Shown here: piece after piece, positions 1-64,000 of the stretch | How the letters are laid out: each line of letters begins with the position of its first letter | How positions within the stretch are numbered: the stretch's first letter is position 1 | Assembly (NCBI GenBank): GCA_951406725.2 | Contig: OX597835.1 | Span: 9,672,001 to 9,736,000 of the forward strand | Direction of reading: 5' to 3' | Length of the DNA: 64,000 nucleotides | From: Octopus vulgaris | Taxonomy: Eukaryota | The notes under the pieces: model-generated | What the model was told of the DNA's origin: nothing | Databases searched by the model: none | Seen by the model: only the letters and a program-made list of their open reading frames with translations | Position numbers and translations under genes: made by a program

Positions 1-249
1 TAATTTATTCTTCTTAGTCATCTTCTTTTGCTGTGCATCAACCCCTTGAATGGTATTTACTCTCCTATGTTTGGCAGCCGACTGGTCTACTTCAGAGGCT
101 AAGGTTTAAGGACTTCCTATCAGCACCTTCTTCACAACACGGTCCTTGTATTGTTTTGTATCTTTTATTCCACCCGACCAGGCACCAGCAAATACTACAT
201 CTGCATTGGTCACTGCCAGTATTGGATCACGAAGATGAAAACTAAACAG

Positions 250-400
250 GGCTCGACATAGCTATCGATAATCCTGACAGTCCCCTTTGAGTTCTCTCTT
301 CCAAAATACTGCGAAACAAATTATCGGAAATCTCTCGTACTTAAAACTTCAGTTCGCACTTTCGTCCCTCCTTGTTTTAAATGCGACTTTCCAATAAAGG
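250..400 (-). mobile_element. Possible decayed LINE (L1/Tx1-type) ORF1 zinc-knuckle remnant
   Basis: Minus-strand translation FKYERFPIICFAVFWKRELKGDCQDYR keeps the YExxPxxC...C spacing of a CCHC knuckle, but the inner Cys and His are lost and the frame has many stops. Confidence 0.25.
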
Positions 401-1084
401 ATAGTTGCCTTAAAATATTTGCAAGAGCTGTCTCTAAATCTTAACTTCCATTAAGCAAAATTCTCTTCTGTCCATGGCACGACATAGACAACTGATCTTT
501 CCTTCTATTGCGCGCTTCTTTCTCGGATTGTCGAAGTTTTATGTTGGCCCTGTGTACAAAATACTGTCAAGCTTCAAGACTGTCAGCAAAATGTTCCATA
601 TCAGGTTGTTACTGTTTTTTAAATGCAGAATAGTCTTTTTATTTTTTTCATGTATAAGGTCAATGGAATACCTGAATGCTTTCTGCTGTTGTTATCCCCT
701 CAAAAATGATATAGTACGTTTTTTTATTTTTCTGAGCTGTTCTTTTATTTCATTTTCCACTATTTTCCTTTGGCTTGTGGGGTTATTTTATTCCTTATTG
801 TAATCTTTCTGAGAGAGAAACAGAAGAAGCCATGTTTACCTTACCATTAAATGACAGAATAAAAATGAGGATACTTTTTGTATTGTTTTTTTTTTTTTAG
901 ATATGAGCAGGCCTACTACAGCATTCAATAACAGATCCCTGAATGAAATAAAACCCCAAATAAAAATTCTTTCTGTCAGCTAAATGTTCTAAATCATCGA
1001 GTAAACAAGAAACCAGATTTTTTATTTCCCTTCTGAAGAGATGTCAGCAGTAAATATTACTACTATTACTACTACTACTACTAC

Positions 1085-1157
1085 TAATAATAATAATAAT
1101 AATAATAATAACAATAATAACAACAACAACAACAATAATAATAAAATAATAATAGTA

Positions 1158-1214
<57 letters not shown>
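1085..1214 (+). repeat. (TAA)n/(CAA)n microsatellite, 5' flank of Dong-like insertion
   Basis: Direct reading. Confidence 0.95.
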
Positions 1215-2127
<913 letters not shown>

Positions 2128-2299
2128 TTTATGGATGATATATTTCAACTTTATTGTCACAGTCTTTTACATTATCTGCGATTTTGCAGTCTATCCGTTG
2201 TTTATTTTGGTTATTGCTGTTAAATTCTGTGTAGTTTTGGTTTGTTTATTCTCTACCAGCAGACATTGTTTGTGTGTTCAACTTCCGGTTGCTCTATTT

Positions 2300-2490
2300 A
2301 TGTATGTAGTCCTACATGTTGTAAGATGTTGCATACGATATGATATTTTCACTGTTTGTTGAATAAACTGTAGTATCTATGTGTTATAGGAAAACATCCA
2401 TTTAATGCTGCAATGAATTGCTTACCAATCTTCGACGATATTAGAAGTCCAAAAATTGGATTATACCATGAGACTTCCGTTTTGTTTGGT
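2300..2490 (-). mobile_element. Penelope-like element ORF relic (region between RT and GIY-YIG)
   Basis: Minus-strand translation EVSWYNPIFGLLISSKIGKQFIAALNGCFPITHRYYSLFNK/TVKISY matches the WFNPPF...NIGKxF...HFP..H...IFNR.TVKxSY pattern of PLE ORFs. One frameshift. Confidence 0.75.
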
Positions 2491-2649
2491 TTCTTCCATA
2501 TTTTTTGTGCGTAGCGATTATGTGTGTCAGTATTCCGATTTTTTTCTTTCCTTTTGTGTTATATCCATGTTCCTCCTGTCTTTCCATTGTTCCTCAAGTT
2601 TTCCCTCTTTTCTTATAATTCGTTTGTTCATGTCATTCGAAATAACTGT

Positions 2650-2898
2650 GTATTCTACCTTATTTGTGTTTGTGTCGAAACATTTCTAGTGATTAAAAAA
2701 CTGCCTAACCGTACACACTCTTCCTTTTCACTCTCTTACTTTCTACTTTTTACTTCTTTCTTTCTATTTTCACACACCAGGAATACCTAAGACTACAATT
2801 GGTTGCATACCATAAGAATACTACCGGATATTTGGGAATTCTAAGGGTAAACGAGCTCTATTTGTACTATTATACGTTCTTAACAGAACACACATCAA
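2650..2898 (+). repeat. ~250 bp repeat (candidate PLE pseudo-LTR), left arm of inverted pair
   Basis: Reverse complement of 3719-3970. Ends at a (TA)n array and abuts the PLE ORF relic region. Confidence 0.8.
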
Positions 2899-2910
2899 TA
2901 TATATATTCA

Positions 2911-2970
<60 letters not shown>

Positions 2971-2994
2971 GTATATTCATGATATATATATGTG

Positions 2995-3058
<64 letters not shown>

Positions 3059-3286
3059 AAATGAGAAAATGGAGAAATATATCTAAATCAATCATCAACT
3101 ATCAGATAATACCGAATCATATACTTTATTAAAACACTACACAATAGCAATGAGCTTAGACATTAATACAGTACAATAATTACAATCAATATGGTGAGAT
3201 ATAACTAAATAAATATAACAAGATATAAAAGTACATATATCAAACACAAATAAAGTAGAATACATGTATATATATATATATATATA

Positions 3287-3697
3287 TTACTCTTTTACTC
3301 TTTTACGTGTTTCAGTCGTTTGACTGCGGCCATGCTGGAGCACCGCCTTTAATCGAGCAACTCGACCCCGGAACTTATTCTTTTTGTAAGCCCAGTACTT
3401 ATTCTATCGGTCTCTTTTGCCGAACCGCTAAGTAACGGGGACATAAACACACCAGCATCGGTTGTCAAGCAATGCTAGGGGGACAAACACAGACACACAA
3501 ACAAACACACATGCATATATATATACATATATACGACAGGCTTCTTTCAGTTTCTGTCTACCAAATCCACTCACAAGGCATTGGTCGGCCCGGGGCTATA
3601 GCAGAAGACACTTGCCCAAGATGCCACGCAGTGGGACTGAACCCGGTACCATGTGGTTGGTTAGCAAGCTACTTACCACACAGCCACTCCTGCGCCT
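3287..3697 (-). mobile_element. SINE family A (tRNA-like head, CORE-like TTGGGCAAGTG motif, internal TA/TG microsatellite, (TAAAAGAG)n tail)
   Basis: Near-identical to copies at 6246, 9851, 28777 and 32988. A-box-like TGGCTGTGTGG and B-box-like GGTTCAGTCCC. Confidence 0.92.
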
Positions 3698-3718
3698 ATA
3701 TATATATATATATATATA

Positions 3719-3970
3719 GTTGAGGTGTGTTCTGTTAAGAACGTATAATAGTACAAATAGGGCTCGTTCACTCTTAGAATTCCCAAATAGCCGGTAGTAT
3801 TCTTATGGTATGCTACCAATTGTAGTCTTAGGTATTCCTGGTGTGTGAAAATACAAAAGAAAGAAGTAAAAAGTAGAAAGTAAAAGAGTCAAAAGGAAGA
3901 GTATGTACGGTTAGGCAGCTTTTTAATCACTAGAAATGTTTCGACACAATCACAAATAAAGTAGAATACA
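3719..3970 (-). repeat. ~250 bp repeat (candidate PLE pseudo-LTR), right arm of inverted pair
   Basis: Reverse complement of 2650-2898, with (TA)n on both sides. Confidence 0.8.
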
Positions 3971-4031
<61 letters not shown>

Positions 4032-4335
4032 GAATGAATTTAATAGATGTGTTGATATAGAGAAATGAAGTTGCACTGATAGAGAGAGGGGGAGAGATTG
4101 AATGGTAGTTGATTCAAGTAGAATGTGGGGAAACCTGTGCCTAGAGTGACAGAGAGATTTGCAGTTGTTGAAAGCAGCTCTTTTTTTATATAAGTGTTAC
4201 CAGCCTTAAAGCATGTCACAACTGCTTTTACTGGTCACAAACTATCGAGTGGTGTTTGTTTTATTTCCACCGATTAGCTTTAGTTTTCAGGAATATCATC
4301 TATAATGCTTATTTTTCAATTACAGTATCATAGAA

Positions 4336-4372
<37 letters not shown>

Positions 4373-5540
4373 AGGTGATGACGATCATGAAACCGTTGAA
4401 GCGAATTTTGCGTGTTTTCATAGCATTTTGATAGTTTTCTTTTCACTTATAAACCCACTGATTATGGTTTTGTGTTGGTGAATCGACGTTAAGCTGTCAC
4501 ATTCCTAGAGGAGAATGTCTTCCTGTTATTTGTTCTTTGAGAGGAGAACAATGAGATGCTGCTCGGCTGAGGTTTGGTTGCGAGTTGCTAAGGTTTCGTT
4601 CTTGGTAAAAAGTTAAAGACGGTAACATTTCCTGGGGTACGAGTGACTGCGTGACTTCAGAAATGGACGATGTACACGTGATGAACCAAATCTCTTACGT
4701 CAGCATATACACATCCTGATTCGTTGAGGGCCGAGTCCCCGATGGACCACTTGAGCAGCACAATAACGATGCAAAACACCAAGCTATAAGCTTAGTATTT
4801 CTGAAGCGAAATCTCTCCAGGTTATCACATTCTACAGGGATACTTCGCACAGTTAGAAGCATCCGAAAATCTAATTACATATACGTCTGCAATATATTTT
4901 TCACCTCAGATTTATTCTTACATCCGTAAATCCTTGGATTTAAAGGTGGTTTTTACTCTTGCATTTGGTTTATTTCCCTCTATTAGGCAACACACTCATC
5001 TTAGTACAGTGCCTAATGATTAATCAACGTCATGAGTAATTATTGTATTAGTTTGTAATTGATTTTCCCAATACGATATTAATTTAGCTGTCCGTTCTGG
5101 AACGGTTATCATATATATTGAATTACGTCTGCGTTGTTGTTATTTTGTACATGAGGGGCGTATTACTTCTGACAGAGATATCCAGCCGTTTCCTAATAAT
5201 TAAACATAGATAGTTTTCCGAGTGTTTCCACAACAGAATATCATTGTTAATATCTACACGGAAGCTGTATAGATTGTTACAACTGCAGCATAAAACAAAC
5301 ATGTACGTGTCACGCAAAAGGCCTAATTAAGTATCTATGAATCATCATATCAGTAACTTCCTTCACACAATACATAAACCATACACAGAATAAAAGGGTT
5401 TGAAGAAATAAATTAAAAATCGAACTTTTGGTATATAAATATCAGTGAATGAAACGTCTGCAAACCACTTTCAACAAATAGAGTATAGAGACAGAAAATT
5501 GAATATACAAAGAATAGCATGCATATTACACACGCACACA

Positions 5541-5581
<41 letters not shown>

Positions 5582-5732
5582 TCACACATACACAATGCGC
5601 AAGCATATGTACATAGAATTCATATGCATTTATACATCCTTACATTTACATTTATATATGTGTGTGTGTGTGTGATGTGTGGGTGTTGACGAGTTTGTTT
5701 GCAGATATATATACACATGTATATAAATATAG

Positions 5733-5846
5733 ATGTTCTCGATCTAGTTTGAATTCTTTGCCATCAAATTGGAATTCTTTGCCCTCAACTTTGAATTCCT
5801 TGCAATCAAATTTGATGGCAAAGAATCCAAACGAGATCGAAAACAT
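5733..5846. mobile_element. Small MITE-like element with 37 bp inverted termini and internal 21 bp repeats
   Basis: ATGTTCTCGATCTAGTTTGAATTCTTTGCCATCAAAT (5733-5769) versus ATTTGATGGCAAAGAATCCAAACGAGATCGAAAACAT (5810-5846). TA-rich flanks. Confidence 0.7.
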
Positions 5847-5864
5847 ATATACTTCAATTATGGT

Positions 5865-6020
5865 AACTGGGGGGCAATGCACATATCTATCTACCTCCAG
5901 TGCTTGTCTGGTACCAGTTTTATTGATCACGAAAGGATGAAAGGCAAAGTTGACCTCGACGGAATCTGAATACAAAACTTAAAGACGGACAAAATACCGC
6001 AGAGCATTCTGCCAGCGCGC
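5865..6020 (-). mobile_element. Decayed SINE family D (Nin-domain-like) fragment
   Basis: GAAAGGATGAAAGGCAAAGTTGACCTCGACGGAAT is the reverse complement of the family D core seen at 19261. Confidence 0.75.
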
Positions 6021-6245
6021 AGCCTTATCAAGAATACTAGTAATAAACCATGAAACATCATCAATAATTAGATATCCAGATGTGCCCATCTCACACGAAT
6101 ATTTATCTACATCGCCTTTACTCTTTGTAATCACTCCCAATCAAGGATGACTAAACTGAGAGCAAGACAGGAGCTCATCCTCATGCATGTATGTGTATTT
6201 CCGTATCTGTATGCAGGCATGTGTGTGCGTGTATTTCTGTATGTA

Positions 6246-6449
6246 TACTCTTTTACTCTTTTACTTGTTTCAGTCATTTGACTGCGGCCGTGCTGGAGCA
6301 CCGCCTTTAATCGAGCAACTCGAACCCGGGACTTATTCTTTTGTAAGCCCAGTACTTATTCTATCGGTCTTTTTTGCCGAACCGCTAAGTGACAGGGACA
6401 TGAACACACCAGCATCGGTTGTCAAGCAATGCTAGGGGGACAAACACAG

Positions 6450-6490
<41 letters not shown>

Positions 6491-6663
6491 CATATATACG
6501 ACGGGCTTCTTTCAGTTTCCGTGTACCAAATCCACTCACAAGGCTTTGGTCGGCCCGAGGCTATAGTAGAAGACACTTGCCCAATGTGCCACGCAGGTGG
6601 ACTGAACCCGGAACCATGTGGTTCGTAAGCAAGCTACTTACCACACAGCCACTCCTGCGCCTT
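6246..6663 (-). mobile_element. SINE family A, full length
   Basis: Colinear with the other family A copies. Confidence 0.92.
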
Positions 6664-7017
6664 GTCACAAAACCACTGTTTTAGCACCCAATCACCGATG
6701 TAGGCACCAAATTCCCTACAAACTGACATCAGTTGCATGCTACAGAAAATTAAATGAAAGAAAAACAAATGCGTAATTAAAGCTAGAGAGAAAAAGAGAT
6801 GTCTTCCAGGCAAAAGTAGGACGCACCACATTATAATCATCAATCGAAGAAGAACTGATCAAAGCGCTGTTGAATATGAAAACGTTGAAACATAAGACCC
6901 ATAAAAAGTGAACGTACAAGCAGTGAAAAGAACAACGCAAAAACAACCAAAATTCCGAGATAAGTACAGATATCGCATCGTCAGCTGTTGTCTTTGAAAC
7001 TTTTATCGTTTCGAAAC

Positions 7018-7018
<1 letters not shown>

Positions 7019-7069
<51 letters not shown>

Positions 7070-7166
7070 CATACATACATACATACATACATACATACAT
7101 ACATACATACATACATACATACATACATGCATACATGCATACATATATAAATACATACATACATAC
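7019..7166 (+). repeat. Compound (TAGA)n(TACA)n microsatellite
   Basis: Direct reading. Confidence 0.95.
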
Positions 7167-7171
7167 GTACG

Positions 7172-7995
7172 TACCTGATGCACAAAAGGGATAGAGATGC
7201 AGGAAAAACTGTAGAATGTGACAACCGATGCAGACTTCGTGGAGTTAGCATCGAATGTATCACCGACATCATAAGCAGCTTTCTGAAAATATCATCACGG
7301 TATTATCTACCGATGAGATATGATGTTTGAGCTAGGACACTCTATAACGAAATCAGTTGGATGGATAATCCCGAGGACAAAGAAACAAAAACCCACAGTA
7401 TGGTAGAAGCCATAGCCGCTCATGATAAAAAGGAGTGCTGATAGAATGTCCCAGTGAAGACCTCAATAAAATGTAAGCACAACAGACCTGACATAGTGAT
7501 TTGGGATCGAGAATAGAAACTGTGCATAATTGTGGAAATTAGCAGCTCAGCGGATGTTAACATAAAGCTGAAGATCAGTGAAAAAGAGAACACCTATGCT
7601 GAACTATTGAGAAATCTACAGTTACTCTATCCAGATCACAAGTTCAGGTATATAATACACTGCCTAAATACCAATCTTGAGAAATTAGGCTTCACAAAAC
7701 CAGATAGGAGAAAGCTAGTTCGAAGTCTACAAATCCAATCCATCACTGGAACTATAAAACTCTGTAAAACTTTCCAAAAGTTTATCATTTAAATATATAT
7801 GAGCCTGTCTAGATATGCAATTATATGCATCAGAATACATACAAATCTGCACATATACATACATACCTACATACATACATACAAAAATACCTTGTTGTTA
7901 ATGTTGAAATTCCAATGAGGGAGCCTTGAATCTCGATTAGGACCCGGCTCAATCTGTATTGGCAAGAAATCTTGAAATAAAACTGAGGACTGATA
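7172..7995 (+). mobile_element. 5'-truncated RLE-type non-LTR retrotransposon (R4/Dong-like): decayed CCHC, PD-(D/E)xK endonuclease and 3' UTR, beside (TACA)n
   Basis: One frame with several stops: DNRCRLRGVSIECITDIISSF...RYYLPMRYDV*...CKHNRPDIVIWDRE*KLCIIVEIS...EKENTYAEL...QIQSITGTIKLCKTFQKFII* (stop at 7792). Confidence 0.85.
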
Positions 7996-8177
7996 TACAT
8001 ATGTATATATCTGTATTCAGTTATTAACAGTTATGCATACAACTTCATACACTTATACGCCTATACACGGGTATATGCGCAATATATCCATATGTAAATA
8101 GCCACGCCTTCCCAAGAGCTAATAATTATACTCCACAACAAAAACTTGTATATAACTTCACTCACTCCAATACGCAC

Positions 8178-8568
8178 TGGAAGCACTCCGTAGGTTACGA
8201 CGATGAGGGTTCCGGTTGATCCGAATCAAAATCAACGGAACAGCCTGCTCGTGAAATTAACGTGTAAGTGGTTGAGCACTCCACAGACACGTGCACCCTT
8301 AACGTAGTTCTCGGGGAGATTCAGCGTGACACAGAGAGTGACAAGGCCGGCCCTTTGAAATACAGGTACAACAGAAACAGGAAGTAAGAGTGAGAGAAAG
8401 TTGTGGTGAAAGAGTACAGCAGGGATCACCACCATCCCCTGCCGGAGCCTCGTGGAGCTTTAGGTGTTTTCGCTCAATAAACACTCACAACGCCCGGTCT
8501 GGGAATCGAAACCGCGATCCTATGACCGCGAGTCCGCTGCCCTAACCACTGGGCCATTGCGCCTCCAC
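8178..8568 (-). mobile_element. SINE family B (tRNA-derived, possibly octopus OR-type), full length, 13 bp TSD
   Basis: A-box TGGCCCAGTGG and B-box-like GTTTCGATTCC. TSD CTCACTCCAATAC at 8161-8173 and 8570-8582. Confidence 0.95.
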
Positions 8569-9236
8569 GCTCACTCCAATACACTTAGAAACTAAGCACC
8601 ATCTATTCAGTGCTTCTGGCTCTGCAAAGGTCTTCATGGTTTATATACTTATCGCCGTGTAACTAACATCAGCTTTCCTTGTCTCTATCAATATCTCCAA
8701 CATTATGGTCGCTGCTAGTGTTGCTCCAGCGTGGCCATAGTCATATAGTTTGAACCAATTAAAGAGGAAACAATTTTACTCGTATCTCACTTCAACCATT
8801 TTCAACATTTAATTACATTAATACGTCCAATCAACCAGGTTACCTACTAACAAGACATACTTTGAAAATATAAACACCGCAACAGAAATACTGTTCTACA
8901 GCCATTCAAGTCACGAATTTAGTAATAAAGTTGTCTGTTGTTGTGTTGCTTCCGTTGTATTCCGACATATATTACATTAAACTAAAGCAATTTTTCTTTT
9001 CCAATCAAGATTTTGTAGTTTGAAGTTTCATGAGTTTCTTCTTCTTTTGACAATTTAATATATATATATAAAAAAAGAAATTGATTTACTTCGCTCTGTT
9101 TGTGAATAAAAGGTTAACGTGTCATAACTATGTATGTGTTGGAGGAGGCATCGTCACACTTTCTTTTCAAATGTTCTTTACATTTGTATATCGGTATATC
9201 GATTATAAACGAAAGAGAAAGAAGAACGAGCTGGGG

Positions 9237-9267
<31 letters not shown>

Positions 9268-9850
9268 CACAATGATTGAAAACAGAGGAAGTGTTTACAC
9301 CACACAAACACTATTTAATATTTACAGACAATAAATTTTCCTTTTTCTTGCATTACTCAAAGTCTCGTTTATTGTTTGAACAACGTAAACAAAACGGATG
9401 CAGATAAATAAGTAAAAAATACATTTCCCCGAAGAAAGATGTTTTTTTTTTGCTTTGTACTTTATTTTCAATTGGGATTTTCATATTAATCATATGTTTA
9501 AATAATGTATGTGTTTACATTAATGCCTTTCTATTCAAAATCTCTGAATACATCAGAAAAAGCAACTGACGTCCTCTGTTTTAATATATTTATATTATCT
9601 CATTTTGTTTTTATAGTGGCAGGTAACTTTAGACAAACGAATGAAGTTTGAGTTTCTAGCAGCCAGGTCTTTTATTGATTGAAACACAATACTAGTTTCT
9701 CCTTTTAACTGAACTATGTTTGATACATACACTTTCGTGTCTGCCGGAGCTGTTTCTAAGCAATGTTTTTTTAAATGTTTCCGGTCCTCCGCTTTTTCGT
9801 TCTCAATGGAACGCTGATGCATATTCATTTCTTGTTCTTTATAATTTTAT

Positions 9851-10268
9851 AGGCGCAGGAGTGGCTGTGTGGTAAGTAGCTTCCTAACCAACCACATGGT
9901 TCCGGGTTCAGTCCCACTGCGTGGCACCTTGGGCAAGTGTCTTCTACTATAGCCTCGGGCCGACCAAAGCCTTGTGAGTGGATTTGGTAGACGGAAACTG
10001 AAAGAAGCCCGTCGTATATATGTATATATATATGTATGTATGTGTATATGTGTGTGTTTGTGCGTCTGTCCCCCTAGCATTGCTTGACAACCGATGCTGG
10101 TGTATTTATGTCCCCGTCACTTAGCGGTTCGGCAAAAGAGACCGATAGAATAAGTACTGGGCTTACAAAGAATAAGTCCCGGGGTCGAGTTGCTCGATTA
10201 AAGGCGGTGCTCCAGCATGGCCGCAGTCAAATGACTGAAACAAGTAAAAGAGTAAAAGAGTAAAAAGA
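9851..10268 (+). mobile_element. SINE family A, full length
   Basis: AGGCGCAGGAGTGGCTGTGTGG...CACCTTGGGCAAGTGTC...(TA)(TG)...CAAGTAAAAGAGTAAAAGAG. Confidence 0.93.
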
Positions 10269-10893
10269 GAGATAAGAGTTCTGAAATTAATATTTCTGCA
10301 TTTACTCTCTTTTGTGTGCGATACATTTTTTTCTTTTTTCTTTTTTTTTTCTACTAGAACGGAAATTTTAATAATCAGTATGGATGCAAGAAATTATGTA
10401 GAGAGAGTGCTAAATCTCCTATCACAGATCGATTCTCGGTTAAACCACACCAGTTTAGAAGCATCCATAATTGATTTTTCTAATCATCGTTAATATCGTA
10501 CGGAAGCCTTCCAAACACTGCCCAGACAAAAACCTGAAAAGACGAAGCACAGATTTGGAAAGATTTATCGAATGCTCTATTCCTATAGAGTTAGTTTATG
10601 TTTCATTACAATTTATTGCTTCCAGCTTGCCTCATGGTGAATTTTAACGACGAGAATAATCGTAATAAGCAGTCCTTCATAAGTAAAGAAAAAAGTGGGA
10701 TGCCTTTTTTTTTTATTTCTACCGCCTTTAAAAGCGGTAGAAAGAAAAATGTGCAATGCGAACCAAAAAAGTGTGCGATGAGTGAGCAACCGAACGAGAA
10801 TGCTACTCTATGGAGCGGTGAGAAGGAAGAACGGCTGGATGTTTGGATACAAGCACGAGAGTGTATTCGAAGCGAGCATAAGTGAAAGTGGTG

Positions 10894-10948
<55 letters not shown>

Positions 10949-11040
10949 GGCGGGTATAAATTTATATACATATATTTATGTGTATACATACATACACATA
11001 GAGGTGGAATATCTCGAAGCATACACATCATGCTATAAAT

Positions 11041-11335
11041 TGTTTTGTTGTTTGTTCCTTCTCGAGCCATGCTTGGCTCCTAAGGGCCGATTTCCGGTTT
11101 CCTTGGCGTATAGGTTCCCCACCTGGACGGGACGCCGGTCCGTCGCAGGTGAGCTGCAAGATGCAGGAGGAAAGAGTGAGAGAAAGTTGTGGCCAAAGAG
11201 TCAGCAGAAGTTTCGCCATTACCTTCTGCCAGAGCCGCGTAAAGCTTAGGTGTTTCGCTCATAAACACACACATCACCCGGTCTGAGATTCGAACCCGCG
11301 ATCCCTCGATCGCACGTCCGCTGTTCTAACCGCTA
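11041..11335 (-). mobile_element. SINE family C (5' part shared with family B, Meta-domain-like 3' part)
   Basis: Homologous to 24860-25563. Contains CTGCGACGGACCGGCGTCCCGTCCAGG...GGAAACCGG and an AAC-rich tail. Confidence 0.88.
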
Positions 11336-11544
11336 TAAATAGTAGCATGCAATTATTGGGCTGAAAACATTTTAGGATAGTAAAATTGGAAAACGCCAAT
11401 CATTTACAGATTTGTGTCTGCTTTGAGGCTTTCCCGAAATGAATTATTTCAGCTACTCTCAAAAGTTCATAAATTCTTATGTCGATATGATGTATGTATG
11501 TGTGTATTTAATATATGTATGTATGTGTGTGTATGTATGTCGCT

Positions 11545-11943
11545 TATTCTTTTACATGTTTCCGTGATTAGATTGCGGTCATGCTGCGGCATCACCTTGA
11601 AGAACTTTTAATCGACTGAATCGACCCCAGGACCTTTTTAAGCCTGGTATTCATTTTATCGGGTACTTTTTTTTCCGAATAGCTATGTTACGTGGATAGA
11701 AGCAAACCAGCACCGGCTGCCAAGCGGTGCTGGGAGACAAACACAGACAGAAACACACACACTCGCACACACATGTACACACACATACACACACATACAT
11801 ATACACGCCGGACTTCTTTCTGTTTCCGTATAGCAAATTCACTCACAAGGCTTTGGTCGACCCGAGACTATAGTAACAGACACTTGCCCAAGGAGCCATG
11901 CAGTGAGACTGAGCCCTCAGTAAACACACAACCACGCCTGCGC
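11545..11943 (-). mobile_element. SINE family A, older diverged copy
   Basis: Retains CACTTGCCCAAGG, CACTCACAAGGCTTTGGTCG and the internal CA microsatellite. Confidence 0.8.
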
Positions 11944-12479
11944 ATATTTGTATGTTTGTATGTTTGTATGTGCGTTTGTGCGTATGTATTCTAAACGGTT
12001 CCTCCTTGCATATATTTACGAAGTATTTTGCTCAGACTTCATATGCCAAGCATTCTCTATCCGGCTTTGGTAAGTTGATAAAATAATACCGGTTATATAC
12101 TGTGGTCTGTTCATTTCCCTGTAGATTTTCTTGTGAGATATATCACTTTGTTGCAATGACTGACTGTGTAACTGCGTGATTTTAAGTGTGTAAACATATA
12201 TACATTTTTATTTTCTTTATTTTTGTGTCTCTTCTTTTGTTATAATCCCAATTCAACGAATTATTAAACAGATTTCTATCTCGTTCTGCAATATTTATAG
12301 GAATCGCATGCCTGGGTTAATCTCCAAGAGAATTAGATCATATTGATAGTATACTAGCATTGTCTGAGCAAATATCTAATATACAGGAATGGACTTAGAC
12401 GAACAATTCAATATAATTCCATTCTAGTTAATCACATCAATATGCCGGTATGGATTGGTATATCATCACCAGCATTTTA

Positions 12480-12800
12480 TGACCAAAAGCTTCTGTAATT
12501 CTTAAAGCTATCAGCATTAAACTCTTTTAAAATATTGATTTAGCAAACTCTACAGCAACATGGAGAATTACATTCGAACATTCCGAATCACTAGGATTTG
12601 CAGAATAATCATAAAATTTATGAGTAAATACAAATATTTGGGAAATATTATATTATCATAGAGTTAAAGTAGAGAGGTGGGGATGAGGAATTAGTTGTAA
12701 AGAGGCAAAGACGATAATTATTCGGGGTTCCATTTGAAATGTTTTACGTTTCGTCCAACATAAATACCAATATTATATTTGTAAACCAGTTGATGCAGAA
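12480..12800 (-). mobile_element. Possible decayed GIY-YIG endonuclease of a Penelope-like element
   Basis: Minus-strand LVYKYNIGIYVGRNVKHF resembles VYKx...YVGxTxRH. Surrounding frame is broken. Confidence 0.3.
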
Positions 12801-13969
12801 TATCTTTTGAACATATTTCACTAATTCCTGACGAGATTATATAATATTTCTAAATGTAATTCTTTGAATATAATTACAAAAACATGATGCTTTTAAGAGA
12901 GGTCCGTGTCAGTTTTATTCAATAAAGCGAAAATTTAAGGTACATAGCACATCTTTAAAGAAGGTGGAAATTCTCATATTTCAGGCAATGCTGAAGCTCT
13001 GCTAGACAATATTATTTCTCGCGGCACACTTACATCTATTATATGATACAACCAGAAAAACTCTGAGTCGCTCTTCAAACAATTCTATCCCCGAGAAATA
13101 ATTGGGAGAAAAGTTACTTTCATTTCTAAGCAAAGAACACCAATTTATTTGTGGTTATACCAATCAAAGAAATAGATTTAGAAGATTACTGCATATTTTA
13201 CATATAGTAGAGATTCAATATTTCTGTTTATTCATTACACATTAGTCGGAACCCCAAATAAACTGCGAGTAACAGAAGAACCTTCCGCATGAATGAATGC
13301 TTTGATTAGACGAAAGAGGGAGAAACTGTCGAGGTTAAAGTGCCTGTATGCCTGGTCACTCTGAGCGTGTGTGTGTTTGTGTGTGTATACATATGTAAGT
13401 ATGCGAAAGTGATTTTAAAAAATATTCTAGCCACCAGTTATTTTTTCCGGCACGTGAATGATAAGAAGAAATTTAGGAATTTAGATACCATTATCAGGCA
13501 CCTAAAAGCCAACTGCATACCTCACATCCTCACATAGAACATTGTGGAGATATCCATTCCATGCGTTAATGGGTCCAATGCGACGTAAGCTTTGTTTAGA
13601 TCTAAGAACTCTGCTAATCTACTAAATTCCAGATCTAAATTATCTATCAAATGGACAAAGTTCTTATATGGAACTAGAAAGGACCACCCTCTTCGGATTA
13701 ACCACGCAGTGTCACAAACTTTGTCTATCTCCTTATTGAATTAAGTTAATCACCCAGTTTCATCCTGATTTAAACGGGCCAAAGAGACGCACTTCTTAAT
13801 TTTCTTTCTTCTTCTTCTTCTTTTGAATTCGGTTCCTTCTCGTTGTATACCTTCAGTCTGAAAGATTTCTTGGAAGCATATCGTACGCTATATAAGTTTG
13901 CCCGACAATTGTGCTTTCACAGCATGAAACTAATAATAACTCGAAATTAAATCATGTGTACCTTAAATG

Positions 13970-14000
<31 letters not shown>

Positions 14001-14306
14001 TGTATGTATGTATGTATGTATGTATGTATGTATGTATGTATGTGTGTATGTATGTATGAATGTATGTATGTATGTATGTATGTATGTACGTACGTATGTA
14101 TGTATGTATGTATGTATGTATGTATGTATGTATGTATGTATGTATGTATGTGTGTATGTGTGTATGTATGTATGTATGCATGTATGTATGTGTGTATGTA
14201 TGTATGTATGTATGTACGTACGTATGTATGTACGTATGTGTGTATGTATGTATGTATGTATGTATGTATGTGTGTGTGTATGTACGTACGTATGTATGTA
14301 CGTACG

Positions 14307-14340
<34 letters not shown>

Positions 14341-14560
14341 TGTATGCATGTATGTATGTACGTACGTACGTACGTATGTATGTATGTACGTACGTACGTA
14401 TGTATGTATGCATGTATGTATGTACGTACGTACGTACGTATGTATGTATGTACGTACGTACGTATGTATGTATGTATGTATGTATGTACGTACGTACGTA
14501 TGTATGTATGTGTGTGTGTATGTATGTACGTATGTATGTATGTATGTATGTATGCATGTA
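13970..14560 (+). repeat. (TATG)n/(TACG)n microsatellite
   Basis: Direct reading. Explains the YIHT/MYVC ORFs. Confidence 0.97.
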
Positions 14561-14726
14561 TCAGTTGCGTACTGGGGTCAATGTAATCGACTAGTCCCCT
14601 CTCCAAAAAATTTCGGGCCTTGTGCCTAGAGAAGAAAAGAATAGGTATTTCGTATGTCTTTACGTTCTGAGTTCAAATTCCGCCGAGGTCGGCTTTGCCT
14701 TTCAGCCTTTCGGGGTTGATAAATTA
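14561..14726 (+). mobile_element. SINE family D tandem fragments (3' part followed by internal part)
   Basis: ACTGGGGTCAATGTAATCGAC followed by GTTCAAATTCCGCCGAGGTCGGCTTTGCCTTTCAGCCTTTCGGGGTTGATAAAT. Confidence 0.8.
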
Positions 14727-15481
14727 TGTGTGCATATTTGTAAGTTTGTATGAATGTATGCATATGTATGTATATATATGCATGTTTGTGTATGTAAGCG
14801 TGTATGAATGCATCAAATGAAAATGAACACAATATATATAAATATAATTCTATGCAAAACAAAAACGTAAAGCCTTTCATGTGTCACAAGTTCTTGTAAC
14901 TAACTCACTGCCAACGCTCTTCATCTGGAGATGAGAAATTTTAATCTGAATCCTTGCCAACGCGAATTTTATATGAGTGATTATATTCAGCTGAAGTCTC
15001 AACATTCCTTATTTCATTCAAATGTGTTTTTCACTGAGAATATATCTATTATATGTGATAAATGTTATAATAGAGAGTTTTAAAATCTGCAGTGGCACTG
15101 AAAAAGATTATACTCACATAAAATAGGATTTTCACTTCGTATAGTTATTCATTTTAGTTGGTAATTACGAGATCTTTCCAACATCTCTAACCTTGAAACG
15201 GCGGCGAAGTGCTTTTCTTTCCCTCCGCTTCCAGAACAGGAATTAACGTTGGGAATGTTTATATGCAGCAGCGATTACGAATGCTTCTAAATCAATACCA
15301 GGTTGAAAAGGCTGAGCCCATTGTCAATAGGTTTTCCCATAAGGATGTTTTAGACGCAGTTTATTCTAGGGAGGCTTCACTTGCAAGAGTTAAACAGGCA
15401 GCCATTATCACAACGAAATGAATAAAACAATTGATAAAAAAATACTTACTCCCTCATTCTTTGCCACTTTATTCCACTCTC

Positions 15482-15519
<38 letters not shown>

Positions 15520-15600
15520 CCTTTCTATATTTCTGCCTCTATCTCCCTGTTTCCTAATCATCTCTTTTCTATCCCATTCATTCCTTCTTTACAACGTTTC

Positions 15601-15636
<36 letters not shown>

Positions 15637-15677
15637 CATACATACATACATATGTGTGTGTTTATTTGTGCATGTGT

Positions 15678-15710
<33 letters not shown>

Positions 15711-15790
15711 CAAAGTGAAGTTGTAAGGTACCACTCGAGTGGAATTATATATGAAAGGTTTGAAAATGCAATTTTAAAATATCTTTATTC

Positions 15791-15833
15791 ACTTGACTGG
15801 TTTCGCTTTTTTAGAAAAAAGATTGTCAAAAGT
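15791..15833 (-). ncRNA. Candidate minimal type-I hammerhead ribozyme, U3-A8 core variant
   Basis: ACUU UUGACAA U CUUUUU-UCUA-AAAAAG C GAAAC CA GUC AAGU. Helix I ACUU/AAGU, followed by AAUAAA. Confidence 0.62.
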
Positions 15834-16425
15834 AACATGTAAAAGCTTTGTTGTGTCAAGTACTGGTTGTCACGAAATATTACAATACATATGTACATTC
15901 TTTGATAATAATAAGAACATTTTAAAAACAGTTTGCAAGGAAATGTCTTGGGAAAATATTAAAAAGTTCATTAAAATATTAGGCACAAAAAATTGCACTA
16001 CATATATACATTCTTTGATAATAATAAGAAAATGTTAAAAACAGTTTACAGAAAAAAATTGAGAAATTATTAAAAAGTTCATAAAAAATATTAGGATTTC
16101 ATAAAAAATCATGTTTGTTTGGAAGTATCTATATACATATCTTCAAAAAGGTCATATTTTGGTAGTATATATATATATACTACCAAAATATGACCTTTTT
16201 GAAGATATAATTTTCTGTGTATATATATAGATGCTTCCAAACAAACATGATTTTTCATGAGATTCTAATATTTTTTATGAACTTTTTAATGATTTCTCAA
16301 GATTTTTTCTGTAAACTGTTTTTATCATTTTCTATTTATTATCAAATAATATATATATGTAGTGTAATTTTTTTGTGACAACAAGTATTTAACACAGCAA
16401 AGTTTTTACAAAGCTTTTACATTTT

Positions 16426-16468
16426 ACTTTTGACAATCTTTTTTCTAAAATAATGAAACCGGTCAAGT
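16426..16468 (+). ncRNA. Candidate minimal type-I hammerhead ribozyme, U3-A8 core variant (mirror copy)
   Basis: ACUU UUGACAA UCUUUUUUCUAAAAUAAU GAAAC CG GUC AAGU. Palindromic helix III ACCGGU, weakened helix II. Confidence 0.58.
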
Positions 16469-16508
16469 GAATAAGCATCTTTAAAATTGCATTTTCAAAC
16501 CTTCTTAC

Positions 16509-16562
<54 letters not shown>

Positions 16563-17204
16563 GTATATGCGAGTTGTATGTGTATGTGTGTGCGTGTTAA
16601 TGTCTCTAAATATTACTTGCCTGTTTATATGGTATAATTATATTTCTTTCTATTGATGTTTGTGGAAAGAAACTAAGACCAGCTTTTAGTGTTATCGTAT
16701 CATCATCCAATATTGATCAGCAGGGAATCCATCTGGAGATTATATTTAATATTGAGAACGAGAAGAAGGGATTATTGATATATATATACTTATTACATTG
16801 AATGATAAAGGATAAGTAAGAAGGATTATGCCTTTTCTATTATCTTATTTGATAAAAGTTATATGCAATGCCAGGCTTACCTCGGTATTCTTAAGGTGTC
16901 TACAATATTGTCTTTTGAAGCAAATATTGGGAATTCCATTGGTATGTGACACCAGTTTTATATGAATATGGGATTTGCTCCCGTGTTTCTAATGCTTGAA
17001 TTTGTTCCGTTTATTGTGTGTAACGTATGTAGTGTGAGATGTGTTATGTCTGTCTGTCTTTTGTAGATCCCATGTGATTTTCTGTATCGTTGTTTACAGT
17101 CGGACGGCGAGTGTAGAGCGTATGTTCGTTTAAGAGTGACGATTTCGTAGTTTGTGTGTTATTGTTGTTACTATCTTAAATATTGAAGTATCAGCATGTG
17201 TTAC

Positions 17205-17540
17205 TCTAGGCACAAGGCCCTAAATTTGGGTGGTGGGGACTAGTCTACTATATTTACTCTAGTAAACAACTGGTACTTAATTTATCGAACCCGAAAGGCT
17301 GAAAGGCAAAGCTGACCTCGGCGGAATTTGAACTCAGAACATAAAGAGAGACGACATTTTTTAGAGAGGGGACTAGTCGATTACATTCACCCCAGTACGC
17401 AACTGATACTTAATTTATGGACCCCTAAAGGCTGAAAGACAAAATCGACCGCGGCGGAATTTGAACTCAGAACGTAAAGACAGACGAAATACTGCTAAAC
17501 ATTTCGCTCGGCGTGCTAACATTTCTGCCAGCTCGCCTCA
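17205..17540 (-). mobile_element. SINE family D with duplicated 3' module (dimer-like)
   Basis: Two successive GGCTGAAAG(G/A)CAAA...CGGCGGAATTTGAACTCAGAAC blocks. Head GCCAGCTCGCC near 17530. Confidence 0.85.
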
Positions 17541-17814
17541 TTATATGCTGTGTATATTGTCCAGTTATAACTACTATGAGTTAATGCTATGTGGCTTGAC
17601 CTTTTTCGTGGTGAGTGTTTGTATTCAGTGAGTCAATTGTTTTAGTTGAATCATTGAACTGGAATTCTTTCACATAAGCTATGAACAACGTCCAGCTGAG
17701 TTATATTTTGCTCTTTGCAAAATTGTAACTCCTGCTATTATATATATATATAAAAAAAAGCATTTGGTCATGTAAATTTGTATCAAACTTAGACGTCTGT
17801 TACTGTTACTGATT

Positions 17815-18045
17815 AAAGGGCAGCGAGTTAAGAGAATCGTTAGCACGGCGGGAAAAATACTTAGCGGCATTTCGTCGGTCTTTATGTTCTGAGTTCAAAT
17901 CACCGCCCCACAGGGTTGAATTTGCCTTTCATCCTTTTGCAGATCGATGAAACAAGTACCAATTAATCATCACTACGGTCGATATAATCGACCCTATCCC
18001 TCAACCCGAAATTGCTGGCCTGTGCCAAACATTGGAAACGATTAT
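17815..18045 (+). mobile_element. SINE family D, diverged
   Basis: GGCAGCGAGT...AGAATCGTTAGCACG...TTTGCCTTTCATCCTTT. Confidence 0.8.
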
Positions 18046-18379
18046 TGTAAGTGGTTTTTATTCTTTGCTTCCAGTCCCCAGCCACGCTTTCTTGAATTGC
18101 AAGCCTTTCTTTAATATCATCTCCACCTCCTTCGGTTCGACCTCTTGGAAAGAAAAGGGTCAATTACAGACATTTCCGTTCTAGTTCCCCATATTTATAC
18201 CTAAACACTTTTACCTCATGTCCACAGTAGTCTCCACTGTCTTGTCCTAGATTACGGTGTCTAGGCCAAAGTCATACATTGCCAGATTGAAGCAATTCTT
18301 ATCCGATTTTATGTCAGAATCTTTGGCCACCGGCCATAGCGGCCAATTCAATAAAATCTGATAATTTACTCCATTGTTG

Positions 18380-18413
<34 letters not shown>

Positions 18414-18624
18414 AAACATTGATGATGTTGCTGTTGTTGTAATTAAGTGCAATTACTGGAAATTCTGGAAGCAATAACTCATAGAATATATTAGTTCAGA
18501 TGCTTTCTGTCTATCGCCATATTGCAAACGTGCTTTTGGAAATCAAAAAACAAAAAAAAATATATAAGATAGATTGTACATAGATTTATATCGAAAAGGG
18601 CACATCAATTATATGTAACTCACA

Positions 18625-19010
18625 ACATACATATGCACACACACACACATATACATACATACATACGTACATACACACATACATACATACACACATACAT
18701 ACATACATACATACATATATACATACATACACATACACATACATACATATATACATACATATATACATACATACATACACACATACACACATACATACAT
18801 ACATACATACATACATACATACATACATACATACATACATACACATACATACATACATACACACACACATACATACATACATACATACATACATACATAC
18901 ATACATACATACATGCATGCATACATACATACATACATACATACATACATACATGCATACATACATACATGCATACATACATACATACATACTCACACAT
19001 ACATACATAT
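18625..19010 (+). repeat. (CATA)n microsatellite
   Basis: Direct reading. Confidence 0.97.
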
Positions 19011-19158
19011 GAGTTTCTGTGTGTGTGTACGATGCCCTTCAACACCCACGACACCAACGTGAATCGACATGTCTGTAAAAGAACACATACAGCCATCTCT
19101 TCTTACCAGCAAGCACACATACACATACAGATACATATATGTGTGTGTGTGTGTGTGT

Positions 19159-19252
<94 letters not shown>

Positions 19253-19260
19253 ATATATAT

Positions 19261-19495
19261 AAAGGCGGCGAACTGGCAGAAACGTTAGCACGCCGGGCGA
19301 AATGCTTTAGCGGTATTTCGTCTGCCGTTACGTTCTGCGTTCAAATTCCGCCGAGGTCGACTTTGCCCTTCATCCTTTCGGGGTCGATAAATTAAGTGCC
19401 AGTTACGCACTGGGGTCGATGTAATCGACTTAATCCGTTTGTCTGTCCTTGTTTGTCCCCTCTGTGTTTAGCCCCTTGTGGGTAGTAAAGAAATA
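19261..19495 (+). mobile_element. SINE family D (Nin-domain-like), full length, in (TA)n
   Basis: GGCGGCGAACTGGCAGAAACGTTAGC...GTTCAAATTCC...GCCCTTCATCCTTTCGGGGTCGATAAATTAAGTGCCAG. 3' part nearly identical to 63250-63407. Confidence 0.9.
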
Positions 19496-19994
19496 TATAT
19501 ATATATATATATAGTTTTGATTTATCCCGCTCATTGAGGTTAGTGGTTTGTTTTAAGGTTCCTCTACGCCAAGCTGCGAATGTAATCCATGATGCGAATG
19601 AATGAAAGAAGTTTTTAGTGATTACGGTAAGGTTTACAGCATGGTGGGATATCTGAAAAAAACAAGTAGATTCCTTAACCAAAACAGTCCAGATGTGTGG
19701 TAGGGACATTGGTATGGAATTTGGGATTACCCAACGCTCAGTACTTAATATGAAAAGAGGGAAGAAAACATTCGGCATAAGAGACCGATAGAATAAGTAC
19801 TAGGCTTCCAAAGAATAAGTCCTGATGGCGATGTGCTCGACTAGAGGCGGTGCTCCATCTTTCAGTCATACTGTAACATCTCTTATCCTTCACTCACCCC
19901 ATGATGCTGGGTGTGTCTTGGCAAGTGATTGTAACAAACATGCAAATTAAAAGTAAGTAATAGTAATAATAGTAATAATAATAATAATACTAAT

Positions 19995-20362
19995 AAAGAC
20001 CTGCTCATTGAAATTGAGAAAATGTGGCATCTCAAGGCGGTTACAATACCAGTGATCGTAGGAGCACTAGGAATGATCAAGAAGGGAACCGAAAATTATA
20101 TGAGAATGATCCCTGGCTTACCATCCCTGCAAGAAGTGCAAAAGATTGTCTTAACTGGTACATCACACGTATTGAGAAGAGCATCGTCGATGTGAGAACT
20201 ATTACTACCCATGTATTTTAATTTAACTTAAAAAAAAAAACAATGAACGAACTATTGAGTTTAGTTTAATGGCCTACCAATGAATACTATGAGTTTCTTT
20301 GCCCTAGGAGTCGGGAAGACACTCGGCAAGAAATGGAAGCAAATTTGAAAGAAGAAAAAAAA
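19995..20362 (+). mobile_element. 5'-truncated R4/Dong-like retrotransposon (second family) in a (TAA)n array
   Basis: KDLLIEIEKMWHLKAVTIPVIVGALGMIKKGTENYMRMIPGLPSLQEVQKIVLTGTSHVLRRASSM*. TAA repeats on both sides. 3' UTR differs from the 1215 copy. Confidence 0.88.
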
Positions 20363-20370
20363 ATAATAAT

Positions 20371-20408
<38 letters not shown>

Positions 20409-20667
20409 CAACAACACCAGCAATTGATACAACAGTATGTATGCATCTATCTATTTATGTATTTGTGTGAATACGCTAGTATATTGTACTGATGTTGGGA
20501 TTTAGATTGAAGTATTATAAGAAGCCATAATAAAGAGCAACCTCTGATTTCACTTCGGAAAAAGACACCTAAATTCAGAATCAAATATATATTTCCTCAG
20601 AAAAGTTAATTACTTATAAATCTAGGGTTTGTTGGATCCTAGATCGCAGATATGTATGCATGTATAC

Positions 20668-20742
<75 letters not shown>

Positions 20743-20840
20743 TATATATATATATATACACATATATGCATGTATATGTACATATATACATATATGTATA
20801 TATAAAGATTTCTACACGTATACATATACATACATACATG

Positions 20841-20894
<54 letters not shown>

Positions 20895-21074
20895 TTATTT
20901 ATGAATGTATATGTATATATGTACATAAATATAAGTGTATGCGTGTAAGGATGAACAGATAAATAAATAATTTTTTGTGTTTATGTGTATATATATATAT
21001 ATGACAGACATATAGATTGATAGATAGAGTGATAGATAGATACATACATACATACTTACATACAAAGATATTAT

Positions 21075-21132
<58 letters not shown>

Positions 21133-21134
<2 letters not shown>

Positions 21135-21310
21135 GTTGGAATTTACAAAAAAAAAGACGAAGACGGGTGTGCAAACAACAAACAGATGTATTAGTTTAAC
21201 GCTCGGGAAGTGGGAGTCTTTTACGTTTCGAACCTACGCTCTTCAACAGAAAGGAACACAGAAATAAGCAGATAGAGAAAATAAAATAAAATGATTAGTG
21301 GCTAGCGATC
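21133..21310 (-). mobile_element. Short (TA)n-anchored element family H with hammerhead-like motif (copy 1)
   Basis: Homologous to 28115-28330 and 49759-49950. Confidence 0.82.
21218..21253 (-). ncRNA. Candidate minimal hammerhead, CUGUNGA core (copy 1)
   Basis: CUUU CUGUUGA A GAGC-GUAG-GUUC GAAAC GUA AAAG. Confidence 0.62.
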
Positions 21311-21739
21311 AATCACAGACACACATATTTAAACACGTATTTTGGAATTATCTACAGACAAACGCTCTGTTGATAAGAATTATCATGTTCTGTTCATTAC
21401 GTATGGGATTTAAATCTCTCGGAGCTCAGGTTAATCTTGCAGAAAGCATCACTCAAAAACTATATTTTGAAAGTGTTTATATTGCCATATTATACCAGGA
21501 TGAATTTTAGTAAGACAATTCATCGCTGAAGAGGTCTAATGCAAACGAAACGTATCGACTGTCTTCATGATACTGAACAATGATCGGAATCGCTTCCCAC
21601 AGCATGCTTTCATTCGAAGTGTACCAATTTGGTTTCTCTACCCCTGAATTTATGACGTGAATTTACTAACTACTCTAATGAATTTTCTTTTCATTACCAT
21701 TTCAATACAAAAAATTCCGTTGATGGTGGTGGGAGGTTG

Positions 21740-21872
21740 CGGCGGTGGTGGTGGTGGTGGTGGTGGTGCTGGTGGTGGTGGTGGTGGTGGTGGTGTTGGT
21801 GGTGGTGGTGGTGGTGGTGGTGGTGGTGGTGGTGGTGGTGGTGGTGGTGGTGGTGGTGGTGGTGGTGGTGGT
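21740..21872 (+). repeat. (GGT)n microsatellite
   Basis: Direct reading. Source of the poly-Gly and poly-His ORFs. Confidence 0.97.
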
Positions 21873-22004
21873 TAGTATTCATATGTTAGTCAGCGGGAGG
21901 CATTAGTTCTTATTTGTTCGATTCGAAAAGCCAAATTGATTGTCGCATATATACGTGTGTGTGTGTGTATGTATCAGTGTATGTATATATATATATATAT
22001 ATAC

Positions 22005-22037
<33 letters not shown>

Positions 22038-22424
22038 TGTATGTATGTATGTATAAATATGTATATATATATATATTTATACATATATATGTACAACTAT
22101 ATATATATTTATACATATATATATATATATGTGTGTGTGTGTATGTGTGTGTGTGCGTGTGTGTGTGTATAAATATATGTATATATATATATATGCATGC
22201 CTCCGAGAGGAACTTCCTAGATACAATCCTATGGTCATTCGTAACCGACGGGGTCCTATATCTATATTTATGTGTATGTGTGTGTGTGTGTGTATGTATG
22301 TGTGTGTGAATAGACATAGATAAGTAGAATGATAGATGAATAGATAGACAGATAGATAGATATGTATGTTTATGTGTATATATATTTATATATACGTGTA
22401 TATATCTGTGATCATACATATGTT

Positions 22425-22470
<46 letters not shown>

Positions 22471-23104
22471 AGAGAAAGTTATGAAACCAACAAGATGTTA
22501 GTTTGAGCAATGTTATTTAATAAAAGAAAAATTAATTCTTTTCAGGTCTCACGTGTATAACGGAGTCACTTTGAAAACCTTGACCAACTTAACTATCCTT
22601 GTAATTAGTTTTTGACAACTCCCTTTAGGCGTGTTTAAAATCTAAAAATGGCATGTAATAACGTTATCTGTGACGAGATCCTGAAAGCGGACAACCAGGC
22701 AGACGAAAAAACAAATGGTTTGATGAATATTTTGACAAACAGAGCGACAAATAGATTGCTATAGAGACATATATTGCCGGAGGTGAAACAAAATAATGGC
22801 AAATTTTGAGAGATAAAATTGAAGATGGGAAGATAAATATTGTGAAAACTTGAATGATAATGCTTATGAGCAGCCTGGTTACAGACTTCAGGAAAAAGAA
22901 TACACAGAGATAGCGAGATAAAGAAAGGAAGGCGAATAGAGAGAAAGTAAATTTAGACGAGTGAGTGAAGGAGGTGGGGGGAAACTAGGTGACAAAATGA
23001 ATGAGCAGACGATTGACTAATATGGTGAAAGATAAATAACATGAAACGAAAATTGTAAACATGCTGGGAAGCAAATTTTCAAACCTAAAATACAAAGTCA
23101 CAAA

Positions 23105-23511
<407 letters not shown>

Positions 23512-24859
23512 GCCTTCAAAAATTGTTAATGATTTTTGGAAAGTTTGTGGTGAAAATGATATATGGAAAAGGTGGAAGAGGGAAGAACGAAAAACGAGAA
23601 GTGAAAGAAAAAGGAAAATATAATAGTGTAAAGTAAAGAATAATTATCAGAAATGAATTAGGCGGGAAAATATAAAAAGCAAAAACATGAATGAAAACAA
23701 TACCTCTGCCTTCGCTAAGGCGGAGGTAATAAATAAAAACTGTAAAATAAAAAAACCAGAAAAAGGAGACAAGAAAAGAAGTAGTGATTTATGAAGAGTT
23801 ATAATCATCGTGATGAAAGGCGCTGTCAGAAAATGAGAAGAAGTAAGGAAGAATTTTGGATGTTCGGAGAGATTAAATAGTGGAAAGTATATGAAAATAC
23901 TCGATAAGAATGGCAGTGGAATCACGGTTCTTTGCTATTTGCTCCACTGAGCACGTCATGGTTTTTTTGGAAGTTCTATTATATTTATTGATGATAATTA
24001 ACATTTTAATTAATATTTTGTTAATTTTGGCTGAAGAGAGATTTGAGATTTTTCAGCAAATCTAAGCCGGATGATTAATTTCTTTTATCTAATGATGTCT
24101 TCATTATATGCTTTGAGTCTTTCCGGTGAAAGCGAGTAGTAAGAAGTAGCTTTTAAATAAAGATGAAACGGCATTAATCATTCCAAGAAAGATGTATGAG
24201 CAAAAAATAATTCGTCTGAGATGTCTAACGTTGGGAGTTAAAAAACAAAATTTTTTTTAAAAAACACTCCATTTGCAATTTTAATGCGAAAATAACTTGA
24301 AGGAGATAACCTGAAGTGAAACAATTCCGTTAGAGAGTAATACTGAAGAAGAAGTGATAGAGAAGAAACAAGAACATCATATCACTTGATAGAAAAAGGA
24401 AATGAATCGTCGAATTTTGTGATTGAGACTGATCATTTCTGACGCCACATCAGTCATCTAGTAACATGAGAACCTTCGCATAATACTGCATTTGTCATTC
24501 AATTTGTTATTACTTCGATTATATGTCATGGATTGTGTTTACATGTTGGGTGGAATCACCATCGATAAATTTATTGGAGATCATAGATGGAATCAGGCAC
24601 ATAGATGGAAGCATTTATAAATGGACATATTCAAATGTCAAAGTCATCAAATTATTTCATCAGCTGCAGATGGATGAAACAAGCCAAATCAACGCCGGAT
24701 TACACTTCATTTCAGAAAGTAAAGGAAGGTGTATGAATGAGAAAAGGCATAATACCTGGTAGAATACCTGTTGTGTTAAGTTAATAGTTCTACAGATAAA
24801 GAATATATATTTATTATAAAACAGTTTCAGGAAACTGTAGTAGCAACAACAGTGTTATA

Positions 24860-25563
24860 TGTTCGTTCCTTCTCGAGCCACGCTTGGCTCATAGGGGCCG
24901 GTTTCCCGGTTTCCTTGGCGTATAAGGTTCCCCACCTGGACGGGACGCCGGTCCGTCGCAGGTGAGTTGCAAGATGCAGGAGGAAAGAGTGAGAGGAAGT
25001 TGTGGCGAAGGAGTCAGCAGAAGTTCGCCATTAACTTCTGCCGGAGTCGCGTGGAGCTTAGGTCTTTCGCTCATAAACACACATATCGCCCGGTCTGAGA
25101 TTCGAACCAGCAATCCCTCGACCGCGAATCCGCTGCTCTAACCACTGGGATGGAAGCACTCCGTCGGTTACGACGATGAGGGTTCCGGTTGATCCGATCA
25201 ACGGAACAGCCTGCTCGTGAAATTAACGTGTAAGTAGCTGAGCACTCCACAGACACGTGCACCCTTAACGTAGTTCTCGGGGATATTCAGCGTGACACAG
25301 AGAGTGACAAGACCGGCCCTTTGAAATACAGATAAAACAGAAACAGGAAGAAAGAGTGAGAGAAAGTTGTGGTGAAAGAGTACAGCAGGGATCACCACCA
25401 TCCCCTGCCGGAGTCTCGTGGAGCTTTAGGTGTTTTTGCTCAATAAACACTCACAACGCCCGGTCTGGGAATCGAAACCGCGATCCTACGACCGCGAGTC
25501 CGCTGCCCTAACCACTGGGCTATTGCGCCTCCACGCTCAAACCACTAGGCCATGTGCTTCCAC
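24860..25563 (-). mobile_element. SINE family C interrupted in its tRNA-like head by a family B SINE
   Basis: Body 24860-25146, remaining head 25535-25563 (ACCACTAGGCCATGTGCTTCCAC). Confidence 0.9.
25151..25534 (-). mobile_element. SINE family B nested in SINE C, 12 bp TSD with one mismatch
   Basis: GCTCTAACCACT (25135-25146) and GCTCAAACCACT (25535-25546). Confidence 0.95.
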
Positions 25564-26010
25564 GGACAGTGTTATATAGGTGAGTAATAGGAGGAAAGGA
25601 GAAGCATATCTGCGATAAACATAGAAATTCGTTCTAAAAATAGTTCGTAACCGAGGCAAAGGCTTGAAATTGATTGACCCCAGTGATTGATTGGTGTTTT
25701 GTTTTATCGATCCTGAAAGGATGAGGGGAAGAGGTGACATCGGAGGGATTTGAACTCAGAACTTGGAGCTGGAACAAATATCGACTCCTAAACGATTCCC
25801 TCAGCCCATTGCTTTCGTCTTCAGATGAATATCCGAACGTTAATTCGCCCTTTGTATTATTATTAGCATTTCCGACATTATCCCGTTTGGCACGTCGAAA
25901 TAGATGGCAGCTCTTAAAGGAGAGTAGAAAAAATACAGGACTGTTTGACTATAACAAATCGATATTCTTGTTACGTTTTATGTTGAAATATGATTGACTG
26001 CTCGTCCGAT

Positions 26011-26202
<192 letters not shown>

Positions 26203-26833
26203 TATGTATGTGTGTGTATGTATGTATATGTTTATATTTGATTGAAAATTTTGGAGGGTATCTCGGTTGCTGGGAGTGGAGTTAATATCCGGTTGCTGGA
26301 TTTTATGCCCTCTACAGCGTATTGAAACTATTCATTGATTCCATTTAACACGTAGCAAGAGAAACTATGATAAATGGATATTCGACCAATACTTCCTTTG
26401 TATAAATACTTGCTGGAACGTATTAATAAAATATACGACAAACTGGAATTTTCTAGATAGTGCTTCATACCCTTTCATTAACCACTGACTCACCATCAGA
26501 GACTTTCCCGTCGTGTTGTACGACAATAAACGGTTCACATTTGGCTGTTTAATTTCACCTGGATAACACGTCGATGAGGAGTTTATGAAGTAGGGTGATT
26601 TAAGGTGGGAACCTCGTGACATTAAATCGCATTACGACTCGCCAGAATAGTAATATCGACATCCACAGAGAATTATACCCAAAATATTAATGACGAATAA
26701 ACAAATAAATGTACTCTATTACCCATCGTGAGTACGTTTGTACCCCAAACTATAAATACGTATGTGCATGCGTGCGTGTGTGTATGTGTGTGTGAACGCA
26801 AGTACATTTATATGTGTGTGTGTACACACATGC

Positions 26834-26869
<36 letters not shown>

Positions 26870-26882
26870 GCGTATGTATCTA

Positions 26883-26957
<75 letters not shown>

Positions 26958-26966
26958 TTCAATATG

Positions 26967-27011
<45 letters not shown>

Positions 27012-27992
27012 TGATGTATATTTGTATATGCACATACATATACAAACACTCACATGAATTCATGCATACCGTATACATACACACACGCACACACTCACAC
27101 ACACATATAAAGAGAATTCTCAATTAATGGAATCTCAACTTTCAACTTAAATCCTGAACTTGGGGCTAAGACGGTTGAGGAAGCCATGAGATGAATGCAG
27201 GCGGCCAATTTAATTGGCTCATACAAAGACCGCTATTTTCATAATGAGGGACAGCTTTCCAAAATAATATGCTGTACTTTCGGTTTGAAATAATAATAAT
27301 TTAAATAAAGAAAAATAAATAATAATTGTCAAAGAAAGAAATACAAGAAAAAATATATATATATATAATGTGCCAGAGGGCGGAAAATGAGGAGATATTG
27401 TCAGCAATCTATGAAGAATGATAAAGAGAATTATAACATCCAAATTATCTCAAGAAATGTTGTGGGTTATTGTTTAATAAACAAGTTCGTCTAAAAATCT
27501 TGCAGGTGCTTTCATACATACAGAATTACGTGAACGCTCTCTATTTTCAGAGCTCAATCACCGTTTTAATAAAACAGGTTTCTGCCAAGAACAAAGTGCC
27601 ATTATTTTCAAAAAAAGTTGATTTCGATTTTGTTGTAACTTTAAATCGAATTTCTCCGCAGTCGAAATGTACTTTTCTCGTATACAGCATCAATGAAAGA
27701 AAATATCAAACTGTAGACTTTAATAGGTTTCAATCAGAACGATCTTCCTGCTTCGCTCTCATCTCAAATCCTCACAAGACCTGAAACTAATTCGATTCGT
27801 TTCTTTTATAGTGACGCTACTGATTTTTGTGACAATCTCCGACTCACACACACATGCTGTATCATATTAAGCGTATGGAGAGATAGGGAGACAGAGAGAG
27901 AGAGAGAGGGAGAGGAGAGAAACAGGTAGATATAGAGGGATAAAAGCTAAAGGCCATATGTAGGCGTATAGACTCATTTCGAGGCTTCTCTG

Positions 27993-28099
<107 letters not shown>

Positions 28100-28114
28100 A
28101 TGCATGTATGTGTG

Positions 28115-28330
28115 GAGAGAGAGGGGGAGAATTCACAAAAAAGACAAAATGCGAAGACAGTTGGTGTAGACAACAAACGGATGTATTAGTTTAACGCTCG
28201 GAAAGTGAAAGTCTTTAACGTTTCGAGCCTACGCTCTTCCACAGAGAAGAACACAGAAAGAAACAGGGAGAGTAAATAAAGAATGTGTAGTGGCTAGCGA
28301 TCTATCATGGCGAATGCTGGTCAGAGGTGT
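28115..28330 (-). mobile_element. Element family H with hammerhead-like motif (copy 2)
   Basis: Homologous to 21133-21310. Lies next to the (TA)n array at 27995-28095. Confidence 0.82.
28213..28248 (-). ncRNA. Candidate minimal hammerhead, CUGUNGA core (copy 2)
   Basis: UUCU CUGUGGA A GAGC-GUAG-GCUC GAAAC GUU AAAG. Confidence 0.58.
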
Positions 28331-28776
28331 AGAACAACCAGAGTAGGTAGAAACGATAATAGAAAAAAAAGCAGAAAGTACAAAAGAATTTAGAAAGTAC
28401 AAAAGAGTTGAGAAAAATTCAAAAGGTTCAAAAGCGATTTCTCATCAATGGAAGAGTCCAGTGTAATCCATGGGTAGGAGAGGTACAGCTGAAGTATAGG
28501 GTACGTGTGCGTGCGTGTGTGTGTGCGCGCGCTTGTGTTGTAAAGACAACGAGCTACCAATCAATACCCTGTTTGTTGTTCTCTCACACCGTCTATGCAT
28601 TTTTGTATTTTTGGTCTATAGGGAAGACGCTTCCTGAAAAAGGGCCAAACCTCGTGGCTGTCAAAAATACTCCTTACCTTTGCACTTCTTACCATTCCTA
28701 TTTGATATATACGTTTATATAATTTATCGTGCAATCTTCATATAATTCATTTTACCAGGTGCACCAATCATATACA

Positions 28777-29162
28777 CTTTTACTCTTTTACTTGTTTCAG
28801 TCATTTGACTGCGGCCATGCTGGAGCACCGCCTTTTTAGTCGAGCAAATCGACCCCGGAACTTATTCTTTTGTAAGCCTAGTACTTATTCTATCGGTCTC
28901 TTTTGCCGAACTGCTAAGTAACGGGGACATAAACACACCAGCATCAGTTGTCAAGCAATGCTAGGGAGACAAACACAGACACACAAACACACACATACAT
29001 ATATATATATATATACATATATACGACGGTCTTCTTTCAGTTTCCGTCTACCAAATCCACTCACAAGGCATTGGTAGGCCCGAGGCTATAGCAGAAGACA
29101 CTTGCCCAAGATGCCACGCAGTGGAACTGAACCCAGAACCATGCGGTTGGTTAGCAAGCTAC
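28777..29162 (-). mobile_element. SINE family A, lacking the first ~25 nt
   Basis: Colinear with 3287-3697. Confidence 0.92.
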
Positions 29163-29929
29163 AATGGTCATGCCTTTCCCAAGCACAATAAAACAAAAAT
29201 AACTGTAACTGGTGACCATGACTGAATTATAATGTAAACTGGAAGAGGTCCCATCACAGAAATACACACCCAACCTTTTACACACGCGCGCGCGCATACA
29301 CACGCTCACACGCACTTACTCACGTCCGTATGCACGCATGTGAACACACTGACACACACGCATAAGTAAGGGAGAAAGGGGGAGAGAACTCTAAAAGAGT
29401 CTCCACACTTACAAGATGACAGTGTGTATTTGTGTGCATCTAGAAATCTCGAAGCTAATTTATCGCCAGCTAAACCTGAAGAGGATTATACAGCGTAAGG
29501 TTAGTATTTATTTTATAAAGAGAGAAGGGATTAGGATCAAAACAATCACGGAATTATTTGAATCTGAAATTGTAAGATAGGAGTCTGATACGGCGTGTAT
29601 TTCGTGTAGTAGATGGCGGATGGTGGTGGGGGATATACGGCATAGAAGCAATCGAAATTCTATCGCAAGCTCAGACTTCGGAGATTTTCCATTTGTCACA
29701 CACAAACACACGCACACATACACACACACACACAAACACACATTACAAGTGAAATAAACAATAGAGATGCTTAACCCCGTGTGGAAAGTGCTTGACCTAC
29801 TCAGAGGATTTTAAAGTTCTTTTAAATTCATTGTAATGATGGAAATACTTCTCCTTCCCTGTTGTCGGCAGATATCTCAGGCTCGCAAGCGTTTTAACCC
29901 TTAACCTATACGCTTCGCTTGTGTGGGTC

Positions 29930-30520
29930 TCTAGGAAAGAACTAGTCTTCAGCTACGGAAGGGTTTCGCTTGCGCTCTCCTATCGACTATAGTCACTTTC
30001 AGCTAGTTTCAGCTGTTGCGCCCTCCTTCATGACTTTCTCCATTTGTTTGGCCTCCATTCTATCTTCTGCATGATGAAGCTGGAAAACCGTAGCAGTCGA
30101 CTACAAGGGGTAATGAAGCCACATGCCATCCCTTGACGAGGGCCTCGTCGACTAAGTCTTGATATTTCGTTTACTTTATCTCGTGCGAAACCTGGAGTCT
30201 GACCTGCCATGGCATTGGGAGTTCAACCATGATGGTTACTTTTGTATACCTGGTCTTTGTATACCATGTCCGATCGGAATGATGTTACCATTGTCTCTTT
30301 TGGGAGGGCAAGTCTACCCTACAGGTCCACTTGCATCTCACTGTCTGAAGCAGAGCACAAGACAGGAAACGGGTACCCTACTATTGTTTTTCGTCTTGGA
30401 TCTTTACAAATTTGATGCCCTTTGGTGGCGGCGGTAGTGGTGGCTGGTATTCATTAGTCTTCACTCTTTGCAGATCAGTCCACTTTTTCGGCAAGAATCT
30501 TGTCACCCCTCAACAAGCAG
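29930..30520 (-). mobile_element. HERO-like RLE non-LTR retrotransposon relic (endonuclease region)
   Basis: Minus-strand pieces: DKILAE...GIKFVK...SASDSEMQVDL*GRLALPKETMVTSFRSDMV / KVTIMVELPMPWQVRLQVSHEIK*TKYQDLVDEALVKGWHVASLPLVVDCYGFPASS. These match the DWxMxVDL...FP...TxLRPD...VELTVPWE...KxxKY...GW...EVGCRGF pattern. Confidence 0.82.
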
Positions 30521-30894
30521 TGTAGGATAGGATGGGTCTTTTATTTGACCCATATTTTAAGGTTATTTGGGTGTTGACAAAAGGTCAGAGAGAGAGCACG
30601 ATATCCTTTGTTTTCTTGTTACCTTCATTGGATTGTGGCACAGCTGGAAGACTGCTGTGAAGGGATTCAGTCGAAGAGATTCACCACGGTACTTATTCTT
30701 TATTTAAGGGTACTATATCAATCAATCTTGTCGAACATCTAGCCTATGGGAACGTAAACAAATCAACAGCAATTATCATAATGGGGAGAGTTCAAACACT
30801 GACATTTCACACCTATGTAAACACACACACACACATGCACACTCATACACACACACACACACACACAATATATATACATATATATATATATATA

Positions 30895-31480
30895 TAATAA
30901 TAAATATTAGGGAATAAATCCAAACTTACAGGGAAAAATCAGATTTACGATTGAATCCAATTTTATAGTAAAATATTATATTATATTAAATTAGAGACAA
31001 AACCACTATTAGGCAAATCAAACAATGAAAGACTTAAGCCAATACATATGATTAATTTATATTATTTAAATATGTAACAATTATTAAAAAATATAATTAA
31101 TATCCACTACGATCGTTTCCTGCCTGCTGTCTTTAAATTTTTGAGTCGCAGTCATTCATCAGGTGGTTTCAAAATTTTTCTTGGCGATATATTTAGAGAG
31201 ATGGGGGAAAGATATATATTATGATAAAAAGTATTTTACTACAGGATATTTTCATTTTACCATTGTATATTCTTATTCATGTAATGGTAAAATGAATTTT
31301 ATTAAAATATTTTTCTCTCGTTATTCATAATATACATTCATTTAGTTTTCCTTTTCTATCGTATTCTATACATTCTATATGTTTTATAGAATGATATACT
31401 AAGGAGCTCTTTTCATGAGTACCACTGTATTAGTTGAATCCACATACTTTGATTTTATATGTGTCTGTGCGTGCATGCAT
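30895..31480 (-). mobile_element. (TA)n-flanked PLE pseudo-LTR/retrozyme-like element with canonical hammerhead
   Basis: Terminal ~160 bp is the reverse complement of 46428-46595. Hammerhead at 31104-31166. Confidence 0.75.
31104..31166 (-). ncRNA. Type-I hammerhead ribozyme motif with canonical core
   Basis: CCAC CUGAUGA AUG A CUGC...GCAG G CAG GAAAC GAUC GUA GUGG. Helix I CCAC/GUGG, palindromic helix III ACGAUCGU, GUA cleavage triplet. Confidence 0.82.
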
Positions 31481-31874
31481 AAATATATATATACATATAC
31501 ATATATATATATATCATCACAATCAAGGAACGGCCATAATAGGCCATTCACCCACTAGAAATAACAGCCAAAGCTTTAACCGCAAAATAACATTAATTCC
31601 GTAAACCAGGAGAAAATTAAAAAAACATTTACCCTGTAATTTCTTATACGATGCACCGTTTCATCTACTGTTTAATGGTAAATTAACCTGATAAAATTAA
31701 ATCAAGCCAATCTTCCATAGGCCCTTAGATTCCTCAGTAAGAAATAGCCAGAACGGAACAGATATTTTCACAAGGCATTTCCGTCCCTGCCTCGGCAATA
31801 TCTGACCTAAAATTTTCAAATCAACTGGTGGCAAAAAAATTCTACAAAATCTTTTTTGCCACCCTATATTGATT

Positions 31875-31930
<56 letters not shown>

Positions 31931-32269
31931 TACATATACACATATATACATGCATATGACGGGATACCAAGTACACTCACAAGTCATTGGTGAGCACCGT
32001 GTCTATAGTAGAAGACATTTGCCCACAGTGCCAGGCAAAGCGAGCTGCTTAACCATATGTCACAGATTCGCTGATAGCATGTTGCAAAGTCTGGGGTATA
32101 CTGTCTTTAGTTGCCTTTGCAGTGTTGGGGAGACATAAGACCCTAGATGACCTCAAATCCTTCGCCTTTGGCTGCTGTTTCTAGCATATCCTCTGACCAC
32201 ATATAATTTCCCTATCTTAATTTTATTCTTATTTTTTGTGATTTGATTGTTGTTTTGTTATTATTGTTA

Positions 32270-32282
32270 ATAATAATAATTC

Positions 32283-32318
<36 letters not shown>

Positions 32319-32378
32319 ATATGATGATGATGATGATAATAATAATAATAATAATGATGATGATGATAATAATAATTC

Positions 32379-32441
<63 letters not shown>

Positions 32442-32490
32442 TGATAATAATAATAATGATGATGATGATGATGATAATAATAATTCTAAT

Positions 32491-32552
<62 letters not shown>

Positions 32553-32655
32553 TGATGATGATGATAATAATAATGATGATGATGATAATAATAATAATAA
32601 TAATAATAATAGTGATAATATTAATCATGAAAATAATGATGACGATGATGATGAG
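32270..32655 (+). repeat. (TAA)n/(TGA)n compound microsatellite
   Basis: Direct reading. Confidence 0.97.
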
Positions 32656-32699
32656 TATTTCCTTAGTAAGTGAAATCATTGTTTTCCTCTTAATCGGTG

Positions 32700-32840
32700 A
32701 TTTTATCAGAGGAGTAGCAGAATGGAGCAACTGGTAATAGAATGCTTCGGACCAAGGATCAATGCGCCGAACAGACAAGGAATGGAACTCGCGATCTTGT
32801 GATCTTGAACCCAACGCTCTCACCACTAAACCACGGACAT
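32700..32840 (-). mobile_element. Old tRNA-SINE head fragment similar to family F
   Basis: GGAACTCGCGATCTTGTGATC...CGCTCTCACCACTAAACCACG resembles 48465-48528. Confidence 0.55.
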
Positions 32841-32848
32841 TTACGCAC

Positions 32849-32902
<54 letters not shown>

Positions 32903-32946
32903 GAAGGAGCTTCTACAGGACTAGAACTGTTAACCCCGGCGGGACC

Positions 32947-32987
<41 letters not shown>

Positions 32988-32990
<3 letters not shown>

Positions 32991-33402
32991 TGCAGGAGTG
33001 GCTGTTTGGTAAGTAGCTTGCTAACCAACCACATGGTTCCGGGTTCAGACCCACTGCGTGGCATCTTGGGCAAGTGTCTTCTGCTATAGCCCCGGGCCGA
33101 CCAATGCCTTGTGAGTGGATTTGGTAGACGGAAACTGAAAGAAGCCTGTCGTATATATGTATATATATATATAAGTGTGTGTGAATATGTTTGTGTGTCT
33201 GTGTTTGTTCCCCTAGCATTGCTTGACAATCGATGCTGGTGTGTTTACGTCCCCGTCACCTAGCGGTTCGGCAATAGAGACCGATAGAATAAGTACTGGG
33301 CTTACAAAGAATAAGTCCCGGGGTCGATTTGCTCGACTAAAGGCGGTGCTCCAGCACGGCCGCAGTCAAATGACTGAAACAAGTAAAAAGAGTAAAAAGA
33401 GT
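32988..33402 (+). mobile_element. SINE family A, full length, within (TA)n
   Basis: Colinear with 9851-10268. Confidence 0.93.
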
Positions 33403-33403
33403 A

Positions 33404-33454
<51 letters not shown>

Positions 33455-34215
33455 TCACACACACGTATATGTGTGTGTGCATATAACGGTAACAATGTGT
33501 ACATACACGCGTGTGTTTGTGCACGTGTCTATGTGTGTGCTGTGAATTTGTGTGACTATCTCTACGTGTCCGTATCGATACACGTATATAACATGTGCCT
33601 CTGTATGTGTGTGTGTGTTTGTATGTGTGTGTTTGTGTGTGAGTATGTGTGTGTGTATATGTGTGTGTATGTGTGTGCATCTTTTCGCATTTTGTTTTTT
33701 TACTTTCCTGCGATTTTCCCCCTAAAACCAAAGAATATAACACATCCTAATTAATTTATTCCACTCCAGCTTCGGTGTTATTACTTGAAAATCGATCACG
33801 CATATTGTCGCAGATTTCTAGAATTCTTCTGCCATCCTGTTTACAAAAAAAAACCAACATCTATGTCGATCTTACATATTTTCCGAAATGAATTTCTTGC
33901 CCCATTTAATATTTCATGACTACTCTTGCTACTATTACTTCTACTGCTACTATTACAACTACTATTGATGCTGCTAGTAATGTTGAGCAAAGAGCGAGTG
34001 TAGCTGCTACGGCGAGCGCTGCTACAGTTGCCATTAGAACAGTTGTCTTGGTGATATCTAGTTGCTAAGTGATACATACTGCTATTTCCCCCTGTCTCCC
34101 AGGATGTTACAGTTAAATCTGCTGCTTCGGTGTATTCTCTTAGAGATGAATCTGCTCTTAACCTTTTCCTCGAAAACTAAGAAGAATTGGTATTGTTACG
34201 ACTACTACAACAACA

Positions 34216-34260
<45 letters not shown>

Positions 34261-34475
34261 GCTACTACTACTTCAAGCTAGGTAGATGCGGAACAATGAA
34301 TATTAGTCCTTCTCCACCCACCTCCAAATATTATATTTATAGCGACAGTCCCATTTTGGTGTAACGTACGCATCTGCAAAAATTTCATACGTATAACCAC
34401 TCAGAAAACAAATTAGCAATTTAGTTAGGTGTTGTGGATAACAGCGTGGCATATATATATATGCATGTGTACGTA

Positions 34476-34549
<74 letters not shown>

Positions 34550-34647
34550 TATACACACACATTTTTATCGTGGGTTAACAAGGCTTTATTTAGCCACCTA
34601 TGCGATGTTGAAAACTAACGCTGTTCCACAATAGCGTATGCTTGTGC

Positions 34648-34694
<47 letters not shown>

Positions 34695-34763
34695 ACAATA
34701 ATATTAAAGAATTGCCTTAATAGGCCATTCAACTCGCTAAAACGAGCAGCTAAACTCAAACCG

Positions 34764-34802
<39 letters not shown>

Positions 34803-34804
34803 TA

Positions 34805-35165
34805 CGGTGCGGTGAATATATTGTCGTCTGCATTACGCAAAAATGAAAATAACACTGACATCACATTTTAAAAGATATATTTACATATAATATTATATAA
34901 AGATATCTTGAAATACTAATGAGTAAATTTATTCAATAAAATCGTCATTGGCTTCAACCACAACTTCCAGACTTCTTCGGAATCTCTTTTAACTCTTATC
35001 GATGCTCTCCTTGCTTAAGTTGTTGAAAGCTGCCATAATCCTTGTCTTCAGTTCACCTTTGGTGCTACAAGGAGTTCTGTTGGTCTCTCGCTCAACTGTG
35101 CCCATCGCATAAAAATCAAGGGGGTTGCCGTCTGGGGAGTTAGGTGGTCAAATGTTAGGTGGTTC
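34805..35165 (-). mobile_element. Tc1/mariner (maT-like) transposon 3' relic with probable terminal repeat end
   Basis: PNI*PPNSPDGNP/LDFYAMGTVERETNRTPCSTKGELKTRIMAAFNNL...RFRRSLEVVVEANDDFIE*. End TA|CGGTGCGGTGAATATATTGTC is shared with 47611-47628. Confidence 0.88.
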
Positions 35166-35190
35166 CGATAATTCTCGTTTCTTTCAATGT

Positions 35191-35572
35191 GGGAAGCACT
35201 CCGTCGGTTACGACGAAGAGGGTTCCGGTTGATCCGAATCAACGGAACAGCCTGCTCCTGAAATTAACGTGTAAGTGGCTGAGCACTCCACAGACACGTG
35301 TACCCTTAACGTAGTTCTCGGGGATATTCAGCGTGACACAGAGAGTGACAAGGCCGGCCCTTTGAAATACAGGTACAACAGAAACAGGAAGTAAGAGTGA
35401 GAGAAAGTTGTGGTGAAAGAGTACAGCAGGGATCACCACCATCCCCTGCCGGAGCCTCGTGGAGCTTTAGGTGTTTTCGCTCAATAAACACTCACAGCGC
35501 CCGGTCTGGGAATCGAATCCGCGATCTTATGACCGCGAGTCCGAGCCCTAACCACTGGGCCATTGCGCCTCC
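35191..35572 (-). mobile_element. SINE family B, full length, 11 bp TSD
   Basis: TCTTTCAATGT at 35180-35190 and 35573-35583. Confidence 0.95.
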
Positions 35573-35833
35573 TCTTTCAATGTAAGCGTGCGTGAAGTAA
35601 AATAGTTAAGATGGCCGTAGTTTTCACGACAACCTCAATTTAGGGAAACTTAGCCAGCCTTTAACGCAATGTAGCAGACTATATATGGAGATGAGAGTTA
35701 CGTCAGAGAACAGGTCTTGCCTTACATTTAATCTTGCCAAATGGTGAAATGGCTGTTTTTGATAAAAGGAAATCATTACAAACTTTAACCAAACGTCGGA
35801 GTCAATTGATTGTTGAAGACGTTTGTGTTGATA

Positions 35834-36348
35834 CTAGCAGTATCGCCCGGCGTTGCTCGGCTTTGTAAGGGAAATAACTATATAAGCATTTTTAGAGAGT
35901 TACTTCCCTTATAGATGCCAATTCGAGCTTTCTTAGCCATTTCTGTTTTGGTGTCTTCAAGCCATGAAGTCGTTGTCCTAAAAGAATGCTGGTCTCCTTG
36001 ACAACGCTTTACGACATTGATTTCCTTACACTCCCTTCCCCACAGCTTCACGAGGGAGGGAAGAAGGGGGAGAAGCAAACACAGGTGCAGGTGTGACCAT
36101 GGACGCCAACTCCGCCGCCATCGACACACGAAAAATTCTGCACTAAAATGGAATAAAAAATGATGTTAAATTATTTTTAAAATCGTAGACTCATCGTAGA
36201 CGCGCGCTAATAGCCAGACGGGCTCGATATGAATCACGACTATAAGATACCTGAATTTGGTTAAACTGCACCGCAAAATGTGGGAGTAGTTAGGAATCTA
36301 AATCGAAGGGGACAGACACTCACACAACTACAGTTTTATATATATAGA
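35834..36348 (-). mobile_element. Non-autonomous Helitron, complete
   Basis: Minus strand begins A|TCTATATATATAAAACTGTAGTTGTGTGAGTGTCTGTC and ends GCCGAGCAACGCCGGGCGATACTGCTAG|T: 5' TC, GC-rich subterminal imperfect hairpin, 3' CTAG, A|T target, no TSD. Confidence 0.88.
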
Positions 36349-36403
36349 TATATCAAAGGATTTGAAACTCCAGACTGTCAAAAATAGCTGTTTTGTGTAT
36401 AAT

Positions 36404-36538
36404 ATATATTTGTCATCCGTTGAAATATGTTCATAGATATACAAGGACATATATTTGTCACACAGTGTAATATGTTTGTACAAATACGAGAACATATATT
36501 TGTTGTACAGAGAAACATGTTCATAGAATTACAAAACG
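36404..36538 (+). repeat. 45 bp minisatellite, 3 diverged copies
   Basis: ATATATTTGT...AA(T/C)ATGTT unit starts at 36404, 36449 and 36494. Confidence 0.75.
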
Positions 36539-37059
36539 TGTATTTATTCTTCAACATTAAAATTTCATTATCAACAGCTGTCAACTTTGTTAAACGAGTT
36601 TCACATAGATTATTGAGAAGCCATGAACATGCATTTCTGCAGGTGAATAAATGCAAGTGGTAAGCGTTGTATGTATTACACCGAATATTTTGCTTTTACT
36701 TTATCACGGCGATTCTATTTGACACTTGTTTCAATCAACGCTAACGTGGAGTTCCAGTTAACACCACTTTCAGTTCCAAGCGCTTGAAATCCTTTATAAA
36801 ATGCGCACTCTGTAATTAATGCATTTCCAGTTTATATCTATACATATCATTGACAGTAACATAGAAACAATCGTGCATTCATACACATACAAACGTACAC
36901 GCATGCACACAGACATAGATTTTATATATGTTTTCATATATATACAGAGACCTGTGTTTTTATGTGTGTATGTATATATGTATATATGTATATATAGTAT
37001 ATGAATATGTGTGTGCGTTTGTGTGTATATGTATGTGTGATTGTATGTATACATGCATG

Positions 37060-37702
<643 letters not shown>

Positions 37703-38827
37703 CTTCTTCATGTTCATGCCGTTATCTGCTTTCCAGTTCTTTTCCCTTTCATGCTTGAGAGTGTAATTTAAATGATGTTTATTGGAATTTGGGATTTCCA
37801 GCTTTTGCGCTGATGATGATATTTTTCTTTTTGTTATTTATGTTCTTCTCCTTAGAATTGAAGCATTAGAATATTCGCAATATCTTTGCATAAATATTCG
37901 GACATGCCTGATCATACAATATAATTAATTCTCTATTTATTTAAGTAGCTTTCAATAAATGTCACAGCATTCTCGTAAATATATAAATCTATATACGGGA
38001 ATCGATCTCCACATTCAATCCAAATATTTCTGTGCGATGATTTTTTCCTTTGTTTTATTTCTATTTTTGCTTGTTTCTAATTTAATGTTTGGAAACTTAA
38101 AAACATACGAACAATTAACTCATACAAACGCAATATTTCCTTTTGTCATTTCTCGGGTTCTTTGCTGTTTTCATTTTCTTTGCTTTTTCATGCAGCAGGA
38201 TTTAGTTTTTTCGGTTGCATATATTTAATTATATCAAATTTAGCATATTCTATTCCTCGTATCTTTTATTGATTACAAGGAGAAGAGGAAAATCAAAATT
38301 GATCTCTCTATTGATTTGAATTCAGACTGTAGTAAAGATACATTGTAAATCGCTTCTGCCAATTTATCTGCTGATAATGGCAAATTGTTTAGAGTCAACA
38401 TGGCAAGTGTTTACAGAATACATGTTTCATATCGCGAGTCATGTTTCTGTTTTGGACATGACAGACATGACTGGATTTAAAACCGAAAGCAATGTATTGC
38501 TGTTGTTGGGGGTGGTTGCGGTGGAAGTGGTCGTCGTGGTAGTCGTGGTTTTGGTAGTGATAGTTGAGATAGTGGTGATAATGGTAGTGGTGGTGGTTCT
38601 ATTGTTTACTGTAGATAAGTTCAGCCCTGATTAAACTGACCAATGGTCAAGGATTCCTACGTTATCTAGTTCCATCTTCGATTTCTGTTTTTTTTCTTTT
38701 TTTGCGAGATTGTCAGATTCGATGGTTATTCGACTGCTATTTCGATTGGGTCATGCAATTACCCGGAAGCTCTTACACTGGACCTGGCACAAACCTGTCA
38801 TGGATGTGCATTATTCATGTTTGCTTG

Positions 38828-38952
<125 letters not shown>

Positions 38953-38965
38953 TATATATATGTAT

Positions 38966-39039
<74 letters not shown>

Positions 39040-39040
39040 A

Positions 39041-39241
39041 CTTTATTTAAAGCAGCAGAAAATTCAACAAAACCTTTTACTCTGAGTTTCCCGTTTCCGT
39101 TCGTCGGACAGTTTTTGCTGGAAACTCAGAGTAACAGGAATTTTGTTGAATTTTCTGCTGCTTTAAATAAAGCATATTACTCTACCACTGGTATTTGAGT
39201 ACTCTTTTTTCCACCTTGTTTCGGATTTATGTGTTTACTCC

Positions 39242-39243
<2 letters not shown>
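39041..39243. mobile_element. (TA)n-flanked hairpin element with ~52 bp arms, PLE-type inverted pseudo-LTR candidate
   Basis: 39041-39091 is the reverse complement of 39120-39172. A unique tail runs to 39243, then (TA)n. Confidence 0.82.
39074..39111 (-). ncRNA. Candidate minimal hammerhead, CCGACGA core
   Basis: CUGU CCGACGA A CG-GAAA-CG G GAAAC UCAGA GUA AAAG. The opposite arm reads GUA ACAG, which would restore helix I CUGU/ACAG. Confidence 0.55.
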
Positions 39244-39277
<34 letters not shown>

Positions 39278-39306
39278 GTGTACGAATGATTAGGCATATA
39301 TATATA

Positions 39307-39424
<118 letters not shown>

Positions 39425-41469
39425 GATAGAGATATATATACATGTGTAGCTATGTAGATACATATGAATGTATTCCTATGCTTGTATCTTCCTTGTATTT
39501 CTACTGAAGTTTAGAATCATTATTAACGGAGCTTCTAAAATATTAACACCAAAGCGACAAAGATAATTTCATAAAAACCACCATTAATGAGATTTATGGT
39601 GTGAGCACAAAAAAAATCATCCATGAAATCGCTCATGTCCGTAACAGCGGGCAGCCTTCCTCGCTGAGAATGCTATCAGGCTGCTGTTAGTTGCATTAAG
39701 CATCAACAACGGTAAATACACAAACTTGTAATAATTCTCCTTAATCTGCCCACATGTAATCCAATAATCTAACACCAGCTACATGCTTCCTACTCGATAT
39801 AATCACTTCCCGGAATTATAAAAACCTAACACGAGGCACATCATACATAAAACACAATCGCATCAAACAAAACTTATACAGCAGGTATTCCACACACACA
39901 CATCCACACACACAAACACACACATCCACACACACAAACACACACACACACACACATACACACACATACACGAAGCACCACAACAAGAACAAAACAATGA
40001 AATAAATTTTAAGTTTACCATTGTCAGAGTTTCTCTCCTCACTTAAGAGTGGGGGAAAAAACTTTATCAAAGATGACAGATCTTTGCTTTCCTCATCAAT
40101 ATTTATGTCAATCACAGAGTTCTTTTACTGAGTGTTTAGTTGGATCGAATTTTCTATAGCAATCGAATGCTTTCCTACTTTGCTCTTGATAAGGCAATTG
40201 GCCCTCTTTTCTCATTCAGTAGCATAATAATATTAGAATGGATTGTGCGTGGGACATTCATTATCACATAGAGAATGATTTTGCTGTATGTTAATATTAC
40301 TTAATTCATGGTCTGGTTTGAAACTATTACCACAGTTTTACAAATAATACTTCACTCAAATATTCAACGACTACATGCGCAAAGGAATTCGTTGTTGTTT
40401 GTTGTTGTTGAATTTCCTATTAGCAACTTGCGTTGTTATTTCGTAACATGTTTTTAGAAGCCAGCATTGATGTTTTATAATCGCAGCCATATCACTTTCT
40501 GCAATTTATCTACACCTTTTGATGAATATGTGTTGTATGTATTCATGCCTGCAAGTCTATGTAATAATAGCAGCCAGAGAGAAGTGTTTGTTGCGGTCGT
40601 ATTTGTGAGAAGGCTTTCAAATCCACTTTCATATACGCCGTACTCTTAAATATTCACCAATGCAATGCTTTGCTTTGCTTCATTCTTAGCTTTGCATCAT
40701 TTAATAACAATCCAATGGAATATTGAATTGTTTGTTTCCTTTTGTTGATAGAAAAGGTTTTTTTTGTCATTTTGCTGACCAGAAAGCCACTTTCTTTAGA
40801 AATGCAAATGTTTCCCTAAAATATTACTCTATATTTTTCTGTTTGTGAATTGTTTATCAGATCAGAAGGCTCTATTAAGCGGTATTTAACATATATGGTT
40901 CAATAGCATTAAACAAAATTGGAGACAAATCTCCTGTAGATGACGGTAACTTTTACTTCAAAGATAGTTAATTCACCAATGCAGTCAATGAGGGAATTGT
41001 CAACTACCTTTTCATTAAGTATTTTACTGCAGTGAATGGCACATTCTACCATACTACATTTCTAATCCTAAATATATTTAGTTGCGTCTGAACCATGGAC
41101 GCAATGCTTAACATGTGACTTGATACGAAGCACAGATCAAACATGGTGTTTTCCAGTTCTGAAACAAGTCGCGTTCAATCTATAAAACCACTTTCTCTAT
41201 GATGCTCCACAAGCTGTTTTTGCGATTATACTGTTTTCTTTTTTTCTTTTCTTCCTTCCGCTCGTGTTGCCATTTGTATTTCCCTAATCTCTTTCTCAGA
41301 TTTATTCCCCATTGACGACATAAAAATATTTTCAATGAGGGTAGCTTGCATTTGATTAATGATCTTTTTCCTTCCCACAATGCAACCACATCTCCTTCAA
41401 TTTGATTGCAACTGTCATATTACCTCTTAGGGTCAACTAATTCTTCTTCAACTTCAGTCTCCTCCCCGC

Positions 41470-41740
41470 CTTTATACAGTCTAATGTACCCTAAGTGGCC
41501 TCGCCATCGTTGTTTTGTTGTTTCTAATCTCACTTCACCACTCAAATCATCTGTGGTAATCTTTATTTGGGCAGTTTCTAACTTCCATTATGCATCGTCA
41601 TTTGAAAACAACCTGCTATTTTAGAAAAGTTCCCTCCAAATACACTTCGTTGTCTTCATCTTAACCCAGTGCTACTTTAGATTCGACATGTTACAGTCAT
41701 AAACCGAAACCATTTTCTCGCCACCCCATAATTTCTTCCA
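41470..41740 (-). mobile_element. Possible old RTE-like LINE RT C-terminal relic
   Basis: Fragments LWGGEKM, TKCIWREL and KQRWRGHLGYIRL fall in the order of LYGxExW, KCLRRIL and RRWRWxGH motifs. Highly decayed. Confidence 0.3.
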
Positions 41741-41866
41741 GTCCTATATCTCAAACTTTACGTTTACTTAAACGGTTCTTTTCTTTTTCCTTTTCTCTAT
41801 TCTGACCACAATTATTTGTATACTGCAAGTTCGTTTAGTTTATTATTAAGTTAAATTAAATGCCTG

Positions 41867-41904
<38 letters not shown>

Positions 41905-42120
41905 TTATATCATTTTCATCCATTGTTGTTTGAAATGCCTTATGTACGTTCTCTTTAATGCAGTCTACAATAGCTATTAGTTTACTTTGATGTTTATTGT
42001 TGTAAACTTAATTTTAAATTATAAGTTAATGTTTAAATACAATAATTATTGATAAACTACTAGTTCTCTTGTATAGAATATATATTTAATAATCTAGCTT
42101 TTTAATAATAATAATACTAA

Positions 42121-42250
<130 letters not shown>

Positions 42251-42252
42251 CT

Positions 42253-42460
42253 GAGGCGGCGAGCAGGTAGAATCGTTAGCACGGCGGTCATAATGCTTAT
42301 TGGCATTTTATCCGTCTTTACATTCTGAGTTCAAATTCCGCGAGGTTGACGTTGCCTTTCATCTATTCAAAGGCGTTAAAATAAGTACAAGTTGAGTACT
42401 GGGGTCGTTGTGGTTCCCTACAACCTCGCCACCCCCCAAATTTCAGGCCTTGTAGAAACG
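42253..42460 (+). mobile_element. SINE family D, diverged
   Basis: GAGGCGGCGAGCAGGTAGAATCGTTAGCACG...GAGTTCAAATTCCGC...TTGCCTTTCATC. Confidence 0.82.
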
Positions 42461-44037
42461 ATTATTATTGTTGTTGTTATAAGAGAACTTTATGATTAAT
42501 AAAATAGCATCAACTTGAAAAAATGAGTTGTTTATTAAATTTTCTTCTCGCTAGCAAAGGACTTGGGAGACATCTTGTTCAAATAGTATTTGCTACTGGG
42601 ACAGTATTTAGCATACAATATTGTTTTTCTATATATTATACACTGAGTGTATAATATATAAACACATTGTAAATTTTCCGCTTAGTTAATCGTATATTTA
42701 TTTGCACATTTCTGGTAGACTCATTACGTATGACGATTGTATAGAACCTAGCTACATTATGTTCAATGCAATAATACAAAAGCATTCTTTATGGCTACCA
42801 AAGCAAATGCAGTTACGTCACAGATAAGATTATAGCTATTTTGATGCAGCAATTATTTTGCGCTTAATGTTTAGCTTTCATGTATTTCCAAGTCGTTACA
42901 GAAAGGAAAATTATTCTTCTGTTGTAGCCCCTCTATGGACTTTCGAATTATTTGCATGATAACTCTCCATTGCTTTTAATGTCAATTCTCATGTTTTCCC
43001 AACATAATGAAGTATTTTACTATCTCTGCTATACTATTTGACTAACTTCACTTTCAAGCTGCGGCCATTTGCAGCATATTATCAAACACCTTCAATGGTG
43101 ACTATATGACAACAGTAGTCTGTTTGTATGTAATAGTTATTAAATATTATCATTGACAATGATGCTCGTGTCGTCTGCACGTATGTGTGTGTGTCGTGAC
43201 ACTTGTGACTGTTCATATTGTATATAGTATTTACCGCCAAACACGGTTTACGCATTTACAAAACAAAAGTAAATCACCGAGCAAACAGCGTAACTTCGTA
43301 TAAGCACTTAGCTATTTATACTGGTTTGTGAAGAAACTTCAGCAAACACACACAGACAAGCATGTACACATAAGGTGTAGCAGACAAATATAAAAATGTA
43401 TAAACAGAAAATTAAAGTCTAATTCGAAAGCGATGTTTTACTTGTAAGTAACATTTAACAAAAGTAGGAAATGGCCTTTAACCGTTCGTCCTTTAATGCT
43501 AAATAGCGTTTTAACAAATGTAGTCAGTAACCTTAAAGAAAAATGGCAGTCATTTGACAGAAGCATTTTACTAGTAAATAGCTTTTGAAAATACGTTGGT
43601 GGTGAAAATGATTACATAATGGACATTTTTTTTTTAAATGTTGTGGATAGACATTTTCCTGTTAGGTTAATCTCTCGAGTCATTCAAGTTCCAGTTGGAG
43701 AACAAGGTGAGTGTACAGAAGGATATAATGCCCTCGCATAAAACAGCTAACCTCTGGATCAGGACGGTGAATATGCAGAGCTTCACCATGCGCCAATGAA
43801 TCGGAAAAAAAAAAAAGATCTGAGGGAGATAAATTACCATTGGAAATAAGGAACATCTGGAAACCATGATTGGTTTCCCTCTTTTTTTCTCCTGTTGAGA
43901 TATTTCTTGCCATACATGCTTCTATTATTGACTTTTATGCCTGTTTTTTCAAAGTTGGCCTAATCTTCCCCAATTTTGCAACTTGCTCATATAATTTTGC
44001 CTTATGTGTCGCTCTGTTAGCCATAATACATGGTTAA

Positions 44038-44092
<55 letters not shown>

Positions 44093-44116
44093 TATTATTA
44101 TCATTATTAATGTTTA

Positions 44117-44228
44117 GGGCGGCGAGCTGGCAGAATCGTTCGCACGCTAAGCGAAATGCATAGCGGCATTTCGTCTGTCACTACGTTCTAAGTTCAAATT
44201 CCGCCGAGGTCGACTTTGCCTTTCATCC
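44117..44228 (+). mobile_element. SINE family D, 3'-truncated
   Basis: GGCGGCGAGCTGGCAGAATCGTT...GACTTTGCCTTTCATCC. Confidence 0.85.
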
Positions 44229-44230
44229 TA

Positions 44231-44310
44231 TGGCATATGGCGTAATGGTTAAGAGCGCGGGCTACTAACCCCAACATTCCGAGTTCGATTCCTGGCTGTG
44301 ACCAGAATAA
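44231..44310 (+). mobile_element. tRNA-like SINE head (family G) followed by (AAC)n
   Basis: A-box TGGCGTAATGG, anticodon-like arm GCGGG-CTACTAA-CCCCA and B-box GAGTTCGATTCC. No paired acceptor stem. Confidence 0.6.
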
Positions 44311-44359
44311 CAACAACATCAACAAAAACAATAATAATAATTATAATTATAATAATGTA

Positions 44360-44548
44360 TACATTTCTTGTTTAAATTTTTCTGTCATTATATAATTTTC
44401 GGTTTTGATGACGCCGGCCTTCTTCGTATGTTTCAACAATGGCTCCACGGCTTCTTCTTTTGTATACCACCCTAAGTTGTTTTCCTCTGTTTCACTACAG
44501 TCCTGGCAACTAATCAAACCTCTCCCACCATTTCTTCTAGACAAATAC
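44360..44548 (-). mobile_element. R4/Dong-like retrotransposon internal ORF fragment (post-RT region)
   Basis: YLSRRNGGRGLISCQDCSETEENNLGWYTKEEAVEPLLK matches the LYLPRxxGGRGLIS...EENNLGWY...EPLL pattern. Confidence 0.78.
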
Positions 44549-44869
44549 CCCATCCCGCTCAAATGATCCTAGAGTAAGGGTTGTTTAGGGATGTTGCACA
44601 AAACACCCACGTGTTTCAAAGTTGAATCATTCAAACCCCAAAGAATTCATCTCAACACATGGCTATGATGCTCCCCCACTATTTCTGTTCATAATCAGGG
44701 ACGCACATATCGTCAGCCACCAAAGGAGATGCTCAACTGGTTAAGGTCAAGCGAGTGACAAGCAAATCTGTGGTATTGAGCAGAATATTTGCTGTAGGCC
44801 ACCTTTTATACCAAGACAAAACAATGTACATGATAACACTTCCAATCACTTAAGATCAAAAGCCATGAA

Positions 44870-44870
<1 letters not shown>
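44549..44870 (-). mobile_element. Dispersed repeat family E (copy 2)
   Basis: Reverse complement matches 1642-1935. Starts at the TTA array 44871-44926. Confidence 0.78.
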
Positions 44871-44926
<56 letters not shown>

Positions 44927-46094
44927 GACCGACTATGTACATGGGCGCTCAAAAAATCCGCTGAGTGTTTAATTACATGTCTTTACATTTTTAGTTCAAA
45001 TAACACTGAAGTATAACATTTCCTTTCATCCTGCTTGGGTGAATAAAATATTTAATTTCTGTATTACATTATAGCATGAATAAAATATGACTCCGACAGG
45101 TACCTGGGGTCGATCTAATCGATTATACTCTCTGTCTCTGTCTCAAAAATATATGTTCTTGTGCTAACATTATAAATCATAATCATTACAACTATATATC
45201 AGACAATATAAGAAATATGCATTATTGTAATAATAGCCGTTGCTGTAGAAGCATTTGGGGGTTTGTTTTTTTTTCTATTTTGATCTTCTGTAATTTTGCT
45301 TCGTATTTTCATTACTATTAACGAATAGGAAATGGTTAATCTATATATTTTACATGGTTTTATTTGTTACGGTTTGCGAAAAATTTATCACAGATTTAGT
45401 ATATAACATCAAAAGTCTATGCTCAAAAATAATCTTTTGTTGTCTGTTTGTTTTGTTTTTTTGGGTTTTTTTTTCATTTCCATTCTTCATTTTTCATGTT
45501 GTCCTTTTTTCTTAATGCCATGCTACAATCCGATTTTCACAATATTGGGAAATTCCAATATTACATTGTCTGCCGCCATCTTGAATAAGCCAGGACTCTT
45601 TAACGTGATTGTATTGATTTTATTTGGCCAGTTATATTCTATCAATGGTGAGCATATTTTTGAAAAGAGATCTCTCATTCTTTCCTCCTTACATACATCT
45701 TCCGTTGATTCTTTTTTCCTTCCATCCAACTTATATTTCCATTCTTTCTTCCATCCTACTCACTCGGCATCTCCTTCTCTCACCGCTCCTCCAGCAACTC
45801 CTATTCAGGATTTGATACATTTTCTGAAAAAAGGCGGAGGAAGAGGCGGGTGACGAAGACAAGGGAAGAGGAGGAGGAGGAGGAGGAGGAGGTATTAATT
45901 AACATTTCATTGCATATTTCTCTCATTCCTTCTGGCATTGTACTCTTCGTACTCTGTTTCGTTATTACGATTTACAGGTTCATAGTTACAACTCAAATAT
46001 ATACATACATAGATACATATACATATACACACATATGTATATATATATAGATATATAGATATATATACATATGTGTAAATGAATGTGTATATAC

Positions 46095-46162
<68 letters not shown>

Positions 46163-46281
46163 TTTATTAAACTTTTAATACTTTTGATATTTATATATAT
46201 AAAAAATTATATAAAATAAAAATAAAGATTAATAAATAAATTAATTAATTAATAAAAAAAATAATATATAAATTTAAAAAT

Positions 46282-46345
<64 letters not shown>

Positions 46346-46427
46346 CTATGTATATATTTAAAATTTATAAGTTTAGATTATTTAAATAATTTTTTAATTT
46401 TTAACTTTTATATTTTTAAATTAATTT

Positions 46428-46595
46428 TATGTATTGGCTTATGTTTTTCACTGTTTGATTTGCCTAATGGTGGTTTTATCTCTAATTTAATATAATATAA
46501 TATAATATAATATATTTTTACTATGAAATTGGATTTAATCCTAAATCTAATTTTTCCCTGTAAGTTTGGATTTATTCCCTAATATTATTATTATT
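46428..46595 (+). mobile_element. Terminal fragment of the hammerhead-bearing element at 30895-31480
   Basis: GTATTGGCTTA...TTTGATTTGCCTAAT...TTTTTCCCTGTAAGTTTGGATTTATTCCCTAATATT. Confidence 0.8.
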
Positions 46596-46609
46596 ATTAT
46601 ATATATATA

Positions 46610-46831
46610 TAAATTCTTTTATTGGTTTCAGTCATTAACTGCGTTCACGTTGGAGCATCGCGTTTAGTAGAGTAAATCGACCTCAAGGCATTCCTTGTGA
46701 GCCTAGTACTTATTCTATCGGTTTGTTTTGCCGAACAGCTTGGTTACAGGGACGTATACACACCAACATCGGTTGTCAGGCGATAGTGGTGGGACCAAAA
46801 CACAGACATACAAACATATTCACACACACAC
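46610..46831 (-). mobile_element. SINE family A, 3' half
   Basis: GTTTCAGTCATT...AGCCTAGTACTTATTCTATCGG...CACCAACATCGGTTGTC. Confidence 0.8.
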
Positions 46832-47628
46832 AGCTTGGCATTCGCATCGGAAGCTGCAATATGAACATTTCAGAGTGCTTGTGTCGATCTGAGAACTGTG
46901 CAATCAGATGAAATGTACCAAGCGTAATAAAAATCAAACATCCAGTAAACATTATAGCCTTGTCACTCTCTGTGTCACGCTGAATATCCTCGAGAACTAC
47001 GTTAAGGGTACACGTGTCTGTGGAGTGCTCAGCCACTTACACATTAATTTCACGAGCAGGCTGTTCCGTTGATTCGGATCAACCGGAACCCTCATCGTCG
47101 TAACCGACGGAGTGCTTCCATGGCTCCATTCATCTTCCCACCTGGCCTTAGACTCAACAGGAAGGCTTACATCAAGTGCCTGGATGAGTTAATGCAACCC
47201 TGGATCATGAAAGTGGCTGTTGGAAGGCCCTATGTCAGACAAAAGGCCTCTGTACCATGCCACAGTATTAGAACCCAGTCATGACTGTCAGACATTTTCT
47301 GTCACCACATCACCCCTAACATCTTGCCACCAAACTCCCCAGACTGCAATTCCCTTGATTATAATATGCGGGGTGCAGTTGAGGGACAGACCAACAAAAT
47401 ACCTTGTAACACCAAAGTCGAACTTAAACAAGGAGACCGTCCAGAACAATTGCAGGAGATTCTGAATTCGTCTGGAAGCTGTGGTTGAAGGCAATGGCGA
47501 TTTTATTGAATAAATTTAGTCTCTAGTATTTGAAGATATCTTTATGTAATATTGGTAAATATATCTGTAAAAATGGAGTGTCAGTGTTATTACCACTTTT
47601 TCGAAATTTAGACAATATATTCACCGCA
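46832..47628 (+). mobile_element. Tc1/mariner (maT-like) transposase relic, internally deleted and interrupted by SINE B
   Basis: ...IKIKHPVNI [SINE B] MAPFIFPPGLRLNRKAYIKCLDELMQPWIMKVAVGRPYVRQKASVPCHSIRTQS*LSDIFCHHITPNILPPNSPDCNSLDY...RLEAVVEGNGDFIE*. End homologous to 34805. Confidence 0.88.
46957..47120 (+). mobile_element. SINE family B, 5'-truncated, inside the transposase relic
   Basis: GCCTTGTCACTCTCTGTGTCACGCTG...GACGGAGTGCTTCCA. Confidence 0.92.
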
Positions 47629-47632
47629 ATTT

Positions 47633-47676
<44 letters not shown>

Positions 47677-47724
47677 AAAAAAAGTCAAGATAGAAAGTGC
47701 TAAAATAATTTTGTAAAAACATTT

Positions 47725-47761
47725 CAATACCGGTTTCAGTCATTGAGACTTTTTTCAACTG
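47725..47761 (-). ncRNA. Candidate minimal hammerhead, U3-A8 core variant (second family)
   Basis: CAG UUGAAAA A AGUC-UCAAU-GACU GAAAC CG GUA UUG. Palindromic helix III ACCGGU. About 50 nt from (TA)n 47635-47674. Confidence 0.62.
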
Positions 47762-47926
47762 TAAGTATGGAAAGCAATTAAATTTTTGAAAAAATTTAAA
47801 GAAAAGTGTTTTAAAAGAATATATGCATAGTGTTCAAATACAGGTGGAATTTTCCATGCTCCTACTTGTCTCTGTCTCTCTTGTTTACTCCTGTGGGTTC
47901 GAGATCGTTGTGAATTCTTGGTAGGG

Positions 47927-48047
47927 AAGAAGAAGATGATGAAGAAGAAGAAGAAGAAGAAGAAGAAGAAGAAGAAGAATGAAGAAGAAGAAGAAGAAGA
48001 AGAAGAAGATGAAGAAGAAGAAGAAGAAGAAGAAGAAGAAGAAGAAG

Positions 48048-48077
<30 letters not shown>
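47927..48077 (+). repeat. (GAA)n microsatellite
   Basis: Direct reading. Confidence 0.97.
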
Positions 48078-48079
<2 letters not shown>

Positions 48080-48156
48080 TGTGGGAGTCGCATGTCAGTA
48101 GTATGTTAAATGGTCAATCGCTTGCTGTGGATGGTAGTAGTAATTGTTGAATTCCT

Positions 48157-48190
<34 letters not shown>

Positions 48191-48193
<3 letters not shown>

Positions 48194-48528
48194 GTGACCC
48201 CCTTCGGTCAGACACTGACCATGGGTTTGCACCTAGAGAGTTACTCTCTGAGGCACAAGTCTGGGCACGGTTGTTTCATGGAAGACCAGCAGTCACCCAT
48301 GCATACCGGCCTCCCCTCTCCACGCCACCGATGTTTATCCAAGGGAAAGACAAAGGTCGATACAGCTTGGCACCTGTGACGTCGCAACTCATTTCTACAG
48401 CTGAGTGAACTGGAGCAACGTGAAATAAAGTGCCTTGCTCAAGAACACAACACGCAGCCCGGTCCGGAATTCGAGCTCATAACCTCACGATCGTAAGCTC
48501 GACGCTCTAACCACTGAGCCACGCGCCT
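48191..48528 (-). mobile_element. SINE family F (tRNA head, CTTGAGCAAGGCAC central motif) in (TA)n
   Basis: Minus strand AGGCGCGTGGCTCAGTGGTTAGAGCG...CTCGAATTCC...GTGTTCTTGAGCAAGGCACTTTATTTCAC. An older fragment lies at ~58580-58680. Confidence 0.85.
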
Positions 48529-48666
48529 ATATATATATATATACCGTTGCTCAGTCCTCTCCAGTTCGTTACGCTCTGGCTTTTCCTTTCCCAATATTAC
48601 GGACCGCTTCTCCCTCATTCCCCATTTGTTAATGTAAGCAAGTGATTTGTGTCTGTGCGTGCCTTT

Positions 48667-48748
<82 letters not shown>

Positions 48749-49440
48749 CTGCATGTGTGTGCGTGTAAATCTCACTGGGTTGTTACGATTTTGATCGTCA
48801 AAATACTTAAAGAGAACAAATAAGAACAGAAAAAAAGGAATCATTCATCAGAAAGGAAAAATTCCAAAACTGGATTGCGATGTGTGGGTTAATGGTGAGT
48901 GGAATGTTATTGATGGAATCGATGAATAGTGTTTGAGTTTTCATTAATGAGACGATCTGAGCGACAGAATGTAAAACAAACAGCCAAGAAACTTGTTAAA
49001 ATACACAGGGCTGGAGGAGGAAAATACAGGGGCAAAAGATGGTTATCTACGTTTGTTTATATAATTCAGTAAAGACATAAATGCTAAAACACTAAAATTT
49101 ATTTGAAATTTAAATTAAGTTAATCGATGCATAACTATGAACCAAATGAACTAATTTGTCATTTTTCATTAGTAAAAGTATCGGACAAAATATTTAACAT
49201 GTATCTAATTATATAAACAATCAATGAATATTTATATCGAGAAATAGATGAGTTTATATTAGCCCTGACAACGTTTAATGCTAAAACGATCGGATTTCAG
49301 GTATTATTAACTATAGTTTTGACTTCTATCATTTACTTGTTTCAGTCAATAGACTGTGACCATGCTGGGTCACCATCTTGAAGGATGTTAGTCGAACGAA
49401 TCGACCACAGTTCTTATTGTGTCGGTCGCATATATACATA

Positions 49441-49516
<76 letters not shown>

Positions 49517-49546
49517 CCTAAACATATACATATATATGTATATATG

Positions 49547-49591
<45 letters not shown>

Positions 49592-49623
49592 TATATATAT
49601 ATACAATGTATATATATGTATGC

Positions 49624-49663
<40 letters not shown>

Positions 49664-49697
49664 GTATATATATTATACATATATATATACATATATA

Positions 49698-49758
<61 letters not shown>

Positions 49759-49760
<2 letters not shown>

Positions 49761-49949
49761 TCGTTAGCCACTACACACATTTTTTCTCTCCTTGTTTCTC
49801 TCCTTGTTTTTTTCTGTGTCCCTTTCTGTAGAAGAGCGTAGGTTCGAAACATAAAAGACATTTTCTATTCCTGAGCTTTATACTAATACATCTGTTTGTT
49901 TTGTACACCACCTGTCTTCGTCTTTTGTTTATTTTCGTAAACTTTCTCC

Positions 49950-49950
<1 letters not shown>
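49759..49950 (+). mobile_element. Element family H with hammerhead-like motif (copy 3)
   Basis: Reverse-complement homolog of 21133-21310, flanked by (TA)n(GA)n and (TA)n. Confidence 0.82.
49822..49857 (+). ncRNA. Candidate minimal hammerhead, CUGUNGA core (copy 3, helix III mutated)
   Basis: CUUU CUGUAGA A GAGC-GUAG-GUUC GAAAC AUA AAAG. Confidence 0.5.
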
Positions 49951-49984
<34 letters not shown>

Positions 49985-51664
49985 ATATATATATATGGTT
50001 TACATTGTTTTTTTTACAAAATCTACTCAGACAGCTTTGGTCGGTTGGAGGTGATAGTATAAGACATGAACCCATTTTGTCACGCAATGGAACTGGACCC
50101 AGAACAATGTTGTTGTGAAGGAAACTTCTTAGTATACAGTCACGCCTATTGCGTAACTATTTTGAGATCTTGTGGTAGTTTATGTTGCATATTTTTAAGA
50201 GTGAATTATCTATACCATTTTAATATCTTTGATCTATGTTAGTATTAAAAATATCGTAAATATATACACGTTTACGTGTGTGTGTGTGTGTGTGTGTGTG
50301 CGTGCATGTGTATGTGTATTGCAATTTGACTGTTATGGTACTATGCATATATTTACAACAGTTAAATATTTAATAACATCGGAAAATTTCTAGGAGTTAA
50401 AGCAACACCGGACAACACAGAACATGCCCCGAGGGAAGTCATTGAAATTTTTAAAGATCCGACATGGGACACAAGAGAAAGGTTATAGTTAATGAGCTTA
50501 TGCTAATTGATTAATTATTAATAAATATAAAAGAAGGAAATAAAAGATGTGGTTAGAGACGTGTCTTGGTTATATAAATATATACACATTGCATAAGTTC
50601 ACATAATTAGATCTTTTCTATTGCCGGGATAATGACCTTTGCTCTTCTTTTTAATTGACTGTTCTCGTATTTCCCCTACTCGGTCATCCCTTAAACGAGT
50701 TCCTCTATTACTCGGATCCACTAGTTGCATCGAGACAACCTTTCCCAGCACTGCTACCCTAAATCCTTCTCCCATCAGAACCTCGCATCATTGGAATCGC
50801 TTCTTCGCTCACTTCTTAACTTCAGGTTTGAACCTTTGATATATTAAACGGAAACTTAACGACGTCAGTTTCTCCAGTCTGGGACAGCCCCTAAGAACCA
50901 CGTATTCTTTTTTTTTCTCTTAGCAACTAATAAAGTATATACCGCATACATTTTACACATACATTCGTCTACAAGACAAACCATAAATACACATATCTGC
51001 AGTGAGCTTACCACATACCTACAGGGAAATATTTTACATACCTAATGCGTTAGATGTACCTAACTTTGAACCTAACACCACAAATTAACTCCCTATCCTG
51101 AATAAGCTCATTTGCTAATTTGTATAATACCAGGCTATATTGATGCCTCACAAAAGCTTTCCTACATTCCTGGTGATTTTAACCTTAAAACACCATACGA
51201 TCGTTTGTATACACTTCATTTTATTGTCTCTAATTTTTATTATACATTGTTACATTGTAACAACATAACAGACACATAATAACATTACGTACACAGTAAT
51301 AACATAATAGATAATAATTAGACCATTATAATACATACTGCCTCACCACATGGTTCTGTTATAATGTTTAACCTCTAACATTCCTTTATTTTCCACTCTA
51401 TTACATTAGCACCCGTGTACACGACCTCTACCCTATCGACGTTGTTATGACTATCTTCTGACATTAACCGTTGTAGTCTCCTTTTATTTAAAAGTCTTCA
51501 TTGTGAAACTTATACTTATAACTGTGAGGTGTTTTTATTGTTATAACTCCAATAGATGTTTATGCAAACTATTTCTACGTTAAAAAAACACTATTTTATC
51601 GATGTATACATTAATATATATGTGGATATATGTCTGTGGTTTTTGTATATACGCATATGTCTAT

Positions 51665-51900
51665 GTGAATGCGTGTAAATGCGTGTGTGTGTGTGTGTAT
51701 GTGTGTGTGTGTGTATGTTTGTGTCTGTATGTGTGTATGTGTGTGTGTGTATGTATGTGTGTGTATGTGTGTATGTATATGTGTATGTGTGTGTATGTAT
51801 GTATGTGTGTGTGTATGTATGTGTGTGTGTATGTATATGTGTATGTGTATGTATGTATATGTGTGTGGGGGTGGGGTGTATGTGTGTGTGTGTATGTGTA
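51665..51900 (+). repeat. (TG)n/(TATG)n compound microsatellite
   Basis: Direct reading. Confidence 0.95.
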
Positions 51901-52279
51901 AATATATGGACATACGTGCATAGCAATCATGTAACAACAACACCTTAAAAGAAACTCATTAAATTAATATTCTTCAGAGTTGAATACAAAAACATCCCTT
52001 TAACTACATTATCATTTGAACAGTTCGGTGTTTATCGTAAATGATCGATATTAAGGTGTACGTGAATCTGATGAAGACATCTATTTAATTATATATAATT
52101 TTCAATAACATACATAGAAGCATTCTTGCCTTTTGTCGTCTTTGACAATATCTAATCGTTCCTTCCTTTCACTTCTTCTAAACTCATTCATTACTTTTTT
52201 TTTTAAAACGCTAAACAAACATTATAATTTTCGTTTAGCGTTTCATTTCGGTCCTGTCAAAAATAATTACTTCCCCTGC

Positions 52280-52428
52280 TGGAAGCACTCCGTCGGTTAC
52301 GACGACGAGGGTTCCGGTTGATCCGAATCAACGGAACAGCCTGCTCGTGAAATTAACGTGTAAGTGGCTGAGCACTCCACAGACACGTGTACCCTTAACG
52401 TAGTTCTCGGGGATATTCAGCGTGACAC
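52280..52428 (-). mobile_element. SINE family B, 5'-truncated, 12 bp TSD with one mismatch
   Basis: ACTTCCCCTGCT (52269-52280) and ACTTCCCTTGCT (52427-52438). Confidence 0.92.
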
Positions 52429-52955
52429 TTCCCTTGCTATATGTTGTGAGAATACATAATTTTTTTTTCTTTACATCCTAGGAATGTTCAAAAGTTAGAC
52501 ATATTTGACCGTTAAAGATATGTAAATTATGCCATCATTAAAAGCTGCCTTTTGAAATCTACTTAAGCTTTGCACGCAGAAATAGGTTATCTTACCTTTT
52601 GAAAACCAATGTACGCGTTTAACATTCTTAATGTTATTGAAGAATGTAAAATAGAAAGAAAATAGACGACTTCTAACAATGCGGTCAGTTTAATAAAAAT
52701 CTGTATGTTTCGAGCTTAAAGGTCCATCTTCAGAAGAAAAGAACAGTCTAAGGAAAGTCCAGTTATGTAGGATCCTTTAATCCACTCCAACGCTCCAGCG
52801 TTTACGTAACAGCAGCGGTCGCTCTCCAAACGTAGGTGTAATCGACGTCCTACACATTGGTGGAAATAAATGACAAACACCTAGGTGTTTCTGTGAGGTA
52901 CTCCATTTGTAGTATGACTGCGTAATGTTGCTGTTAGTTTAGTTACATTTGTTTA

Positions 52956-53340
52956 GGAGGTGCAATGGCCCAGTGGTTAGGGCAGCGGACACGCGATCGC
53001 AGGATCGCGGTTTCGATTCCCAGACCGGGTGTTGTGAGTGTTTATTGAGCGAAAACACCTAAAGCTCCACGAGGCTCCGGCAGGGATGGTGGTGATCCCT
53101 GCTGTACTCTTTCACCACAACTTTCTCTCACTCTTACTTCCTGTTTCTGTTGTACTTGTATTTCAAAGGGCCGGCCTTGTCACTCTCTGTGTCACGCTGA
53201 ATATCCCCGAGAACTACGTTAAGGGTACACGTGTATGTGGAGTGCTCAGCCACTTACACGTTAATTTCACGAGCAGGCTGTTCCGTTGATCGGATCAACC
53301 GGAACCCTCGTCTTCGTAATCGACGGAGTGCTTCCACCAC
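52956..53340 (+). mobile_element. SINE family B, full length, 12 bp TSD
   Basis: ACATTTGTTTAG at 52945-52956 and 53341-53352. Confidence 0.95.
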
Positions 53341-54879
53341 ACATTTGTTTAGTACGTTAACCTTCTACTTGCTCTCATCTCTAACGCCATCTAAGTCGTT
53401 TATACTACAAGTCACTCCTATTCAAGTGTCTACATGCAACTATCGTCACACAAACCAAATATTTCATTTTGACAGATCCTATCTACAACAAAGACCTGCT
53501 GAAAATAGAGCATACTATAAGCTCAAGAATCTCATCTCTTTCATAATCCCGAAGTATAAAATCACAAAATTATGTTGAAAGACACATTCTCTATCATTTT
53601 GCTTTCGCAATATTTTTTTATTCATCTGTATCCCCCTTAACTCTAAGAGTAACGACACAACCCTCCTTAACTTGGCGAATTTTAAACCTAACCCAAAGTT
53701 CATTGCTGTTAGCACAAGCTGCGTTCGAACATCCAACTTCTGTTATTTTATAACCCTAAACCTTATGGCAATTTTTTTTAATATTTGTTGGTTTATTTTA
53801 TTAATTATACCAGGAAAATCATGTTTGTGCAATCTTATTTTCATATTTGTCAAAATTCATTTTTCATCTATTTTGTTTTTCTGTAAATTTATGAAAAAGT
53901 GTTGTTTTGTAACAACAGACATAGTCCAGTAATTGACTGGTCTTATCCGAATAATTAGGTACAAGAAGAGGTCTATTTGACCCTCTTCTGGCCTATAACA
54001 GATATCAATTTATATATTTATAACTGATAGAAGTCTATTATTTTAATGCATTTTAATAAAGTCACATAGAGTAGCGTCGTTCGCTTTTTAAATGTTAAAT
54101 GTTTACAGTTATGTAGCTTCATCTAGCGATCGAGGAGAGGCTATGGTTGCGGATGTTTATAGTAGCCCAATACATTGACAACTAAACGATTTGATGAAAA
54201 CGGAAGATATATTTTAAACACAGTACAACATACAAACTAATTTTGTAAAAATATTTTGCGATAAATTGCACAGTCGCCAATAGTCTTTGTGTAATTGTGT
54301 TACCCAGGATGCGAGAAAATGGAAGCAAAAAGCGCTTTAATGAATAATATAAATTTGAATGCTTGGCAAACAAGCTGCAATACATAACATTTAAAACGGA
54401 CATTAAATTTTCAAAGAAATAACGATGTTGTCAAGATTAAATTTTTATAATGTGTAGAGAAAACATCTATGAAATAAACTGGTAATTAAATAAGAAATTT
54501 TAAGGCAAAATTAATAAATAAGTAAATAGATGTGCATGGGAAATTGTATTGTATATACAAACAGCCTCTGGCGACCGTCCAACAGGAATATGTGTACATA
54601 AGATATAAATGGTGTAGACATTAGAAAATGTAAATTGAGTGTTATCAGCGAGAATAATTATTAGAAAACTTACTCTTTTATTTTTAAATGGAAGCTAAAT
54701 CACGCTTCTAATAATAAAAGAAACTAATTCTTAAATGTTTATATTTATTTGTGCGAGTACCAAATGTCCATTCTATATTTGTTTATTTGTTTCATTTTTA
54801 AGTTGGGCAAATGAGTTTTAGTTAAATAAAAATACTCTTTTAAAATGAAAAATGGTCCTCTTCGTATTCGTTTAAATGG

Positions 54880-55263
54880 TGGAAGCACTCCGTCGGTTAC
54901 GACAACGAGGGTTCCGGTTGATCCGATCAACGGAACAGCCTGCTCGTGAAATTAACGTGTAAGTGGCTGAGCACTCCACAGACACGTGCACCCTTAACGT
55001 AGTTCTCGGGGATATTCAGCGTGACACAGAGAGTGACAAGGCCGGCCCTTTGAAATTCAGGTACAACAGAAACAGGAAGTAAGAGTGAGAGAAAGGTGTG
55101 GTGAAAGAGTACAGCAGGGATCACCACCATCCCCTGCCGGAGCCTCATGAAGCTTTAGGTGTTTTCGCTCAATAAACACTCACAACGCCCGGTCTGGGAA
55201 TCGAAACCGCGATCCTACGACCGCGAATCCGCTGCCCTAACCACTGGGCCATTGCGCCTCCAC
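54880..55263 (-). mobile_element. SINE family B, full length, 12 bp TSD
   Basis: ATTCGTTTAAAT at 54866-54877 and 55264-55275. Confidence 0.95.
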
Positions 55264-56050
55264 ATTCGTTTAAATAATACCAATGTGAAAGGAGAAATAA
55301 AGAAACTCCGACATTACAATTTCCTGAAGGGTCAGAATAAAGCGCCTTCACTGCCAACGAAACAAAAATAAATTATTGATACAAAAAATTATTGATATAA
55401 AAATATAGATTCGTAGTAACTGTTATTGTTGTTATTGCTGAATAGGTAATAACTATCGATATCATTATTATTGCTCCCTTGCACACCTCATGCACTTCAG
55501 AATTAAACAATCCCCCTCATTAAAAGTCCTTTAAAATATGAAGTATTCGTATCAAGGCAACGCATTCCACCCTAACGATGTGACCAGATCTCTCTGGGAT
55601 TAGGCTTAACGTTAAGCTTCGTTCGTCCAAAACCAACTAAAGTATTTGCCAACAATATTCCAGTGAACTCAATACAGCAGAACTCTATTAATATTTTAAA
55701 GTGATAATCAATATACGAAATTGCCACATCACAAAATATATGTAAAATTACCAATTTGTTGCTCAGACAAAATCCATCATGGAAAGGTCTATAATATAGG
55801 GTTTTGTAAATAATCCACTACGTGAAAGCGGATTTTCTTTATTAATGAAGCGATAACCATAACTGTTTAGAGAGACGAATAGAGCCAAACAACACAAAAC
55901 CCAAAAAAAATCTTTGCAAACGTTAAATTAAATTCCTAAGATTTTCAGATCCCAAAAAAAAGGGACTCAACCATATTTTTCAAATACAAAATGTGAGCTG
56001 AATAATATTTAAAAATATAAAATTGTGGGGGGGCCTTAGAGATTCCAGCA

Positions 56051-56318
<268 letters not shown>

Positions 56319-56840
56319 TAAAGGGGCATAGGCCCTAAAACACGACGAGAAACCATGTGTACGTAACTTGTCGGCTTCTTTGGAATGCATTCACACACAG
56401 ACACACAAACACACACAAGCACATGTTTTACCCAGGTGAGAAAGACATCATTAATGATTGATATTCCTTCTACCACAATCGAATATATTTTTTTATTTTT
56501 TTCAAATCATTATTATTTCATATAATTGAACTTTTGTGGATAGCTTGTTTGCGAGAACCGCGATCTTCACGAAGTCACGGTTTTACAATAATATTTCTGT
56601 GTCATCGTTGAATACTCGGATTTCAGAAAATTCAAGTTTACCTTTGCAACCCACCTAAAACAAACACTTATAATGACATTTATTAAATCATTTGTAACAA
56701 CTTTTCTGTCAAAAGCAAAACAAAATGGCCTTTTTCACCTACACAACAAATTGTTAGGTAACCGGTTATATCTGAGTCACGGAGTATATTTGAATGTTCG
56801 CTTGTGTCTGAGTTTGGATAAGCATGAGGTGGAGGGTTCA

Positions 56841-56907
<67 letters not shown>

Positions 56908-57631
56908 TATCACGAGTGTATGGTTATGTGTCTGCGTGATTGTACTGGATGTAAGTGGAAAATCATGTGAATGCTCAGATCGATATTATTAAGGGTTAAA
57001 CCATTTTTTTCTGCAATGATATCTAAATAGAAAAAAAATGTTCTCTACAAATCCGGTATTATTTTCCATATAACAATTATTTCCATGCACGTGTTAGAGT
57101 AGGCGTAATGAGGTAGTTGAAAATGAAATTAAGACAGAGTAATATTGACATCAGGACTTCCCACAAAAATATCAGTGGTATATTGCATGAAATTATCGAG
57201 GATATAATACTGGAGAATATTGAATAATATATTCCCATCGTGTAAATTATGAATTACGAACATCGTAAAACAGCAAATTCTATTCAATGATTGCTATAAA
57301 ATTGCCATCTTTACAAATTAATTTTCTGGCTGTTATCTTTATGAGCAATAACGAGGGAAATTAAAAGTATATGTCTTCAACACGAAAAGGTAAGCCTGAA
57401 AGAAAATACTCCGACAAGCACACACACACGCACACACACACACACACACACACATATACAGGTATATAAGGTGTTCGGGCTAAAGTTGACGATAATTAAT
57501 GTCCCCTTTTCCCCCCTTTTTCTTGCAGAAATAGCTTGAAGTATTGTTGAACTGTGGACGGTATCGGAGATCATTGAGATAATGTTATATCAGTCCCGAT
57601 TTCACATCTCCTAATGGTTATCACATGGATT

Positions 57632-58023
57632 GTGGAGGCGCAATGGCCCAGTGGTTAGGGCAGCGGACTCGCGGTCGTAGGATCGCGGTTTCGATTCCCA
57701 GACCGGGCGTTGTGAGTGTTTATTGAGCGAAAACACCTAAAGCTCCACGACGCTCCGGCAGGGGATGGTGGTGATCCCTGCTGTACTCTTTCACCACAAC
57801 TTTCTCTCACTCTTACTTCCTGTTTCTGTTGTACCTGTATTTCAAGGGCCGGGCTTGTCACTCTCTGTGTCACGCTGAATATCCCCGAGAACTACGTTAA
57901 GGGTGCACGTGTCTGTGGAGTGCTCAGCCACTTACACGTTAATTTCACGAGCAGGCTGTTCCGTTGATTCGGATCAACCGGAACCCTCGTCGTCGTAACC
58001 GACGGAGTGCTTCCATTCCATCC
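57632..58023 (+). mobile_element. SINE family B, full length, 8 bp TSD
   Basis: CATGGATT at 57624-57631 and 58024-58031. TTCCA tail is repeated. Confidence 0.95.
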
Positions 58024-59402
58024 CATGGATTATGACGTGAGGTTAAGAAAGCCGCCATCCGTTTGGCCTGCAACACCAAGATTGAGCTGGCGACCTAGAT
58101 CAAAGTATTCGAAGATCATACCAGGGAGGAACACATACGCCAGGTTCCGGAGATATCATGAGGCCGTAGTGGAACCCAAGGGTTGCTTCTTTATGTAAAC
58201 TGTTCCTTCCCAGCCATGATGTAGTTGATAATTTTTATTCTTTTTGTAAACTACTTCTATTCTTGGATGGCTTTCTGCGTTTTCTTTTCCCTTCATCCAA
58301 GCTCTCAAGTTTTAACCGAACCACCTATACAATCCATGATACAGGTTAAGACAGAAACATAACTGCCCTTGCAGTCGAGAGTTCTTTGGTAGCAAATAGA
58401 ATACCATGCTTTCGTCAATTGCTGTAGGTAACTGCAGTGCCGCGAGAGGTCGTAGATTGTCTCTCAATTATCTAAACTTTGACCCAACAATTTATTGATG
58501 TTGTGAGAGCTGAAGGGAAAGAAGATGCACTGGAAATTGACTACTATTTCTAACAATTTCTGTTCAGAATACTGCAGCATTAACAAATGAAATGTCTTGC
58601 TCAAGGACACAACGCATCGCGCGGCTGAGTATTTGAATGTGCAACCTTATGATCGGGAGACCCATATCCATACCACGACACCTTGTCCCTCATATACGCT
58701 TGTGTGTGTATATATATATATATATAGTGAGAGAAAGTGAATTTGGTTCTGTCTGTATATGATCTATAGTCAAAACTACTATTATTGTGACTACCCTATA
58801 TTTTTATGTTTTAACATTCCATTGATTAGTGTGACCTATCTTAAAGTGTTACGCTGATATTTTTGTAGCTGCTGTTTCTAGCAATTTAAGCACTCGAATT
58901 TCCCAGCTCGGATCGTCACAACAGGTAATAAAACAGGTACTAAAATCGACAAAGTGAGAACTCCAGTTTCAATAAATTCTCTTATTTCTACCATTCTTCT
59001 GGATACGTATAAGTGAAAATTCACCATAAATATTCTGAGACCATAACTGCAGATGCTGGAGCCGAGAGACTCTACTTCTTAAAATATTTGAAATACAGGC
59101 AGATAAATCGATTTTTCTCTTCAATTACATTTCAGTGAAACTGAACAATGTTTCTATAACATATAACCTGAAAAGGTAAGGTGAGACAGTACAATTCGAC
59201 ATAGATTACGAAACCAATGTCCGTGGGAATTGAGACTAACACCATTACGTTTTTGTTGTCGTAATGTTCATAAAACCACTCTGGTAATTTATGGTGAATT
59301 ATGATAACCACCCATCAAACGATCGAGTACATTTCTGTCCATTACATGTGTCAAATATTGATTTCTTATATAGACACAAACCATGCGTATTTATCTCATG
59401 CA

Positions 59403-59660
59403 ACTGCCACGAACGTAGATATACGTTATCGACTCCGTACAAAGAGAGACTAGACTACACGTTTCAAACAGAGGGTTTCACTTCAACACTGCCATGAACG
59501 TAGATATACATTATCGACTCCGTACAAAGAGAGACAACAACGTTTCAAACACAGAGGGTTTCACTTCAACACTGCCATGAACGTAGATATACATTATCGA
59601 CTCCGTACAAAGAGAGACTACACGTTCCAAACACGGAGGGTTTCACTTCAACGCTGCCAT
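59403..59660 (+). repeat. ~83 bp tandem repeat, 3 copies
   Basis: Units start at 59403, 59488 and 59571 (ACTGCCAYGAACGTAGATATACRTTATCGACTCCGTACAAAGAGAGAC...GAGGGTTTCACTTCAAC). Confidence 0.92.
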
Positions 59661-60469
59661 TGTACAATACAATAGCATACCTTACAGATGCTCTCTTTCT
59701 TCAATTCACTTGTTTCGTCACGATCGCAACAAACTCTCCTTCTTTGAAATTGCCAACTATTTGTCCAAGTGAAGATTTTGAATTTTTTAAAGTTTTTTGG
59801 GGTTTTTTTTTATGTCTTCAGCATCGTCTAAGATTTCACAGTATTTCTTTATTTACATTTCACAATGCTTAAACATAAACTAGAAAATAACTCTGACGTG
59901 TATTTGTGTTCCGAATACATTGGCACGTTTGGAGCGACATAATAACCGAGAAAAAAAGAGCCAGAAGGTAAAGAAATTGGCTAGGTTACTCAATCCATTT
60001 CTCTTTGCAACTCTGAGGTTTTATGAGCAAAGAAAGAATGGCAGAAAAAAGGAGAGAAGAAAAGAAGAAAGGAAAGAAAGAAAGAAAGGTATATTATACA
60101 ACAGAACGCGGGGAAAAACAATGTGGAGGTCAATAATTCTCGTGTATTCAGCTAGTTTCATATGTGTATATATAAGTGTGTGTGTCTGTGTGTATTTGTG
60201 TATGTGTGTGTGTGTGGGATGGGGTTGCGATTGTATGAAGTGCGCGTGTGTGTTAGATTGTAATCACTTTATGCGGCGGTAGACGTACTTCGTCAGAAGT
60301 ACTACGTGACTGTAAATCTGATACAGCGAGGCACTGCTCTTTCCAATTGGATATCGATTACTCGAAGGATGCTTTCATAATTTACATGATATGCACATAC
60401 GCACGCAAGACCATACCCACGATCGTTCACACACACACACACGTGTATATATATATTTTTTTTTTATAT

Positions 60470-60664
60470 ATACATGCATGTACATATGCATATACATACA
60501 TACATGCATACATACATACATGCATGCAAACATACATACATGCACACAAGACATACATGAATACATATACGCACATGCATACATACATACATACATACAT
60601 GCATACATACATACATACATCCATTCATCCATCCATACATACATACATACACACACACATACAT

Positions 60665-60695
<31 letters not shown>

Positions 60696-60870
60696 TACAT
60701 ACATACATACATACATACATACATACATCCATCCATTCATCCATCCATACATACATACATACATACATACATACATACATACATACATACATACATACAT
60801 ACATACATACATACATACATACATACATACATACATACATACATACATACATACATGCGTGTACGTATGT
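60470..60870 (+). repeat. (CATA)n/(CATC)n microsatellite
   Basis: Direct reading. Confidence 0.96.
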
Positions 60871-61209
60871 ATAGTTTCACTGATCCGTTAAGTTAAGGGC
60901 AGCATTAATGAATTCTACGCGGAAACAAAATGCCGGAAAGGCGCCGTCGTTTTCCTGATTGTCGACTTGCTGCTCGTTGGTTAACAAGCAAGGTTGCAGT
61001 CGATCGGTTTTCGTCCCACTCCCACCCCGCCCACCGTATAAATGATACCTTGATATCGGATATACTGTCTGGACTGTTTTGAAAACAGCAGCAGGTTCTG
61101 AGTTTTGCTCTGTCGCTTCTGATGCCTCTGGTGTTTTTCTCTCTCCTCATTTTCCTCTCTAGCTCCTTATGGCAGATAACCCCCTAAGTTGACTGTGACT
61201 AACGCATGT

Positions 61210-61455
61210 GTAACAACTAGACTTTCAACCTTATACCACCAGTCGTATCGCTTTCCTCACTGAACTTATGAGGCGACGTCGCTCCAAGATGACTGTATGC
61301 TGAATACGCCATTAAGACTTGCACAGCCACACATATTCTGTCCAATGACATCTCGTTCCTAATCCCTTCAATGTTGATAACTTCTGCTCTAATATAAAGA
61401 TTATGCTCAGCAAAATGTCAGCTTCTGAACCTGGCCATGACTTCTGTATTAAGTG
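61210..61455 (-). mobile_element. Possible old RTE-like LINE 3' coding relic
   Basis: NTEVMAR ... TRCHWTEYVWL...RIQHTVIL...RKAIRL is loosely colinear with NxEVLxR...RWxGHV...RIP...RxxGRP. Confidence 0.3.
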
Positions 61456-62399
61456 ACGTCAAGTGTTGCAGAAGCACAAACATATCAGTTTCTAACGCGA
61501 CAACTCATTTTACCCTTGGAATTTTATACCAATTTCCCACATACACACATACATACACGCATACATACACACACATATACATATACACACTTATATACAT
61601 ATATACATACATCCTATATGCATACGTGCATGCTCACCGTCCCACATATCAGCCAGGAGATTTTTTTTTCTGACACATTTCAGAGCACATTTGGTTTCCA
61701 ACTGACAGACCTATATTTCATTTCTCATTGCCAGTTCTATAAATTCGTCAAGCAAACACAAAGAATTTTTCCGGATAAATTCCTGACATTCTTTGCTTGT
61801 TTTTTTTTTTTTTTTCAGAGAAGCGTCCCATCTTTAAACAACTTTTGGCTTGTAGTTTTAGCTATTGTTTGTTTAAAGATTCTTGTATATTTTTGTAATT
61901 TATTCTAATACTTTCTGCTCTCGCCTTTCTCTGTCTTTATATCAAAAATGTGTTTTGCTGCAAAAATCTTTTTTATTATGTTTTATGTTTTTATTCTTAT
62001 ATTTTATACAAAAGTCGCGACTTTCAAATCATCAAGAATTACAGGCGATCATCGGTTCCATTTTTTTGCTTGAGATTGTCACTCACCGCTGACCCAGACG
62101 AAGAAGCAACCATCATAAAATATCTTTAAACAAAAAATACGATTTCAAATAAATACTTAAAAGAAAACCATTTTTGTCTGCTCCGAGGTAAATGATGCAG
62201 ACATCCAAAACATCCAATGTTAGCGGATTGTAAACAAAACCACTCTCTGGACACACACACACGAACACACACAAACACACAAAAATACACATACATACAC
62301 ACACACAAAGAGTTAATTTTACGCAATGAAACGTGGAAAATGCAAACAGTGTTGAGAGGCAAGTGAAGCACATCTGATGTCGGCAAAAGCAAATCATAT

Positions 62400-63030
<631 letters not shown>

Positions 63031-63249
63031 GTCGTTGTCATCATTGTTGTTGTTTTTGTTGTTGTTGCTGTTGTTGTTACCGTTCTTGTTGCTTCGAAAG
63101 AATTATTACTTTTTAATACATAAAAAATTCATATCCTGGTTTATTAAGCTTCGGAACTGCGCATTCACGTCGTTTACTTCAGGCTAGAGTAAATAAATGA
63201 TTTATTTTATACATTTTCTGCGGTAAACTTTCATTTATTTCTATAAGCA

Positions 63250-63407
63250 AAGTCAAAATTCTGCCGAGGTCGACTTTGCCGTTCATCCCTTCGGGGTCGA
63301 TAAATTAAGTACCAGTTACGCACTGGGGTCGATGTAATCGACTTAAGCCGTTTGTCTGTCCTTGTTTGTCCCCTCTGTGTTTAGCCCCTTGTGGGTAGTA
63401 AAGAAAT
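63250..63407 (+). mobile_element. SINE family D, 5'-truncated
   Basis: Nearly identical to 19340-19495. Confidence 0.9.
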
Positions 63408-64000
63408 ACATAAGCATTATGTGACCTCTACTTCCAGGGTAATAATACAAGGGGCGACTAACTACAAATCTTGTAGCAGTGTACACGCCCCAAGGGTGAA
63501 CATAGATGCAGATTTGTAAACAACATAAAGAGGTAAACAAAAATAATAAACACGGAATAATGAAAGACATCAAACATTTAGATTTTTCAGACACGAAATT
63601 TAAAAACAAAATTGCTTATTGTGCTAATAGCAATGACTGAAGTTTGGCCAGTGTCACTAGCCGAATTGATTCCGGTGATATGGAAAGATAGCCGGCGAAG
63701 AAAGGAAGATAGGAGGGATATGGTATACAGAACTATTCGATCTTGAATGCAATAAGGAATTTATAAGAATAATGACATTGATCTGTCTTAATATACCTGA
63801 ATGGAGGCTTCCACATGCTTTCAGTACAAGTGGCAGTGTGGCTGATAGATGGAACACTATCTGTTCCATCGATACTGGTACGCCCCACAGAATATGGCTT
63901 AATAATCGAAACTGAAAGCAGGCCGAGAAAGCTTCTAAAGAAGCAGCCCAGAGGCTGGTTCTACAATAGTTTGTGTGGTTTAATGCAACGTTTACACTTA

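What the first reader, a model, noticed from the sequence alone, without database searches (positions are those of the whole stretch)
15755..16505. 750 bp fold-back with mirror-image U3-A8 hammerheads and a perfect central palindrome
Seen: two diverged arms head-to-head. Each has ACUU-UUGACAA...GAAAC-C(A/G)-GUC-AAGU followed by an AAUAA(A) signal and then (TA)n. Both core changes, C3U and G8A, occur together in both arms, keeping the 3-8 pair. The central 72 bp (16137-16208) is a perfect palindrome although the arms differ at many sites. Inference: a PLE-type inverted pseudo-LTR pair whose centre arose or was homogenised later. Transcription from either strand would give a long hairpin RNA with a ribozyme near its 3' end, a possible ADAR or small-RNA substrate.
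Basis: partly seen in the sequence, partly recalled or inferred. Interest (0 to 1): 0.72.

Follow-up and report, generated by a model that had tools for sequence, protein, structure and literature searches.

The report
Back-to-back Penelope retrotransposon stub
This 800-base mirror-image stretch is the cut-down, back-to-back end of a common Penelope-type jumping gene, a layout already known in animals; its unusual self-cutting-RNA motif is shared by about two thousand copies in the genome and is predicted to be damaged and masked at this site.

Summary
The fold-back, the mirror hammerhead-like motifs and the perfect 72-bp centre are real. It is an old, 5'-truncated, head-to-head insertion of an endonuclease-bearing Penelope-like element. 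Other copies join this repeat to an RT, a Cys linker and a GIY-YIG endonuclease. The U3-A8 core is the family norm (1,995 exact genomic hits), not a local covariation. U3-A8 minimal hammerheads and opposite-strand pairs 100-700 bp apart were published for schistosome PLEs. Both local copies are decayed, and a read-through RNA is predicted to bury 40 of 43 ribozyme bases in the long hairpin. The perfect centre is rare, but 29 unmutated bases at the arms' 7% divergence has p about 0.12; the arms join at a self-complementary (TA)7, so later homogenisation is not needed. One oddity remains: the right arm is a mosaic, matching the left arm inside and another subfamily outside. The scan has reported this kind of element several times on other DNA of this genome. 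Ordinary; low interest.

The parts
15680..15709 (.). (TA)n tract flanking the tailed end, likely target site
   Evidence: both ends of inverted pairs run into TA tracts at nearly all loci printed
15710..15745 (-). ~36-bp PLE 'tail', the true 3' end; on this arm only
   Evidence: exactly one tail in 30 of 30 pairs
15710..16172 (-). Left (main) arm: 5'-truncated pseudo-LTR of the subfamily with an internal duplication
   Evidence: L108 joins this sequence to RT-endonuclease
15784..15789 (-). AATAAA hexamer after the ribozyme motif; no poly(A) follows
15791..15833 (-). U3-A8 minimal hammerhead motif, left copy; loop 3 changed to CA, so helix III is no longer self-complementary
   Evidence: self-duplex +1.1 kcal/mol against -8.9 for the intact form
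15871..16096 (-). 113-bp tandem duplication, junction at about 15983/15984, a subfamily marker
   Evidence: D13; junction 18-mer has 35 exact genomic hits against 1 control
16137..16208 (.). Perfect 72-bp palindrome at the head-to-head junction, with a (TA)7 core at 16166-16179
   Evidence: the variant at 16140-16141/16204-16205 occurs only here, once per arm
16173..16512 (+). Right (inverted) arm, tail-less, ends at the family's second end point; mosaic of left-arm-type inner part and other-subfamily-type outer part
16426..16468 (+). U3-A8 minimal hammerhead motif, right copy; helix II disrupted, palindromic helix III intact
   Evidence: helix II segment folds at 0.0 kcal/mol
16513..16561 (.). 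(TA)n tract flanking the tail-less end

Best explanation
This is a decayed head-to-head pair of pseudo-LTR ends of an endonuclease-bearing Penelope-like retrotransposon, likely pasted into a TA microsatellite in one insertion event, and predicted to be inert as a ribozyme. Shown: family identity, tail on one arm only, U3-A8 as the family core, decay of both local motifs, and a junction at an internal (TA)7 tract. Inferred: the element's enzyme cut the TA target and reverse-transcribed from the two fixed start points (tail end and TATATA site) on template from one source copy. The two truncated products then joined through the self-complementary TA tract, by annealing or by fold-back self-priming, which makes a palindrome with no spacer. 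The arms have since drifted about 7% apart and the inner 29 bp happen to be unmutated. The right arm's outer part was probably altered separately, by loss of the duplication plus exchange with another family copy.
For: Arm matches a high-copy repeat (47 matches from 40 scored of 1,579 first-look candidates). Three of 10 long loci (L101, L102, L108) run RT, Cys linker, endonuclease, AC-rich UTR, then this repeat, and each carries a tail. Pfam GIY-YIG E=1.5e-7 and RVT_1 E=7.7e-8, both above cut-off. Among the first 100 of 1,995 exact motif hits I count 17 head-to-head pairs within 10 kb and no tail-to-tail pair. One tail in 30 of 30 pairs. In 17 pairs printed, both arms carry the same sub-variant next to the motif, and young pairs are 98-99.9% identical, so one source feeds both arms. 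Here the arms share rare variants at the centre and at 15998/16362. P(no mismatch in 29 nt) = 0.117. Private changes in the right arm are at least as dense in its inner part (11 private changes) as in its outer part (5), so no recent copying of the inner arm. Fold predictions bury the motif on either strand. The layout is described in PMC3846280, PMC8557442, PMC4209133 and PMC11167929.
Against: A perfect non-microsatellite centre of this size was seen at 1 of 18 pairs measured, and this junction type at 2 loci genome-wide by exact pattern. One of the two centre variants is unique to this locus and sits at the palindrome's edge, which also fits a later short conversion. The right arm's outer part lacks the duplication, the 11-bp deletion and one SNP of the left arm's subfamily, which a single template does not explain without extra events. 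The centre was not bridged by any read or contig that I could see.
Confidence: 0.85

Rival explanations
1. Same element, but the perfect centre was made later by hairpin- or cruciform-driven conversion between arms, or by deletion of a former spacer.
For: Centre variant unique to this locus in both arms; it ends exactly at the palindrome edge; most pairs in the family have a spacer; DNA hairpin of -33 kcal/mol.
Against: Another shared rare variant lies about 190 bp from the centre. One of the two centre changes occurs in 3 other copies. An unmutated 29 bp is not significant (p=0.12).
Confidence: 0.25
2. The two arms were copied from two different source RNAs by two RTs priming on opposite target strands, then partly exchanged sequence.
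For: Right arm has 3 of 3 inner markers of the duplicated subfamily but an outer part of the other type. The one duplicated copy of 34 with the other type's outer markers (L019) also sits beside an arm of that type. One arm lacks the duplication at L001, L019, L031, L044 and L055 but not at L040 and L051. Such two-template inversions are reported for L1 (PMC11702581, passages).
Against: Young pairs are concordant for sub-variants in 17 of 17 printed. The outer markers are labile: the 11-bp unit differs between otherwise 94-98% identical arms at L003 and L007, and the SNP differs within L031 and L069. Loci were picked on the duplication junction.
Confidence: 0.2
3. The fold-back is a functional hairpin RNA with an active ribozyme, or was itself copied back from an ADAR-edited hairpin RNA.
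For: Plus-strand A>G exceeds T>C 10 to 1 across both arms (one-sided p=0.009 against the family spectrum). A long duplex is predicted (-378 and -362 kcal/mol).
Against: The test is post hoc. The 10 changes are scattered among 31. Fourteen other loci with opposite-strand copies show no consistent bias, nor do other repeats in the window (10 against 9). Both motifs are damaged and predicted to be masked. No gene was evident among 76 ORFs of 110 aa or more, judged by eye.
Confidence: 0.06
4. The perfect centre is an assembly or polishing artefact.
For: No listed contig bridges the centre.
Against: The arms differ at 24 or more sites and by indels. The right half with its locus-specific bases exists exactly in an unrelated run.
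Confidence: 0.04

Closest known systems
Inverted 5'-truncated insertions of EN+ Penelope-like elements (Adineta Pen2a, PMC3846280; general scheme, PMC8557442)
   Same: Head-to-head pLTRs, 30-40-bp tail on one end only, palindrome at the inverted junction, microsatellite target, RT plus C-terminal GIY-YIG in full copies.
   Different: Only pLTR ends remain here; zero spacer; arms are mosaic; the family has a 1.3-1.7-kb AC-rich 3' UTR.
U3-A8 minimal hammerheads of Schistosoma mansoni Cercyon PLEs (PMC4209133)
   Same: U3-A8 in place of C3-G8, short palindromic helix III, extra base after A9, and opposite-strand pairs 100-700 bp apart.
   Different: No G10.1-C11.1 pair; helix II is weak and A-U rich (-0.5 to -1.1 kcal/mol) with one or two extra bases before GAAA; the cleavage triplet differs by subfamily (GUC, GUA, GUU).
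Poseidon_Ac of the green anole (PMC11167929)
   Same: Two fixed RT start sites that define the tail; AT-rich target; hammerhead in the pLTR.
   Different: That study saw no strand difference in start site, whereas here exactly one arm is tailed in 30 of 30 pairs; this family has the Cys linker of Neptune/Nematis types.

Membership tests
EN+ Penelope-like element | RT followed by C-terminal GIY-YIG endonuclease, linked to this repeat | tested here: met
   met in other copies, absent from the window copy
EN+ Penelope-like element | pLTR in direct or inverted arrangement with a 30-40-bp tail at one end | tested here: met
EN+ Penelope-like element | Hammerhead motif in the pLTR | tested here: met
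   (sequence motif only)
EN+ Penelope-like element | Partial-tandem full-length copy with pLTR upstream of the ORF | tested here: inconclusive
   none of 10 long loci showed a direct upstream pLTR; all were truncated or inverted
Neptune clade | Cys-X2-5-Cys-X-X-Cys linker between RT and endonuclease | tested here: met
   C-X4-C-X2-C in ORFs; Nematis also has such a linker (PMC8557442)
Neptune clade | RT phylogeny groups with Neptune | not tested
   no reference RT set was fetched
Minimal type I hammerhead | Core boxes with 3-8 pair, GAAA and NUH triplet | tested here: met
   UUGACAA 65 of 77; base 17 is C 48, U 34, A 16, G 0 of 98 motif contexts and tracks subfamily
Minimal type I hammerhead | Helix I and palindromic helix III | tested here: met
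   6-7-bp helix I; CG loop in 92 of 98; lost in the left local copy
Minimal type I hammerhead | Helix II closed by G10.1-C11.1 | tested here: not met
   weak helix II without that pair; none at all in the right local copy
Minimal type I hammerhead | Self-cleavage as dimer or with protein help | not testable with these tools
   needs an assay
MITE / foldback DNA transposon | The palindrome moves as one unit with matched terminal repeats | tested here: not met
   ends are unequal, junctions differ among loci, most copies are single arms
Non-LTR retrozyme | Head-to-tail tandem monomers, each with a hammerhead, no linked ORF | tested here: not met
   one motif per arm; repeat linked to an ORF elsewhere

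The most novel reading that the evidence does not exclude
Inverted PLE insertions are built by two RTs that start at different fixed points on opposite target strands, sometimes on different source RNAs, and the arms swap sequence as they join. This locus would be a frozen two-parent product, and such events would be how mosaic PLE subfamilies arise. In addition, this family's U3-A8 hammerhead without the G10.1-C11.1 pair would be a working variant, since its cleavage base stays within the allowed set across three subfamilies.
Probability: 0.2. Interest if true: 0.5.

Novelty: new member of a known kind. Interest (0 to 1): 0.2.

Why it matters
The locus itself probably does nothing. The family is a useful test set. 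About 2,000 intact motifs in subfamilies of different age, with a strict one-tail rule and only head-to-head pairs, allow a genome-scale test of how PLE inversions form (self-priming or priming from both target strands), which is still open. It also offers a natural U3-A8 hammerhead lacking the usual helix II closing pair for assay.

Tried and rejected
Rfam scan of 10000-22000: no hammerhead family among the 150 of 160 matches listed; the matches were sub-threshold hits, mostly miRNA-type hairpins on microsatellites and on the palindrome. Idea that the whole fold-back moves as a unit, prompted by look-alike locus L019: rejected, since junctions and flanks differ and the duplication is a subfamily trait. 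Run search: no RNA holder listed. Contigs of four runs did not span the stretch, and a filter leaves records out; read support for the centre stays open. A host gene or transcription direction could not be read from ORFs or from mutation asymmetry in other repeats. A second, degenerate hammerhead-like 3' box lies upstream in longer copies, outside this insertion; by eye its 5' box lacks G5. The paper on dimeric PLE hammerhead variants (PMC5785218) is not held, so whether it lists this exact variant is unchecked. A search for hammerhead + C3U + G8A + cleavage found 0 papers. A search for Penelope with twin priming, inverted and template switch listed no PLE mechanism paper among 15 of 19. A look-up of earlier scan notes by this sequence found none. 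Supplements of PMC4209133, which hold the motif alignments, were not read.

Full report
Observation. The region holds two diverged arms head-to-head with a perfect 72-bp palindrome at 16137-16208; the arms align with 323 matches and 24 mismatches plus gaps. Fourteen of the 72 bases are a (TA)7 core, so each arm has 29 informative bases. The window lies on contig C22 of a 2.8-Gb genome. An earlier scan note calls the genome octopus; I did not test that.

Family. The right arm hit 47 places from 40 scored of 1,579 first-look candidates, most at 86-90%. Longer copies extend upstream into an AC-rich stretch. One locus of 12 fetched, L070, carried an ORF piece that Pfam calls GIY-YIG (E=1.5e-7). 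That piece has 502 first-look candidates. Their loci encode an RT (Pfam RVT_1, E=7.7e-8 on L106) and a C-X4-C-X2-C linker before the endonuclease. Of 10 long loci, L108, L101 and L102 run from ORF through the AC-rich UTR into this repeat or its sister subfamily form and carry a tail; L108 matches the window's left arm up to its tail. So the repeat is the pseudo-LTR of an endonuclease-bearing PLE. The linker points to the Neptune or Nematis type (PMC8557442, passages); no tree was built.

Layout is routine. An exact pattern for the ribozyme-like motif has 1,995 hits against 0 for the reversed control. In the first 100 listed, I count 17 head-to-head pairs within 10 kb among about 82 loci and no tail-to-tail pair. 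In 30 of 30 pairs examined, exactly one arm carries the tail and the other stops at the TATATA site; these 30 were taken from loci already fetched and from the list, not at random. PMC3846280 (passages) describes inverted pLTRs, an optional tail and palindromes at inverted junctions, read as self-priming. PMC8557442 (passages) gives the same scheme. PMC11167929 (parts 1-2 of 4) shows two RT start sites that define the tail, AT-rich targets, cutting and extension of both strands, and a ribozyme that needs protein and is not needed for insertion in vitro.

Hammerhead. UUGACAA is present in 65 of 77 copies and CUGANGA in none, so both arms simply inherit U3 and A8. PMC4209133 (parts 1-2 of 4) already reports U3-A8 minimal hammerheads in schistosome PLEs (about 1,300 hits), opposite-strand pairs 100-700 bp apart, and low activity even as dimers. 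PMC6765202 (passages) reviews the dimer need. For a real motif: helix I of 6-7 bp, a self-complementary helix III with CG loop in 92 of 98 contexts, and a cleavage base that is C, A or U by subfamily and never G. Against a strong one: helix II is only -0.5 to -1.1 kcal/mol, lacks G10.1-C11.1, and the hammerhead-like fold is 2-5 kcal/mol above a competing fold in all four sequences tried. Locally the right copy has no helix II and the left copy has lost helix III symmetry. In a read-through RNA of either strand, 40 of 43 motif bases are predicted to pair with the opposite arm.

The centre. It is uncommon: the other 17 pairs measured have at most 18 nt per arm, or pure TA, and an exact pattern for this junction finds 2 loci. 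The two-base variant at its edge is found only here, once in each arm; one of the two changes occurs alone in 3 other copies. The arms also share a rare change about 190 bp out. The inner arms differ at 12 of 168 sites, so 29 clean bases has p=0.117. Private changes in the right arm are not depleted in its inner part. The plain reading is one source with its own variants, a join at the self-complementary TA tract, and chance survival. Later conversion is possible but not needed.

The mosaic arm. The duplication junction has 35 exact hits and marks a subfamily. The right arm carries that subfamily's inner markers at 3 of 3 sites but not the duplication, the 11-bp deletion or the outer SNP. L019 shows a mirror case. 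This suggested two source RNAs, as reported for some L1 inversions (PMC11702581, passages). Against it, 17 of 17 pairs printed share the same sub-variant in both arms, including private ones, young pairs are 98-99.9% identical, and the outer markers are labile at other loci. I leave this at about 0.2.

Editing. Plus-strand A>G against T>C is 10 to 1 among 31 private changes (one-sided p=0.009, post hoc). Fourteen other loci and the rest of the window show no such bias. I treat it as chance or local mutation bias.

Independent data. Flanks are single-copy in four runs, and one run has a contig identical to 16174-16253. No listed piece spans the centre.

Other papers seen. PMC13282606 (passages) lists Penelope-like families in an octopus repeat annotation, with no mention of hammerheads. 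bioRxiv 10.64898/2026.07.22.740005 (passages) ties animal retrozymes to PLEs. Other hits were seen as search listings only.

Verdict. A real but ordinary PLE remnant. New member of a known kind; interest 0.2.

Noticed in passing
L106 (G000:C1:37514500-37524400), L141-L152: Young subfamily of the same PLE with multi-kb inverted arms up to 99.9% identical and long ORFs; cleavage triplet GUU. Likely recently active.
   Followed up: partly
L011:1370-1410 and other long copies: A second, degenerate hammerhead-like 3' box lies 300-430 nt upstream of the main motif; its 5' box appears to lack G5.
   Followed up: partly
L019:1484-2357: Look-alike fold-back on the same contig whose duplicated arm has the outer markers of its partner arm's subfamily.
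   Followed up: partly
L026:2707-3163, L050:1817-2054, L068:5190-5439, L095:1717-2058: Other near-perfect 240-460-bp palindromes (97-99.8%) that do not match this pLTR, probably MITE-like.
   Followed up: no
L095:1147-1585: Second locus with a near-zero-spacer junction at the same point; its tail-less arm has lost most of its middle.
   Followed up: partly
window 14562-14730, 17235-17490, 17816-17937, 19261-19430: Several copies of a short interspersed repeat around the element, two in tandem at 17235-17490.
   Followed up: no
window 15250-15467 and 16605-17050: Runs X1 and X2 share a flank haplotype that differs by about 1-2% from the assembly, while X5 matches exactly; X1 still holds the right arm's inner sequence, so the insertion likely predates that split.
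   Followed up: partly
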